Positions 1 to 64,000 of a stretch of DNA of 64,000 nucleotides are shown here, piece after piece; positions within the stretch are counted from its first letter, which is position 1, and every line of letters starts with the position of its first letter. This stretch comes from Adineta vaga. Lineage: Eukaryota; Animalia; Rotifera. The stretch covers positions 13,516,001 to 13,580,000 of the forward strand of contig CP075493.1 of NCBI GenBank assembly GCA_021613535.1, given 5' to 3'. A program made the translations under genes and the position numbers. The notes beneath the pieces are model-generated. The model did no database searches and was not told where the DNA came from. It saw only the letters and a list, made by a program, of their open reading frames with translations.

Positions 1-285
1 CATTTACTTGTAATGAATAAGAAGAAATCAAAATCGATCTGTATTACGAATCCATTAGCGATTGAAGGTGATTTAAGAATGCATAATGAAGAGAAAATTC
101 AAGAAAGAAAAAGACAAATCATTCGAAAATGGCAAATGATCGTATTTTTGATACGAAATCCATTGTTTGTATTCTATCGTAAAGCATATTTCAAACAATT
201 TCATAGTGTCGAAAACTATCTCATACCATGGAGAAATAATCTTCATGTCAATCGAATACTAATTCAACGTTTACATTCTGTTTAA
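1..285 (+). CDS. 3' end of a probable STRA6-like membrane protein (partial; runs off the window)
   Basis: Frame open from base 1. Segment IIRKWQMIVFLIRNPLFVFYRK resembles the C-terminal RW..YTLLHNP.L..FRK motif of STRA6-family proteins. Only the tail is visible. Confidence 0.5.
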   Translation, partial: HLLVMNKKKSKSICITNPLAIEGDLRMHNEEKIQERKRQIIRKWQMIVFLIRNPLFVFYRKAYFKQFHSVENYLIPWRNNLHVNRILIQRLHSV

Positions 286-394
286 AATATAAGAAGCGAC
301 TTTTTTTTAAATTTCATTTAAAGATTATATAATTGTCACATTAATCTCGATTGTTCTCTATTGTGTTCATATAATTTATCATTTACGAAAGAAT

Positions 395-2845
395 TTATAC
401 CACGAGGATAAATATAATTAAAGAAAAGATGATTGACAACCATTGAGAATAATTATGAACAGAAATGAATGATATTCCTCCTGATGTTGTTTGTGAATCT
501 AAAACCATAAGAAAAAAGATTTCGATAAAATAGTTTTTAATATTTCAAACTTACAACATAGGACGGAAAATTTTTGAATACGATTGTTACGTCTATCAGC
601 AACAATTAAAGCTCCATCTCGATCTAATTTAATACTTTGTGGGTAAAATAATTGGTTTGGTAAAACTCCAAATGTTGTACTTCCAGCAATAAGTATGCCT
701 GATGTCGATCCTCTCATCCATAACATAATACGATTATTATACGTATCTGCAATATATAAGTTTCTATTGCTATCAGTAATCATTGATGATGGATAACATA
801 ATCGATTAAGTTGATCGCCACAAAGACCTGTTTGTCCAGCAATTGTTATTCCACTTGTTGCACCTGGAGACCACATTTGTATTCGATGATTATCTGTATC
901 TGCTACATAAAATATATTTCCATTATTTTCATCAACAAATATTCCATTTGGTCTATTGAATTGATTTGCTGCTGTTCCATAACTGCCACAAATGATACTA
1001 CCTGTAGAAGAATTTTCCCATCGAACGATGCGATGATTGCTGGTATCTGCGATCCAAATCCTTATTTTTGAATCAATATACATTCCAAATGGATTATTTA
1101 GTTGATTAGCAGACACACCATTTCCATTGCCACCAGCAACAATAATTCCATTCACTACACCGGATTTCCATTTCATTACACGATTATTTTCACTTTCAAG
1201 AGTATATATACTTCTATTTACATCTACGCTAATCGCACGCACTAAAAATAAAGAAACAGAAGGCAAGCAAATGAATTACGAGTTTCTAATAGATCAAAAT
1301 TACTAAATACAAATTGATACAATTCGAGAACATAGTAGCTAATATTAACAACTGTTATTCCATTAGTTGATGATGACTGAAAACGTTGTACTCGAAAGTT
1401 AAAAGAATCTACGATATACATTGTATTATTCTTGTCAATGAATATATCATAAGGAGAAGAAAGAGATGTTGATGCATAATTAGTGTCACCGATTGATGAA
1501 CCAGCAATAGTTGTTCCATTCGAATACCAAGTTGTCATTGAGCAACTTGCATTTAGATTAGCTACTGAAGAAAAACAAAGAATAGAAATGCATTTATGCT
1601 GTATTCTACAGAAAAATAATTCTTGCCAGTTGTTGTCATCGATGGAATTGTTGTAGTCGAGAGATTAGTTGATACAGCAGCTGGAAAGACAGAGAATAGA
1701 AACTAATACGACTAAAATCAAACTTACGACAAGAAATAGGAAATTTTTGAATTCGATTATTATAAGTATCCGTAACAAATAATGAGCCATTTAAATCAAA
1801 ATTTATATTTCTTGGATATGGAATTTGTATTACTTGTGTATCGAAATTGATCGGATATCCAATAATGACACCTGAACTTGCTCCAATCATCCATTTCAAA
1901 ATTCGATTATTCTCATAATCAGTAATATACATATATTGATTGCTATCAAGTATTACTGCGTGTGGTCGCCATAATTGATTAAGACCATTGCCATAGTAGC
2001 CGGTGATTCCAGCAACTGTTTTTCCAACTGTATCGCCTGATAACCACATTTGAATTCGATGGTTATATGCGTCAGCAACGTAGAATGTATTTGAATCACT
2101 TGTGTCAATGAATAATCCTGTTGGATACATAAATTGATTATTTTCTCTTCCATAACTTCCACAGACAACAACACTCGTACTTGGTGATGTCCATTTGACT
2201 ATTCGATGATTAAGAGTATCAGCAATCCAGATTATTGATGTATTCAACTCGATAAACATTCCAGATGGCATATTTAATTGATTATTACTATTTCCAATTC
2301 CATTTCCGCCTGCTACGAGTGTAACATTAGAACTTCCTTGTTTCCATTTTGTCACTCGTCCGTTACTACCGTCAAGTATATAAATACTTCCGTTTCTATC
2401 AACACTCATCGTATCCACTATACAGGTAAAGAAGAAATAGAAACATTAGACTTCATTTTAATAATGTTGAAACTTCTTACTGGAAAGAAACTGATTCATA
2501 CCAACACCATTACTACCATTAACAATAGTATTTCCACTAATTGAATTGACAGAGATGCGTTGAACACGATAATTACCAGAATCTAACACATAAATACTAT
2601 TGTTGTTATCGATATAGATATCCGTTGGTCTAATAAGCATTGATGAATTTGATCCCGGCGTACCAGATTGATCGCCAACTGCTACTATAGCATTTTTCTG
2701 CCATAGTGCTGTCGGACATATTGTTAATGTCAGAGATTGTTCAATAATTGAAAATCTATATGTAAACATTAAATAAATCATTCAGTGAGATGAAGCAACT
2801 ATAGACTTACATGCTTGATAATATAGTTATCAACAATAGACTCAT
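395..2845 (-). CDS. Secreted/surface double NHL beta-propeller protein, 7 exons, ~701 aa, signal peptide and hydrophobic (GPI-signal-like) C-terminus
   Basis: Exons 2845-2811, 2755-2481, 2417-1728, 1680-1627, 1564-1304, 1241-555, 498-395 join in frame (2106 nt). Repeated NQLxxPxG...IADTxNHRI NHL motifs. N-terminus MSLLLITILSSIFSII; C-terminus WLSIIFSLIIFILVV*. Confidence 0.85.
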
Positions 2846-3480
2846 GTTATAATTTCCAAGAATTTGTTTATACATCGAATGATTATACTGATGTTTCTAT
2901 GTAGTCACCAATCTATATAAATAGTCAAATGCGAGAAGAAATAGAAGAAAATAAGAAAAACTTATGTCATGTTTTATTACTTAAATTAATTGATAAAGTA
3001 AAACATTAGTTTATGGGATAAAATAAAGGATGCTTTAGTAGTAACTGCATGATGTGTTGTTGTTTGACTTCGTTTGTAACTATACTATTTCTCAGTTCTT
3101 TACATGATTAAAAAAGTTCATTTTTATGCTGACTTTTTGTTATGTTGTTATGTGTGAATAAATGAATTAACACCGATGGATGCTAGTAATAATTATCAAA
3201 AGACGCACATTGGTTTTATTTTTATTCTCAGGTATATCATGCAATCTTTTACTGATATCAAAATGAATTCATATGTCGCTTGTATGTGGCGACACATATA
3301 CTATTGCGATACGCTTTGTAGAGGAACAACTAACGGTTAATGACGGAAAGAATGAATAATCGTCAAGTTATCCTATCACGCTGCATAGTGCCAAAAAAAT
3401 TTTCCTTATTTCTTCGTGCTCAGATAAATGGTAGTGTAGTTAACAATATTCTTTTCGTTATAGATACATCTTCATCAAAT

Positions 3481-4434
3481 ATGGCTAAACAATCATTATC
3501 TATTAATGATCTTCCATCTGAATTGCTATCGGAAGTCTTTCGATTTATTCAACCATTAGAAATGCTGCTTGATGCTTCACGTACTTGCCGTCTATGGCGT
3601 CAAATAATTAATAATGAATGGTTTCTTAACAAGTATTTTACTAATGGACTCAGTCGAAATCAATTGATCGGATGGTGGAAGTTTACCGATGTCAATAATA
3701 TAGGACATGACTCGAGTGGCATTTTAGGTGATCGCTATCATACAGTCGGGCAACCAACAGTCGAAGATTGTTTTTTGGGTAAATGTGCTGTGTTTGATGG
3801 GCAATCGTTTATTGATTTTCCCGTTAATCATAAATCTGAATATCAAACGGATTTGTACTCGGTGTCGGTTTGGTTTTGGGCTGATCCAAAAGCATGGAAC
3901 AGATATCAACAAGAAGGTGGATGGCGAACAGCGATTGGTTGTTGGAATGATTGGTCGGAAACTGCTCATGCATGGCTTCATCTTGGCTTTCATGTTGATA
4001 CAAACATTCACAATCAAGTGATGATCTCTCCAGCACAATATGCATTCGGTTGTTACGATAGACAAAAGACGGAACCTAACCGATGGTATCATGTTGTCGT
4101 TCGAGTGAGTCGACAATTTCAAGAATTATGGGTCAATGGACAAATAGTAAGCAGTGTGGACATGACTAACCCACACCTTCGACTGGAAGTGCGACTACCA
4201 TATCGACAAAACTGGCAGCCTTCACAATGGTGTCAACAAAGAATGCATTTACCAGAAGCTCTCTACATTGGATCAAAGAACAATCGACATCATAATCCAT
4301 GGATAGGTAAAATAGCTGATATATCTGTTTGGCGACGATGGCTGAAACCATTCGAAATTCGTGCCTTATATAAACAGCAAGCAGCTATTAATAACGTCAA
4401 ACTCGGCTCATTCATACATCGCAAAGACAAATAA
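3481..4434 (+). CDS. F-box protein with C-terminal LamG/concanavalin A-like jelly-roll domain
   Basis: INDLPSELLSEVFRFI...ASRTCRLWRQII is an F-box. LIGWWKF, FDG, SVSVWF, NRWYHVVV, LWVNGQ, LYIGS, WIGKIADISVWRRWL are LamG-3 motifs. ATG 3481 preferred because a pyrimidine tract and AG lie just upstream. Confidence 0.8.
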   Translation: MAKQSLSINDLPSELLSEVFRFIQPLEMLLDASRTCRLWRQIINNEWFLNKYFTNGLSRNQLIGWWKFTDVNNIGHDSSGILGDRYHTVGQPTVEDCFLGKCAVFDGQSFIDFPVNHKSEYQTDLYSVSVWFWADPKAWNRYQQEGGWRTAIGCWNDWSETAHAWLHLGFHVDTNIHNQVMISPAQYAFGCYDRQKTEPNRWYHVVVRVSRQFQELWVNGQIVSSVDMTNPHLRLEVRLPYRQNWQPSQWCQQRMHLPEALYIGSKNNRHHNPWIGKIADISVWRRWLKPFEIRALYKQQAAINNVKLGSFIHRKDK

Positions 4435-5594
4435 GGAATACTTATCGACCCTTGCTCTGTTCATATTTTGTTCGCATTCACACTGAATTATAAACGCATT
4501 GCTTAGAAAATAGTATCATGTATATAAGATATAGAAGTCTTTTTTTTTCTAAATTAATAAATATAATCTTTCTATACACACACATTGTATCAATGGTTTT
4601 TCGCATATCGGATCACTTAAATATGAAAGAATCTTGAGGATGTGCGTGGGTATGAATCTACGTGTTCTACTGGTTCCTGTTTAACACTCACACAGACACA
4701 CATACTCCACACCGACAGCTTTTCAGTAAGCAAATCAATATCGAGTAATTATCTTTGAAAAGATTGCTGTCCAGAAATAAAAGAAAATAATATGAAGAAC
4801 AAATTCAAGTTGTATAATCATTGATTGTGAGTGTCTCTCACTCTCATAGCTTTGTTTAAATGACTTTCTAGTAGTCAACTGGAATATTTCTAACTAGATG
4901 AGATTCATTTTTTGTCGCTGATCTCTTTGTGCATCAGTTAAAGATTTATGTGAACTAGAGAAAAACATTACTCACAAGCTGATGCATTTTATGAAAATAA
5001 AACAAATGCTTTTCGAAGTGTCTGTTTATCACCATAAAAGTGTTCTCATGATAAGAACGAAAAGAAATTAAAAATACAATTTTAATAAATCTTTTATTAT
5101 TATTGTGCTTTAAATTGGTTTAATGAGAGATGCTTACAGGGTAACATATGAATTAGAGAAGAAAAAGGGAGAAGTTTTAAGATTGAAACTACATCAATGT
5201 AACGTTTATTATGATTAAGCACTGTATTAGTTAACACTGTTTAACTGAGTGAATCTCAAGTACTTTTGATTTTAATACAATAGAATATTTCATGTTAGTT
5301 GGAAATTATGTTAGATTTTCCCCTTCATTACATCATGTACCAGGTCTCTCATACTGCCAAGAACAACGTTTGAATCAAACCAACTCCTTGATACAAGAAA
5401 AAACAATCATATTCATCCCTATATTTTTGTCGTTGACTCTTATATTATCATCAAAATGTGTGGTTGGAAAAAAACCCAGTAATCAAATTTGTCTTTATTT
5501 TTTCATTCACATAGACGCATGGTAAATATATACTTTTCTTTTACCACTTAGTCGACGACACGTATTTATTTCTCTCATCCTTTCTCTCTTTATC

Positions 5595-5690
5595 TATATA
5601 TTACCTTGATTTTGGCAAGTTTTGTTGTTTTTTCTTTTTCTGTAAGTATAATAAAAGTATAATATAATACGCGAGATTTTCTCATTCAAG
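5595..5690 (+). promoter_or_regulatory. TATA-like element, short non-coding leader exon and 5'-UTR intron (5642-5690) upstream of the GTPase cluster
   Basis: TATATA at 5595-5600, GTAAGT donor at 5642, ttttctcattcaAG acceptor ending at 5690, ATG 14 nt later. Confidence 0.5.
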
Positions 5691-5704
5691 ATTAAATAAT
5701 CATC

Positions 5705-6826
5705 ATGGATCAGTATCATTCTCTCAGTGATATTCTAGCAGAATTAAAACAACAGCGTGATGAGAAACCCCAGCAGTACATTACGGTTCCAACGGACCAA
5801 GAACGAACACTTCTATTGGTGGGACCAATACGAACTGGCAAATCAATAATCGCCGAAACTGTAGAAAATAGTCTTTATCAACCTGAAAGACCGATTACTT
5901 ATTCTGCCACTCGAACAGCTCAAATTCGACAAATTGGTAGTCTTAGGATTATTGATATACCTGGTTTTAATGAATTTCAAGTCGGACAATTCAGATTGAG
6001 TAATGATTCGATTCTTCAAATGATTGAAGAACAAATCAGTGAACATAATTCAATCGATCTTTTCGCTTTTGTTTTCCATCTCAATTATGGAATTAAAGAA
6101 GAAGATATTAAACTAATGATTTATATCAAATCCAAACTACCTGATCTGGCTGAAAGAATAATATTAATAATCACACATGCAGAAGAATTCACTGATCAAG
6201 AGAAAAATCGTTTATCAAATGAATTCTTCAATCATCCTAAGGTTAAAAAAAATCGTTTGGAAAGTTTTTTTCAAAAGAAAATCTTTTTTCTTGGTTGTCT
6301 TCGATATGAGTCACTCAATCAACGAGATAAAGAAGCACTTGTTCGTCAACATGAGAATGTCTTAAAAATGCGAAAACAATTTATTGAAAAATGTTTCGAA
6401 GATCTACCTCCAGTCAAACAGCCTAAACAAAAATCTTATATCTACAAAAGTTTATCATCACGATATGTTTATGTATCGATCTTAGTTTTCATCGTGGCAC
6501 TAGCCATTGGCTATGCTTCTTCTTCTTATATTAATTCAATTACAAACCAAAATAAGCTAGTGGGAAAGCTTACTGATACTGTAAATCAAAAGATAGTGGA
6601 AATGGAAAATATGGCAAAAACAATAAAAACGCAAAAGGAAAACCTAGAAGCACAGAAAAAAAGAGCAGAAACACAATCGAGAACACTAGAAGCACAAGCA
6701 AAAGCAGCACAAGAGCAATCAGAAAAGATGAAAAAACTTACACGTCATTTAATTGAATTAGAAGAACAGATAGCTCAAGCAAAAAAGAAAGAAAAAAAAT
6801 CTTTTTGGTCTAGTTTATTTGGTTAA
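5705..6826 (+). CDS. AIG1/GIMAP-like P-loop GTPase 1 (GTPase, TM helix, coiled coil, amphipathic tail)
   Basis: G1 GPIRTGKS, G2 SATR, G3 IIDIPG, G4 ITHAE; hydrophobic helix VYVSILVFIVALAIGYA; E/K/Q-rich heptads. Confidence 0.8.
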   Translation: MDQYHSLSDILAELKQQRDEKPQQYITVPTDQERTLLLVGPIRTGKSIIAETVENSLYQPERPITYSATRTAQIRQIGSLRIIDIPGFNEFQVGQFRLSNDSILQMIEEQISEHNSIDLFAFVFHLNYGIKEEDIKLMIYIKSKLPDLAERIILIITHAEEFTDQEKNRLSNEFFNHPKVKKNRLESFFQKKIFFLGCLRYESLNQRDKEALVRQHENVLKMRKQFIEKCFEDLPPVKQPKQKSYIYKSLSSRYVYVSILVFIVALAIGYASSSYINSITNQNKLVGKLTDTVNQKIVEMENMAKTIKTQKENLEAQKKRAETQSRTLEAQAKAAQEQSEKMKKLTRHLIELEEQIAQAKKKEKKSFWSSLFG

Positions 6827-7012
6827 TAAACATTTTTCACGCGTCAATACACTTATGTTTTAATGGTGTTTTGTTGAATTTGATCTTTTATTTCTTATTT
6901 TCTAGATTGATGATAATCATCATTATTAAGTTATTTTCCAACAAATTCATCCTCTACATTTAAATTACATAATAAATTTTATGATTTATTTTTTTAAGAT
7001 TAATTAATCATC

Positions 7013-8170
7013 ATGGAGTCTTATGCTTCTCTCAACGATATCATAGATGAATTAAAACAACAACGTGATGAAAATCCTCATGTGTATATTCCAGTACCAA
7101 TCGAACCAGAAAGAACGATTCTACTAATGGGAAGTACACGTGCAGGTAAATCGACAATTGTCAGAACTTTGGCCAATAGTCTTTATCAACCTGAAAGACC
7201 GACTCTTTATTCTGCCACTCGAACACCTGAACCTCAGAAGATTAACGGCCTTACGATCATTGATATGCCTGGTTTCAACGATCTTCGAGTAAAAAATCCA
7301 CCATTAAGCAATAATTTGATCCTTCGAATGTTACAAGAACAAATGGAAAAATATCATCCGATTGATCTTTTCGCGTTTGTCTTCAACTATCAAAGTGGAA
7401 TCACAAACGATGATATTAATTCGATGATTAATGTCAAATCAGAATTTCCTGATCTCGCTGGAAGAACAATATTATTAGTTACACACGCAGAAGAATTGGA
7501 TGATAAAGCGAAAAATCGTTTAATCGACGAATTTTACAGTCATCCTAAGATTAGTAAAAATCATCTGGAAGATTTTTTCCAAAAAGAAATCTTTTTTCTT
7601 GGTTGTCTTCGATATGAATCAATCAATCGACCAGATATAGTAGCGCTTACTAATGAACATGAAAATGTTTTAAGTATGAGGAAAACATTTATTCAAAAAT
7701 GTTTTCGAAATCTTCCTCCACGCAAGCTATTGAAACAAAAGCAGTCTATTTATAAATATTTATCAATATTAGCTGTTATTATGGCAGTTGTTCTTGTTCT
7801 TATTGCTTATAGTTTCAGTGATTCCGGAGACAAACAAATTGATACAGAAGATCCAATGGATCATTCGATCCATGAATTCGTTTTCAATACCGATGAAGAC
7901 GCTTCGCTTGAAGAGAAACAAATCTCTTCCAATGACGATGTCAATGAAGATCCAACTGATACTGAGAAGAAATCATCTCTGATCAAGGAAGAATCACAAG
8001 CGGTTCAGGAATTAACTAATGCAATGCGTGACTTTAGTAACAAATATACGCAAATGGAGGAAAGGCTAAACAGGATTGAAAGCCGTTTAACCGATATAGT
8101 TAATTATATCGCTAAGGAAAAGAAAGAAAAAGAAAAATCTTTATTTTCGAAGATTGCTGATTATTTTTAA
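7013..8170 (+). CDS. AIG1/GIMAP-like P-loop GTPase 2 (paralog of GTPase 1)
   Basis: G1 GSTRAGKST, G3 IIDMPG, G4 VTHAE; shares SLYQPERP and IFFLGCLRYES with GTPase 1; TM helix, acidic linker, coiled coil. Confidence 0.8.
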   Translation: MESYASLNDIIDELKQQRDENPHVYIPVPIEPERTILLMGSTRAGKSTIVRTLANSLYQPERPTLYSATRTPEPQKINGLTIIDMPGFNDLRVKNPPLSNNLILRMLQEQMEKYHPIDLFAFVFNYQSGITNDDINSMINVKSEFPDLAGRTILLVTHAEELDDKAKNRLIDEFYSHPKISKNHLEDFFQKEIFFLGCLRYESINRPDIVALTNEHENVLSMRKTFIQKCFRNLPPRKLLKQKQSIYKYLSILAVIMAVVLVLIAYSFSDSGDKQIDTEDPMDHSIHEFVFNTDEDASLEEKQISSNDDVNEDPTDTEKKSSLIKEESQAVQELTNAMRDFSNKYTQMEERLNRIESRLTDIVNYIAKEKKEKEKSLFSKIADYF

Positions 8171-8255
8171 CCTTAGACGAATCAACAAACTTAGTTCTAC
8201 TGTTTTAATGGAATATAATTTTGATTTTTTTTGTATTCAGATTAACTATAAACAT

Positions 8256-9233
8256 ATGAACACTGCAAGCTCCTGTACTACAAATGAAAGCCGAGATGAT
8301 ATTCGTCGACGCGGTAAGTTCGGAATCGAATTTGTTTTAAGGTATAAATTAATTATCATAATTACAGGTAACCAAGATAAAACCATGACTGTTGATGAGA
8401 TGTCAAAGGATCTCTATAAAGAAATGGGAAACATGAATGAATATCAATTCCAAACAGCTATTCAACGAACACTTGTGCTTCTCGGAAGGACGCGTGTTGG
8501 CAAAACTACGCTGATGAAAGTTATCCAAAATCCTCTCTATCGACCTGATATGCCTAGTATTTTTTCTGAGACTGGAAGGGTTAATATTCATCAGTTCGTC
8601 ACAAATCATAAAAATCGACACTATTCTTTCACTATTATTGATTCTCCTGGTTTATATGAATGTATGCGACATGACGGAAGGCCTCTAACCAACGAAACTG
8701 TGAAACATCTTCTTGATAATTGTATAACCCAGGATGTTACTCATATTCATGCATTTGCATTTGTCTTTAGTATTCAAGGTTCAATTAATGATGAAGATAT
8801 TCAATCGATGATTTTTATCAAGAAACATTATCCAACATTGAAAAAATTTTTTATGCTGATTTTAACACATTGCGAAGAAAAAACAGATGAAGAAAAGAAA
8901 CGATTAACCGACGAATTCTTTTCACATCCTCGAGTGATAAAACATAATTTACACGAATTTTTTAATTTAGGATATTTTTATACTGGCTCCCTTCGACCAG
9001 AATTAGGATCTAATCCAAATTTAGAGGCAGCTATAAGTCAACAACGGAAGGTGTTGGAAATGCGGAGTGTGTTATTAGATTTTCTCATTCAACGCGAAGA
9101 AACATTCAATATCCATCAGTCGAACATAACATCTTCCAATACATTGGAACGATTCAAACAAGTTTTACTGTGGCTTTGCGCTTTTCTTATTGGAATGTTT
9201 TTTCTTTTGATTTTCTTTGATATTAAAGTATAG
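8256..9233 (+). CDS. AIG1/GIMAP-like P-loop GTPase 3, tail-anchored; in-frame 54-bp intron 8314-8367
   Basis: G1 GRTRVGKTT, G3 IIDSPG, G4 LTHCE; C-terminal TM VLLWLCAFLIGMFFLLIFF; GTAAGT...TACAG intron. Confidence 0.8.
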   Translation: MNTASSCTTNESRDDIRRRGKFGIEFVLRYKLIIIITGNQDKTMTVDEMSKDLYKEMGNMNEYQFQTAIQRTLVLLGRTRVGKTTLMKVIQNPLYRPDMPSIFSETGRVNIHQFVTNHKNRHYSFTIIDSPGLYECMRHDGRPLTNETVKHLLDNCITQDVTHIHAFAFVFSIQGSINDEDIQSMIFIKKHYPTLKKFFMLILTHCEEKTDEEKKRLTDEFFSHPRVIKHNLHEFFNLGYFYTGSLRPELGSNPNLEAAISQQRKVLEMRSVLLDFLIQREETFNIHQSNITSSNTLERFKQVLLWLCAFLIGMFFLLIFFDIKV

Positions 9234-9774
9234 CCAATCAAAAATTTGAGCTAGCAAGGTTTTTCGCCGTTTTCAACATTATTTGAGAGAATGAAAACTG
9301 CTGATTACGAATATATACTTCTGAACCTCAGCAAATGTATCCTTCATAAAAACAGTATCCTTCGAATATTTCGTTTATTTTTCAACCGGAAGGAGCCATT
9401 TTCTGAGGCTAAGAAGTATATATTCGTAATTAGCGAAAAACATTTTGTTGACTTCGCAGTGTCTGTGCCTTATGTGATTTAGAATTAGTTTCTTTTTTGA
9501 AGTTCAACAATGTGAAAAAATATGATTTTTAACGTTCAAAGATGAAAGCCTTGTCTGTTTATTGCTTGTGCATTCGTAGGCGAAGTTCGACTACTTGTCT
9601 ACAATCAGAATGAATCAAGGGCACTAATATTTTCTTTTTACTTAATAACTTTCGTTTTCATAGTTAACTATATTATTCATAGAACATACTTTCAAAAATC
9701 GAAAGAGTGTGAGTGAAGGTGTCATAAGAGACATAAAGAAAAAGTTTTTATTAAAAATTATGAATGTGGACAGT

Positions 9775-10948
9775 TTACGTAATTGTAATGTTGACGATTG
9801 TCATTCCTGAACAACAGAGATAGTTAGTTAACCAAAAACTAATAACATACGTATCACCGACAACTGTTGAAAATGTTTGACTGATTGTATCACCATAGAA
9901 TGCGCACCGATCGTAATAGTAATAATCTCCTGTTTTCGCATACTGATTATCGTGATAAGCCGTTCCTGTATTGATGAGACCACACGAGCCTGAATAATTC
10001 CATGCAGTTAAGCTGCCTGATTCGAATCCTCCATTGATGATTATTTGTGTTAAACCATGATACACATTGACCTCATCTAACATCCAACCTCCTAAATCAT
10101 GTCGAAAAAAGAACGACAATGTTACTGATGCCTTATTAGCTATCCAAGTATATGCATAACAATTGTAAGCTGGATAGTTGGATGATGATGGATTTGTAAC
10201 GCTAAAGAGCATACCACTCGATCTTGATTGAGATGCACATGGCGGAGTAGCCGTCACTAAATCAAAAGTAATATATTCAACAGTAGCATTGCATATAAAG
10301 ACCGGTCCGAATATCCGACTGTGAACTTGGATCTTTCTCTTCAACTGAAGTCTTCTAACGCATAACTTATAGTTCTGAACGAATCGCACACGATCGAAGG
10401 TGTAGGGTTAGAGATACGACTAAATATTCGAAATAAAAATACTCTACCTGTTGTTGTTGCTGTCGTAACACTGAACATCATAGAGAATGTGTGTGTACTT
10501 TGTTCTGTGCCGGTTATTATAGTTGACTTTGTCGATGTTATTGTTAGATCGGTTGTTACAGTTGAAGAACATGTAGGAAAAGATTCTAAAAGGAGAACAT
10601 GAATTTATATATTCTTTTGTTTTATCATGAAAGAAACATCATACCATAATTTTTCTTGCAACAAATAACTGTTGCAGAAGTATTTTCCGTTGATTTTATT
10701 GAGTCTTTTCCACACAGTTCTGCAAACATTGAACATATGTTTTTATTTTTGAAATAAACCGCTGTTTGGCAATAATAATCATTATGGCATGTTCGAATAC
10801 AATCATTGATTGATGATTGATTTGCTAATGAATTATTACCAATGGAAGAACAGGAGATATTCGATTGATAAATTGATTGTCGATGAAGTTCAACAATTAT
10901 AAGAGAATTTACTGCAGGAAATAGTAAATAAATCAAAATCGTAAACAT
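9775..10948 (-). CDS. Secreted protein: PAN/apple domain, Thr-rich linker, carbohydrate-binding-like (NGGFE) domain; 3 exons
   Basis: Exons 10948-10645, 10585-10448, 10256-9775 in frame. Signal peptide; CIRTC...CQTAVYF...C apple pattern; INGGFESG..W motif. Confidence 0.7.
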
Positions 10949-11967
10949 CTTTTCTGTTGTTGTAATGAAATATTCACTCTGTTCTTATAAGAATTTAAAC
11001 AGAATAAAATGTATGCGTCAACATCTTTATTGTTATAGTTCTGCAGAAAAGTAAATAATTCACCGAAGGTATTTGGTAAAATAAAAATCTATAAACTTGT
11101 CTTTTAAGAAAATGTTTTGTTTCAACATGCTAGCATTTTCTTCGATTATAAATCAATTTATTCTCAAAATTCAGGGCTCTGACAAAGATGTCATGATGTT
11201 GGAGAGAAATAAACGCTTAGTTTATTGTTGTTTTAAATGCTTAGTGTGATCTTTTGAAAGATAGGATCTTATTGCTGAAAGGATAACGTGAATGAATACT
11301 GGGATGAGATACGTTTGTGTAAAAAAAATCAAACATTTTCAATAAGAGAAAAATAATTATGAAGACACAATTTTTTGATTGTATTAACCAATTTATATGT
11401 TACTGAAGAAATTTAATATACATCGCCGGAGGATGCGAATATAAGAATCTAATCCTTTCTCAGTCTAAATCTCGCATATCATATATATAATATAAAGCGA
11501 TAGCACAAGTACAGCACATTGCATAATTATACTCTTCATTTTTAAGATTAGTACCGTTCCTCTTTGTTATTTCAGGTTTTTTTAACCAAACGCGCACTTA
11601 TTTTTTTTCTGTATTTAGATAAAGATCTCTTTGCTGTGTTAGATGAGCTTAGTACAAGACATTTTATTATCGTTGTATAGACGGTGAGTTTAACATGGAA
11701 TTTGTTTCGGTAGTAATCTAAATAAATGCAATTTCCACAAATAGAAACGCCATCTTCAAAATTTAACTATTCTTTCGACTTTGAATATGGATAGGAAAAT
11801 ATTTGTGAGAACGGATCTGGATTTTATTTCTACTTTTTTCTTTTGCTGATTATTTTTCACCATCTCAAGAAGACAAATGTATTACATTATAGATTGAGTA
11901 ATTTATTTAAGAAAAAACATAAGTAAAAAGATCATAGTTAAATGTATAGCTTCAGTGTCTTATGGAT

Positions 11968-13665
11968 TCAAAATAAATCAGGATCATTGTAGATCCAAGT
12001 TTGTTGTTGTTTGTTGGCTAACTCGCTAACATTTGATCGACCTTGTGGATAAAGCCATTTTTCTAAAGTATTCAATCGTCCCAAATATTCAATAGCATAA
12101 GCAGCTGCTTGAACTGCCTTTTCATATGCAAATGGATTGACATTAGTAATTCGATCACATTGTTGATGATAACATGAATCGTAAGCAACATTTGCTAATC
12201 CAGCATTTCCTATGCCTAATACTGCTGTATATTGATCTCGTTCACTTGCTGATTTGATACCATTTGCTCCAGTATTTACTCCACCAGCAACAATACCTCG
12301 AACTAAAAATGGTACGAAATCACTACCACCTCCAATACCTGATTGAGTCCATGAAAGTTTCTTTTGATCAAACCATTTCTGAAATAATTCCGTGATTCTA
12401 ACGGTTCCTGGTAAAGCTTGTGCAGGTGTTCCAGGTGGTGATACAAAACTATCAAGAATACCAAAATTAAAATTAGAAGAAGCTAACATATCATAATTAA
12501 AATAGACTAAATAATCTTGTAAACGTCCATTTTCAATCGTAGCACTTGACAAAGCAGCTTGTTCAACGTGATAAGTAGAACCAAGAAGACCAAGTTCTTC
12601 TGCTCCCCACCAACAGAATCGAACACGATATTGATATGGCAAGTAATTTGTGGATGATGTTTGTAGAAGATGAGCTAAACCAAGTGCTAATACTAAGTTA
12701 CCAATTGTACCACTTCCTACGCGGTCGATAAGATTAGTAAAAAAAGCTCTACATTGTCTTATAGAAACGCTTACCATTATCATTGATTCCACTTCCATCT
12801 AATACACCATCACTATGTGCACCAACAACAATGGTTTTTGTTTTATCACCTGTTGGTGTATCAGCACAAATATTTCCAATACCTTCTGCATGACTTACAT
12901 TAACTTTCATCAGAACACCTGCATTCATAGTTGTATCTAATGCTGCCTTAACTAATTCCATTCCAAGATTATACGATAGAAAATAACTTGGTATCGTTGA
13001 ATTCATATGACCTCTTATATTTTAATAAGCTTGAAAACGATCTGATGCTGTTCCATCATTATAAATCAATAGACCTTTCACTTGATATTTTTCTGCTAAT
13101 TGAGATTTTTCCGGAAATGTGCAATCACCAGTTTAACTAAAGCAATTGAATCTTTTGCTGATACGCTATTCCAATCAGTATCTCGACAACCAAGATTTGG
13201 AATAGAAACTAATCGAATGAATGAGTCGAAATGAATACTTGGCGAAAATAGAATATGAGTGAAATTCGACAAATAGACATAATTGTCAATCATACCATTG
13301 ATTCGCGATTGTAATTGTGGTGTGCCCTCAACAATACAATTGGGAAGCTGAAAATATTCATGTCGAATAAAAAAATTTGTATTTTGTTTCAACTGTTCAG
13401 TTATATAATCAAGCGTTTCATTGAATCCTTGAGTTCCTATGGCTCTTGTACCATTACTTCGATCAGCAATGACTTGAAGTTGTTCTAAATGTTTCATAAG
13501 ATCATCAAATTTGATCTGTTCAACAAATGAGCAGGATTCATTATTATGAATATTCTTATTTGAATTTAAATAATTAATAATTACACCTATGATAGATGCA
13601 TTAAGAGCAATGGCGATGATAGAAAATAGAATAAATAATCCAGAAAGAATGTAAAATAGTTTCAT
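11968..13665 (-). pseudogene. M28 aminopeptidase with PA domain and N-terminal membrane anchor, disrupted by a frameshift (~13130) and an in-frame TAA (13024-13022)
   Basis: GAHSD, GINDNGSG (split by intron 12774-12717), WWGAEELGLLGS, NYDM, SDF, CYH zinc-site motifs. IALVK is followed by GDCTFPEK only after a 1-nt shift; then QAY*NIRGHM. Confidence 0.75.
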
Positions 13666-14312
13666 TCGAATAAGAGGACTTTGAATGATATCAATATAAA
13701 ATCTTCGTTACAAGTGACAAAAATGTATATTACTTTACATAATTATAAATGTTTCTTATCAAATAAAATTGAAAGAAAAGTCGATTTTATTACTTCACTT
13801 CAAATACAATCGATTTTATTTTCAGCTAGTATTCTTTAAAAGTCCTTTAAGCAAATATTAACTATATGATGAGTCATGCTATTAATAGAGGTATAAGAAA
13901 TTTGTTGATCTAAAATCAAGACTATATGTTTATAGATAATAATCATTTTGATGTTGGTAATTGCATTTAATTAATAAATTCTGTTTAATTTTACTACACT
14001 TCAATTGTCCGTATTCTCCATTTTAGATTTCTAAACGGTTCATAGAATGTTGTGACATCTATCTCAGAATTATGATTTGGTGGTTCCAAGTTCTCATATC
14101 TTACGTTGTTTGGGCTTTTTCCCAGTGCTGATAATTCTGATCTAGTACATATATTGCTGAGTTACCATCATATTTTGAGAGAACTTTAAAGATATCAATG
14201 CAATTTGATTAGGTAAGTTTTAATAAGAAGTTCGTAAAAAGGTTATACTGTGATTATTAATAAAACTTCGTTAAAATTTTTTACCGTTAGTTCTATTGCT
14301 TTGATTTTACAG

Positions 14313-17300
14313 ATGTTTTCGACAAGTTTTCGTTTTGCGTCTTCTTATGACGATTATGGTACATTGAATTCACAAGAAGTAGATGAATCAATTCTAAATC
14401 ATCTATTTCTTCCTCATGGATTATCGTCTTCAGCAAGTGGCGATCATTTAATTCAATCTGACCATCAGAATGAATACAAACTACTTCAGTGTATGTATGA
14501 TTATCTGAAATCTTTGGTTGAAAAAAATGAATTACCAATCTTTTCAATCCTCAAAACCTGTACGGAACGTTGGTCGACCATACAAAATACGAAAAAGTGC
14601 TCTGTTTCACTTTTACAGTCTACTATACAAACATTATCGCCAGGTGATGTATTTCCCCTATATTTTTATGCTCAAAATGCCGCAATTTTGGTTGAAATTG
14701 AAGAAGATTCTCCTTATCAACCGTTGATATCATCATGGCAAGTCTTATTACCAACAGAAACTATCACATCATCACTTGAATCGCATCTTTCTTGTTTTCC
14801 TGTTCCTATGTTTCGCTTGCCTGATCGATGTCAACTATTATCCACTGTACATTGTGAATTGCTTGTGGAATTTATGAATAATACAATTGAACATTCAAAA
14901 TCTCAGAAAGCATCGTACACATTCGATGAAACTCGAGAAGTACCTATATCACATTATGTATGTCGATGGTGGACCACACATTTTCAAGGTGTTCAAATCG
15001 ATAATCAAACAAATACATCCGTTTCATTTAAGAAGAAACATCGTGATCAAATTCGATATAAAAATTCAGCATATCCTTTTCGACGATCAGGTTTATGGAT
15101 GACTATGAAAGTTGTCTTTCAAAAGATTCTAACAAAAAGTTTCGGAAAGTTAGGTACTGTAGTTTATAAATTACTTATTACTGGTTTCTTAACTTATTTC
15201 CTCTATACGAAACAATAACAAGTGAAAACTTGGATATCAACTGATCTTCTTATACATTGTCTTCGAAAGATCGCACGACGATTGAACAAAATTGATGTTT
15301 TGTTATCAGCGATTGACTCGAGCGATTTAAATCCATGGATACAAAATTTAAAAGAAGAAATAAAACAGAAAATTGATAGTATGACTCCGAATTTGGATTG
15401 GCAAAAATCTATCGAGAAAGGTGAAAAAGAAAATATGCTAAAAGTTCAACTGGATCCTAATCCGTTAGAAATCTATCAGCATACATGTCAGAAATTGAAG
15501 GCTTACCTCAAAAAGAATCATTCTAATACTTCGAGCACATATTCATATGATAGATACGATTATAATGATCGATCATCAACTGGTATTAATCATGAAGATG
15601 ATACTTTACCTCGAGTTTCTGATTTAATCAATTACGAGAATGATGTTACAGGTATAGCATTGGCACGTATTGAAATTTGGATACAATTCTGTTTGGAAAA
15701 ATGGATCAATCATTCGTTACTATTAACAAACAAAGACACATGTTTCGAAGATCTACAATCTTTTTACGAAGATTACCAACGTGCCGCTTTAAATTTCTAT
15801 TATTCAAACAATGAATCAACTGATCCAATCGGTTACAGTCGTTTTATTTTAGCATCATTGTCAGTCATAAGATTGATGCATTTAAAACTATGTGAAGATC
15901 CACGATTCGAACGATTGAAACTTCATGCCATTCGAATTCCTAATCTTTTGAATCTATTCGAATTCTTAATCTTACCCAATCGTGATGATATGATTCGAGC
16001 ACGAGAATTATATGATTACTTTTTAGAATTTAGTGAAAAATCATATCCTGATCTTTTAAGTAATATTGATTCATCAAATGCTTTCGGTGTTCATTTTACT
16101 GAAAACTCAGTGGAAATCAACAAAAAATTGCAAGAAATTCAAGAACAAGTTGAACAAGACAAGAAAGATAAAATCGAAGAAATAAACAATGCCAAAGAAA
16201 AATATGAACAACTTATGGAAAAAGTCAATGATCTTAAATGTGAATGTGAACCGCTTGTTTATTATAAAAAATGTAATCGATGTACCATGATAAAAGAAGC
16301 AGATAATATAAAAGTTGCTATATATGAATGTCCAATACCATCCGAACGACAGAGTGCTTTAGCTGTTATGTTTGAATTGCAAATGCCAAAAGAAATTCGA
16401 TGTTATCGAGATATACTTTGGCAATTTATTAATCGTCCCAAACCAAATCCTTCGAATAGTATGCATGAATGGCTAAGCACTCGTCCTCATCAAAGTAAAT
16501 TGAGACAATACTTCAATGGTTCACATAATTGTAAAATAAAGTTAGTATCTCAAACTAAATCAATATCGGAAAGTCATTATTCAGTACCACGACACATTAT
16601 GTCAACATCTTTGGAAGAATTCTTCTATGAGAATAGTTTAAAAATTCAAATATCTCCGAATAAAATAAATGAATTTCAAGATGAATGTCAAACATTGACA
16701 CCTAAACTCTCTGATTCAAATTACAAAAATTTACAATTTTCTATTAATAATACAGGATTTGTACAAAATCAAGTCATCGCTGAACTATCAAAATGTTCAT
16801 TGAAACTGAAATTAGCAGAGTTTATTGAATATGGTTCATTCCGTTCTGGTCATCGTTTACAATGGTGGAATCTTCTGAGTATTCTTGAATTAGATTCATT
16901 ATCTATGGATGAAGAAAGTGTTGTCATACTCATAGCACATGCACTTTTACAATATGGTCCAGTTACAAAAAATCGACAATCATTGATTTGTTCATGGTGC
17001 CCAGAATCACATCAACAATTGTTGGAAGATCATTTTCTCGATGAATTAATGACAAGATTGGATCGTCATTTGAAAGATTGTGAATGTAATTGGCAAAATG
17101 AATTGATATTAGTTATTATAACTATGATTGTAATGAGAATGTTTACGATATGTAATTTAACACGAAAAGAACAGATGGCAAATTTAGTTTTAAAATGTCG
17201 TAAAACAGGTGAAAAATGGATTCAACTTATCTCGGAAACTATTCAAACTTCATCTTCATCAGATTCCAATATGATGAATGGTTTACGTGATAAAATCATT

Positions 17301-20300
17301 GTTATTGGTGCGACGCATCTCCTAACATATTCAATATATACAGATAGTAGTAATAAGTTAGTACTCACAAATAAAGATGTTATTTCTCTATTGATTATAG
17401 CAACAACTATGCATGACAATAGTATTTTAAACAAGAAAACAGTTCATACAAGTATATTTATGAGAAATTTAATGCGTTATAGTGAATATGTATTGTTATC
17501 AATTCATCCAATCATTAGTAAACTACTTGAAGAAAGTTCTTATGAAAGTTTAAATGAATTTTGTGCTATTCATTGGGCAGTTGTACGAACTAAAGGTGCA
17601 ATGAATGGTAAATGGAAAAAAAGAAATAAAGATATATATGACGGTTGGTATGATGGTGAATATGAATCGAATAAACTATCAATTGATTGTTTACAAGGAA
17701 GATTTTTTGTCAATAAGGTGACCATTGGTTTCTTACCCAATAAAATTACTTCAGATGAACTATTTCGTCGCGTATTTGGTACACATATTTTTGAAGTACA
17801 GGCGTCAGAATCTCAAGACAGTTACTTTTCAAAACATGGACATCATGCTAATGAACAAGTTCACTATGAATTTTCATATAAGGATGAATATTATGGAAAT
17901 CGACGATTATTAGTATATGAACGACACATAACGACAAATGATAAGTTTGAATTGATTCCTTCCACTTGTTTCGAAGCAGAACTACCTGATATTTTCGTTT
18001 CGAACTACAGTCATTGGTGGAATGAAAAGAAAAAGATATTACGATTGCGACCTATTCATTTTCAAGATTTCAATTTTTTGAATGATACGTCCTACATATT
18101 ATCAATCAAAGAAGGAATTATTACAACGTGTAATACTGAAAACAAACAACATTTAATTAATCGGTCATCATCCTTTTTTCAAAATTTATTTCAAAAATAT
18201 TTTATTCGTCTCGACGATGAATCGTACGTTTATATGTTAAGAGAGAAAGATTCTATTCACATTCATCTATCTCGATTAAGCATCGCGTTCAAATATGATT
18301 GTCATAAACATATAATAACTTCTCGAGAATATTCTGACATGTATATCGACGGAGATCAATGTTTTGGAACACTGACAGGTCTGAAATCAGGACTTCTTCT
18401 ATCGCCAATCGCAACAACTACTAACGAAAATAAAAATTATCTCTCCCGAAAATTAATCGTTTCTTTTGGGCAAGTACAGGCAATCAAGAGTTCGTATCAA
18501 AATCATCAAACTGTGACTGTCGAACGAAAATCACTGCCATCATCATTCATCCATCAATATTTTGTTTTTGTTTTGAATGATCGATTACGAATTCTTCAAC
18601 CAACGGACAGTCCAACAGGTTGGCTCTATCTAGCATTACTACATGCTATGACTTCGCATCCATTACCAGATCGATATACAGGAATGACTGGTATGGAACG
18701 TGCATTTCAATTATTATATTCGGCAGGCTGTTGGTCTGATCAACCTTATGATTCAATCACTCGAAGTATTCTTTTTCAAATTGCAACCATTTCACCTAAA
18801 GTCAATTTCTATCCAGAACATATCACTTGTATGGCAAAAATCGATTGGAATGAGAATAGTTTACCGTACTCAATGCAACATTTTGGTTATTATTTAATAG
18901 TGAAAAAATTAGTCGAGACAAGTGAAGAATGGAATTTCATGCATCCATTACTTGTTTCGAATGATGAATTACAAAACCTCTTTCAAAGTAAAAAGTATAA
19001 TGAAAAACTATTGGGTAAACTCTACTGGGACTATCGGGATTTATACAACCCCACAGCACAATTATCAGAACAGATGGAAAAAGAAATTCGTTATACAAAT
19101 TCAACGCAACCATATCAACCGATCTGTGAGAATTCTTCATATTCAACAAACTACACATCTCGTCGTCTTGTAGATCACCTGTATGCTAGTGGAGATGTCA
19201 ATCTAAAAGATAGTAAAGAATTCAGATGTTTTCCTTTATCTCGATGGTTGAAAGATGAATATCAACTGAAACATATTTGGATAGGTTTATTTAAATTTGC
19301 CGAAGAGTTAACAGCGCTTGAAGGTGATGATCGAAAAAATGAGATTGACAGATTTGAAATGTTACTAGATTTTCTACATTACATCTCCGGTAAATGTTCA
19401 AGTGAACCGTTTTATTTACAAATGCTGAAATCTATATTAACAGTACCAACTCTAACAGTAAGATCTGTCCCGTACCCAGCATTTACTGGATATGAAAACA
19501 TTCAAGAAACTTCAGTTCAATCTCATAGAATCTATCTAGGAAAAATGGGTCATTATAAACGGGCGATAGTTTTTCGAGAAATTCAAGATTGCTTCAACAA
19601 AATTACTACTTATGAAAATAAAAATCTACCGGATATGCATCAACTAACTCGTCAAGCGAATAAAATCAACAGATTACTACAATCTTGGCGAGAGAATGCC
19701 AAACTTCGTTTGCTTTTAGACAATATTCAAAATCATTTTCGTTTTATTACAATTGTCCAATTGAACAGCAAATTGTCTGTAAGTCCTCAAAGATTTGAAT
19801 TCGAATCATTTCAACAACATTATCAAGTTCATGTCACTATGATAGATACGCTCATTGATAAAAAATCGATTGAAAACGCACAAACAAAATTTTTGCAGTC
19901 TCATTTGAATTATTTTATTAAACCAACCATGTGTGTTCCAGTCATTACTGAAAAGAAAGCATTCCCAGAGGAAATTTTTCTATCAACTGATTCTCAAGTG
20001 AATCCTCTCAGTGATATTAACAGTTATTTTAAAAAGCATTTAACTGAAAGTTGGAACAAATTTAATTTAACCGAAGAATATCAACAAGAGTTTCCATCAC
20101 TCGACGAAATCAAACAATTTCTTAATTCGTTTCGACATCAATCCATACAATTTTGGGATGAATTAGTAAAATCTATTACAACAGCAAATGATTTGTTGGT
20201 GAAAACGGGTCTAGTCGTACGAATCTTACCAACGACTATGATTTCTATTTTTCAACAAATATGGCTAAATGAAAATAATTCGAATGTCTTACTCTTACAT

Positions 20301-23300
20301 CTCACACATGATCAATGTATACTACTTGGTGGTATAATGGTTAATTGGATTGTAGAACAACAGATTGAAAGAGCATTAAACTTTGCCAATTTAGAAAAGT
20401 GGGAAGATTTTGAAAAAGAAATATTAAATGTACCGCATACTAATTGGATACCATCACAACATGTTCCATGGTTAATATTAGAACTTGAAATGAATATTAC
20501 AATTCGAGAAATACAAGTTCAAACAGCACGTCATATGATACAACCATCGTTGAATGAAAACAATTCTTCCGTACAAAATATTGTTATGCAATTGAATATG
20601 GGTGAAGGCAAAACGTCAGTTATTTTACCTATGTTAGCAGTTAGTTTATGCTCGTTATCTTCGAATTTAGTTCGTATTATTGTGTTGAAAGCATTATTTC
20701 CAATGAACTATCAATCATTACGATATAAATTAGGTGGTTTACTAAATCGACGTGTTATACCATTTTCATGTCGTCGTGACATGAATTTCAGTCATATACA
20801 AACGAATAAAATTTTTGATCGTCTCAAACAAGGAATGCACAATCTTGACATAGTATTAACATCACCCGAAGATATTTTATCTTTTGATCTACTTACAATA
20901 GATAAATGTCGTCGAAAAGAATATGATGTTGGTCGTTCAATGCTATCGATTCAGAGTTGGGTGAAAAAGTATGTTCGTGATGTTTTAGATGAATCTGATG
21001 AAATTCTGCATGTTAAATATCAATTAATTTATTCGATCGGTCGTCAACAACAAGTTGATGGAGGTATGGAACGTTGGAAAACTATTCAATACGTACTGAA
21101 TTTAGTCAAACAACACGCTGCCAACATTGCACAACAACATATGGATGATGTTTTCTACACAGCACCTAAACGGCAAAGTAGCTTCCCAGAATTTCGTCTC
21201 CTAAATCACGAATCATATCCTGAATTATGTCGAAGAATAGCAAATGATTGGATTGATCAAAAAAGTTATCGACAATTAGATCAACAACATATCTTATCAT
21301 TTATATTGAATACAAATTCTTCTCTCGATGATCTGGACAATCAATTTCCTCAAAATACAATTCAGTTATTTTTGATCCTACGTGGTCTTCTATCATCTGA
21401 AGTCTTGTTTGTTGCTTTGAAAAAACGTTATCGTGTTAATTTTGGTATAAATCCAAATACGAAATTCAATCGTTTAATGGCTGTACCATTTCGGGCAAAG
21501 GACGTTGCAGCTGAAAATACAGAATTCGGACATCCAGATGTAGCTATTACTTTAACACTAATTTCTTATTACTATCAAGGTCTAACAGATTCACAAATGT
21601 ATCAATGTTTTAATCGTTTGAATCAAGATGAAAGTGAACCAGAAATGATCTATGATCAATGGATTTCATTAGAAGAGGAAACTGATATTATAGCAAGCAT
21701 AAAGCAATGGAAAAGAATCAATCTAAAAGATTATCAACAACGAACTCAATTACTCTTTCCTAGCTTACGATACAATATGTTAGTGATAAATTATTTTCTC
21801 AATCATTTTGTTTTTCCTCTCGAAGCAAAACAATTTCCTCAGAAATTAGTTGCTTCTGCTTGGGATCTATCGTCATCTATACGCGAGAAATTAATCACTG
21901 GATTTAGTGGTACAAATGATACTCAACTACTATTACCTGTTCATATTTGTCAATGTGATTTATCAGAACTTCAAAAAACGGATGCTATTGTTCTTAACAA
22001 TTTACTTTGTTCGGAAAATGATCATTATCAATATTTACCCATTGCTACGAACTCCAATGAAATTTTGAAACGAATTGTCATGAAAGAACCAATGATTCAA
22101 GTCATTCTCGATGTTGGTGCATTGTTCATAGATGGAACAAATCGTCAAATAGCTGTCAAATGGTTGGACTTATCGGATAAAATGAAAATTGATTATGTTG
22201 TGTATTTTGAATTAGATTCGATATTTGTTTGTAATCGTCAGTATCAACATCATGCTTTTGCGACATCACCTGCTAGTGAACGTCTTGATCGTTGTGTATT
22301 CTATTTAGATGAAATTCATACGAGAGGAACAGATTTTAAATTTCCAAATGATTTTAGAGCTGCTGTCACCTTAGGAAATGGTCTTACTAAGGATCGTTTA
22401 GTCCAAGCATGTATGCGAATGAGAAAATTAGGTAAACATCATTGGTTAAGTTTTTGGAGTTCAAACGAAGTTCACCAACAAATTCGAACAATCAAAAACA
22501 AGGCAATTTTACTGAATAATAAGAAAAATAACGACGAAAGAATTACTTTAACGGATATTCTCCGTTGGGTGTATGAAAATACTCAACAGGCGACTTGGGA
22601 TGGTCTACATCTTTGGGCAACACAAAGTTTAAGTTTTCAACGAAAACTGACTGCTTTTCAACTTATCGATTGGAAACAAGACGGAACATCATATACCAAC
22701 ACATTAATGGACAATATAGCTAAAGGATCGTTGGAAACTGAAGTCTTAGAATTGAAATCTATGTATGGCGTATCGAAAACATTCGAAACAATATCAGATA
22801 TTTATTCAGCTCGTTATGAACATTTCAATATTTTTTCTTCAATGGAAATTCATCAAGCTGTTTCCAAACGTTTACGTGATTATGGTGGTTCGAAAAAACT
22901 TTTGACACAGTTACTCGATGAAGAACAACAACGAGAATTAGAGCGAGAACAAGAATTAGAAGAAGAACGACAACAGAAACGTCCTTCACCGGTTCGTCCT
23001 GCTGAACCTCAATTACATGACGAAATTAAAGCCTTATGTAACGCACGTGATCCTATGCTGAATTTATCAAAATTAACTTCAGTATTTCATCCCATTGCTG
23101 ATGCATTTCTTGGTACTACGTTCTATCGTGAATGTCAACCACGTTGTTGGTCACAAAATCTTTGGGTTAGTGATGAATTCATACGTGTAATACAAACGCA
23201 GGGAGAACCGTTAGATCCTTTTTTGCGTCCATCACGATGGATTCTGATCTATCGGAATGAACATATTATTTTTGTCAGTCCCTTTGAAGCTAATTGGCTT

Positions 23301-23807
23301 ATGGGTCGCTTATATGATCTTTATCGTCAACAACCACTAGGAGAAGTACTCACAACCACTCTACGTCTAATATTACCACGAACTAAACGAGATCAATCAA
23401 TTCTCGTTGATACATCTACTTTAACAATTCCGCCGTCAAACATATCAAATCTTGGAGCTCTTTCTTTCCCAATTCCGATCGAATGGTTAGTGACTATGTT
23501 TATTTTTAATGGTACTCTATACTTTAAGACCACAGATGAACAAAAAGCCTACTGTCAATATCTAGGTATTTGTCCAAAGCCACGTACTGAGATTGAAGAA
23601 GACGCTTTTGAGAAGGGTTGGATCACTTTCGATGGATTCGTAGAAAAATCAGAATATGGCATTCTTTTACAACTGCAATCATGCAATTTCCGTACTAATC
23701 CGTTGGCATTCATTAGAAAATTAGTCGAAAATCGAAACAACACACATCCACCTCTTATATCTCATGTTGGTAGTATTCTTATAAACAATGTGAAACTTCC
23801 TGTCTAA
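14313..23807 (+). CDS. Giant intronless DUF6606-DUF3638-DUF3645 protein with an SF2/SecA-like ATPase core; one in-frame TAA at 15216-15218
   Basis: LNHLFLP N-terminal motif; QLNMGEGKTSVILPML (Walker A), LDESDEIL (Walker B), LMAVPFRAKD..AENTEFGHPDV, GFSGT, HTRGTD, QACMRMRKLG. ORFs 14250-15218 and 15222-23807 share one frame. ATG 14313 follows a ttttacAG acceptor. Confidence 0.8.
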
Positions 23808-24430
23808 TTATTTCGACAATGAACCCGAATGACTTTTCTTTTCTTAAAAATGTATTCGTACCTCATTCATTTTTTTTCTTTTTTATAATGTCCAAAATAA
23901 ACATTTTTTAATTCTTGACATTCAATAATCTAAATGATTCTAAATATATTTTCTTAACGGCTATCGAATCATATCCCTTTCGCTCGGAATCAATCGATAT
24001 AGTAGCATCATAATTACCAGAAATTTAACGATGGCAGGGCTGAGTCATATACAGTCTGATTATTTAAGACAGACAATCCATTACCCTCAATCTAATAGGT
24101 AAATGTAACTTTCAAACTGAAGTATTCTAAGTGACTGTTATTTATTTGACTAAAAGCTATATATAGTTCAATTTCCAGGTGGTGGGACTGAGTTCTCTCT
24201 CCTCCTGGCCACGTCACTACTTCAAAATTGTGAACCCGGTTGTATTACGATTTTTTTCTCCAGAGTAAATGAAGAATCGTCTTTTCCTTCTTGTTATTTT
24301 CGCATAACCGACTTTCATCGAGCTTGTTATTCACATAATTACCATGACTGTTAGTCTTTAATTTGAATCGATAAATATATTTACAAAATATTTTTTTAGA
24401 TTAACTTCTATTATTTAATATTGGTTCGTA

Positions 24431-25375
24431 TCATCTTCGAGGTAATATTCGTTTTAAACCTTTGACTAATGCTTGTCGAAATGATTTCGATGTTAATAGT
24501 GAAAAATAAAATGATTTTACATTGTTAAATGCATAAATTCTATTACTCAAGAGAAAAACTATAGCCAACAAATAGAAACGATCAGCCGTTTGAAATGTAT
24601 CAATATTATACAAAACATAACTTTGTATAATCATTCATTGTAATGACAATAGAGCGGTTACTAATACTTGAGTTATTATCATCACAACAAATTGATTTCG
24701 AAAATTTTGTAGACCAAGTCCTCTTGCTATACCCTATAATACATATAGAATTTTTCAAAAGAATCGTTCAAAAAACTATTTTTTTTAACATACTACTCGT
24801 TGACGACTTTGTCGTATATTTCGATAGGCAAGTATAGAACAAATATAAACATTGCAGTAGGTTGTAATGTACCACTATTAATTAATACATTTAATATACT
24901 ATAAAGAAGGCGCATCAGTACTTAAAAGAGGTGCATAAATTGAACAAATACCATTAATAATAATCATTATAATAATTAATTGTAGAGTTATTTTTTTTTC
25001 ATTAATTCGATAAATCCATGATGTCAGAGAACATGTACAGGCATAACAATCAATAATACTCAATAGTAACAAGTTAATTGATAATTGCGGCAAAAAACTA
25101 TAAAGAAAATAATAAATCTTGCACAAATGAAATGATAAATTTTGCCATAAATATACGACTGAATTTATTTCTTTGAAATAATTTGAGAAAATATTAATTG
25201 TTAAATGAATCATATCGATGAAAGAACTACGCAATGTATAAATGCAAGAAGATTTAGAACGAAGATCACGTTGAAGAAATGTGAAAGTATTTCCAATGAA
25301 TCCAATTAAACCATGTATGAATGAAGTAAGTATTAAACGAGAACTGATCTCTTGTATTAGAATAAAATAGACCAT
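24431..25375 (-). pseudogene. Degenerate rhodopsin-like 7TM receptor
   Basis: GFIGNTFTF..LRS..CIY, LCKI, SIID.Y, and the end SFYFSLLTSKSFRQ match the other receptors in the window. The TM4-TM5 region needs frameshifts and contains stops. Confidence 0.65.
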
Positions 25376-26359
25376 AATTAACGTTACTTTCGTTTCAACG
25401 AACGTTGTATTATAAGAATAGGAATAGTGAAATTCATTGTCGTGAAAAAAAGATTTTTTTTCTAAGAGAAAAAGAGAGTTGATGATAAAGATAATGCTAT
25501 ATGAATTTATTCATCTATACACTTTATTATTTGATAATTAAAGACTATAATTATCACTGGCAATTATAGAATAGAATATATTCATTAGAAAGAAATTCTT
25601 TCCACTGAACAACACAAATATGCTATGTCAAACTTTCTTTTTAAATTCAATCTTCCTATATTTTCTTTCGTTGTTTTTGAAAATTATAAACAGAGTGAAT
25701 CAAAAAATATTCTTTTATACTATTATTATATTTTGCTCTTAGAGTGTCAATATTCTCTTAGAATATAAAAGATGATTTTTTTTTGCTTAAAACATAAGTG
25801 ACATGAAACGTTATATAATTATTAATGATAATCAAAACACACACTCACACCCTTTCTCTGAATGGAACTAGGGAGAAAAAGGAAACATATTGCAAAACTC
25901 AGCTCGTCGAGCTCTACACACTGGGATATATTCTATTAAAAACTGAGACTCGCCCTTGGAGTCCAACCCTCGTTAGTGCATGGCTGCATTTTCATGTTAT
26001 TTTAATGTATAATCATGGTTTGATAAAAAAATCCTGTTCTTTTAGTTGAAATTCGATACAGCTCTCTTCTACGTGAGAGATGAATATGAGGGTTTTATAT
26101 TGTCTCCTACTCTCACCCTCATGCTCACCCACAACTACATGCACACAGAATTTAATGAAGATTTGGTCGTCATGTTAGTACATGCAAGAAACACTATGGC
26201 ATGTACATGTGAGTCACATGCCTTGCATGAATACACAAGAGTATAGCATGTGTGATAAATAAAGACAAACTATATTTTTATATGGAATCAATAATAGTAA
26301 TGTAAATAGAAAAAAGTTAAAAAGTTCATGTTGTGTTAAGTTGAGGGTAAGTTCATTAA

Positions 26360-28173
26360 TTATAATTTCTGTCGATAATCACTGAGTAAATTTTCCATTG
26401 AATCATCGATATTCTTAATCCATGGTTTGCAAATTTCGACAGTTTTTTTGTTTTTTGTATCGACAATGGATTCAAAAGATATATCACGATAATGAAGTAT
26501 ATCAGTTACAAAACTTTCCAAAAATTTTTTCATTAAATGATTACCTTTATCCAAATCGAATTTTGATAAAGATTGATTAACATCATATGCATATAATAAG
26601 GCGAATATATCACGCATATAATCAGTTTGAAAATCAAGCAAAGCAAAGAAATCATTCGGTGCTATAGCTTTTTCTCGTTTTTGCCATTCATTCACATCAA
26701 TCTGCTGTTGATCACGATCAGGCAATTTAGTATGGCCGAGAAAGACATCTCGTACAAGTGCTGCTTGTAAATCAAACAAAGGAAATGAGAAAAATTGTCT
26801 TGGAGCACCTAAATAAGCTAGATGTGGTTGATCAATCCAAAAGATGCTCTTGTAGAGATTCGATGGAACAAACTCAGTTATACTAGCATGTAGATGAAAT
26901 CGTTTGGCCATAAATGGATATGAATGACGATAACCTGTACAAATGATAATCACATTGATATTATCAACAGTCGAATCATCTTTGAAATGAGCTGTTTGAC
27001 TTTCCATACGAACAATCGCTGGTGCGTCTTTTATTTCAGCTGGCCATTTAAAACCAATAGGTTCTCGACGAGAACTAATGGTTACCGATCGAGCACCAAA
27101 CTTATAACATTGTAAGGCAATATCTACTGCAGAAAAGCTACTACCAATAATTAATAAATTAAGACCGACAAATTCATCTGCACCACGAAATTCATGTGAA
27201 TGAAGAACTCGACCCGGAAATTGATCCATCCCATCGATATTCGTCATGTTTGGGACATTATAGTGACCAGTTGCTACAATAACACGATCAAAATTTAGAC
27301 AATCTACTGAACCCGTATGAAGATCTTCAATATTAACATTAAATTCATTTTTTTCATCATTAAAATCAACATGACGAACAGCTGTATTGAAACGAATGAA
27401 TCGTCGAATATTTCCTGCTTTGGCTCTCCCAGTGAAATAATCGTAGATAAGGCTACGCGGTAAGTATGATGGAAGGAAGCAACCAAAGTGATCATAGAAT
27501 GTATAATCAGTAAATTCAATAGCTTCTTTCGGATTGTTAGACCAAAGTCTAGATAGAATAAGAAAAGAAATAAATTTCAGCGAATAGACTTTTGCGAATG
27601 TCTAAAATAGATTACCCCAGAAAATCGACAAACTACAGATTTATCTCTGTGTATCACAAATTATTTACTTTCACTAAGGCAACGATTTCAAAGAACGATG
27701 AATATGTTATTTTAGATACTTTAAGGAGACGTCCGAGAAAATATTACATGACAATGTGTCAGAAGACAATCGATTAGAAGAGTACTAAACAATAGGAATA
27801 ATGTAGTCGATATAGGTTTTATCTTCTGGAACTGACAACCATAAGTGCCAGAAATTGTTTAGTATATCAGTTAATTAGATCATTCTTATTAGAAAAAAAT
27901 CTATATTCACACTGAAAAATAAACAAAAATACAATAGATTTTATTGCAAGTTCATAGATGATATACTTACTGTCGATACATGCTCGAATGAATTGGTTCA
28001 CCATAAACATCTGTGCCTATCAAAGATGTATAAAGCCATAAACCACCCCAATCTGATTGTCTTTCGAAACAGACAAGTTCAACTTGTTGTTCTTGTTCAG
28101 CTTGTTTGAATGCTAACAATTGTGAAAGACCACATGGACCAGCACCAATAATTGCAATGCGTAATTTACTCAT
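26360..28173 (-). CDS. Flavin-containing monooxygenase, bacterial trimethylamine-monooxygenase-like; intron 27970-27549
   Basis: [42 protein letters not shown] signature [27 protein letters not shown]. Exons join in frame with no stops. Confidence 0.9.
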
Positions 28174-28646
28174 TATATCGGTATAAGAATGATCGAAATA
28201 CAAGTATTAACTTCCCTAAAAGAATAATGTAGAAAAGTTAATAGAAGAATCACCTTTTATTTATAATAAGTTTTTAATATTTTTATCTTTTCTTTTCATA
28301 CAAAGTAAGATACATGAGGTGATCAACCGAAACAAATCGAACGAGTAGTGTGATTGGATTATTTTTTATATCTGTCTATTATGATATATTTCGTCTGATC
28401 ATGACATCTATTTTTGTGTTCATTTCTTTCTTATTTCTCTCTAGCCTTTGTTATTTTCTTTTATACGTATATTCAACGAATGTCTTGAATCGCTTTCTTA
28501 GAAGGAAATCATTTTAGCGACAGAAAGCTGGCTGGCAACATGAAAGCGAAAAAAACGTTCAATTATCGCATTTGCGAACAATCGATCTCTAACTATTATT
28601 AACTTTGGCTCTATTAGTGTTACGTTTTAACAAATAAAGCAAAAAC

Positions 28647-28705
28647 TTGAGGAGGGTGTGGGTGTTGGATAGATGTAACACTCTCATCCACACCCACACC
28701 CTCAA
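28647..28705. repeat. Inverted repeat with telomere-like arms
   Basis: GAGGGTGTGGGTGT (28652-28665) and ACACCCACACCCTC (28690-28703) are perfect 14-bp reverse complements. Confidence 0.85.
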
Positions 28706-28928
28706 TGGAGACAATATTTTAGATATTGTTGTCTGTAACTATGGTGACAGTACTGTAAGTATCCTTCTCGGATACAGCAATAGATCTTTTAGCACACAAA
28801 AGACATATTCTACTGGTACTCTACCATCTTCTTTTCTTCCTGGTGACTTTAACAATGATAAAATGTTAGATTTTGCAGTGGCTTATGAAGGTACCGACAA
28901 TTTAAAAGTTTTCCTGCAAACTTGTTAG
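28701..28928 (+). pseudogene. Orphan 3' fragment of an FG-GAP/VCBS-repeat protein
   Basis: LNGDNILDIVVCNYGDSTVSILLG and GDFNNDKMLDFAVA repeats ending FLQTC*. No ATG or upstream exons seen; the 5' side abuts a telomere-like inverted repeat. Confidence 0.65.
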
Positions 28929-29561
28929 TAATCATTACTAACAAGTTTGGGGGAAGATCAAAAAGAATAAGATTCAATTAATTTTTAACGAAAGAGCATT
29001 TTATTGTTGATGATTATCATAAATCTAAAAATTAAATTAAGATTATAATGATAATAAGAAGGTGTTCAAAATATTGAGATAAAAAATCTAGAAAACCCAG
29101 TGAACTTGAAGAAAATAACAAACAAAAAATGTCATGATTCGTAGAATTACTATTTATACCAACAAAAAGGTTGTTCAAGTCTTGTTTCCTCTATATTTAA
29201 ACGTTTTATCCAAGTATTATTTAATATTTCTTTCTTTTGAATATAGAAGACAAAAAAAGAAAGTCTTCTACTTTTATAGCAATGGTATAAATCTAAAAGA
29301 AATGTTCAAAATTTGTTCTTTTTTATTTTCAATAAAACGTACTAAAAAAACATTTTATCAAGCAGATTTATTTTTCTTAATATTATTTTGTATCAAAGGG
29401 ACATTCTTCCGCAATTTTTTTATAATGAAAAAAGATTATGTCGCTGCTTTCTAATTATAAAAAATCTAAGAGACTTATTTTATTAGATGAAATTCTACAA
29501 ATACTACTTGAACAATCTTTACACATTTTTCTTTTCGATAAAATTCACAACATTCAGTATC

Positions 29562-30662
29562 ATGTCAACTGTCAACAGTACTTTAATTGAAAGATTAGGG
29601 ATTGCTACATATTGGATAAATGAAATTTATCCATTATTTCAAATCATTCTTGGAACATTTGGAAATCTATTCAATATTATTATATTTACTCGTCGTGATT
29701 TGCGTAATAATCCATGTTCATTGTATTTTTTAATTGGTTCAATTAATAATTGTTTTGTAATTGATTTCGGTTTATTAACACGTTATCTTGCAAGTACTTG
29801 GAATTGGGATCCATCGACAAAAAATAATATCTTTTGTAAAATTCGTAATCTTTTTGTCTATGCTCCTTTGACTCTTTCTCTATGGTTCGTTGTTCTCGCC
29901 AGTTTTGATCGTTTTCTTACAAGTTCACCGATTGTACGACTTCGTCAACTGAGTCATTTATCCGTAGCTCGAAAAGCGATTATAACAACAACTCTATTGA
30001 TTTTTTTGAGTTATTCACATGTACCAATCTATTTCAAAACAGTTCTAACTCCAAAAGGAATGAATTGTTTATTTTCTCCATATGAATACATTCTATTTTT
30101 AAGTTTTTTTGGTCCGATTTTATCTTGTATCTTACCAATTATGTTAATGAGTATATTTGGTATTTTAACAATTGTCAATGTTCGTAGTATTCGTGGACAA
30201 ACTGATGTCAATGTTAACAGTGCCCGCATTCAACGTTTACGTTCTCATGATCGTCAATTATCTATCATGCTTCTATTTCAAGTAATCATAACAATTGTTA
30301 TTTCAATACCTTATTTTGCTCTTGCGATTTATAACGCAATTGCTATAGTGATGTTTCAATATAATTTTTCATCGTCTGAAATGGCGATTTACAATTTTGC
30401 ATATAATCTTTTTCGATTACTTTACTTTACAAATCCTGTTCTTACTTTTTATATTTATACAATGACTGGTCCAAAGTTTCGTAATGAAATGAAACGTTGT
30501 GTTCGATATGGTTTGAAAACCATCATAGGAATTCTAGGTTTAAGACGATGTTTACCACTACGAGCGCAACAAATATTATTTGGTGAGAATCAAAATATAC
30601 AGACAAATAATGTACTTTTATCAAGAACTAAAAAACGAGACAATATTATTGTTCCTATTTAA
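29562..30662 (+). CDS. Orphan rhodopsin-like 7TM receptor, intronless
   Basis: Seven hydrophobic segments; GTFGNLFN, LRNNPCSLYF, FCKIR, LASFDRF, DRQL, FYIYT..G.KFR. Confidence 0.85.
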   Translation: MSTVNSTLIERLGIATYWINEIYPLFQIILGTFGNLFNIIIFTRRDLRNNPCSLYFLIGSINNCFVIDFGLLTRYLASTWNWDPSTKNNIFCKIRNLFVYAPLTLSLWFVVLASFDRFLTSSPIVRLRQLSHLSVARKAIITTTLLIFLSYSHVPIYFKTVLTPKGMNCLFSPYEYILFLSFFGPILSCILPIMLMSIFGILTIVNVRSIRGQTDVNVNSARIQRLRSHDRQLSIMLLFQVIITIVISIPYFALAIYNAIAIVMFQYNFSSSEMAIYNFAYNLFRLLYFTNPVLTFYIYTMTGPKFRNEMKRCVRYGLKTIIGILGLRRCLPLRAQQILFGENQNIQTNNVLLSRTKKRDNIIVPI

Positions 30663-31657
30663 TAAAAATATAATAACAAACATACCATTGATTGTATAGA
30701 TAGATTGAAGACATTTTTTTTTTTGATTTTGTTATCTTAATCTTCTTATATGTTGTTTATTAAAGCTTATAATCTTCATAGTGTTCGACGACGATGTCTT
30801 GACTTCAACTATATTCACTGTTTACCCTTATCCAACAACATAATTATCATTATTCATTACCTTGATATTATAGTTAATGAAAAGAAAAACCTCACAGAAA
30901 ATTCCCGGAATGCATAGAAAATATTTAATATAATAATATTTCTTTCATCAAATAATCGAACGTTATATCTGAGAGCATTTCATTCAATATCTATGTTTTT
31001 TCTATGTTATCCATTTGATTAGCATGTAGATTTTGTAGAATATGTTTATACATCAACCATTTCAACTCCTTCCTACAAATTTTTTAGATATTTTATTAGC
31101 TGCGTATTACAAATGAAAAATTCAGTAAGAAATCGAGCTGCTTACTTTACTGTCAGCTCGTCTGCTTTTTATATTTTTATATTAAAATTGTTTACATTCC
31201 TAGTCTTTGTTAAACAGAAGCAAACGTTTCATTTCATCAAGACTTATTAATGACTGTCAAACATTAAAAAAAAGGTCATTCAGTAAAGGTGTATTTGTCT
31301 GTTGAATTAATTATTCTAAGGTTTGCGGAATATTTATTTAAATGTCATAAAAACTCCTCTTAATATCACATCTCAAAAAGTTTAAAAATCACTTCCTACT
31401 TTTCTATGGTCTTAAAAGCTAAAAGTGCACTAATCTAGATTCCAATTTGTTTTAGTTTCGCATTTTTAATCTTTTATAGATAGTTCTAAAACTGTTTTGC
31501 TTAAAAGAAGTATTTGAATGCATTTGTATTTTAATATAGTTGAAAAATGATCTTGTTTTATATTTGGAAAGTCTAATTGATACCCTTGGCATGCTCTTTT
31601 CTTTACTATAAATGATAGTGGCATTTAATGAAACTTCATTCTTTATAGATTTTCATC

Positions 31658-32671
31658 ATGTCTCTGTTATATATTGGACAGCAAATAACAATTTATGGTG
31701 GTTTAACGCTTTTGATCACTGGTGTTATTGGTAATGGAATGAATATTTTAATATTTTTAAGTGTTCGTACTTATCGTAAAACTCCTTGTACATTTTATTT
31801 TCTTGTTATTTCAATCACTAATATACTTTTTCTTTTCATTAATCTTACATCTCGAATTGTTAGTACAGGTTTTTCCATTGATTTAACTCGTACATCAATA
31901 ATTTGGTGTAAAACACGATATTATCTTATCGGTGTTCTCAGTTTAGTTTCTTTTACTTGTTCATGTTTGGCAACAATTGATCAGTTTTTTGTGACATCAC
32001 AAAATGTTAATCTTCGTCGTCTTAGTAACATTAAATGGACACATCGAATCGTATTTATAACAATAATCGTATCTCTTTGTCATTCAATTCCTTATCTAAT
32101 ATATCTTGATGTCTCATCAGTTACCAATACTTGTATAGTTACAAATAATATTTATAGTGGTTATCTTTCTTTCTATACGCTTGGTTGGACAGGTATAATT
32201 CCAGTTACAATAATGATTATATTTGGATATTTATCTTATCGTAATATACATTTAACAAGAATACTTATTCGACAATCTGCTGATCGTCAATTAACACGAA
32301 TGACATTGATTCATGTCATTCTTGTTGTTTTAACAATGCCTCCATATGGTATTCAAGTGGCTTATAATTTAATTACATCACAAATAAGTAAAGATACAAA
32401 TCGACTAATGAAAGAATCATTTGCAATGACTATTTTTACACTCTTAACCTATCTCTATTATACCGTATGTTAATTAATTTAGTCAACTTGAATTTACCTT
32501 TTCTTTCGGTTATCATTTTAGGGAAGTTGTTACACATTTCTAATTTCATCCAGTCGTTTTCGTCGTGCAGTTAAACAACATGTGTTTTTTTGGAAGAGAA
32601 ATGCTCAAGTAGCTGCATTGACACATCCCATACTTCCAAGGACCATAGTTGGTAACCGAACACAACAATAA
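31658..32671 (+). CDS. Orphan rhodopsin-like 7TM receptor; intron 32465-32521
   Basis: GVIGNGMN, YRKTPCTFYF, WCKTR, LATIDQF, DRQL; last exon GSCYTFLISSSRFRRAV...* in frame. Confidence 0.85.
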
Positions 32672-33053
32672 TCAAACAAACATATTACAATACCTTGAAC
32701 ATAGACTCCAGTTTGTTTTCACATTGTATCACAAAATTCTGTTAAGCCAATAATGTCGCGAGAGTATATGTATTTGTCTTTAGAATTCTTCATCACATTG
32801 AAGATTATTCACAGAATGTTTTCGTCTATCTTTTGATTGCTTTATTAAATTCATTTTTGTACGTAAGTTTTCGATGGTAAAACAAAAACAAGCAATGTCA
32901 ACATTGATGGTACAAGAGAAACAAAATAATCAAATAGATATATCCCATAGCGTACGTAATGATCTTATACAATCAGAAGTAATTGAAATAAGTAAACGTG
33001 ATAAACTTAATAAAAATAATAAACATAGCGCAATTAAAATATGTTTAGGGTGT

Positions 33054-33092
33054 GGGTGAGGGTTTACATCTTATTCTTACAAACCCTCACCC
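33054..33092. repeat. Telomere-like hairpin element, copy A
   Basis: GGGTGAGGGTTT / AAACCCTCACCC perfect 12-bp arms with a 15-nt loop; 36 of 37 nt identical to 36430-36466. Confidence 0.9.
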
Positions 33093-33348
33093 TCTACGGT
33101 GAGAAGTTCTCACTGAGAACAAAGAATTCTCGACTTTGGGCTTATATGTGGAGTATATGTGTGTGAAAGCAGACAAATAAGAAGTTCCAGCTGAATAGTA
33201 ATCATCCTTATAGATGATCTTACCCTCATTCTGGAGTTTAGTTTGTATGACTGTTTATGGATAAATATATTTATTTAGTGAATAATCTCGATTAAATAAT
33301 TATAGAGATAAATGTCAAGTTAAAAAAATAAACTCAATATTCTTTCAT

Positions 33349-35610
33349 TTATTTTATACTATTGGTTGTTTCGCTTGATAAACGTAATTCAAAATTGCCA
33401 TAGGCACATCTCTGATGGCGAATAACGACGCGATGATTACCTCTCAATAGACGATAACTGAGAACAGCTGCAAAACAATTTAGATGATCAACACTATTGC
33501 CATCATCATTTTGAGCTACTGGTGAATTAATGTTTGTTTCTGGTGTAAATAATTCTAGAAAAGGATCAGCCGTGCCAGATATTTTCCAAGTTGAACAAGG
33601 AGCCCAAGTATTAGCAGCAATGGTCACATCGGCAAAAGTTGTATTCACCGTAAAACAAAACGTATAATTTGGCTGAAGCGTACTAGTTAGTAGTTTGAGT
33701 GAAGTACCGAATGGTAACCATTGAGGACAAATTTGATTGGGAATGATGTTGGTAATGGTGCTCGTTGTTGTTGATGAAGTTGACGATGAAGTTGTAGTCA
33801 CTGATACAGTGGTCGATTGTTTTGTGGTTGTTTTCTTTGTCGAACCAGTAGTAATAATGGGTCTTTGCGATGAACTACTCATTGGTGCAATCCAAAACTC
33901 CCAGAAGTTCTTATCCTTCATAGGTGCCGATTCGATCCCACATGACTGATTGATTGATACTACACCACTGTCAAATAAAATATAATAGTGAACACCCTAA
34001 AAAGGTGTGTAAAAAACAGAAATTTTAAAATGGAGTTAAATATCGACTCTTACATCCTCCCAAATAGTACTGCTTGTATTAATGAAAATGTGTCGCGTCT
34101 GATAAGTAACATCTGTAACTGTATTAACACGCAGTACTTCTTGATCTATACCACCGTTCATCCGTTTGAAATATCGGATGTAAGCTACTGTCTGTGAGGT
34201 GGTACTATGTTTCGATCAGTGGAGATGGACCACAAAGCTTGATTTCGTAAGACTAAACCCTTGGGTGTCATTGATCCATTAATAAATTGAGGTGCTCCTA
34301 CATCGACCTGGAATGTATAACAGACTTGCTGTCCATTTTGACCTATGGAATCGACTGGAGTGAAACACAGTTGATGAATACCATACTGCTCTGGTAGAGG
34401 AGTCCATTCAATAAACATAATGTATGTGTCATTATTATTCAGATCCACTGTGATTGGACTTTTGATCATACCAGATGGTGAAACAGTAAGAATATCTGTA
34501 ATCGTAGTACTTGATTCATTACATGGAACTTTCACCACAATTCGTTCTGTGATCGTTGTATTTGAGGCCACACCGATGCAAGCACCGTGATGTCGATCAC
34601 CAACATATACAGGAGGAACTGTACATGCCTGTAGAATTGGAGAACCGGTATAGTTTAGATCTGGCAATACAGTGACTTGAGTTTGATCCACAATACGAAT
34701 CAGAAATTGAAGAGGAATAGATGACAAAGTTTCATTCGTTATTGGATCATAATCTTCAATTACGAGTGCAATACCTTCATAGCCAAGAGTTGTTGCTTCA
34801 TAAGTCAATTGGCAAGGAAATGCTTGAAGTTGACCTTTAGGTACACAAATACTGCCACATTCTTGTGTCGTGTTACCCCACCGACATCGAAGAGCATCAC
34901 CATCGGTATCTGCCATTGGAATAGGAATGGTATGGGTACGACCAAGTTGTACCTGAACAACTGGATTGGATGCAGTTTTAGGGGAATTATTGAGTCTATG
35001 AAAAGAATCAGATTTGTTATCAAAAAAAGAATTATATTATCAACAAACTTACTTTCCATTGCGGCGTGTATGCGTATCGACAACGAGTGCTAAGGACCAA
35101 CTACCACTGCCTTCTAATAAAGATATCCAGCAACAGCTTTGAACTGCATAAGTGAATCGAACATCTCTAGGTACAATAACATCAACAGAGCCTTCTCCAC
35201 TACTGTAATCAAAGTCATCGTTGAAGTCAGTGCATGGTACATTTGTACTAAATGTTGGAATTGTGTAGACACTTCCATTTGATGAAATTCCTGAGCAATC
35301 TCCTAGACATGTTACGGACCCATCACCAATCATCCCTCCTGTGGCTATAGTTGTTTGATTGCAGAATGTATTCGACGAATAAGTCTTGCGATATGAATGC
35401 CGTTGTGTAATACGAACGAGAACTGTAGATGAAGATCCATTAGTTGTATTTTCATGAATACTCCATGACAATGACCCACCACTAAAACGATAGAATATAA
35501 TAAAATGAATCTAAAGACTGGGAGAACAATGATCTTTCTTACCGGTAGTGAGATGCATTTGTCAATACTATTCCAAGTAGAAAGATGATTACTAATTGAT
35601 TGGCCCCCAT
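33349..35610 (-). CDS. Secreted multidomain protein (SHYRGG N-terminus, Ig-like region, Thr-rich linker, PPC-like C-terminal domain); apparent 1-nt frameshift at ~34197
   Basis: Exons 35610-35543, 35481-35053, 34995-34054, 33996-33349. Signal peptide; D.DGD.LRCRW; DPFLELF..VAQNDDG (pre-peptidase C-terminal-like). The reading frame and the next GTAAG donor phase only fit if one base is restored near 34197. Confidence 0.65.
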
Positions 35611-36429
35611 TTACTATTTTATATGCATTTTTTGGCAGAACATCTTCGTCCTTATATACAGATGATGATTCATATGCGTGAATTTGAGGATAGTCATAAA
35701 ATGCTGGTTGGAAAACGGAACTGTCACTGAATTGTTAATAAACTGAAAAAGAAGAACAGTAAAGCCATCAATAGCTTTATTACAAGTAATGAAATCATCG
35801 TTTTCATTCTCTAACTTCGTCTCAAGTATTTAGATATACCTTTACTGCACACTTATCATAGTCTTATATGATTCTTTACATTTGAAAAGTTACAAGAGAT
35901 GATATAAAAAATTCGAAGCTCCAATCCAACAAACAGTAAAATCAATATAAACCATCTAAGAATGTTCAGGATATCACCATGAATATCCAGTGTTTTGTAT
36001 TTTTTATTAATTAAAGGTAAGAATAAATGTGGCTTTCGATTATGATGCACATTCAACTTATAGACACATAATTCAACACTAATTTTCTTTCTTATTCTGT
36101 ACTGAATTCATATGTTAAACTGAAAGACAGGAAAGGACAAATAGTAGTATGATTATTTGAACTTTGTCGAAGTATGTACGATCACATAAAAGATGAAATG
36201 GAACGAAGATTGGTCATATAGCTGATAAGGTGTAGAAAGTATGAAAACACTATAATAGATTTGTTTCATTGCAAATATCTTTAATACCAAAAGGGTATTT
36301 TCGTAGAAACTGAAAAATGTCAAGAACAACACTTTGTTTTGAACAAAGACAAACATGTTCACTTTGTTTGAGAAAGGCATAAAAAAGTATGACGAGTCAC
36401 TCTAGTCAATTCAATACTTGTGTGATGGT

Positions 36430-36466
36430 GTGAGGGTTTACATATTATTCTTACAAACCCTCACCC
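36430..36466. repeat. Telomere-like hairpin element, copy B
   Basis: GTGAGGGTTT-ACATATTATTCTTAC-AAACCCTCAC(CC), same orientation as copy A. Confidence 0.9.
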
Positions 36467-36595
36467 ACATCCATCGCGCCCATTGGTTTATTTAATAGAA
36501 AGAAAGAAAAAAGAAATTTGCCAAAACATGAAAACTATACGTTCTTTATTTGAAACATCCTGAGTACATGAATGTGGATGGACGATGCAATTCGT

Positions 36596-37783
36596 TTAAT
36601 TCTCATCCTCACCCTCATTTTCATTCCCGCCCTCACTTTCATCCTCATTCGCTAAGCACTTGTACACTTCAACATCTTCAACCATAAAATTCTGTTCTCC
36701 AGCGAAAAGTGTTTCACCTTTTCCGGTGGTATCAATATACCTGGACGGAAATGAAGATTCCGAGTCAATATTCTTGTTAGCGTTATCAGATATAGAAATA
36801 TCCATGAAATGTACTTCATCTTTCACTACTCCACCAAAATAGCCACCAATTTGTTTTGAATGACCAGCAGCGTTAGTTCCCAAACGGTTCACAAAAAATT
36901 TAGTTGGTCGTATATTATGTGGATTTCTCAGAGTAAACAAAAATGCAGTTGAATCCTTCTTATATTTGTTATCAGAAGTCCAAGGTATTGTTGTGTAACC
37001 TCCAAATAGATAATTCCCATTTTTACTTTGTATAATAGTCATTGTAGGACCTTTATCATCTGAACAACGATGGAAGTCGTCTGCACGAAAGCCATCTTTT
37101 TTTGCCTTGTAAATTAATTCCCACTTTTGTTTCGGATTACCATAGAAATCATTCAATCTCATTTGATAATCAGCACAGAGAAGTGTACCTCCATGCATGT
37201 AATTATTTCCTGTGGAATGAACGAGAATCAAATCGTAATCAATTGAAAATGGTTTAATATCACAATAAACAAGACGGGTGTGTGTTTTATTAACATTTTC
37301 TTCTAGCTCACGCAATCTTCGTTTTAATATGTTCAATTCTTCAAATGTCACATCATTTTCATTAATAAAAGATGCTGTTTCGTTTTTTAATGTGTTAACT
37401 GTTTCCAAATGATCAATTGTCTGCTGTGCAAAGACTTCTTCATTATCATCCAATAAAAGATCGAGGTTTTGTTTTTTTAATTCATATAAGTCATTAATTT
37501 GTTTGATAGCTTCATCACGCCATTGTGTTAATTGATCAAATATGTTTTGCTTATATCCTTTTACGGTAAAAGAGTTAATCTTTTCATTCAATTCATTGAT
37601 ATTATCGGCTAATGGATTGAGTTTCTGCACGATTTGATCTGCGTGTTCATCGAAATGACGTCGACAGACATTTTTACTGCAGTGACGACATAATGTAGCT
37701 GACATACGTTGACAACTTTCAATCTCACATGGTTTCAATGGAGCGTCATTCGCTACAGAAGTTGTTGTCTTAAACGAAAACAT
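36596..37783 (-). CDS. B-box-like zinc finger, coiled coil and TLDc domain protein (true 5' end uncertain)
   Basis: C..C...LC.HC...VC..HF.EH; WELIYKA..DGF.A.DFH..SD.KGPTMTII, LFGGYT, FLFTL, F.VEDVEVY TLDc motifs; acidic tail. Confidence 0.8.
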   Translation of the reverse strand: MFSFKTTTSVANDAPLKPCEIESCQRMSATLCRHCSKNVCRRHFDEHADQIVQKLNPLADNINELNEKINSFTVKGYKQNIFDQLTQWRDEAIKQINDLYELKKQNLDLLLDDNEEVFAQQTIDHLETVNTLKNETASFINENDVTFEELNILKRRLRELEENVNKTHTRLVYCDIKPFSIDYDLILVHSTGNNYMHGGTLLCADYQMRLNDFYGNPKQKWELIYKAKKDGFRADDFHRCSDDKGPTMTIIQSKNGNYLFGGYTTIPWTSDNKYKKDSTAFLFTLRNPHNIRPTKFFVNRLGTNAAGHSKQIGGYFGGVVKDEVHFMDISISDNANKNIDSESSFPSRYIDTTGKGETLFAGEQNFMVEDVEVYKCLANEDESEGGNENEGEDEN

Positions 37784-38144
37784 AATTTATGTTATAGGAG
37801 AGAATAAAATAATCACAGCACAAAACTAACGTTTTTTCCCAGTTTATTAACAACAAAATTGTCGAAGCGCCATGGTTTCTCTTGGTATTATAGCAAGAAC
37901 AGGAAAAAAAGAAAGTCGATCGTTTAGATTGAGTTACCTGTATCGCACCAACCAATGAATACGAGAAAGATGTCCTCTTTTTTTTGTATTGGAAGTTGAA
38001 AACCTCAATATAATTCTATAAAAGAGTTATGACCTTCATAATCAGAGAAATTTAGATCATGATATCCTTTTTCTAAATGATTTCATATTTATTAAGCATA
38101 CAAAGTATGTTGTAAAATATAAACGAATATTTTTTCTGCCGTTT

Positions 38145-38510
38145 CTAAGAATGATTTTCTAGTCGCTCTATAAAATCTTTTTCTTTAGAAATCCCAACTA
38201 AATAATCAAATTCATTCCTGGCTAAATCTTTGTTGAGTTTAGCTAAAAGAAGAATGAGACGTTTCTCTCCTGGTGTTGTCGTTGCTTGTGCATCAGTTTG
38301 TAAATAATTCTTAAATTCATCATTTGTTATTTGAGCATGGTTACATAACTCTCGGATACATTTATTAATGTTTCGACAACGTTGTGAAAGTCTTTCGTAA
38401 TCATCAATACCGATTGGAGGAAAATAACCAAACCACGGTTCTTTTTGTCGACATCTTTTAAGTGAATTTTTTAATCGTTCGTAAACATTCATTTCATTAC
38501 TTGCAGCCAT
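38145..38510 (-). CDS. Small hypothetical, probably helical protein (121 aa)
   Basis: Clean ATG-to-stop ORF with coding-like composition in AT-rich flanks; no family recognised. Confidence 0.5.
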   Translation of the reverse strand: MAASNEMNVYERLKNSLKRCRQKEPWFGYFPPIGIDDYERLSQRCRNINKCIRELCNHAQITNDEFKNYLQTDAQATTTPGEKRLILLLAKLNKDLARNEFDYLVGISKEKDFIERLENHS

Positions 38511-38722
38511 AGTAAAATAAGACTTTTGAATAAATTATTGAGAAAGAAAAAGAAATTGCGCAAATATGAAGCAAATAACACAATATATGTGTATCATGAG
38601 TCATCAAACAGAACGGAAAGGAATAGAAAAAAAAACACTTTCGAATTTTTTTTGTTTTTATTTTTTAGAATATAGGTTAAAGAATTCATTATATCGAGGG
38701 GAAACTATGAGGCGAATAAAAG

Positions 38723-39191
38723 TTATTTATTTTGTTGTTGTTTTTCTGTTGTATATTTCAGAACAGCTCGAAGCCATGTACCTAATTCATGACATAATGA
38801 AGAGATCCGTTTAAGTTCATTTGGTTGACATTCATCTTGATTTAAAATAATATTCAATTTTTTTATTTGTTCAGAATTTATTTGATCTTTATCTAGGTCA
38901 AATAAACGTTGAAGAAATTTATCAGCACCTGGCATCATTAATTTTTTATCATCATCCCAATCCCATTGATCTTTTGATGGTTCAAGTAAAATTCCAATAC
39001 ATTCAAATATTGAGAGGCAAGCAAGAGGTGGCTTCGCATAGGATCTTAGTTCGTTGAATTGACTTTTTGGTAATTGACGAAGAGATTCTTCAGCCACTAA
39101 ATAGATTAATATTTTTCATATTAGTATACAGAAGTAAATAAAATATATTACCAGTTATGGTATCGACAGTTGAGTTGGAAATTGAGGCCAT
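38723..39191 (-). CDS. Stand-alone dynein heavy-chain stalk microtubule-binding-domain protein (137 aa); intron 39151-39097
   Basis: AEESLRQL.K..FNELRSYAKPP...IFECIGILL...W...KKLM...FLQRL..LDKDQI...P..LKRISSLC..L..WLRAVLKY follows the dynein MTBD pattern. It has its own ATG exon and stop; no AAA or long stalk exons are adjacent. Confidence 0.8.
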
Positions 39192-39646
39192 ATTCCGTTC
39201 AAGAAGAGAAGAAAAGAAATGTTTTTGTAGAGTGGTGAAATAATTGAGAATTTATTTCTTGAGAAATGCTTCCGAAGAAAAAAGAAGAAAAGTTTTCTTC
39301 TTTCATTCTTGAAGAGAAAAGAATACATGTTTTGTTACACTATGATGAGTTCCTTATTGAAAACATTGTTATGTGCTTAATCAATCAACGTGTTTTCTTC
39401 TAAATCAAGTGTTTCTAATGTTGAATTTGCGATACAGATAGTATAAGAGCTAAAGATTATCTTTACTTTTTCTTCTTCTGCATAAACATTAACAAGGACA
39501 ACATTAGCGATAAAAAAAAGTGTGCAGATAAGAAAAGAAAAAGGGGTTGTTTTTTTCTCCCCCGTATTATTTTGTGTGTGTGCACGAATAAAAAAATACA
39601 AACTTCTTTCTTTCTATACTTATCAACTATAAGATAAAGAGGCGAG

Positions 39647-40110
39647 ATGGTGTTCACTATTATTGTACATCTAACTGCAAAGAATGAGCACGTGGACAAA
39701 GTCAAAGCAAAAATAATCGAAGCAAGTCGCGTCTATGTTAAAGATAAAGGAACTATCGACTGGTTCGTTAGTCAAGGTAAAACAAATGTATTACTATTTA
39801 TCATTTAAACAGAAATTTGTCATTTGAAAAACTATAGATGCAACGGATCCAACAAAGTTTGCCATCGTCGAGCGATATGAACAGCAAAGTGATGTACAAA
39901 CTCACATCAATAATCCATATTATAAAGAGTTTGGTGCATATGTAAAACCGCTTCTATCTAAACCCTTGGTAAGTAATTAAATCCATTATTAAAATTCTTC
40001 TCCTAGTATTGTCTTTGAAATTATAGGAACTTCATAGCGTAGTCGAATTGGATACATCGAAAGAAGTCGAAGTTCCTCCACAAACCTGGTCGGATGAAGC
40101 GGATAATTAA
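39647..40110 (+). CDS. ABM (antibiotic biosynthesis monooxygenase-like) domain protein, 114 aa, fungal type; absent from the ORF track
   Basis: Exons 39647-39776, 39838-39968, 40027-40110 (345 nt) give MVFTIIVHLTAK...IEASRVYVKDKGTIDWFVSQD..DPTKFAIVERYE...HINNPYYKEF..YVKPLL.KP. Confidence 0.85.
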
Positions 40111-40243
40111 ATTATTTTCATAATATGTTTTTAATTTGAAAAAAAATCAGTTTATTCTAACTAAATAAAAAAAATGGTATTTCAAGGTCATTCTAACTAA
40201 ACACACACATATGTAAATAAGCATGTTAATTCAACATGCTTTT

Positions 40244-41694
40244 TCATGATGGAAAAACACTGAATCGTCGTTGCAAATTTTTATTCATACTAGCAACAGG
40301 TATGATACTAAATCGTCGATCTAAATTTTTGTTCAAACTAGCCGCATCATTTGCTTCTTCAGCTTCAGGTAAATGCCAATTCGGTTCATCTTCAAAATTT
40401 TCATATTTTTGTACAAATATCGGTATTCGTAATATTAAACCTGTAATTAATCCACCTACAATAGCCATACCTAATGTTAATCCAAGTGCAGCTGCTTGAT
40501 ATGCTGCTTGCATATTATTTGTTCGTTTCATTCCACCACTAAGACAAACATCAGTGAGATGATCTAAATAACCTGATCGATTTCCAACGAAAACGATGAC
40601 AATTCCTGCAATAGCAGCCATTAAACCTGGTATTCCATGTAAATTATGTACTCCACATGTATCATGAACACGTATATCTTGTAGTTTCGGTAGGAGAAAA
40701 TGAAAACCTAAAACAGATACCATACCAGCAAGTGTACCAATAATCATTGCACCATGAAGACCAATATTAGATGTGGCGACAGTTCCAATAGCAACGCCAC
40801 CAGCTAATGTTGAATTCTGAATATGAATCATATCTAATTTACCTTTCCGAACAATGGTTGACATAAGAAAAGCACCCATGACCGATGCACATATCGATAC
40901 ATATGTATTTGTAATAGCATGAAGTCGTTCAATACCACTTGCTGTACCAGCATTGAACGATGGCCAAAAACAGAACAAAAACATAGTACCAATAATCGAA
41001 AATAAATCGGATGTATAACGAGATTTTTCCAATGGTGAACCAAGAACATTCGAATGAAATAGAACAAAAGCAACAGCTAACCCAAAATAGGCACCTATGA
41101 ACGAAATAATGTTATTCGATGAATTTCTTTATTTTCATTTTTCTTACCAAATACATGTACAAACATCGATTCTCCTCCATCATTCGCACAGAAGAAATGT
41201 GTACCAATCCATTCGTTGACTACTTGGATAGGAACTTCGAAGAATGCCATTATAATTAATTGTAGAGGACTGACTTGTCCTAGCACTGCTCCCATCGAAA
41301 TCAATATACTAGCCGAAACAAAATCAGCTGTGGATAAACTTCGTACATCAACAATAAATTTTTGTTTCGCATCATTCCAATCAAACATATAGCCACGCAT
41401 AATCAAAGCCCATTCAACTGTAAATGCACATAAGATAAAATTGAATCCAATTGCAGAATACGAATAATGACTTAAGAAAGTCATAAGAAATCCAAAACCA
41501 ATAAACATCATTACATGAATATCAGTAAACATGGAATAATAGAATTCTACTACACCACGTGGTGGATTTTCAAAATCAGTCACATTTGAAACGGGAAAAT
41601 ATTCATATTCACTGTAAAGACCAAAAAGAATAGTAAAAATTGTTTGGAGAAGAAGTAGAACAGCTGGAAATAAGTAAGGACGATATTCTACCAT
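40244..41694 (-). CDS. Rh-type ammonium transporter; intron 41147-41095
   Basis: DIHVMMFIGFGFLMTFL, ISMGAVLG, SMFVHVFGAYFGL, FWPSFN, HIQNSTLAGGVAIG, HDTCGVHNLHG. Confidence 0.95.
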
Positions 41695-41958
41695 CGTTTT
41701 CTTTTCTTTTTAAAATATGTGTTTTTATTCACTTCGTCCATTCATACCTATAAGAGATAAACGAAAAGATAAGATCGTATGTAACATATAGAAGGACGAA
41801 GAGACCAGTAAATATATGCTGTAAAATAAAGCACAAAGTGTAGATAAACAAGAAAAAGGAGAACATGTCTTTCCAACTAGATGGTATCATTCTGTTGAAG
41901 TACACGACAAGAATTTTATTGTTGAGAAAAAAAGAAGCAGTAGTTTTAAGTCAAAATA

Positions 41959-43488
41959 TTACAATCGACTATGTTGAATCGGAAGATTATTTTGTGTTAA
42001 AGCTGTTAATAAAGTATCTAATTTCATTTCTAATCGTTGCATTCGATCTTCAATAAAATTCGAATGTTGTTTCAGTTTAACAAGTGTTTTTGCATTTGCT
42101 TTTTGTTCATAATAAACATTGGTTAAAACAGTGAGTAATGAATCATTTCCATTGATTGCATTTCGTCGATAATGCTTAATAAGTTTTGCCGCTTGAATTG
42201 CTGTATGTAATCGACAGAGTGAATTAAATGTTGCTCCATAATTTGATTTACGTCGACGAAGAAACCAAGCTCGAACAGAATATTGAATAATTTCAGTAAC
42301 TCGCATTCGATATTCTCGTGCTTGATTGATACGATTGACAAAATCTAAAACCATCTGTTCAGATCGATTCAATGAAATTTTATTTATAAATACAGCAATT
42401 AAAATTGCTGAAGCAAAAACACCAATAAAAGATGTTAAAAACGCAATAGCTAGAAGTATAGAAGAAAAAAACAAATCAAATAGATAGAACTTTTTTTAAA
42501 CTCACATCGAGCACAATAAGTTTGAAGAACTAAATCACCATATCCTAAAACAATTTAAGTTATTAATAGATAGAAATCTTTTGAGAAGACTTACCAACAG
42601 TAGTAAATGTTACAATACTAAACCAAGTCGCATTGGCAAACGATGATGTGTAAGAAATCGGTTGTAATGATAGTGTTTGAATTGGTAACCACATTCCTTT
42701 TTCGCATGCATGTAATGACCAACTAGCAATGAATAAGATCGTTGTCATCAAACAAGACCAACATAGACCAGGATATGTTTGAAGAAAAGCTCGCAGAATA
42801 AATGATATGGTCATGGGTACTCGATTTAAATATCCAATCGAACGTGATGAAGCAGCATCGACTAATGGAGAATGTAATGTTACACTACGTGCAATTAGAT
42901 AAAGACGAGCAAACACTAAAAGAAGTTAAATTTATATTTAGAAAAAAAGAACACAAACGATTGAACAACCAATTTCTTACTAGGTAAAGTGAGTATCATA
43001 TCAATCCAAACGAAATCATCATTTGACGAGGATATTTTAGAAATATAAGGAAATGGATGAATAATACAAATGACTATTTCACAAATGACGATGATAATAC
43101 CGCGAATCTTTAAAGTAACACGCCAATCAGCAATATGATTATTGATCGCATATAGACGAATATCGAGCATATGATAATATAGAACAAGTCCAACAAGAAT
43201 TACTGAAGAACAACTGATCAAAGGTCGAATTATAATAATACGTTGTTCATCAACTTGATTGAATCGACATTCAGTATCAATAATCATAAGAATAAGACCA
43301 AAAAGAGCAATGAAACACATGATATCATTCACACGACGACATCGAAAATGAAGATTTTTACGTTCAATTAAACTATGTTTCATTGATAAAATCGATTTTT
43401 TTTCATCTGAAAGCTTTTTCGAATGTGATTCAGGCATTGCAATAACTTCAGTTAATTTGAATGGCATTCTAATATGATGATTTTCCAT
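41959..43488 (-). CDS. SK/KCNN-like Ca2+-activated K+ channel; 4 exons
   Basis: Exons 43488-42981, 42915-42595, 42544-42506, 42449-41959. DWR, IHPFP, MFARLYL, SRSIG.LNRV, pore TFTTVG|YGD, calmodulin-binding region and coiled coil. Confidence 0.9.
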
Positions 43489-44417
43489 GTATCCTTTGAA
43501 TAAGTTGTCAAATAACTAGAAATGTACTTTGAAAATGACAAGAAAAAGAATACCATGCAATGCACGTCATTTTCTTTTCTTTCCTTTTTTGACGAGATAT
43601 TCAGGTTATCGTCATTTGATGAACAATATATGTATTCATTAAAAAGTCACATCTTCTCATATGAATCCCTCTTGTGAAAGAAAGTGCTTCATTGTTTTCT
43701 TATAGATTAACAGAAGACAAGATTTTATTCATCAAAAGAAAAGATCGAAAGCATATATTAATGTCATGAAAACGCAAGATGTATTTCTGAGAGTGAACAA
43801 ATCAATTTGATATATTTATCTGTAGAATTCCTATTTTTATTCTTACTTTCACACCCACAACTCATATTCAGTAGTTCTATCTAGAACAAATGAATGTGAA
43901 AAGCAAAATATAAACTCGAGTTTCAATGATATTCCATCGATGTTGTTGATCAGTTTCATCTTTATTACTGGCAGGTAATGGTGTGAACAGATTCTGATTT
44001 AAAAAATAATCTTCCAGAGAAGGCATTGTAGAAAAAGAAAAAAAAACAAAGTGAATTTATATTATGTTGATATTTTCTCATTACAAAATGAAATTGTTAT
44101 TGAAACATGCTTTTTCTCTAATATTAATTAGTATACACAAGGTTTTTCAGTCTAGAAAGTAAAAACAAAAGCTGTTTTTAGATATGCAGTACCCAGGTAA
44201 CTGTTTATCTGAAGCTGTGTATTCAGATCTAACTCATATTATTGATTTTACCTGGACAATACGGAAAAAAACTATCTAGGACTTTAGTTCATTACTGTCA
44301 CATTATTCTTTATCGTTTTTTGAAGCTCTTCGCTTGTTTTGGTTATCTCATCAACTTTCATTTCTTATCTAAAGAATAACCTTGCAAACTTTTCAGTTGT
44401 GTAAGTGAGATTGAAAT

Positions 44418-47110
44418 ATGAAGACATTCATATTCTTAACTATTGTATTACACACTTTTATTTTACAAGTACGAACAAACGAATATATTCAATCACAAAA
44501 ATTATGTAACAGATTAAATTTTCCAACCAAAAATGTACGTCAAGTTTCTATCACTGGTCGTTTAATTGATCGTACAATCTATATAAGTAATGCAAATATT
44601 GAAATTATCTATATATCATCAAATCATCGATCGATATGTTCGACTCTTTATCATTCAAGTTCAAATGGTTATTTTAATCTAACCAATGTCGTAGCACAGT
44701 TCGATGAAGAACTTCTTCTACGAGTAACAGCACCAGGTTATAAAATCTTTCACAAGAAAATTCCTTTACCATTATCGTACGAACGATTGAAAGAGATACA
44801 ACTCAATTGGCAAATTACTTTAACTAAAGATAACAAACATATGAAATCTATTGTTGATACGCTCCTAGCTGAAATGACGTTAGATGAAAAAATTGGTCAA
44901 TTAAATCTTGAAGGCGTGGGTTTTAATGACGATGGTCCAATTATCAGTGATACATTACGAAAGAAAATTCAACGTGGTGAAGTCGGTGCTGTACTCAATA
45001 TTTTTACACCCAAAGCTGTTCGTCAATTACAAGAACTTGCAATAAATAGTAGTCGTCTAAAAGTACCTTTTATCTTTGGTTTCGATGTTATTCATGGACA
45101 TAAAACAATTTTCCCAGTACCCTTAGGTTTAAGTTCAACATGGAATATGTCGTTAATTGAACAAAGTGCACGTATTGCAGCTCGTGAAGCAACAGCTGAT
45201 GCTCTCAATTGGGTATTTTCACCTATGGTAGATATAGCACATGATCCACGTTGGGGCAGAATTATGGAAGGTTCTGGTGAAGATCCGTGGCTAGGTAGTC
45301 TCGTAGCTGCAGCTATGGTACGCGGTTATCAAGGAAATAATTTAAGTGATGTAGATACGGTTTTGGCATGTTTTAAACATTTCGGTTTATATGGCGCAGC
45401 AGAAGCTGGACGTGATTACAATACGGTTGACATGAGTCCTTTACGGATGTATGAATTTTATCTTCCTCCGTATCGTGCAGCTGTCGAAGCTGGTGCCGGT
45501 AGTGTTATGACTTCGTTTAATGAAATTAATGGTGTTCCATCTACAGCTAATCGATGGTTGTTAACTGATCTACTTCGCAATCAATGGAATTTTACTGGAT
45601 TTGTTGTTACTGATGCTACGGCAATTAGTGAATTGATTAATCATGGTTTAGGCAATTTACAAGAAGTAAGTGCACGTGCACTGAATGCTGGTGTTGATTT
45701 GGATATGGGTAGTCAAGGATTTTTAACAACATTAAATCAATCATTCCAAGAAGGAAAAGTAACTGAACAAACAATCGATCAAGCATGCCGTCTTGTTCTA
45801 GAAGCGAAATATAAATTAGGATTACTTGATGATCCATTTCATTATGTTAATGAAACACGAGCACATACAGATATATTTACAAAAGAAAATCGTTTAGCAG
45901 CAAGAGATTTTGCTCGTCGTTCTTTCGTTCTTTTGAAAAATGACAAACAAATATTACCATTAGCCAGATCGAATCTAACTGTGACTCTCGTTGGTCCATT
46001 GGCTGATGATCGTAGAAATTTACTTGGTGCATGGAGTGGAGGTGGTGATTGGAATCAAGCAGTAAGTGTTCTCGAAGGTATAAATCAACTTATGGGAAAT
46101 AACATCCAAGTCTTACATGTCAAGGGAGCAAATCTTCTCGAAGATCCATTAATGCTGAAATTATTAAATGCCTATGGTGGTGATATTATCTTAGATAATC
46201 GAACAGCAACAGAAATGATTGATGAAGCACTTCAAGCTGCACAGAAATCTGATATTATTGTTGCTGTTGTTGGTGAAACACAAGGTATGACAGGTGAAGC
46301 AGCGAGTCGAGCCGATATTGGATTACCTGTTTGTCAACAACGTTTACTTCAAGCATTATTTCAAACAGGTAAACCTGTAGTTATCGTATTAATGAATGGA
46401 CGACCAATGACATTAACATGGGAAGATCAATATGCAACAGCAATTTTAGAAACATGGTTTGCTGGTACAGAAGCTGGAAATGCAATAGCTGAAGTACTTT
46501 TTGGTTATTATAATCCAGCTGGGAAATTAACAGCAACATTTCCACGTTCTGTTGGACAAATTCCACTGTATTACAATAAAAAAAATACAGGAAGGCCATA
46601 TAATTCCAGTGATTTTCTCGACCGATACAAAGTAACAAAATATCGATTAATCGTTTCTAAACAAAATGAAATGTTACTATTCATTTTTAGAGTCGTTATT
46701 TAGATATACCAAATGATCCTTTATATCCATTTGGTTATGGTCTTAGTTATACGACTTTTAGCTTTGGTCCATTGAATGTAGATAAAACTGAACTTCATGG
46801 TGATTCTGATCATCTAAATATTAGTGTTGTTGTAAGTAATACAGGTGCATATGATGGAGAAGAAGTTGTACAACTGTATATTGGAGATCCAGTTGCAAGT
46901 GTAACACGAGCTGTACGAGAATTGAAAAATTTCCAGAAAATATTTCTTCAAGTTCGTGAACGTAAAGAAATTTCGTTTATTGTTACAAACGATGATTTGA
47001 AATTTTTCGATGCCAATCTTAATTATATTTGGGAAGAAGGTGTCTTCAACATTTATATCGGTCCTGATTCAGTAAATACTCAATCGGTTCAAATTAATTG
47101 GTTTAAATAA
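44418..47110 (+). CDS. Secreted GH3 beta-glucosidase (BglX-like) with extra N-terminal beta-sandwich and C-terminal Fn3-like domain; intron 46632-46690
   Basis: MTLDEKIGQL, DVIHG, DPRWGR..EG.GEDP, KHF, GFVVTD, VLLKN, GEAASR, PLYPFGYGLSYTTF, GEEVVQLY, ELKNF.KI.L. Confidence 0.92.
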
Positions 47111-47423
47111 ATGATTATCAATAAACTTCGAATTTTTTACTTTCATTCAAAGAAAAAAACGAAATAATTTAAGGGAGTCAATATGTTAATTTGTTGTTAC
47201 ATTGATTCGGTGCGTCTTAGATAAAATATGCCAAACGATAAATATTGAAATGAATCGACAAATGATCAGTAAACTAATTAGTTGCATTTCTATTGTCACC
47301 CGATCATAAACCCTTCTTTTCAAACTGAAAAAAATAGAAAATACAAATCACTAATTAGATATATTTGCAAGAAAGACAATCACATTTATTAATGCAGCTA
47401 CTAACTTTCTCGCCGATGCTAGA

Positions 47424-47463
47424 GGGTGGGTGTGGGTGTGGGTGTGGGTGTGGGTGGGTGTGG
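47424..47463 (+). repeat. Interstitial telomere-like tract with (TGTGGG)4 core; G-quadruplex-capable
   Basis: GGGTGGG(TGTGGG)4TGGGTGTGG. TGTGGG is the telomeric repeat reported for Adineta vaga. Confidence 0.85.
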
Positions 47464-47843
47464 CCACGTCAGTAATTCCTATGATATACAATGCAAACAA
47501 TAACTGTATTATTACGTGATGATACCGTTCGTGTTACTCTTCCTTGTTCAGAGGTAGTTGCAGCTGTTATAATGTTGTTTTTCTTCATCTTGATAACGTT
47601 CACAGCTACTAACGTAAGAAGATTAGAACACTAATTCTACAACCTAAAAGATACCACATTATCGCATTATTAAACGATTGTCAGCCGTCATAGTAATGAA
47701 CTCATGTCCCTTTTCGCATCATAGGAGCAACTTGGTGGCAATCATTTTCTTCGAAGCAAAAAATATAAGTTGTCGTTTATGATCATATACAAGATTCATG
47801 CAGACTTTGAGAGGAATTTTTTTATTCTAGTTTAAAACTATAT

Positions 47844-48884
47844 TTACGAAATCTTTATTCGTTTCGCGCGATTTCCTCTATTATTAATAACAATCAATTG
47901 ATAACATGAATTGATCATCTGTGTATAAAAATCCGGAATTTGATTATAAAAAGAATCACTATTATTAACTAATACAATATGATAATTATGTCCATAAGAT
48001 ATTCCTTTGAATTCTTCTGTTTTCATCTGTTGATCAATATCCATCCATGCAGCATGAATACATCCATCCGCGATATATTCTCGTAATATTAAATCATCAC
48101 GAATTAATTCATGTAAAAAACGTTGTATCCTTTCAGATCGATAAAACCATTGTAATCGAATAAGAAAGAAATTATTATAAATACAATTTGTTCGCGGTAA
48201 AGTTCGATTGAAAAAAAGCTTTTCAATTGGATATAAACCTTCATTTATATCATTATACCATGATCGATACAAATAATCAAGTTTTTTATGAATCATACAT
48301 TGAAAAAGATCTTCATTTGTTCTATCAATAAAATATGAATCATCATCCATTCGGATTAAATACTCAAAATTATTTTTCACAATCATCGGATGATAAAACA
48401 CATCATAAGACCAAAATCGACACATTAAATGATATCCAGTGTCTTTTCTCTTCAAAAAGTTTTTCGGTAATTGGATATTTCTTTGAAAATGAATTAAAAC
48501 GAATGATATATGTACTGTTCTGTTAGAATTCAATATACAAGATAAAATATATTGACGCATTGATAATGTTAATGATTGTTCATGAAATATTAAGAATGGA
48601 TAGTGAAATTGATTCGTAGTTGAATGAAATAAAACAACAGAATGAATCATATTAATAACACGATACATTGATTCATTTGTACTACGTATCAATGTAACAA
48701 AAACACCTCGAGGATGATTATTCCATTGAATAGGTATCTCTTCATAGTCAGATTGATTGACCAATGTTTTAGATTGAAAATTATTCAATAATTTCGAATA
48801 AAAACTAAGTAAATACATCGAAGAAAGAATAAGAAATATTAGACACGATTTTGATAAATTAATTTTTTGATTTTGAATAATCAT
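47844..48884 (-). CDS. GT15 (Kre2/Mnt1-like) mannosyltransferase-like type II membrane protein, intronless
   Basis: N-terminal TM; YPFLIFHE, GYHLMCRFW, YLIRMDDDS, IYNNF motifs. Confidence 0.75.
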   Translation of the reverse strand: MIIQNQKINLSKSCLIFLILSSMYLLSFYSKLLNNFQSKTLVNQSDYEEIPIQWNNHPRGVFVTLIRSTNESMYRVINMIHSVVLFHSTTNQFHYPFLIFHEQSLTLSMRQYILSCILNSNRTVHISFVLIHFQRNIQLPKNFLKRKDTGYHLMCRFWSYDVFYHPMIVKNNFEYLIRMDDDSYFIDRTNEDLFQCMIHKKLDYLYRSWYNDINEGLYPIEKLFFNRTLPRTNCIYNNFFLIRLQWFYRSERIQRFLHELIRDDLILREYIADGCIHAAWMDIDQQMKTEEFKGISYGHNYHIVLVNNSDSFYNQIPDFYTQMINSCYQLIVINNRGNRAKRIKIS

Positions 48885-49199
48885 AGCACCATTTTAAAAC
48901 AAAAAAAATGAAAATGTTCTTTCAATCATCAAACATATTTTCGATCTAGACAATTGTCATTAGTTTGTTCTTGCTTCAATAATTGTACTTTTTTCTTTCT
49001 TGACTTCTCGTCACACATTTTATATAGTACATAAAATAAATGTGTTGGACCAAACTTTCAAATTAATTTCTCCTCTATATGTTGAGAACACGTACGAGAT
49101 ACTTTTTCAAATGAATTTTAGATAATATAAACGTGGTGCTTATCACCGGGTAAAATCATTTCGAGTAAATGCAAATAATTTCTTTTTGGGATAATTGAA

Positions 49200-50030
49200 C
49201 TTATGTTTTAGCTTGCGGAGATTGGAGACATCATTTGAAGACGATAGTTGTTGATCAGCTGAAAGAGTTCTATAGTCAAGTGAATGTACTCGATGGTATG
49301 ATATGAAGAAAAATCACATTCAGAATACGTTGATTCTGATTCAATGAACTGGTTAGTTAAATACAAGTTATTGAACGTATAAGGTCGTATAAAAACGATT
49401 CTATCACCATAATCGCTTTCATATCATTGGTGTTCTTCGAGCCAAAATGGAGTTTGAAATGATTGAACTGTTTTATCATCATCATCATCATCGGATAGAA
49501 TAGTCGATTCTATTTCTAAACAAAATACTTGAAGTTTAGGTAAATAATTAACGATAAGATGTTCCCACTGATATCCATCAATATTAAAATCGTGTGCTTT
49601 CAAGGTTAAATGACATAAATTAGGTACGATTTGAAAAAGATTCGACAACACTAACATTGAGTTGTTGAGATCTATATCCAAATATCGAAGACAAGGTGTA
49701 TAGTTAAAAATATTAATAAGATCTGTAAGACTATAATATCTCTTCTTTAAAATTAAATATTGAAGTGATGTCGATATCGTGCGTAGCGAAACAATGGTAT
49801 AAGCATACCAATCCAACGAGATATTAACATAACATAACAATAAATTAACTTCGATAAGTACAAAATATTATTTAAAATCTGACCAATTGATGTATTATTT
49901 GGTCTAAGATCACAATTATCAAGATGTAAATGAATTAGATTCGGAAGATGTTGACACACAAAATCAAAATCTTGTTTTGATATTGATCGAAAATCAAGTC
50001 GAGAGTCTTTTCGAATGAAATCTTTTTCTT
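49200..50030 (-). pseudogene. Decayed F-box/LRR-like gene fragment
   Basis: Fragments LPNLIHLHL, TP.LRYLDI, PNL.HLTL, IDGYQWE.LI.NYLPKL..F, SFQTPFWL across frames with stops. Boundaries approximate. Confidence 0.6.
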
Positions 50031-50147
50031 TTGAAGAGAGTCTTTGGATTTTAAAATCTAATCGAATGTGAATAATACATTCTTATCAGATTGCTCTTGT
50101 TTTATTATGTAGGTAGTCAAAAAATAAAATAAAAAATGTAATAAAAT

Positions 50148-50594
50148 TTATCCTTTAAGAACATCTCTAACTTTCATTAAAGTAATTCCTAATTGATTTC
50201 TTCCACTTCCATCACCGCCATCACCCCAATACGAATCATTTACTGTATGTTCGACTAACGTTCGATCTTCAGTAGATAATAACAAATCTCTCAATTTTTG
50301 GTGTTGTTGAAATTTTGCCAAACATGCTTTAAACATAATTTCATCTTTAACACTTGCCCAATCAGATCGAACGAAAGATTTGTAAGTTCGAACATAATTA
50401 AATGCGTCACGAGGCGTGGGTAATTTCAAAACATTTTGAAAATGTGTTTCATCCGAAATGAATTTTTGTGCTTGAAAATAATGTTCCGTTGTTGGCCAAG
50501 TATGTCCATCTAATTGAATTGGAGCACGATAAAAATTACTAAATTCACCAAACGGCTTATTAGTGTGATAAAAATTAACCGGAATGTTCGTCAT
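50148..50594 (-). CDS. ybiA: NADAR/YbiA-family N-glycosidase, intronless
   Basis: FSNFY..PI..DG..WPTTEHYFQAQKF, AKF.QH..LR.LLLST, LVEHT.ND.YWGDGGDGSG.N.LG..LM.VR. Confidence 0.92.
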   Translation of the reverse strand: MTNIPVNFYHTNKPFGEFSNFYRAPIQLDGHTWPTTEHYFQAQKFISDETHFQNVLKLPTPRDAFNYVRTYKSFVRSDWASVKDEIMFKACLAKFQQHQKLRDLLLSTEDRTLVEHTVNDSYWGDGGDGSGRNQLGITLMKVRDVLKG

Positions 50595-50953
50595 ACTGTT
50601 TAAAAATTATGTGAATACGTCGATATTCTTTCCTTTCTGCGTCGACACTGAATATATTACATTTTTCTACATTCTTTCTTCACAACACAACCGGAGAGTA
50701 AGATTAACTTCGCTGAAAAAGTCATATTTTCTTTTTCATTCTGTTTATCTAGTGGCGCACGACACGTTTACGAGAAATCAGAGAGAAAACAAGCGGCTGA
50801 TGTCACGAAAGAGAAAAAAACAGTGACAAATAAAGCACGATTGACATATGTGCAAATTTGAACTAACAACGAGGCGTATATAAAAGCATGAGAGAAAGAA
50901 AAAAAAAGACTCGATTGACATTAAGCATTTCTTGATATATTCTACACACGATC

Positions 50954-51766
50954 ATGGGCATCCTTTCTGGAAAACCAATTGAAAACGCCGCTAATACAAT
51001 ATCTCAAAGAGGAGAGTCATCCGTCACGTATTTTACTGATAGAATGGGAACTATATCTACGGAAATCACAAGTACGGTAACATATGAATCAGGACAATGG
51101 AGACCAGTTGTAACGGTTGCTGCTGAAAATGTTGGTCAAAATTTCATGCGTGGCACTGTTGCATATATTTTTAACAATCGAATCGGCCAGTTTTTGCTTG
51201 GATCCCTAGGATGTTATTTTGCATTGCGAAGTTTCATTTTACTACAATCACTTATCGAATATATTACATATATGTATATGAATGTAATATTGGTCGAAAA
51301 TGACCAGTTCAATTATCTTAAGTATATGAATCGTCATACTTTATTTCTATTTTTCTTTACTGTGGCGATTCTGTTTGCCTCAACAATCCGATCGAATTTG
51401 AATGAAAACATTTTTCTTTTGCAAGTGATCATATTTGATCTGTACTCAATAATCAAAATTATGTACTGTGCAATATACTTTCGTACTTCACTCTATGATT
51501 TATTACTATGGTTAATCGTATTTTGTATTATTCTGATTATTAATATAAAAGATTATCATTCCACTAAAGAACAGAAGCTCTGCTTATGTATATTTAGCTT
51601 GGCCGTTATCGATCTGTTGGCAAATATAATTGTGTTAATAATTCCCTATCTTTTACCAATTGGTACAATTTTGGCGACATATATCTACAAATATTGGATA
51701 TTCACAATAGGCCTTACGTCAGCTTTGGGTATATTATTGGCTCTGATACTGCTCTGTCGGAAATAA
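50954..51766 (+). CDS. Hypothetical multi-pass membrane protein
   Basis: 270-aa ORF with a hydrophilic N-terminus and about six hydrophobic segments; TATATAAAAG at 50877-50886 upstream. Confidence 0.6.
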   Translation: MGILSGKPIENAANTISQRGESSVTYFTDRMGTISTEITSTVTYESGQWRPVVTVAAENVGQNFMRGTVAYIFNNRIGQFLLGSLGCYFALRSFILLQSLIEYITYMYMNVILVENDQFNYLKYMNRHTLFLFFFTVAILFASTIRSNLNENIFLLQVIIFDLYSIIKIMYCAIYFRTSLYDLLLWLIVFCIILIINIKDYHSTKEQKLCLCIFSLAVIDLLANIIVLIIPYLLPIGTILATYIYKYWIFTIGLTSALGILLALILLCRK

Positions 51767-52023
51767 AAACGTGAAAGAAAGTTAATGTACACTCGTCGTG
51801 CAAAGAAGGCCTGGTGAAGACAATGGAAAGGAACATAAAATCTACTTAGAAACAGTTAATTCCTATTTTCATTTCATATACACATTTTGAACTAGCTGCT
51901 CGTTTTCTTGTATGATTTGATTTTAAGAATGAGCATGAATGTATAAAAACAAAGAATACAAATTGAAAGTTATCGTGTTATAATTATTGAGATTAAGAGC
52001 GCGAGTATGATATATGCTTCGAC

Positions 52024-52050
52024 TATATATATATATATATATATATATAT
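52024..52050. repeat. (TA)n microsatellite
   Basis: 27 nt of alternating TA. Confidence 0.95.
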
Positions 52051-52421
52051 GAATTCTGCTTGAATATTTCATCATAGTTTATCATTCTTCTCTTTTTCTA
52101 ATCAACTATTCTTGAACTTCTTGTATTATTTACCGAACGCTTTCCTAATAAATATTGCAAATACCAATTTATGAAAAATTTCTCAATGATTTACAGATTT
52201 TATTTATTTATTGAATATTAAATTGTTTATACTTACTATCCAACTTCATCAAGAGTTATTACATATTCATATATTTATAGTAAAAATACATTTTATTTAA
52301 GAAAGAGTGATGTTAAATCTACATCCCGAACCACGTTACCTACACACGTATAATACTCTAGAGAAATGGTTGAACGAATTACCAATTGCATTACAATTTT
52401 AAAAAAAATGTAACTATGCAT

Positions 52422-53348
52422 CTAATCACGTTTACAAAAATAGAACCATCTATTCATTAGTGACTGAGTCGATTTTCGAAATGTTTTCCGGAACATACTG
52501 CTCGAACCATAATTGATATAAAAGGTCATACCAAACTTTGAGTAATAGAGTAAAATGCTCATTTGTTGAATAAAATATTCAATTTGTTGCTGTTCGATAC
52601 TCTTCTTCGCAGAACTCATAATCACATTGTATGAATAAGTAATACCACGTTGCATTCCGATTACAGCAGAAATAGTAGCCTGTACAAATATTAGAATGAG
52701 TAATTGTCTATTTATCCGATGTCGAACTACGGAAATAGGAAAAACGCGATTTTTCGATTGATGTATGTGGATCCATGTCATGATGCCAAAAATAAACATG
52801 CCTCCATCAGGAATAAGAAAAGCAAAAACATTACCATAAACAGTGACAATGATTGTTTCGAGACCAGGTAACGGTGCACATGTTCCATTACGAAGATCAA
52901 ATATGATCAGTTGAAACATCCCAGAAATCAATATAAAAAGCATACTCATGATGAAAACACGCCGAGCAAACCACATCGAACTCAACCGTCGCCAATGAGC
53001 ATGTGGTGATGTCGATACACATCGATCAAATGTTGCTAGTAGAAGACATGTTGAAGCCATTGCTGGTAAACAGACAAGAGAGTAACCACGTATTTTACAA
53101 ATACCACGATTAGTAACATTCAAGTTGTTACCAAAATATTCTGTAGCCAAACGAATGATAATGCCAAAATTACTGAAGAATAAATCAAGTGAAGAAGAAC
53201 AGATTAAATAAAATATGCAAGTTTTTGTTCGAAAGTCTTTTGATAATAATGTGATAAGGTTAAGAATATTTCCAATTATTCCAATAATTAATATAGTAAA
53301 GAAACCGTAGATAATGAGATAACGTGTGATATCTGCTAGTGATATCAT
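52422..53348 (-). CDS. Orphan rhodopsin-like 7TM receptor (paralog of 59635-60594)
   Basis: GIIGNILN, CIFYL, ICKIR, LATFDR, RQL, FYI..SS.MFRK. Confidence 0.85.
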   Translation of the reverse strand: MISLADITRYLIIYGFFTILIIGIIGNILNLITLLSKDFRTKTCIFYLICSSSLDLFFSNFGIIIRLATEYFGNNLNVTNRGICKIRGYSLVCLPAMASTCLLLATFDRCVSTSPHAHWRRLSSMWFARRVFIMSMLFILISGMFQLIIFDLRNGTCAPLPGLETIIVTVYGNVFAFLIPDGGMFIFGIMTWIHIHQSKNRVFPISVVRHRINRQLLILIFVQATISAVIGMQRGITYSYNVIMSSAKKSIEQQQIEYFIQQMSILLYYSKFGMTFYINYGSSSMFRKTFRKSTQSLMNRWFYFCKRD

Positions 53349-55162
53349 ATTGATCGAATGTAATCTTACTTTTAATAATCTGATAAAAAATGAAACTAAA
53401 CGCGTATGTACCGAATATAGAGTACTACTTATAAGGATAAATTTCTTTTTGTTTAGTTGACAGTAAAAAGTAACTTTTATTCTTTTGGTAAAATAACAGA
53501 TATAATATTATTTTCATATAAAAATATACGATGAGAATGTGGAACGATGACAAATTATGTATACTTATTCGAACTGAGAGCCGTTGCATTCCTGATTTTT
53601 AAAGCTTTTTCTCTTTTTTTAATTGACATGCCTCTTATAGATTTTTTTCCATAATTATATAAAAAGATCGTATCATTAATTAAACTGATTGTTAATCTAC
53701 ATTTTCATATAAACATTTATATATAGAGTGGATGGACGATATTACCTCACAATTTTTTACTTTCGTAATAAATCGTTGATATTTCGACTTCTATGCATCT
53801 GTTTGAGTTTATGTTTTGATTACGGAATCGAGCGAACATTTCTCTATCGATCTACATAACTTTTAATCAAAAATACCAAAACACAACTGACCACTGATCG
53901 AAACAAGAAGACCTACCTCAAATTTCTTTCGTTTCTTCTCTCTTCCTAATCGCATCTTTCCAGCAAAAATGTACAGAACCATTCGAAAAAACATGATTTT
54001 GGGTAGAAAATTGTAACGTTTTAGGTCAAAAATTATTCGCGATCAGAAAAACAGATGTCGTTGCTACCCGAAATTCGGAATTTGAAGAAATGGTCAATAG
54101 AAGAAAGAAAGATTAAGTGAAGGGCTATGCGATTATATAGGTGGAATATGAGTTTTCCCTTCTCTGTTTCTCGAATTAGTCCTCAAAAAAGCCATACATT
54201 TAGTGTATGTACCCTCGCACAACTGTTGTCAATTTTTCGTTGTATCTTTTTGCGCTTTTTGTATAATCTTATTTATCTGGTGTTTCTGTTATTATTCAAT
54301 TCAAATAAAATACTTCTTTTTTCTCAGAAAACCTTTTTTTCACAACGTTTCCTTAAGCTTCTACCATTGATAAACATCGTGTGTCTGATCGAGGAAAAAT
54401 GAGCATTAGAAGTACGGTATGATTAACTTCCAACTATATTGTCAGATAGTCCTGAAAAATGTTTGCTCTATTCCGCAATCAAAAAATAAACTCAAATGGA
54501 TGTAGGACTGCTGAGATAGTAAGACGTTTTTGAAAGAAATTGAAATAGATGATGTAATATCGTCTACCTGCTCTATATAGTAGCATTTGAAATAACGTTT
54601 TTTTGAATCTTCTTTTCGTACTATTCAGAGAAAGATAATTAGAGTTATTCCATCCGAGCAATCTTTATTTATGAAAGACGGCATTTGTAAGTGTCACACA
54701 ACTTGTTTCTTTTCTATATTGTTGTTGATATTCATATGGATTCGATTATAAATGATTTATTAATATTTCCGGTTAGTTACCCATAATTATTCCAACTATA
54801 TGGTCATAATAAAATATATTACATTTCCTAACGGATTGTTAGAAGTTAATTCGACGTAAATTCTCCAAGAAAAATGCTTAAAGAAACAATTTCACACTAG
54901 CGACATCTATTCCATATCTTTCGTAAACGACTTTTTTCTCAAAAACAATATATTCTGAAAGAGTGACTCAAACTCTGTTGATTTGAAAATAAATTCGAAT
55001 GAAATTCATTTCTAATGCGCATGTTTTTTCCAATCAAAACGGAAGTTCTTTTTTTTAGAACGTCATAATATCCTTATTGGTTCTGATCCATTGACGTCAG
55101 ATATCTAAATACATAAACACTTAGTGCGTTCTTCCACTAACTTCGATATATACTAATTAGAC

Positions 55163-57061
55163 ATGATAAACAACACAACTCAATATTTCAAAGGTAAAAC
55201 AGTGCAAAAATTTGCATATCTTTGCAAATAAATTTTCTCAAATAGATTCAGATGAATATCAGCAAGTATTTAATGAAGAACTGAATATAATTATCAATCA
55301 TTGTAGTCGATTTAAAGAAAAACTTATCGAAGAAAAAGAAGATTCACAAGATCATTCATTAATCGAACAAATTAATCAATGGGAAGAAAATTCCATTGAA
55401 AAAATTCAACAAACAGCACAAAGATGTCGAGACCTTGTTGTTGAATATAGAGAAACATTTTTTTATGATATCGAACAAAAATTTAGTCAATTATTTGAAC
55501 GAATTAATGAAATTCAGAAAGAAGCTAAATTCGATGAAACGGATTTGAATGAATTCAAACGAAAATTAATGGCTCTAGGTGAAAAATTGAGTAATCCAAT
55601 AATTATTTCGATTCAAAAACATGCGCAATCATTTATTCATCCAATTTCGGTTATTTCATCGAAAAGTAAGTTCAAATTGCAGTGGCACGAAACTTTTTTG
55701 AGACAAAGATATATTCCACAACAAGATACAAAAAAAAGTATTACAATTTCATATCAAGTCTTTGCCAGATTAGAATTATTATTATCAATAAAATTAATTT
55801 TTTGTTTCTTTTTAAGTTTCAACAGATATTTCACTTACTATGACAGGTATTCTATCTATATTTTTGAATAGATAGACTAATTCTTCTTATGTAAATATCT
55901 TATAATCCTTCACTACTCATACCATTAGTACCAGCAATTCTTCTCACTCCTATTCGTACGAATTCAGCACAAATAAAACTTTTTTTGTTTATATATCAGA
56001 TTTTCATTATTTATCACTTTGTTTTCATTAGATCGGTCATCAACCACTCAAAAATCATCATTTCAAGAAAACGGTAAATTTCGTTGTTGGATTTTCTTTT
56101 ACAATTCAAATTTTTAGAATCAACTTTCAAAGAATATGGAAATATTATAGCTGGAGGAAATGGCAATGGAGGAGAATTAAATCAGCTCTATCATCCCGGT
56201 GGTATCTTCGTTGATAAAAACAAAACAATTTTTATTACTGATTGGGGAAATAATCGTATTGTTGAATGGAATTGCGATGCAAAACAAGGACAAATCATTG
56301 CAGGTGGAAATGGACAAGGAAATCAGATGAATCAGTTATATCGACCGACAAATATCATTGTTGATGAACAAAATCATTCACTTATTATTGCTGACTCAAT
56401 GAATAAACGCGTAATTCGATGGTTTAATGATCAGCAGACGCAAGAAATTCTCATCGAAAATATTTACTGTTGGGGTTTAGCGATGGATAAAAATCGATTT
56501 CTGTATGTTACTGATACAGAGAAGAATGAAGTTAGAAAATGGAAAATAGAAAAGATTAATGAAAACAAAGAAGGAACATTAGTTGCAGGTGGAAACGGAA
56601 AAGGAAATCAACTTAATCAATTTAATCATCCTACTTTCATTTTTGTTGATGAAAATCGATCTGTTTATGTATCAGATTCGAAAAATCATCGTGTGATGAA
56701 ATGGCAAAGAGATGGAAATGAAGGAATTATTGTAGCTGGAGGAAATGATGAAGGCATTAATCTCAATCAATTATCGCATCCTCGAGGATTATTTGTTGAT
56801 CAAATGGGACACATCTATATCGCAGATTGGGGAAATCATCGAATAGTAAGATGGGGTAAGGAAAATGTAGAAGGTGAAATTATTGTTGGCGGCAACAGAA
56901 AAGGACATGGGTTGAATCAACTGAATAGTCCTAGTGGTTTATCATTTGATTTGGAAGGAAATCTTTATGTTGCAGAATGGAGAAATCATCGAATTATTCA
57001 ATTTGACAAATTCGTCGAAAAAACTTTCAATGGAAAACGAAAAAAAATAAGCAACTTTTAG
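55163..57061 (+). CDS. Cytoplasmic coiled-coil plus NHL-repeat protein (TRIM-NHL-like, no RING seen); 4 exons
   Basis: Exons 55163-55193, 55246-55665, 56032-56073, 56118-57061 in frame. SLIEQINQWE..SIEKIQQTA coiled coil; repeated AGGNG.G..LNQL..P motifs. Confidence 0.8.
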
Positions 57062-57148
57062 TTTTATATAAAGAGTATTTTTAATATTTTTTTAAAAAGA
57101 AAAAAGATTTTTTATTTTTAAATTTTGTTGCATTAGCTTATATCCTTA

Positions 57149-57187
57149 GGGTGAAGGTGTGAATCTAGGTATATCACATCTACACCC
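57149..57187. repeat. Diverged telomere-like hairpin between convergent genes
   Basis: GGGTGAAGGTGTGA and TCACATCTACACCC are complementary at 12 of 14 positions. Confidence 0.65.
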
Positions 57188-57202
57188 AAGCATACCAAAT
57201 AT

Positions 57203-58433
57203 CTATAATTCAATACCATACACCCAACGAAGATCGTCGATATTAATATTTTTACGTAACATCTCGTTTCTTCGTTGGCATTCTTCTGCTTGTATGCACA
57301 CTCTTGCTTCACCTTGACGTCTAGCTGCTTGAGCAAGATGTGTCGTTCGTGTCTTACGTAGTTGTGTGTAATTTTCAAACGCATTAATATGATTGTCGAT
57401 GTTTGATTTCCATAATTTGATAAGATAATAGGCATCTTCCATTGCTTGATTAGCTCCTTGTCCAAGATGAGGTGAAGTAGCATGTGCTGCATCACCTACC
57501 AATACGACATGATCTTTGTACCATGTCGATAGTTCCGGTCGATCATATAAACCAACTTTAATTAAACGAGATGTATTCGAAATGAGCTTATCAACAGGTG
57601 ATGCCCATTCAGCGAAACCACATTCTTGAATGAATTTCAGAATTTGTTCGTTACTTATTGATCGCCAAGATTCGTTATTAGCAATTGGTTCACGATATGT
57701 ACATGCAAAACATGCTTCTTTCGAATTAAATGGATAAGTTATAAAATGTGTTCCTTTGTCACCATAAACATTGAGTATTGTCGATCGATCTAATTGATCT
57801 ATACGATCACTAATACCGATTGTTTGAGTAAGACCAGTATAAGTTGGTTGATCAAAACCAAATAAACGTTGTCGAACAGTTGAACGAAGTCCGTCGGCAC
57901 CAACAAGATAATCGCCCGTTACTTTAGAACCGTCTTCAAACTGAACATTTACATGGTCATCGGATTGAGATAATTCACATAGAGATTTATTAAAATAAAC
58001 AGGAATTATTTGACGATTCAATTCATCATGTAATAAACGTAAGACGACTGTACGTTTTACACCCATAGAGGATATCCGAAATGTATCGAGTAATTTTCGA
58101 TAGAATATTCATTGATTATAGTACCATCCGATGTTCGGTGAGAAAGATAATCTAATGGTGCTCCATGTGATAGAAATTTTTCAACCAAACCAGGTATTTG
58201 TGCTAGAATTTTTAGACCATTTGGAGCTAATGCGAGTGAACCCTACACATCAAAGATTTTTTCATAAATATATAGAATATATTAAGTACTAAATCGTTCA
58301 TACTTACTCCAACATCATCAAGAGCTATTACACGTTCATAAATTTCTGGAGAAAATCCATTTTGTTTAAGAAAGAGTGACGTAAGTGAACCAGCTATACC
58401 GCCACCGATTACAATTACTTTTTTACCAGACAT
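57203..58433 (-). CDS. FAD-dependent monooxygenase (salicylate-hydroxylase-like); intron 58307-58243; apparent 1-nt frameshift within ~58067-58108
   Basis: VIGGGIAG, L.PNG, LVGADG..S.VR, LVGDAAHATSPHLGQGANQAMED. Exon 2 is 1040 nt (not a multiple of 3) and there is no AG acceptor in the switch zone. Confidence 0.8.
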
Positions 58434-58854
58434 TGTGCGGTGTAGAAGCGTATTTTTATTAATGTAATTCAAAAAATTTTGTTATCAGTATTCTTTGTTT
58501 AAGATTGGTGAATGGGGAGAACGTGTAAATTTCTCATCAATGTCTTATTCAATCATAGACTATCATTAGATGTCGCACTATCATCTTAAATATCAATATC
58601 TTTATATATTGTTTCTTTTGAGAGTCTGGATGTGCCTATGGATAAAAACACCTATCTGAAAGAGAACTAATTGGTGGATATATAAATCATTTTATTGAAA
58701 ACTAAGAGAATACATCATATCGAAGAATCTATAATGCGAGCAGTACAAAAGACAAACATATAAGTAATGAGGAGACATACTATACAGTTTCTGAATACGC
58801 TTTGATCAAACGAGAAACATAAATACTCACTTATATCTAGTTTAGATTTGAGTG

Positions 58855-59196
58855 TATTTACAAAAATTAAACCATCGATTCCTAAGTGATTGCATCGATT
58901 TTTTAAATGTTTTTCGTAACATAGTGCTCGAACCATAACTGATATGAAAGGTCGCAATAAACTTGTTAAATGAAATATTCAATTTGTTGTTGTTCGACGC
59001 TCTTCTTTACAGAACTGGTAAGTAAATTGTATGCAACTGCACTAGATCGTATGACTCCGATTACAATGGACACAGAAGCTTGTGCAAGTACTTAAAATGA
59101 GTAACTGTCGATTTATTCGTTGGTTGCCCTGTGTCTGATTATCCACATAAGTACTCAAAGGAACCCGATTTTTCGATTGTTGTATGTGAATCCATA
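58855..59196 (-). pseudogene. 3' fragment of a third copy of the 52.4/59.6-kb receptor family
   Basis: Aligns by eye to the TM5-to-C-terminus part of both paralogs (WIHIQQSKNRV, RQLLI, KKSVEQQQIEYFI) with a deletion and a stop; the 5' part is missing. Confidence 0.8.
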
Positions 59197-59634
59197 TCTC
59201 GGTTGAACGAATGCATTAGTTTTGTTGAGTAAATAGATTAAAATGAAAAATTCTATGTGCAGTAATGTTGAAGTATATAATGGAGAGGCAATTATAGATG
59301 CATTTTGTGTGAATATATTTTACAAAACTAGAATAGTTGCTCAGCACTTATAGAAATAAACGGGTACATATGCGTTTCAATTCAACTTTGAAGTGCTTTA
59401 AGATATATTAATGTGTTTTTAATGAATAAGTGAATCTGTTTTCGTTACATTAAATTCATTTTTAATAACAGCATAGTCAAATGCGTACGAATGCATCGAG
59501 GGTATAATAAGTGAGATATGAATACATTACACACAATCGCATAAGATAGAAAAAAGTGTACGTGTATATTTTTGAAAAAGATAATATTTTCTTTAATCTA
59601 CGACGAAACATATTTACTTATATTTAGGATGAGT

Positions 59635-60594
59635 TTAATCACGTTTACAACGATGAAAGCATCGATTCATTAATGATTCCATGGATTTTTTAAATACTTT
59701 TCGAAACATACTGCTCGAACTATAATTGATATAAAAGGTCATACCAAACTTTGTGTAAAAAGTGAGAGTGCTTATTTGCAGAATGAAATATTCGATTTGT
59801 TGCTGTTCGATACTCTTCTTCACAGAACTCGTAATCACATTGTATGAATAAGTAATACCACGTTGCATTCCGATTACAGCAGAAATGATAGCCTGTACAA
59901 ATATTAGAATGAGTAATTGTCGATTCATTCGTTGAATACGAACTGTCTGATGACTGACCTCAGTAGTCGTAGTAACACGATTTTTCGATTGATGTATGTG
60001 GATCCATGTCATGATGCCAAAAATAAACGTGCCTCCATCAGGAATAAGAAAAGCAAAAACATCACCATAAACAGTGACAAGGATTGTTTCGAGGCCAGGT
60101 AATGGTGCACATGTTCCATTACGAAGATCAAATATGATCAGTTGAAACATCCCAGAAATCAATATAAAAAGCATACTCATGATGAAAACACGCCGAGCAA
60201 ACCACATCGAACTCAACCGTCGCCAATGAGCATGTGGTGATGTCGATACACATCGATCAAATGTTGCTAGTAGAAGACATGTTGAAGCCATTGCTGGTAA
60301 ACAGACAAGAGAGTAACCACGTATTTTACAAATACCACGATTAGTAACATTCAAGTTGTTGCCAAAATATTCTGTAGCCAAACGAATGATAATACCAAAA
60401 TTGATGAAGAATAAATCAAGTGAAGAAGAACTGATTAAATAAAATATGCAAGCTTTTGTTCGAAAGTCTTTTGATAATAATGTGATAAGGTTAAGAATAT
60501 TCCCAATTGTTCCAATAATTAATATAGTAAAGAAACCGTAGATATTAATATAAAGCGTTATTTCTGTCAATAGTACCATATTAATCGAATGCAA
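59635..60594 (-). CDS. Orphan rhodopsin-like 7TM receptor (paralog of 52422-53348); ATG probably a few codons inside the ORF
   Basis: Same motifs as the 52.4-kb gene; central part identical at DNA level. Confidence 0.85.
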   Translation of the reverse strand: MHSINMVLLTEITLYINIYGFFTILIIGTIGNILNLITLLSKDFRTKACIFYLISSSSLDLFFINFGIIIRLATEYFGNNLNVTNRGICKIRGYSLVCLPAMASTCLLLATFDRCVSTSPHAHWRRLSSMWFARRVFIMSMLFILISGMFQLIIFDLRNGTCAPLPGLETILVTVYGDVFAFLIPDGGTFIFGIMTWIHIHQSKNRVTTTTEVSHQTVRIQRMNRQLLILIFVQAIISAVIGMQRGITYSYNVITSSVKKSIEQQQIEYFILQISTLTFYTKFGMTFYINYSSSSMFRKVFKKSMESLMNRCFHRCKRD

Positions 60595-61761
60595 CCATAG
60601 AATTGATAAAAGAAAACTAAAACTAAATGTGTTTGTACCGACGGAATAGAATGATCTTCATGAATGCGTTTCTTTTTTTCTTTCTGTAAAATATGTAGCT
60701 GATATTCCAAACGATGGCATTCTAATTTTCAGTCAGGCGAGAAGATAAGCTGAGAAATATCACTTGACTTCACATGCATAAAACTTTGAAAGAATTATAT
60801 TTTGAAATCTAAAACGACAACAAATAACACATTATATTTCCTGATTTTGCAACTTTTTCTTCTTTCTTTTCTAAAATACTATTTATATCTTTAATTGACA
60901 TCTATCAACATCAGCATCTTTGTTCATTCGATATAACCATATAGTAACTCGTTCTTGTTAAAACCCTTGTCGAGGTTGAATACTTGTTTCATGTCTTTTT
61001 TTTTAATAAACTCATTGTATTGTAATTAAATTCGGCATCAAATTTCAATTACATATCTCGTCATTATTTATTTGAAACCTCTCTAATTAGCTGGATGTTT
61101 TCTCTCATTTATAATCAGCCATCATCGGATTATGAAAGTATTCTTGGCTATGATATATTTTGATTTGTTTCAAATATATATCAATGAATCTTCTTATTTT
61201 TATTCAAAATAGAATGTTACTCAAAAACTGGGAAGAAGAAACGATAATTATCATTACTCTGTAGGTACAAAGACAATTTTACAAATCAAGTTCAACTGTT
61301 CAATCGACAATTTTGATGATTTTCTTCATCTGTGTAAGAATGCATGATGTAAACACACTCAAAGTTAATAGCGTAGGATAACTTCATTCCATTATAACTA
61401 TATAGATTTTGATATAAGAAAAAAATATGCATTTTGTTTCAATTCGATAAATATTTTATGTCAGAGATTGTTCTTAGGAAATTCATAGAAAAATTTACTT
61501 GTTTTTGAATTGACATTGTAAAGATTGTTTTTCCATATTTCCTATCACTACTGGTAAATAACTGGCTAATTGATTTCTTTTTCTCAGATTCTTCATCGTT
61601 ATCAACACTCATCATGTTCTTACAATCAGAGAAATGAATAGCATATGTTGTCTTATACTATGATAATATAGACAAAAAGAATGGAAGACAAATTCATTTA
61701 GAGATTATTTACTCAACATCAAATCATTTCTCTTTCATCTTTAAGATTTGATTTCACCAAA

Positions 61762-61966
61762 TGTACATGCAAAACATAATTCTTTCGATTTGAATGGATA
61801 TAAATAATAATATATGTTCCTCTTTTTCCATAAATGTTAAATGTCATCGATCGATCTATTGAACGATCACTATAGTAATGATTGGTTGATCAAAGCCAAA
61901 TGAAAAGTCGTCGATCAGAACTGACGAGATAATAATCAGTCAACATCAAACCATCTTCAAATTGAA
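61762..61966 (-). pseudogene. Decayed fragment of a FAD-monooxygenase paralog
   Basis: Colinear matches to 57697-57946: atgtacatgcaaaacat, tctttcga, tggata, tgttcct, ccataaa, tcgatcgatcta, acgatcacta, ttggttgatcaaa, tcttcaaa. Confidence 0.75.
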
Positions 61967-62234
61967 GGAGTGTGTATGGGCAATATATTTATCTGATATC
62001 TCATCCAAATCATGATTCGGAGGATACAATCATGAAATATGAACTGAAATGAGTAATCTGTATCTCAACATCGATTACCATTGCGACACAGATTGTATTA
62101 TAAATAATAACATAGTGCTCATGAATTTATTATTTATTGTAATTTTCAAACTATTAATTGACAGTTATCAAAGATCAAGAGATAATGTGATAGATTCATT
62201 TTTTTGATAATTGATGCTGTTATATAGTCATTTG

Positions 62235-63262
62235 TCAAATTGTAGGCACTATGCGATTTGGTTTGAAGACAAAACAACATAGATGTCGTTTAACTTGTTG
62301 ACGAAATCGATTTGAAACGATCAAAAATACGTAGAACGTACTCTTAGATCAAAATCAAATATTGTTATGAGATTCATAAAGGGAAACATATTCAACTTAC
62401 TCCAGCTCCAAAAACATTGTTAAAATTGATAATATTGTTAACCAAATATTCAATGCTTCTCTGCTCTTGACTTTTCATCACAGAAGCTGATGCTAATGAA
62501 TATGCATAAAAAATTGCATACGGCACAACATAACCAATGTTCAATGCGATTTCTCCACAAATCATATAAGTAAGTTGTCGATCAGCACTTTGTAATTGAC
62601 GCATGTTTCCTAAGGCCTTCATATTTCGATATCCAAGTGTACCAAATATAATCATCATGGTAACTGGAAGTATTATGTAAAAACCCCAAAGGCCAACATA
62701 AGCAAGATAAAGTTGCCAGAATTTATCATAGATGTTACATATATTCGAACTACATATAACCAAAAAAGAATGATCTACAATGGAATAGAATTTCAACGAA
62801 CCGTAGATCAGCATAGAAGAGAAATGGTATGCTTTGAGCTATCCAGAAAATAGCTACACCACCAGCAATACAATAAGCGCCTTTAATGTTACTGAATCGA
62901 CGTAGACGAGCAGAACGTGATGTCATGAAAAACTGATCAACAGTGGCTAACCATTGACATGTTAATGATATACCAGCAACAGCGAAAATAGTAGCATATT
63001 TAATTTTGCACCAAGCAACTGATTCACCACTAAGATCTCTGTCAAAACCCGTTGCAAGAATACGCATCAATGTCGCAAAAAACAAGTGAATACTGTGCAT
63101 AATTGCTGCTATGATTAGAAAGAATGTGCATGGTTTAGTACGATATGAACGATCAGCTGTAAATACAATGGTATTCATTATACAATCAAATAAACTCATG
63201 CAAAATAAAAGAGTGCCTGCATAGCACGCATACATTTGAGTGATGAATATCCATGTTGCCAT
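62235..63262 (-). CDS. Orphan rhodopsin-like 7TM receptor; introns 62801-62750 and 62400-62343
   Basis: YRTKPCTFF, WCKIK, LATVDQF, DRQL, STFYVFLIVSNRFRQQV; exons join in frame. Confidence 0.85.
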
Positions 63263-64000
63263 TGTATGTACTCCGATGCTTCTATATGTGAATATAGTAG
63301 GGTTATAAAGATGTTCTTTCTACTTTCTCTAAAAATAAAGTGGAGAAAAGAACGATGCATTAAGTAAATAAAATGAAAAAAACTGTTATACTCAACAGAG
63401 AGACAATCTAACAAGAGACCATATGTGGATTTATCTAACGACACATAAGTCGATAAATTATTTTACATGATAGTTTATCAAATTCAAAGATTTTCTCCCG
63501 TCAACGGCGATTAAGAGAAAAATCCTTCTGACGAGCTCAACGTATGTTTAGTTCTCTATTCTCCTTTTGAAAACCTAACAATTTTGAATATATTTTGATC
63601 CAAGTCATGAAGAAGATGTTTCATTTTCTTTTGGATAAAAAAATTTTCACTTTACTATGTATATGTGAGAGATTAGAACTGAAAGGTATTAAGAAGAACA
63701 CCAGAATAAAAAAAATTATATCAGATAATTAAATATTATATTTCTAAAAAATTGTTATAACACAAACTTCAAACATTTGAGCTATTAAGCCGCTGTGATG
63801 ATTTTAAAGAGGAACATTAATGATAAAAACAAAAAAAAATTATGTCATGAAAATTCATTGTATAAACTTTTTTTAATATAACATATTTTATGTTATCAAT
63901 TGTTGATTCAATAACCTAGGACTTCTAGAAGTTTTATTACGTCAATATATCAAGCGAAAAGATGCGATTAATGTTGATACGTATCAATATGTCACGAATA

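Follow-up and report, generated by a model that had tools for sequence, protein, structure and literature searches.

A tandem array of GIMAP-like GTPase genes from Adineta vaga, a bdelloid rotifer, as a candidate spliced-leader operon

How are three GTPase genes expressed when they follow one another on a single strand, each preceded by an acceptor-like site and nearly the same short leader? The window studied here, 64,000 nucleotides of Adineta vaga chromosome 1, contains such an array of same-strand AIG1/GIMAP-like genes, arranged head-to-tail and named G1, G2 and G3 (Table 1). An earlier note, made from the DNA letters alone, offered two answers: a polycistronic transcript from one promoter, resolved by trans-splicing, or a single leader exon cis-spliced to mutually exclusive GTPase exons. 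We consider the array a candidate spliced-leader operon, a reasonable but unproven reading.

Table 1 Features of the GTPase array, in positions of the window.
Feature	Position	Strand	Description
TATA-like box	5595-5603	+	TATATA at 5595; ~95 nt before G1 acceptor
Donor-like GTAAGT to G1 acceptor	5642-5690	+	49 nt; AG 5689-90; A/T-rich block TATAATATAAT at 5658-5668
G1 leader	5691-5704	+	14 nt, ATTAAATAATCATC, then ATG
G1	5705-6826	+	ATG 5705; 373 aa; GIMAP-like GTPase, P-loop GPIRTGKS (ORF list, alignment)
G1 tail		+	TM helix ~residues 255-273, then 100-aa charged, probably coiled-coil tail
AATAAA	6825-6830	+	Overlaps G1 stop codon
Duplication scar	6844-6925	+	Copy of the spacer behind a G1/2-type gene, with G3-type acceptor: T-tract 6891-6903, AG 6904-05, decayed leader ATTGATGATAATCATCATT
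Second AATAAA	6971-6976	+	22 nt before G2 acceptor
G2 T-tract, AG and leader	6990-7012	+	AG 6997-98; 14-nt leader ATTAATTAATCATC; ATG next
G2	7013-8170	+	ATG 7013; 385 aa; AIG1-family GTPase, P-loop GSTRAGKS (ORF list, Pfam, alignment)
G2 tail		+	TM helix ~residues 250-268, then 117-aa acidic, probably coiled-coil tail
G3 upstream module	8212-8240	+	AATATAAT 8212-19, T-tract 8225-8237, AG 8239-40; 70 nt past G2 stop
G3	8256-9233	+	ATG 8256; two exons, one 54-nt intron; P-loop GRTRVGKT (alignment)
G3 exon 1	8241-8313	+	15-nt leader ATTAACTATAAACAT, ATG 8256 and 58 coding nt
G3 intron	8314-8367	+	54 nt, GT..AG
G3 exon 2	8368-9233	+	AIG1 GTPase domain; tail-anchor TM helix 4 residues from C-terminus (translated from 8370)

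The gathering score of the Pfam family AIG1 (PF04548), 27, is exceeded by G2 (32.3 bits) and by exon 2 of G3 (35.9 bits). G1 has no AIG1 match, only one to MMR_HSR1, where its 20.9 bits fall just short of the 21.9 needed, and joins the family through its 48% identity to G2; G3 is 33% identical to G1. The proteins are accordingly GIMAP-like, as had been proposed. Aligned with one another, all three carry the P-loop GxxxxGK[ST], a DxxG/DxPG region (IIDIPG, IIDMPG and IIDSPG, in gene order) and, in the G4 region, THxEE in place of NKxD (ITHAEE, VTHAEE and LTHCEE). A G4 of the TH/TRxD-E type is typical of GIMAPs. Judged from their sequences, G1-G3 are tandem paralogues in a bdelloid branch of AIG1/GIMAP-type, putatively membrane-anchored GTPases.

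Both the sequence and a motif script bear out the T-tract, AG and near-identical ATTAA leader (14-15 nt) that the earlier note had described before each ORF. Its further observations also hold: in the ORF list the stop-to-ATG gaps are 186 bp (G1-G2) and 85 bp (G2-G3), and by the motif script the TATA-like box and the donor at 5642 lie upstream of G1 only, an AATAAA sits at the G1 stop, and the stretch from the G2 stop to the G3 acceptor has none, offering just an AATATA, at 8212. The GTAAGT at 5642 is the sole GTAAG, GTGAG, GTAAA or GTATG across the three upstream regions. From stop to acceptor the distances are 172 nt for G1 to G2 (79 to the relic acceptor described below) and 70 nt for G2 to G3, and A/T-rich hexamers stand 22-34 nt before each AG: TATAAT at 5658 and 5663, AATAAA at 6971 and TATAAT at 8214. 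The TATA-like box may serve as a promoter element, either of G1 or of the entire array. The stretch from the donor to the G1 acceptor could be a 5′UTR intron or part of an outron, and the AATAAA at 6971 could act as the distal poly(A) signal for G1, mark a branch-point region or be a TATA-like element. A T-tract and AG a few bases 5′ of an ATG are common genome-wide and are seen at several other genes of the window, so this generic part of the observation is ordinary for a bdelloid. The 19-mer AGATTAANTAATCATCATG has exact matches at G1 and G2 only, in the 100.8-Mb genome.

The likeness of the leaders is explained by paralogy. A fourth leader-like copy without ATG, previously noticed at 6905, is indeed present: its ATG has turned into ATT. 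The surrounding segment aligns with 8182-8255 at a score of 29, against 17.9 +/- 3.0 for shuffles (3 of 500 reach 29), and also with the acceptor and leader of G3-type genes in other bdelloids. Pairwise spacer alignments likewise score above shuffles, and the module upstream of G3 aligns as a paralogue of 6971-7006. By these alignments, the ATG-less copy is a G3-type acceptor carried along when a G1/2-type gene duplicated. The leaders themselves are parts of a ~45-nt module (A/T-rich hexamer block, T-tract, YAG, ATTAA... to ATG) that was copied with each gene; they resemble each other because of duplication, not because they stem from one common exon.

Synteny of the acceptor motif in other bdelloids, proposed earlier as a check, is found: in at least seven other lineages the module precedes G1/2-type and G3-type genes alike. 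A G1/2-type gene followed by a G3-type gene is kept as a pair in seven of them (L040, L043, L093, L094, which is Rotaria socialis, L096, L099 and L101), whose G3-type proteins share 45-72% mutual identity. The downstream acceptor of the pair lies 31-177 nt behind the upstream stop, the shortest distance, 31 nt, being that of L101. Every G1/2-type orthologue has a T-tract-YAG 7-16 nt before its ATG (exactly 14 nt in 7 of 10 copies), and every G3-type orthologue has TCTAG followed by AT beyond the upstream stop. The relatives returned by a word search were all from bdelloids or environmental samples, and the orthologous contigs recovered are all genomic; a scan of metagenome contigs for the leader joined to ATTAA...ATG returned no transcript of this GTPase family. 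The conserved pairing suggests that a long-tailed GIMAP-like GTPase and a tail-anchored one may act together.

Three RNA-like runs (X1, X2 and X4) act as transcriptomes at the locus, with zero flank depth and the intron removed; only their contigs were placed, which are blind to transcript starts, ends, strand and single molecules. G1 is transcribed in all three. Its contigs start at 5691 (X1) and 5689 (X2), right at the AG of the module and each at its own first letter, and those of G2 at 7008 (X1) and 7005 (X2). Past the G1 stop, contigs end at 6837, 6902 and 6965, the last belonging to an X4 contig (6457-6965) that extends 139 nt beyond the stop. A 1127-nt contig of X1, covering 8056-9236 (8056-8312 and 8367-9236), contains the 3′ coding end of G2, its stop, the spacer and spliced G3, with the proviso that a contig spanning two genes may come from overlapping transcripts. 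The G3 intron joint, 8312>8367 (cut +1), occurs in X1 and X4, is absent from the DNA run X11, and is the sole junction among the contigs of the three RNA-like runs. No contig of these runs spans 6966-7004, a three-gene transcript is likewise not seen among them, and in X2 no contig covers 8015-8366. The letters of the spliced leader (...CTTACCAAGAG) occur at 5691, 6999 or 8241 in none of the listed contigs of X1, X2 and X4, a listing that leaves aside 65 short contigs and 4 loose ends.

As a query for this leader we used TGCTTATTACAACTTACCAAGAG, which we take to be the 23-nt bdelloid spliced leader. It has 59 genome matches at no more than 2 mismatches, many in head-to-head pairs, and a GTAAAT donor follows the single match that was read through. 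PMC1925144, citing Pouchkina-Stantcheva and Tunnacliffe 2005, places the bdelloid leader on more than 50% of mRNAs; together with the genome matches, this agrees with the assertion that spliced-leader trans-splicing exists in bdelloids.

We give roughly even odds (about 0.5) to a joint account in which the module inherited with each gene is a trans-splice acceptor and the G1/2-type to G3-type pair is a small spliced-leader operon, of three genes in A. vaga. The module would be the 3′ splice site receiving the 23-nt leader, and the trans-spliced 5′UTRs would be ~37 nt long. Leaders of 7-14 nt are too short as unspliced 5′UTRs for scanning initiation. G3, and probably G2, would get their precursor by read-through from the preceding gene, as the acceptor lies so close behind the upstream stop. 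The ancestral pair would then be a small operon that grew to three genes in A. vaga. A further reading we put forward tentatively, at somewhat less than even odds: the pair would be a genuine operon, bicistronic in general and tricistronic in A. vaga, that the one bdelloid leader resolves and that predates the divergence of bdelloid genera, with upstream polyadenylation coupled to downstream trans-splicing inside the 31-177-nt spacer. The polycistron proposed earlier fits these findings, and the conserved acceptors, the short spacers, the contig bridging G2 and G3, and the leader genes lend it some indirect support; the leader junction and the three-gene transcript did not appear among the contigs.

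Two readings that join the ORFs into single mRNAs fare poorly. In one, a leader exon at ~5625-5641 would be cis-spliced from the GTAAGT at 5642 alternatively to 5691, 6999 or 8241, making the GTPases mutually exclusive terminal exons. Its attraction is that the three upstream regions contain no other good donor and that an acceptor-like site precedes all three ORFs. Yet contig depth over 5470-5663 is zero in X1, X2 and X4, none of their contigs holds a joint from 5641 to any of the three acceptors, and contigs run unspliced through 8056-8312 and 6457-6965. Orthologues, moreover, carry the module before single genes as well as pairs, and duplication already explains the likeness of the leaders. 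As the 5641 junction does not occur in these contigs and the module is inherited per gene, we reject the alternative-terminal-exon cassette, which we regard as extremely improbable. In the other reading, G2 and G3 are one gene with two GTPase domains, spliced through a cis-intron that ends with the 8240 acceptor and begins at ~8003, or at ~8107 according to an older model. Two independent annotations do fuse them, in frame through that acceptor; the NCBI model I4U23_004447 [Adineta vaga], which is 100% identical to G2 across 86% of its length, is such a fusion, and one RNA contig covers both ORFs. Gene-model fusion arises where evidence crosses a gap, and we count it in favour of the operon. 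Against a fused gene, neither 8003>8241 nor 8107>8241 occurs as a joint in X1, X2 or X4, 8056-8312 is retained unspliced in the X1 contig, GTTCAG makes a weak donor for the predicted intron, and in all other lineages the upstream gene has a stop and tail of its own; we hold such a gene to be very unlikely.

The more serious contender, which we rate as plausible though short of an even chance, sees three monocistronic tandem duplicates, each driven by a compact promoter that lies within its spacer or shortly ahead of it, with an A/T box ~25-34 nt upstream. The transcription start would fall on or just before the YAG/ATTAA boundary, with or without short-outron trans-splicing, and RNA in the spacers would be 3′UTR overlap or read-through noise. 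The hexamers before each AG could indeed be TATA boxes, with the start at the supposed acceptor, and TATAAA-type boxes stand at -23 to -34 in L043, L042 and L101; the A/T box is absent, however, in L093, L040, L096, L041 and L099, while all copies examined have the T-tract-YAG. The true G3 intron also has a like A/T block, ~20-27 nt 5′ of its AG, so the block may be just a branch-point region. That contigs start at or just after the site, without leader letters, favours separate starts, which would nevertheless mean 5′UTRs of 7-16 nt. Contig depth, a poor measure, is at least as high in G3 as in G2 in X1, X2 and X4, which is consistent with a promoter belonging to G3 itself; in all three runs G2 contigs have less depth than those of G1 and G3, and in X4 they are nearly absent. 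On chromosome 3, the spacers of a paralogous cluster of three genes measure ~385-500 nt and leave room for promoters, but stop-to-acceptor distances of 31 nt (L101) and 70 nt (A. vaga) leave none for both a promoter and a 3′ end, and the X1 contig links G2 with spliced G3. In favour of independent genes, operons were stated, in 2021, to be unreported in rotifers (PMC7986045).

If the spliced-leader operon is real, it would be among the first documented in Rotifera, built of putative immune-type GTPase paralogues in fixed stoichiometric linkage. It would also offer a compact and easily assayed test case, with three short genes, known acceptors and the relic acceptor as an internal control, and would bear on the use of the bdelloid leader for resolving polycistrons, unreported for the phylum according to PMC7986045. 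If the genes are independent, this is ordinary tandem duplication, and the chief practical value lies in fixing the public G2-G3 fused gene model.

Among known systems, the proteins resemble the GIMAP/IAN (AIG1-family) GTPases of vertebrates, plants and molluscs in the AIG1 domain of G2 and G3, in the P-loop, DxPG and THxEE motifs of all three, and in combining C-terminal membrane anchoring with tandem clustering; G3 is tail-anchored, as are GIMAP1 and GIMAP5. They differ in that AIG1 scores reach only ~30 bits, with G1 below the cut-offs, and in the ~100-117 residues that G1 and G2 carry past the TM helix. The likeness is one of primary structure, and GTP binding or hydrolysis and an immune role are putative. 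In protocadherin and UGT1A clusters many alternative exons are spliced to common constant exons. The locus shares with them a tandem same-strand array of similar units, but here each unit forms a whole gene that has a stop of its own, and the RNA contigs hold no shared-exon junction.

Nematode spliced-leader operons have intercistronic regions of ~100 nt and use SL2; those of tunicates and chaetognaths have single or non-specific leaders and very short spacers. To our knowledge, only one leader type occurs in bdelloids. Unlike such operons, the locus has yielded neither a leader junction nor a polycistronic molecule among the contigs, and whereas classical operons mostly group unrelated housekeeping genes, G1-G3 are paralogues. 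Unlike the nematode, tunicate and chaetognath cases, operons have not been established in Rotifera (PMC7986045). With bdelloid trans-spliced genes the array shares acceptors near the ATG, where it would use the leader, although no contig holds the junction. Like the operons of nematodes, tunicates and chaetognaths, it has genes on one strand at distances of 70-186 nt, each downstream ATG closely preceded by a strong acceptor, and a hexamer resembling a poly(A) signal 22-28 nt 5′ of the acceptors, as well as a leader that is abundant in A. vaga and a gene pair conserved across lineages.

The three AIG1/GIMAP-like GTPase genes, here G1, G2 and G3, are tandem paralogues arranged head to tail, as read directly in the sequence and in the list of open reading frames. 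The window belongs to A. vaga chromosome 1 (G000:C1:13516001-13580000). All share the motifs GxxxxGK[ST], DxPG and THxEE. In a profile search, G2 and G3 exceed the Pfam AIG1 gathering score; G1 matches MMR_HSR1 only, slightly under its cut-off, and is 48% identical to G2. In G1 and G2, a stretch of 100-117 charged residues lies C-terminal to a single hydrophobic helix. The hydrophobic helix of G3 ends 4 residues before the C-terminus, and the protein is therefore tail-anchored. Over 86% of its length, G2 is 100% identical to the NCBI entry 'hypothetical protein I4U23_004447 [Adineta vaga]'. An exact match to the G1 protein was sought in public assemblies, from which records of the A. vaga genome appear to be excluded, and none was found. 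Searches with G3 used exon 2 alone as the query, exons 1 and 2 being left unjoined. The upstream neighbour, on the same strand at 3340-4434 and 1.27 kb 5' of G1, encodes an F-box and concanavalin-like (Laminin_G_3) protein.

Coordinates of the three GTPase genes in the window
Gene	Start	End	Strand	Structure
G1	5705	6826	+	ORF of 373 aa
G2	7013	8170	+	ORF of 385 aa
G3	8256 (ATG)	9233 (stop)	+	54-nt GT..AG intron at 8314-8367

Each gene has its own conserved acceptor-like module: a T-tract, YAG and a short leader up to the ATG. The earlier note had placed such leaders ahead of all three ORFs, with a fourth, ATG-less copy between G1 and G2; direct reading and a motif script confirm them, with AG/ATTAA... 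(the slash marks the predicted acceptor) at 5691, 6999 and 8241 and the fourth copy at 6906. Its other details hold as well: GTAAGT at 5642 is the sole good donor, the TATA-like box is a TATATA at 5595, AATAAA is found at the G1 stop and none from the G2 stop to the G3 acceptor, and the genes are separated by gaps of 186 and 85 bp. An additional AATAAA lies at 6971, 22 nt 5' of the G2 acceptor, and an AATATA at 8212, 27 nt 5' of the G3 acceptor. A T-tract and AG a few bases 5' of an ATG is common in the window, for instance at the ORFs at 29487, 31658, 44418 and 52422. In the genome searched (100.8 Mb, 6 contigs), the exact 19-mer common to G1 and G2 has no other copy, and allowing up to 2 mismatches gives 56 matches, compared with 17 for the reversed motif as a control; we therefore rejected a genome-wide regulatory role for the leader motif.

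RNA evidence comes from assembled contigs of three runs, X1, X2 and X4, of two studies. They behave as transcriptomes: coverage is absent from 4694-5663 and from 9350-10300, the one exception being a trace at 5082-5275 in X4, and X1 and X4 lack the 54-nt G3 intron, which the DNA run X11 retains. G1 RNA starts at its module, the contigs beginning with their own first letter at 5691 (X1) and 5689 (X2), at most 2 bases from the predicted acceptor. The G2 contigs start at 7008 and 7005. Past the G1 stop, RNA reaches 6837 in one run, 6902 in another and 6965 in the third. RNA also crosses the G2-G3 spacer: a 1127-nt X1 contig, composed of 8056-8312 and 8367-9236, runs from the 3' coding end of G2 through its stop codon and the spacer, with the G3 acceptor left unspliced, into spliced G3. 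X2 has no contig over 8015-8366. Two loose contig ends, at 6909 (the fourth copy) and 9120 (inside G3), were considered as trans-splice junctions and rejected: the overhanging letters map to a single locus on chromosome 6. They have only 17-18 nt in common with the window and no other similarity by BLAST, and are thus chance short matches of a chromosome 6 transcript.

The same contigs dispose of the earlier proposal that one leader exon is spliced to all three GTPases. No contig of X1, X2 or X4 joins 5641 to any acceptor and the proposed exon is uncovered, which removes the alternative-terminal-exon reading: the shared-leader cassette is rejected, and there is no shared cis leader. Two gene models spanning 7013-9233 do fuse G2 and G3, NCBI model I4U23_004447 (P0002) through a predicted intron from ~8003 to 8240 and an older model (P0001) from ~8107 with the 54-nt intron kept. 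The predicted proteins, of 642 aa and 576 aa, would each have two GTPase domains, and the predicted introns end at the 8240 acceptor. The junctions of these models are absent from the X1, X2 and X4 contigs, X1 being continuous through 8056-8312, and we regard both models as mis-merged. Their existence hints that evidence available to the annotators spanned the G2-G3 gap too.

Two polymorphisms flank the cluster. Just 3' of G3, a 226-bp presence/absence polymorphism at 9264-9491 is skipped by one X11 contig; it contains a 46-nt inverted repeat, 87% complementary, with arms at 9300-9345 and 9389-9434, which gives the segment the appearance of a small hairpin or MITE-like insertion. It is the probable reason why every RNA and DNA contig is interrupted around 9228-9244. 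On the 5' side of G1, a 647-bp stretch at 4694-5340 is skipped in one X11 contig and replaced by 9 other letters (CCACACCCT), an indel that distinguishes haplotypes or strains. Should G1 be expressed from both forms, its promoter would have to lie within ~350 nt of the acceptor.

The origin of the similar leaders can be traced in paralogues and in other bdelloids. On chromosome 3 (G000:C3:6180000-6188500, minus strand), the A. vaga genome has another, more distantly related cluster of three genes, with TTTTCAG/ATTAATTAT... and TTTTTCAG/GAATTAAG... 5' of the ATGs. Its genes 1 and 3 have a nearly identical stretch of ~190 aa in common, pointing to recent duplication or conversion; the first gene appears truncated, and the middle one has no TM helix and ends in CILL, a CaaX-like prenylation box. 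A decayed G2-like fragment on chromosome 6 (G000:C6:2304165-2305024; L024, L025, L039) shows 62% identity over residues 29-109 and 34% beyond, where TGA interrupts the reading frame twice. This fragment is a probable pseudogene and may be what is left of a duplicated (ohnologous) copy of the G1-G3 cluster.

Protein searches and contig look-ups recovered contigs of other bdelloids (L040-L043, L093, L094 from Rotaria socialis, L096, L099 and L101), of which 7 carry a G1/2-type gene followed by a G3-type gene on the same strand. All of those checked as possible transcripts retain introns, and are hence genomic and carry no 5'-end information. The G3-type proteins of the 7 contigs with the pair are 45-72% identical to each other, which makes them distinct lineages or old paralogues. 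A T-tract-YAG stands 7-16 nt 5' of the ATG in every G1/2-type copy (exactly 14 nt in 7/10), and TCTAG/AT... stands 31-177 nt 3' of the upstream stop codon in every G3-type copy; next come a very short exon with the ATG and a GTAAA or GTAAG donor. The G3-type leader of L043 and L099 is ATTTAA(TC/CAC)TAATCATCGTG, i.e. the G1/G2 leader with GTG in place of ATG: the module thus arose before the two gene types diverged. The fourth copy aligns with the G3-type acceptor and leader of other bdelloids, and 6844-6920 with the G2-G3 spacer at 8182-8255 (score 29 against 17.9 +/- 3.0 for shuffles, 3/500 of which reach it). From these alignments we read it as a duplication scar: a G1/2-type unit, duplicated in the A. 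vaga line, would have taken along its 3' spacer and the start of G3. Given this scar and the conservation of the module before the orthologues, the likeness of the leaders is inherited and is no sign of a single shared exon.

The 23-nt bdelloid spliced leader, which we take to be TGCTTATTACAACTTACCAAGAG, has 59 genome matches with up to 2 mismatches, clustered on chromosomes 2, 5 and 6. Many form divergent head-to-head pairs ~154 bp apart, such as L007 1330-1640 (C1:2551160-2551336). A few copies have variant leader exons, for example ...TTAAAACTT... and ...CCAAAAG, and one copy, read through, has GTAAAT directly 3'. A leader junction would show the leader end ...CTTACCAAGAG directly before the acceptor sequence; spliced-leader letters are on none of the listed X1, X2 and X4 contigs, which are contigs and not reads. 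A scan of metagenome contigs for the leader 3' end, ATTAA, 9-10 nt and ATG gave 49 matches and no leader-headed transcript of this GTPase family; 48 had no leader sequence before the match and were counted as chance. The remaining one, belonging to another gene, is a true leader-headed transcript: in an environmental contig (L058 1-60, JGI24214J29971_1007984), the last 11 nt of the leader are joined to ATTAACAACAGAAA-ATG of an unrelated ORF. The leader/ATTAA junction therefore exists in a wild bdelloid transcript.

We infer that the module is a spliced-leader acceptor, because T-tract-YAG is the sole feature retained in every copy, a whole 5'UTR of 7-16 nt would be too short (the leader would bring it to ~30-39 nt), such sites adjoin ATGs elsewhere in the window and the leader is abundant in bdelloids. 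The G2 and G3 acceptors, if trans-spliced, would need a precursor starting further upstream. Its simplest source would be read-through from the preceding gene, since only 31-177 nt separate stop and acceptor in eight lineages (70 nt at G3) and poly(A)-signal-like hexamers lie 22-28 nt 5' of the acceptors. The result would be an operon-like pair of G1/2-type and G3-type genes, lengthened to three genes in A. vaga. We give such a pair, fed by read-through and spliced-leader acceptors, a probability of about 0.5.

Its main rival, three independent genes each with a compact promoter, is a serious possibility at somewhat less than even odds. The A/T-rich hexamers 22-34 nt 5' of each AG could then be TATA boxes and the RNA contig starts transcription starts; moreover, G3 contigs are no shallower than those of G2. 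However, the A/T block is unconserved across orthologues whereas the acceptor is conserved, and a like block also stands 5' of the AG in the genuine G3 intron, so that a branch-point region is another possible role. We considered whether a TATA box at -30 proves that the promoters are independent and did not accept this, as the block is unconserved across orthologues and could be a poly(A) signal or a branch point; by eye, a strict motif occurs at 7/18 sites against ~3 expected, a rough hand estimate. An operon at this locus is plausible but unproven; the odds are fair that the genes form a small conserved operon.

A passage of PMC1925144 puts bdelloid mRNAs carrying the spliced leader at >50%. 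As of 2021, rotifers had no reported operons or polycistronic mRNAs (PMC7986045), and a 2025 paper loosely counts them with the lineages that use trans-splicing and operonic transcription (PMC12460157). The locus itself is a further example of two known kinds of feature, a tandem cluster of AIG1/GIMAP GTPase genes and a putative bdelloid trans-splice acceptor module.

Follow-up and report, generated by a model that had tools for sequence, protein, structure and literature searches.

A 64,000-nucleotide stretch of Adineta vaga DNA (the window) contains a complete gene for a dynein microtubule-binding domain (MTBD) standing alone. By sequence and predicted fold, the 137-aa product is a true dynein MTBD. 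It is not a dynein heavy chain, as it has its own start and stop and no AAA ring, linker, or tail. The dynein MTBD is regarded as meaningful only at the tip of a stalk whose register is controlled by the ATPase. Here, an animal keeps the MTBD as a whole gene, with ends close to those that biochemists picked for their isolated constructs. A natural stand-alone dynein MTBD gene was not found described in the open-access literature, and the "MTBD-like" of the TTLL11 paper is unrelated.

The gene, its transcript and its surroundings

The protein is encoded by two coding exons on the minus strand (39191-38723), with the ATG at 39191-39189 and the TAA at 38725-38723. The predicted product includes ELRSYAKPP and WLRAVLKY. 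Six two-exon models are possible, and the chosen one is identical to UJR17561.1 (P0001), the hypothetical protein I4U23_004457 of Adineta vaga. The initial annotation had described a complete two-exon gene encoding only the MTBD, and this description holds: the gene has its own ATG, intron, and stop, and Pfam MT is its sole family. The features are listed below in window positions (X and L numbers denote sequencing runs and metagenome loci, respectively).

39357..39488, minus strand: upstream non-coding exon, optional, of another allele; an X5 contig has the joint 39306/39357 and uses the same acceptor
39308..39309, minus strand: probable trans-splice AG acceptor, where the spliced-leader-like end of the X8 contig joins
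39192..39307, minus strand: 5' leader of the trans-spliced mRNA, 116 nt, covered by spliced contigs of X8 and X5
39199..39306, minus strand: upstream ORF, 35 codons, out of frame, its stop ending 7 nt before the main ATG
39152..39191, minus strand: coding part of the first coding exon, ATG plus 13 codons plus one base, the N-terminal start of the CC1 stub; based on the junction at 39152 in contigs of X5, X8, and X2 and on the equal phase-1 intron position in L001 and L002
39097..39151, minus strand: intron, 55 nt, GT..AG, phase 1, skipped in RNA-like contigs of three studies
38723..39096, minus strand: second coding exon, with the CC1 stub, MTBD helices H1-H6, CC2 stub, and TAA; based on Pfam MT, PDB sequence matches, the AlphaFold model, and Foldseek
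39029..39073, minus strand: H1 segment, residues 22-36, with K24 (mouse K3299 site), E29 (E3304 site), and R31
38807..38809, minus strand: codon of R110 in H6, the mouse R3382 site by offset from the human DYNC1H1 match
38668..38722, minus strand: 3' UTR, at least 55 nt; RNA-like contigs extend to 38668 or 38666

The gene is expressed and spliced. Eight sequencing runs were compared, none of them recorded as RNA, and RNA status was inferred from splicing. The intron is skipped in three of the eight (X8, X2, and X5), which come from three studies; this answers in the affirmative the question of expression attached to the initial annotation. The junction of the chosen model (39096/39152) is present in RNA-like contigs of X8 and X2, and likewise in X5 with one allelic letter. 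The X5 allele carries two silent changes, plus one change at 39096 which is read as V14A. Run X11 reads through the intron and behaves as DNA, X9 and X10 give short unspliced pieces within exon 2 only, and X1 and X6 do not bridge the intron.

In X8, a single spliced contig (depth 2.1) stops at 39309 and carries 11 loose letters beyond it. The same run has, on the neighbouring gene, a 21-letter loose end that finishes with these 11 letters, and in both cases the joint falls at a genomic AG. We take the loose letters to match the published bdelloid spliced leader. The 21 loose letters plus 2 make 23 nt, which fits the reported length of the bdelloid leader, 23 nt (PMC1925144). A trans-spliced 5' end located 116 nt before the ATG leaves no space for upstream dynein exons in that molecule. 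Position 39357 is allelic: the window has AT, another allele GT. The GT allele thereby gains a 5' UTR intron of its own, spliced to the trans-splice acceptor; X11 carries the variant that creates this donor. The 35-codon upstream ORF is probably a chance occurrence. An ATG is present in 75% of shuffled leaders, and the ORF has inserted letters at 39288/39289 in the other allele (run X11), so that a role as conserved regulator is unsupported. At the 3' end, the contig ends at 38668 were ruled out as a poly(A) site, since DNA contigs also break there, at a repeat.

In line with the initial annotation, the gene is bounded by unrelated genes. A TLDc protein and a 121-aa ORF without known family lie on one side, and an ABM-like protein, an ammonium transporter, and an SK channel on the other. 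Splicing into a larger dynein transcript had also been raised; no such link was seen in the spliced contigs, in the related loci, or when seven full-length dyneins were compared with the 64 kb. Six of the seven match, and only at 39094-38750, and no dynein family was found in the 19 other long ORFs of the window. The reading as an exon of a larger dynein is rejected on the spliced contigs, the gene's own stop in relatives, and the absence of any other dynein piece in the 64 kb.

The 121-aa ORF is located 3' of the MTBD gene (38145-38510, minus strand). No Pfam family exceeds the cut-off for it, RNA-like contigs cover it, and 10 base differences in the other allele alter 3 residues. The divergent ABM-like gene (39648-40201, plus strand) shows a 21-letter spliced-leader-like loose end at the AG 39632-39633, is spliced at two introns, and is polyadenylated at 40201. 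A single contig spans the ABM-like and MTBD genes, so their divergent 5' regions may overlap. In the AV19 annotation, the block of SK channel, ammonium transporter, MTBD gene, and TLD gene (36596-43515) seems to occur twice, about 78 gene ids apart (FUN_001038-001040 and FUN_001116-001120); the ids look like those of a recent segmental duplication or an assembly duplicate. Elsewhere in the window, a very long, nearly intron-free gene (14238-23807, plus strand) carries DUF6606, DUF3638, and DUF3645, and candidates for horizontal acquisition are a glycosyl hydrolase 3 (44415-46703) and a flavin monooxygenase (26360-27601).

Fold, boundaries and contact residues

Pfam MT (PF12777) matches the 137-aa protein with 38.1 bits against a cut-off of 24 (1e-9), over profile positions 90-209 of 344 only. 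MT is the only Pfam family found in the protein, with no AAA family. Compared with the seven full-length dyneins, the protein attains a best domain score of 50.2 bits; none of 60 shuffles exceeds 3.4. The frame of exon 2 yields 64 matches among PDB sequences at E<=1, the best being DNAH6 (8J07_g5, 1.5e-12), and the 60 matches listed of these 64 are all dynein-sized chains or MTBD constructs. The AlphaFold2 model, predicted from a 6-row alignment, has a pLDDT of 89.6 and is composed of an N-terminal helix (residues 6-20), six core helices, and a C-terminal helix (residues 113-136). In Foldseek, the closest folds are 3ERR, 5AYH, and 9FQR_K2, with a TMq of 0.85 between the predicted model and 3ERR. 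The HMM and structure comparison suggested in the initial annotation thus agrees with its assignment of the domain. Atlas matches for the protein are PF12777 clusters and unlabelled clusters only. The predicted model is nearer to low-affinity structures (rmsd 1.8 Å to 3ERR, 2.4 Å to 6KJO) than to bound or high-affinity structures (2.9 Å to 6RZB, 3.4 Å to 6KJN), though predictors may favour crystal states.

The A. vaga protein shares with the MTBD of dynein heavy chains the six-helix fold, the CC1/CC2 ends, the PP following H1, and residues W60, W121, K24, E29, K64, and R110, and its best matches among dynein-embedded domains show ~30-37% identity. Unlike a heavy chain, it lacks the tail, linker, AAA ring, and strut, as well as any stalk past the kink prolines. 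The long CC1/CC2 stalk is missing: the PF12777 match is partial, and the chain stops at the position of the CC2 proline. All 50 dynein-embedded rows have a proline 14 residues ahead of the K24 site, and 48 of the 50 have one 16 residues past the W121 site. The corresponding positions of the 137-aa protein are D10 and its last residue, K137, and the prolines themselves are absent. On this alignment, the protein comprises everything beyond the stalk kinks, preceded by nine further residues. Most family rows (24 of 25) end 14-24 residues after the W121 site.

These boundaries are nearly equal to those of the engineered yeast MTBD-WT (K3096-E3232; PMC7042235), which is also 137 aa long and corresponds, by profile offsets, to residues ~3-141 of the A. 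vaga protein. PDB 6KJN and 6KJO are locked forms of the yeast construct. In contrast to the construct, the A. vaga protein is the product of a natural gene under selection, is axonemal-like, and shares 21-22% identity with it.

Residue equivalences were taken from the match to human DYNC1H1 (V14-T129 to 3291-3403), with a human-to-mouse numbering shift which we assume to be 2. With this match and the assumed shift, V14 corresponds to mouse E3289 and N106 to E3378. H1 is described as the register-sensing microtubule contact helix (PMC6629372, PMC4298687). Within the mouse protein, K3299 adjoins beta-tubulin D427 (PMC6629372), R3382 forms a salt bridge with alpha-tubulin acids (PMC4987762), and the substitutions E3289K and E3378K are reported to lengthen dynein runs (PMC4987762). 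Dictyostelium E3390 and R3469 are described as key bridges (PMC4298687); from helix position and spacing, we infer that they correspond to E29 and R110. The A. vaga copy is basic at all four tested basic sites and has the glutamate (K24, E29, R31, K64, and R110 are kept), and at the E3289 and E3378 sites it contains V14 and N106 instead of acids.

Conservation of these contacts differs across the family. In the 12-row core group, E29 is present in 10 of 12 rows, K/R31 in 10, K/R64 in 11, and K35 in all 12, figures inflated over H1 positions 29-37, which were included in the locus search pattern. The K3299 site is basic in 5 of the 10 core rows having a residue there, versus 50/50 dynein-embedded rows, and the R3382 (R110) site in 5/12 versus 35/50. 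All four basic sites are kept in 3 of 10 complete core rows versus 35/50 dyneins (41 of these 50 dynein rows were found by a pattern covering positions 29-37, which biases those columns). Residue 63 in H3 is acidic in 12/12 core rows and 0/50 dyneins, and P53, K55, W58, D62, D63, and Q90 are fixed in 12/12 core rows. The net charge of the core is -2 in the A. vaga copy, with a median of -1 in the core group and +2 in dyneins.

Moreover, the family differs from dynein MTBDs in a short H2-H3 insertion with the fixed P53/K55/W58 and in the acidic D63. The H2-H3 loop has 8 residues in 12/12 core rows, ~3 above the commonest length among the sampled dyneins (5), and the H3-H4 loop has 6 residues in the family versus 4 in most dyneins. 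Flap-bearing inner-arm MTBDs (DNAH1/3/7/12 type) are described with a 13-18-residue H2-H3 flap (10.1101/590786); the core group has no such flap.

A rotifer family and its possible origin

The stand-alone MTBD belongs, by sequence comparison, to a distinct multigene family conserved in other rotifers. The A. steineri orthologs are 138 and 139 aa long (65-70% identity), the Rotaria sordida ortholog is 139 aa (55-60%), and a second A. vaga family gene, I4U23_022495, encodes 144 aa (39%). A representative search gave 464 matches at E<=0.001, from which short query-like proteins were picked by eye. The 26 stand-alone-family rows, orthologs and paralogs together, form one side of a branch with a support of 98/88 in IQ-TREE (84 rows chosen by score from 309, 128 columns, bootstrap not settled) and of 0.98 in a 309-row FastTree. 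The named members, a minority of the 26 rows, are all bdelloid, and some rows are partial predictions.

Of the 80 metagenome loci retained, three are close relatives (L001, L002, and L003). L001 and L002 have the equal phase-1 intron position, 139 codons, and their own stop, at ~65% DNA identity across loci. NG86 dN/dS against the window is 0.32 for L001 and 0.30 for L002 (bootstrap upper bounds 0.55 and 0.51; dS near saturation), and L001 versus L002 gives 0.40 (upper bound 0.66); LWL85 gives 0.40-0.47 for the two distant pairs. The initial annotation had named a ratio near 1 as one of the refuting outcomes. The NG86 values (0.30-0.40) and their upper bounds (0.51-0.66) are all below 1, consistent with a gene which is under purifying selection, though the constraint is loose at dN/dS 0.3-0.4.

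In L003, the acceptor and the start of exon 2 are missing and the gene is frameshifted. This broken MTBD gene (L003:500-840) has its frameshift near the end and the same downstream neighbour as the intact L001, and represents decay or an assembly error. All three loci share a conserved stretch ~110 nt upstream of the ATG, in which a CAG occurs and, after it, a TGAGTCA motif (L001:194-230, L002:499-535, and L003:390-426). The distance from its CAG to the ATG is similar to that of the trans-splice acceptor in the window; the stretch itself was not seen upstream of the window gene.

A longer match was found for 1 of 210 candidates, a Rotaria sp. Silwood1 model. In this model and five of its cluster mates, the domain is embedded in 1426-2269-aa proteins. 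The scanned Silwood1 model contains MFS and ADP-ribosylglycohydrolase domains and no AAA family. Its residues from ~1002 on correspond to sequence downstream of the gene's stop in L001 and L003, hence a merger with adjacent genes is the most likely explanation. A genuine fusion to the MFS and ADP-ribosylglycohydrolase domains was therefore set aside, and the long proteins are read as merged gene models.

The family may have originated by excision or partial duplication of the tip of an axonemal-type dynein, no later than the last ancestor shared by Adineta and Rotaria, with a subsequent expansion. Ranked by the family profile, DNAH6 comes first, followed by Chlamydomonas DHC2, DNAH2, and DNAH1; by sequence, the closest solved dyneins are DNAH6 (8J07_g5), then DNAH1 (8I3J) and DNAH2. 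Protist repeat proteins were considered as donor and rejected: FastTree places two of them (P0023 and P0077) beside the family at only 0.79, and IQ-TREE (84/309 rows) does not contain this grouping, with no protist group resolved as sister of the family. In Table S2 of PMC12220480, the HGT column is blank for the likely copies of this gene, and the best insect hit, DNAH6, stands at 3.0e-07 against 1.5e-06 for a ciliate hit.

Candidate functions

We hold the chances to be evenly balanced that the protein is a weak (micromolar), ATP-independent binder of the microtubule lattice at the site used by dynein, and serves as a small microtubule-associated protein or mildly modulates motor access. In this case, H1, H3, and H6 would dock in the alpha/beta-tubulin intradimer cleft through K24, E29, R31, K64, and R110. 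Since the protein has no AAA ring that could drive a stalk, its CC1/CC2 stubs would shift between registers of low and higher affinity. How tightly it binds would depend on its sequence and on the binding event rather than on nucleotide, and would vary among orthologs. The yeast fragment K3096-E3232 is reported to bind microtubules with a Kd of 6.7 µM and to sit between registers (PMC7042235), which indicates that a stalkless MTBD can bind microtubules. According to Lacey et al. (10.1101/590786), a native-stalk DNAH7 construct decorates poorly, and a low affinity of the dynein-c MTBD is cited there. The eroded K24/R110 sites in orthologs, D63, the negative charge, the loose dN/dS constraint, and the broken L003 speak against lattice binding, and so, weakly, does the low-affinity-like model. 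From the proposal of a motor-free microtubule-binding protein, the motor-free MTBD gene stands, and the binding is plausible, given the contact residues kept in the A. vaga copy and the analogy with the yeast fragment.

The same divergent residues lend themselves to the main rival explanation, namely that the fold is kept but repurposed, with negligible microtubule affinity and another partner bound via family-specific surfaces, for example as a decoy or adaptor. We consider this possible, if rather doubtful. In its favour, the contact residues vary among orthologs and P53, K55, W58, D62, D63, and Q90 are invariant in the core group; the longer H2-H3 and H3-H4 loops and the slightly negative charge point the same way. 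In addition, the fold matches include an MTBD-LC1 complex, the outer-arm light chain LC1 being a protein that binds an MTBD (PDB 6L4P). However, H1 (E29, K/R31, K35, and the PP) and K64 of H3 are still conserved, the A. vaga copy keeps all four basic sites, and no partner candidate was identified. It appears very improbable that the gene is a dynein remnant in decay, or one exon of a larger dynein that annotation or assembly has broken up. The moderate dN/dS, the broken L003, and the 1426-2269-aa Rotaria sp. Silwood1 models agree with such an origin, and the upstream ORF could lower translation. They are opposed by the ATG, stop, and intron conserved across loci at ~65% DNA identity, by the leader-like 5' end, and by the 64 kb containing no other dynein sequence, while the long Rotaria models lack an AAA domain and look like merged neighbours.

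The initial annotation went further and proposed competition with dynein, arresting cilia or transport during desiccation. This finds no support, and counts in hydrated animals are low. FUN_001040 and FUN_001118 of the AV19 annotation carry PF12777 alone and have identical BLAST hits (PMC12220480, Table S2). Each lies two ids after an ammonium-transporter/SK-channel model, and FUN_001118 lies two ids before a TLD gene; as this is the gene order of the window, the two would be the MTBD gene and a near copy. Using the NCBI tag number as a FUN id is wrong, FUN_004457 being a calcium channel. In Table S2, the baseMean in hydrated animals is 12.6 for FUN_001040 and 0.5 for FUN_001118, and among the table rows covered it is 172-1104 for the four dynein heavy-chain-type genes with PF12777, which are much longer genes. 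The mean ground and flight values of FUN_001040 are 1.2-4.6, with a spaceflight FDR of 0.32 (PMC12220480). Expression of the MTBD gene thus looks low in hydrated animals, as far as this table goes. Among the supplements of Nowell 2024, 12 of 16 files gave no PF12777 match.

A stress-induced brake, which is strongly induced on drying, coats and stabilises microtubules, and blocks ciliary or transport dyneins, is graded as improbable. The family is expanded in bdelloids, judged by its named members, and microtubule-related genes are reported as over-expressed in desiccation and rehydration (Moris et al., PMC10809525), both of which would suit a brake. Yet the word "dynein" is absent from the main text of PMC10809525, the likely gene copies are low in hydrated animals, and the table records no differential expression in spaceflight, which is another kind of stress. 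To compete, a monomer with micromolar affinity would have to be abundant, and a motor-free MTBD is also present in a marine green alga (P0139), so that drying is not needed to explain the design. Marginally less improbable, though still unlikely, is a wider version in which bdelloids made the axonemal dynein tip into small register-free lattice proteins of varied intrinsic affinities, which occupy the dynein/kinesin footprint and serve as competitive brakes on cilia or transport when the animal contracts and dries. If the brake reading were true, it would provide an endogenous animal motor inhibitor built from the motor's own foot.

Returning to lattice binding, if the protein binds, it would found a new class of small microtubule-associated proteins and might compete with motors; as a 16-kDa recombinant product it is easily tested. 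The paralogs, with their different contact residues, constitute a natural series for the affinity and register bias of the domain alone.

Motor-free MTBD proteins also exist in other eukaryotes, as single, tandem-repeat, and fused forms, in which the domain is likewise freed from the motor. The rotifer family differs from them as a separate clade of bare single domains in an animal. No AAA family was found by Pfam in 49 of 55 hand-picked long or multi-match hits, many of which contain 2-6 MTBD copies, and a Pterosperma transcript encodes a 149-aa single MTBD. Together, the bare-domain animal case and the motor-free MTBDs of protists suggest that the domain has been freed repeatedly. The database entries of motor-free MTBDs are labelled "dynein heavy chain coiled coil stalk domain-containing". 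Proteins in the range P0023-P0170 have 2-6 tandem MTBD copies and no motor, and may be multivalent microtubule cross-linkers. One metagenome locus (L052:1-2709) contains five MTBD copies in one open frame.
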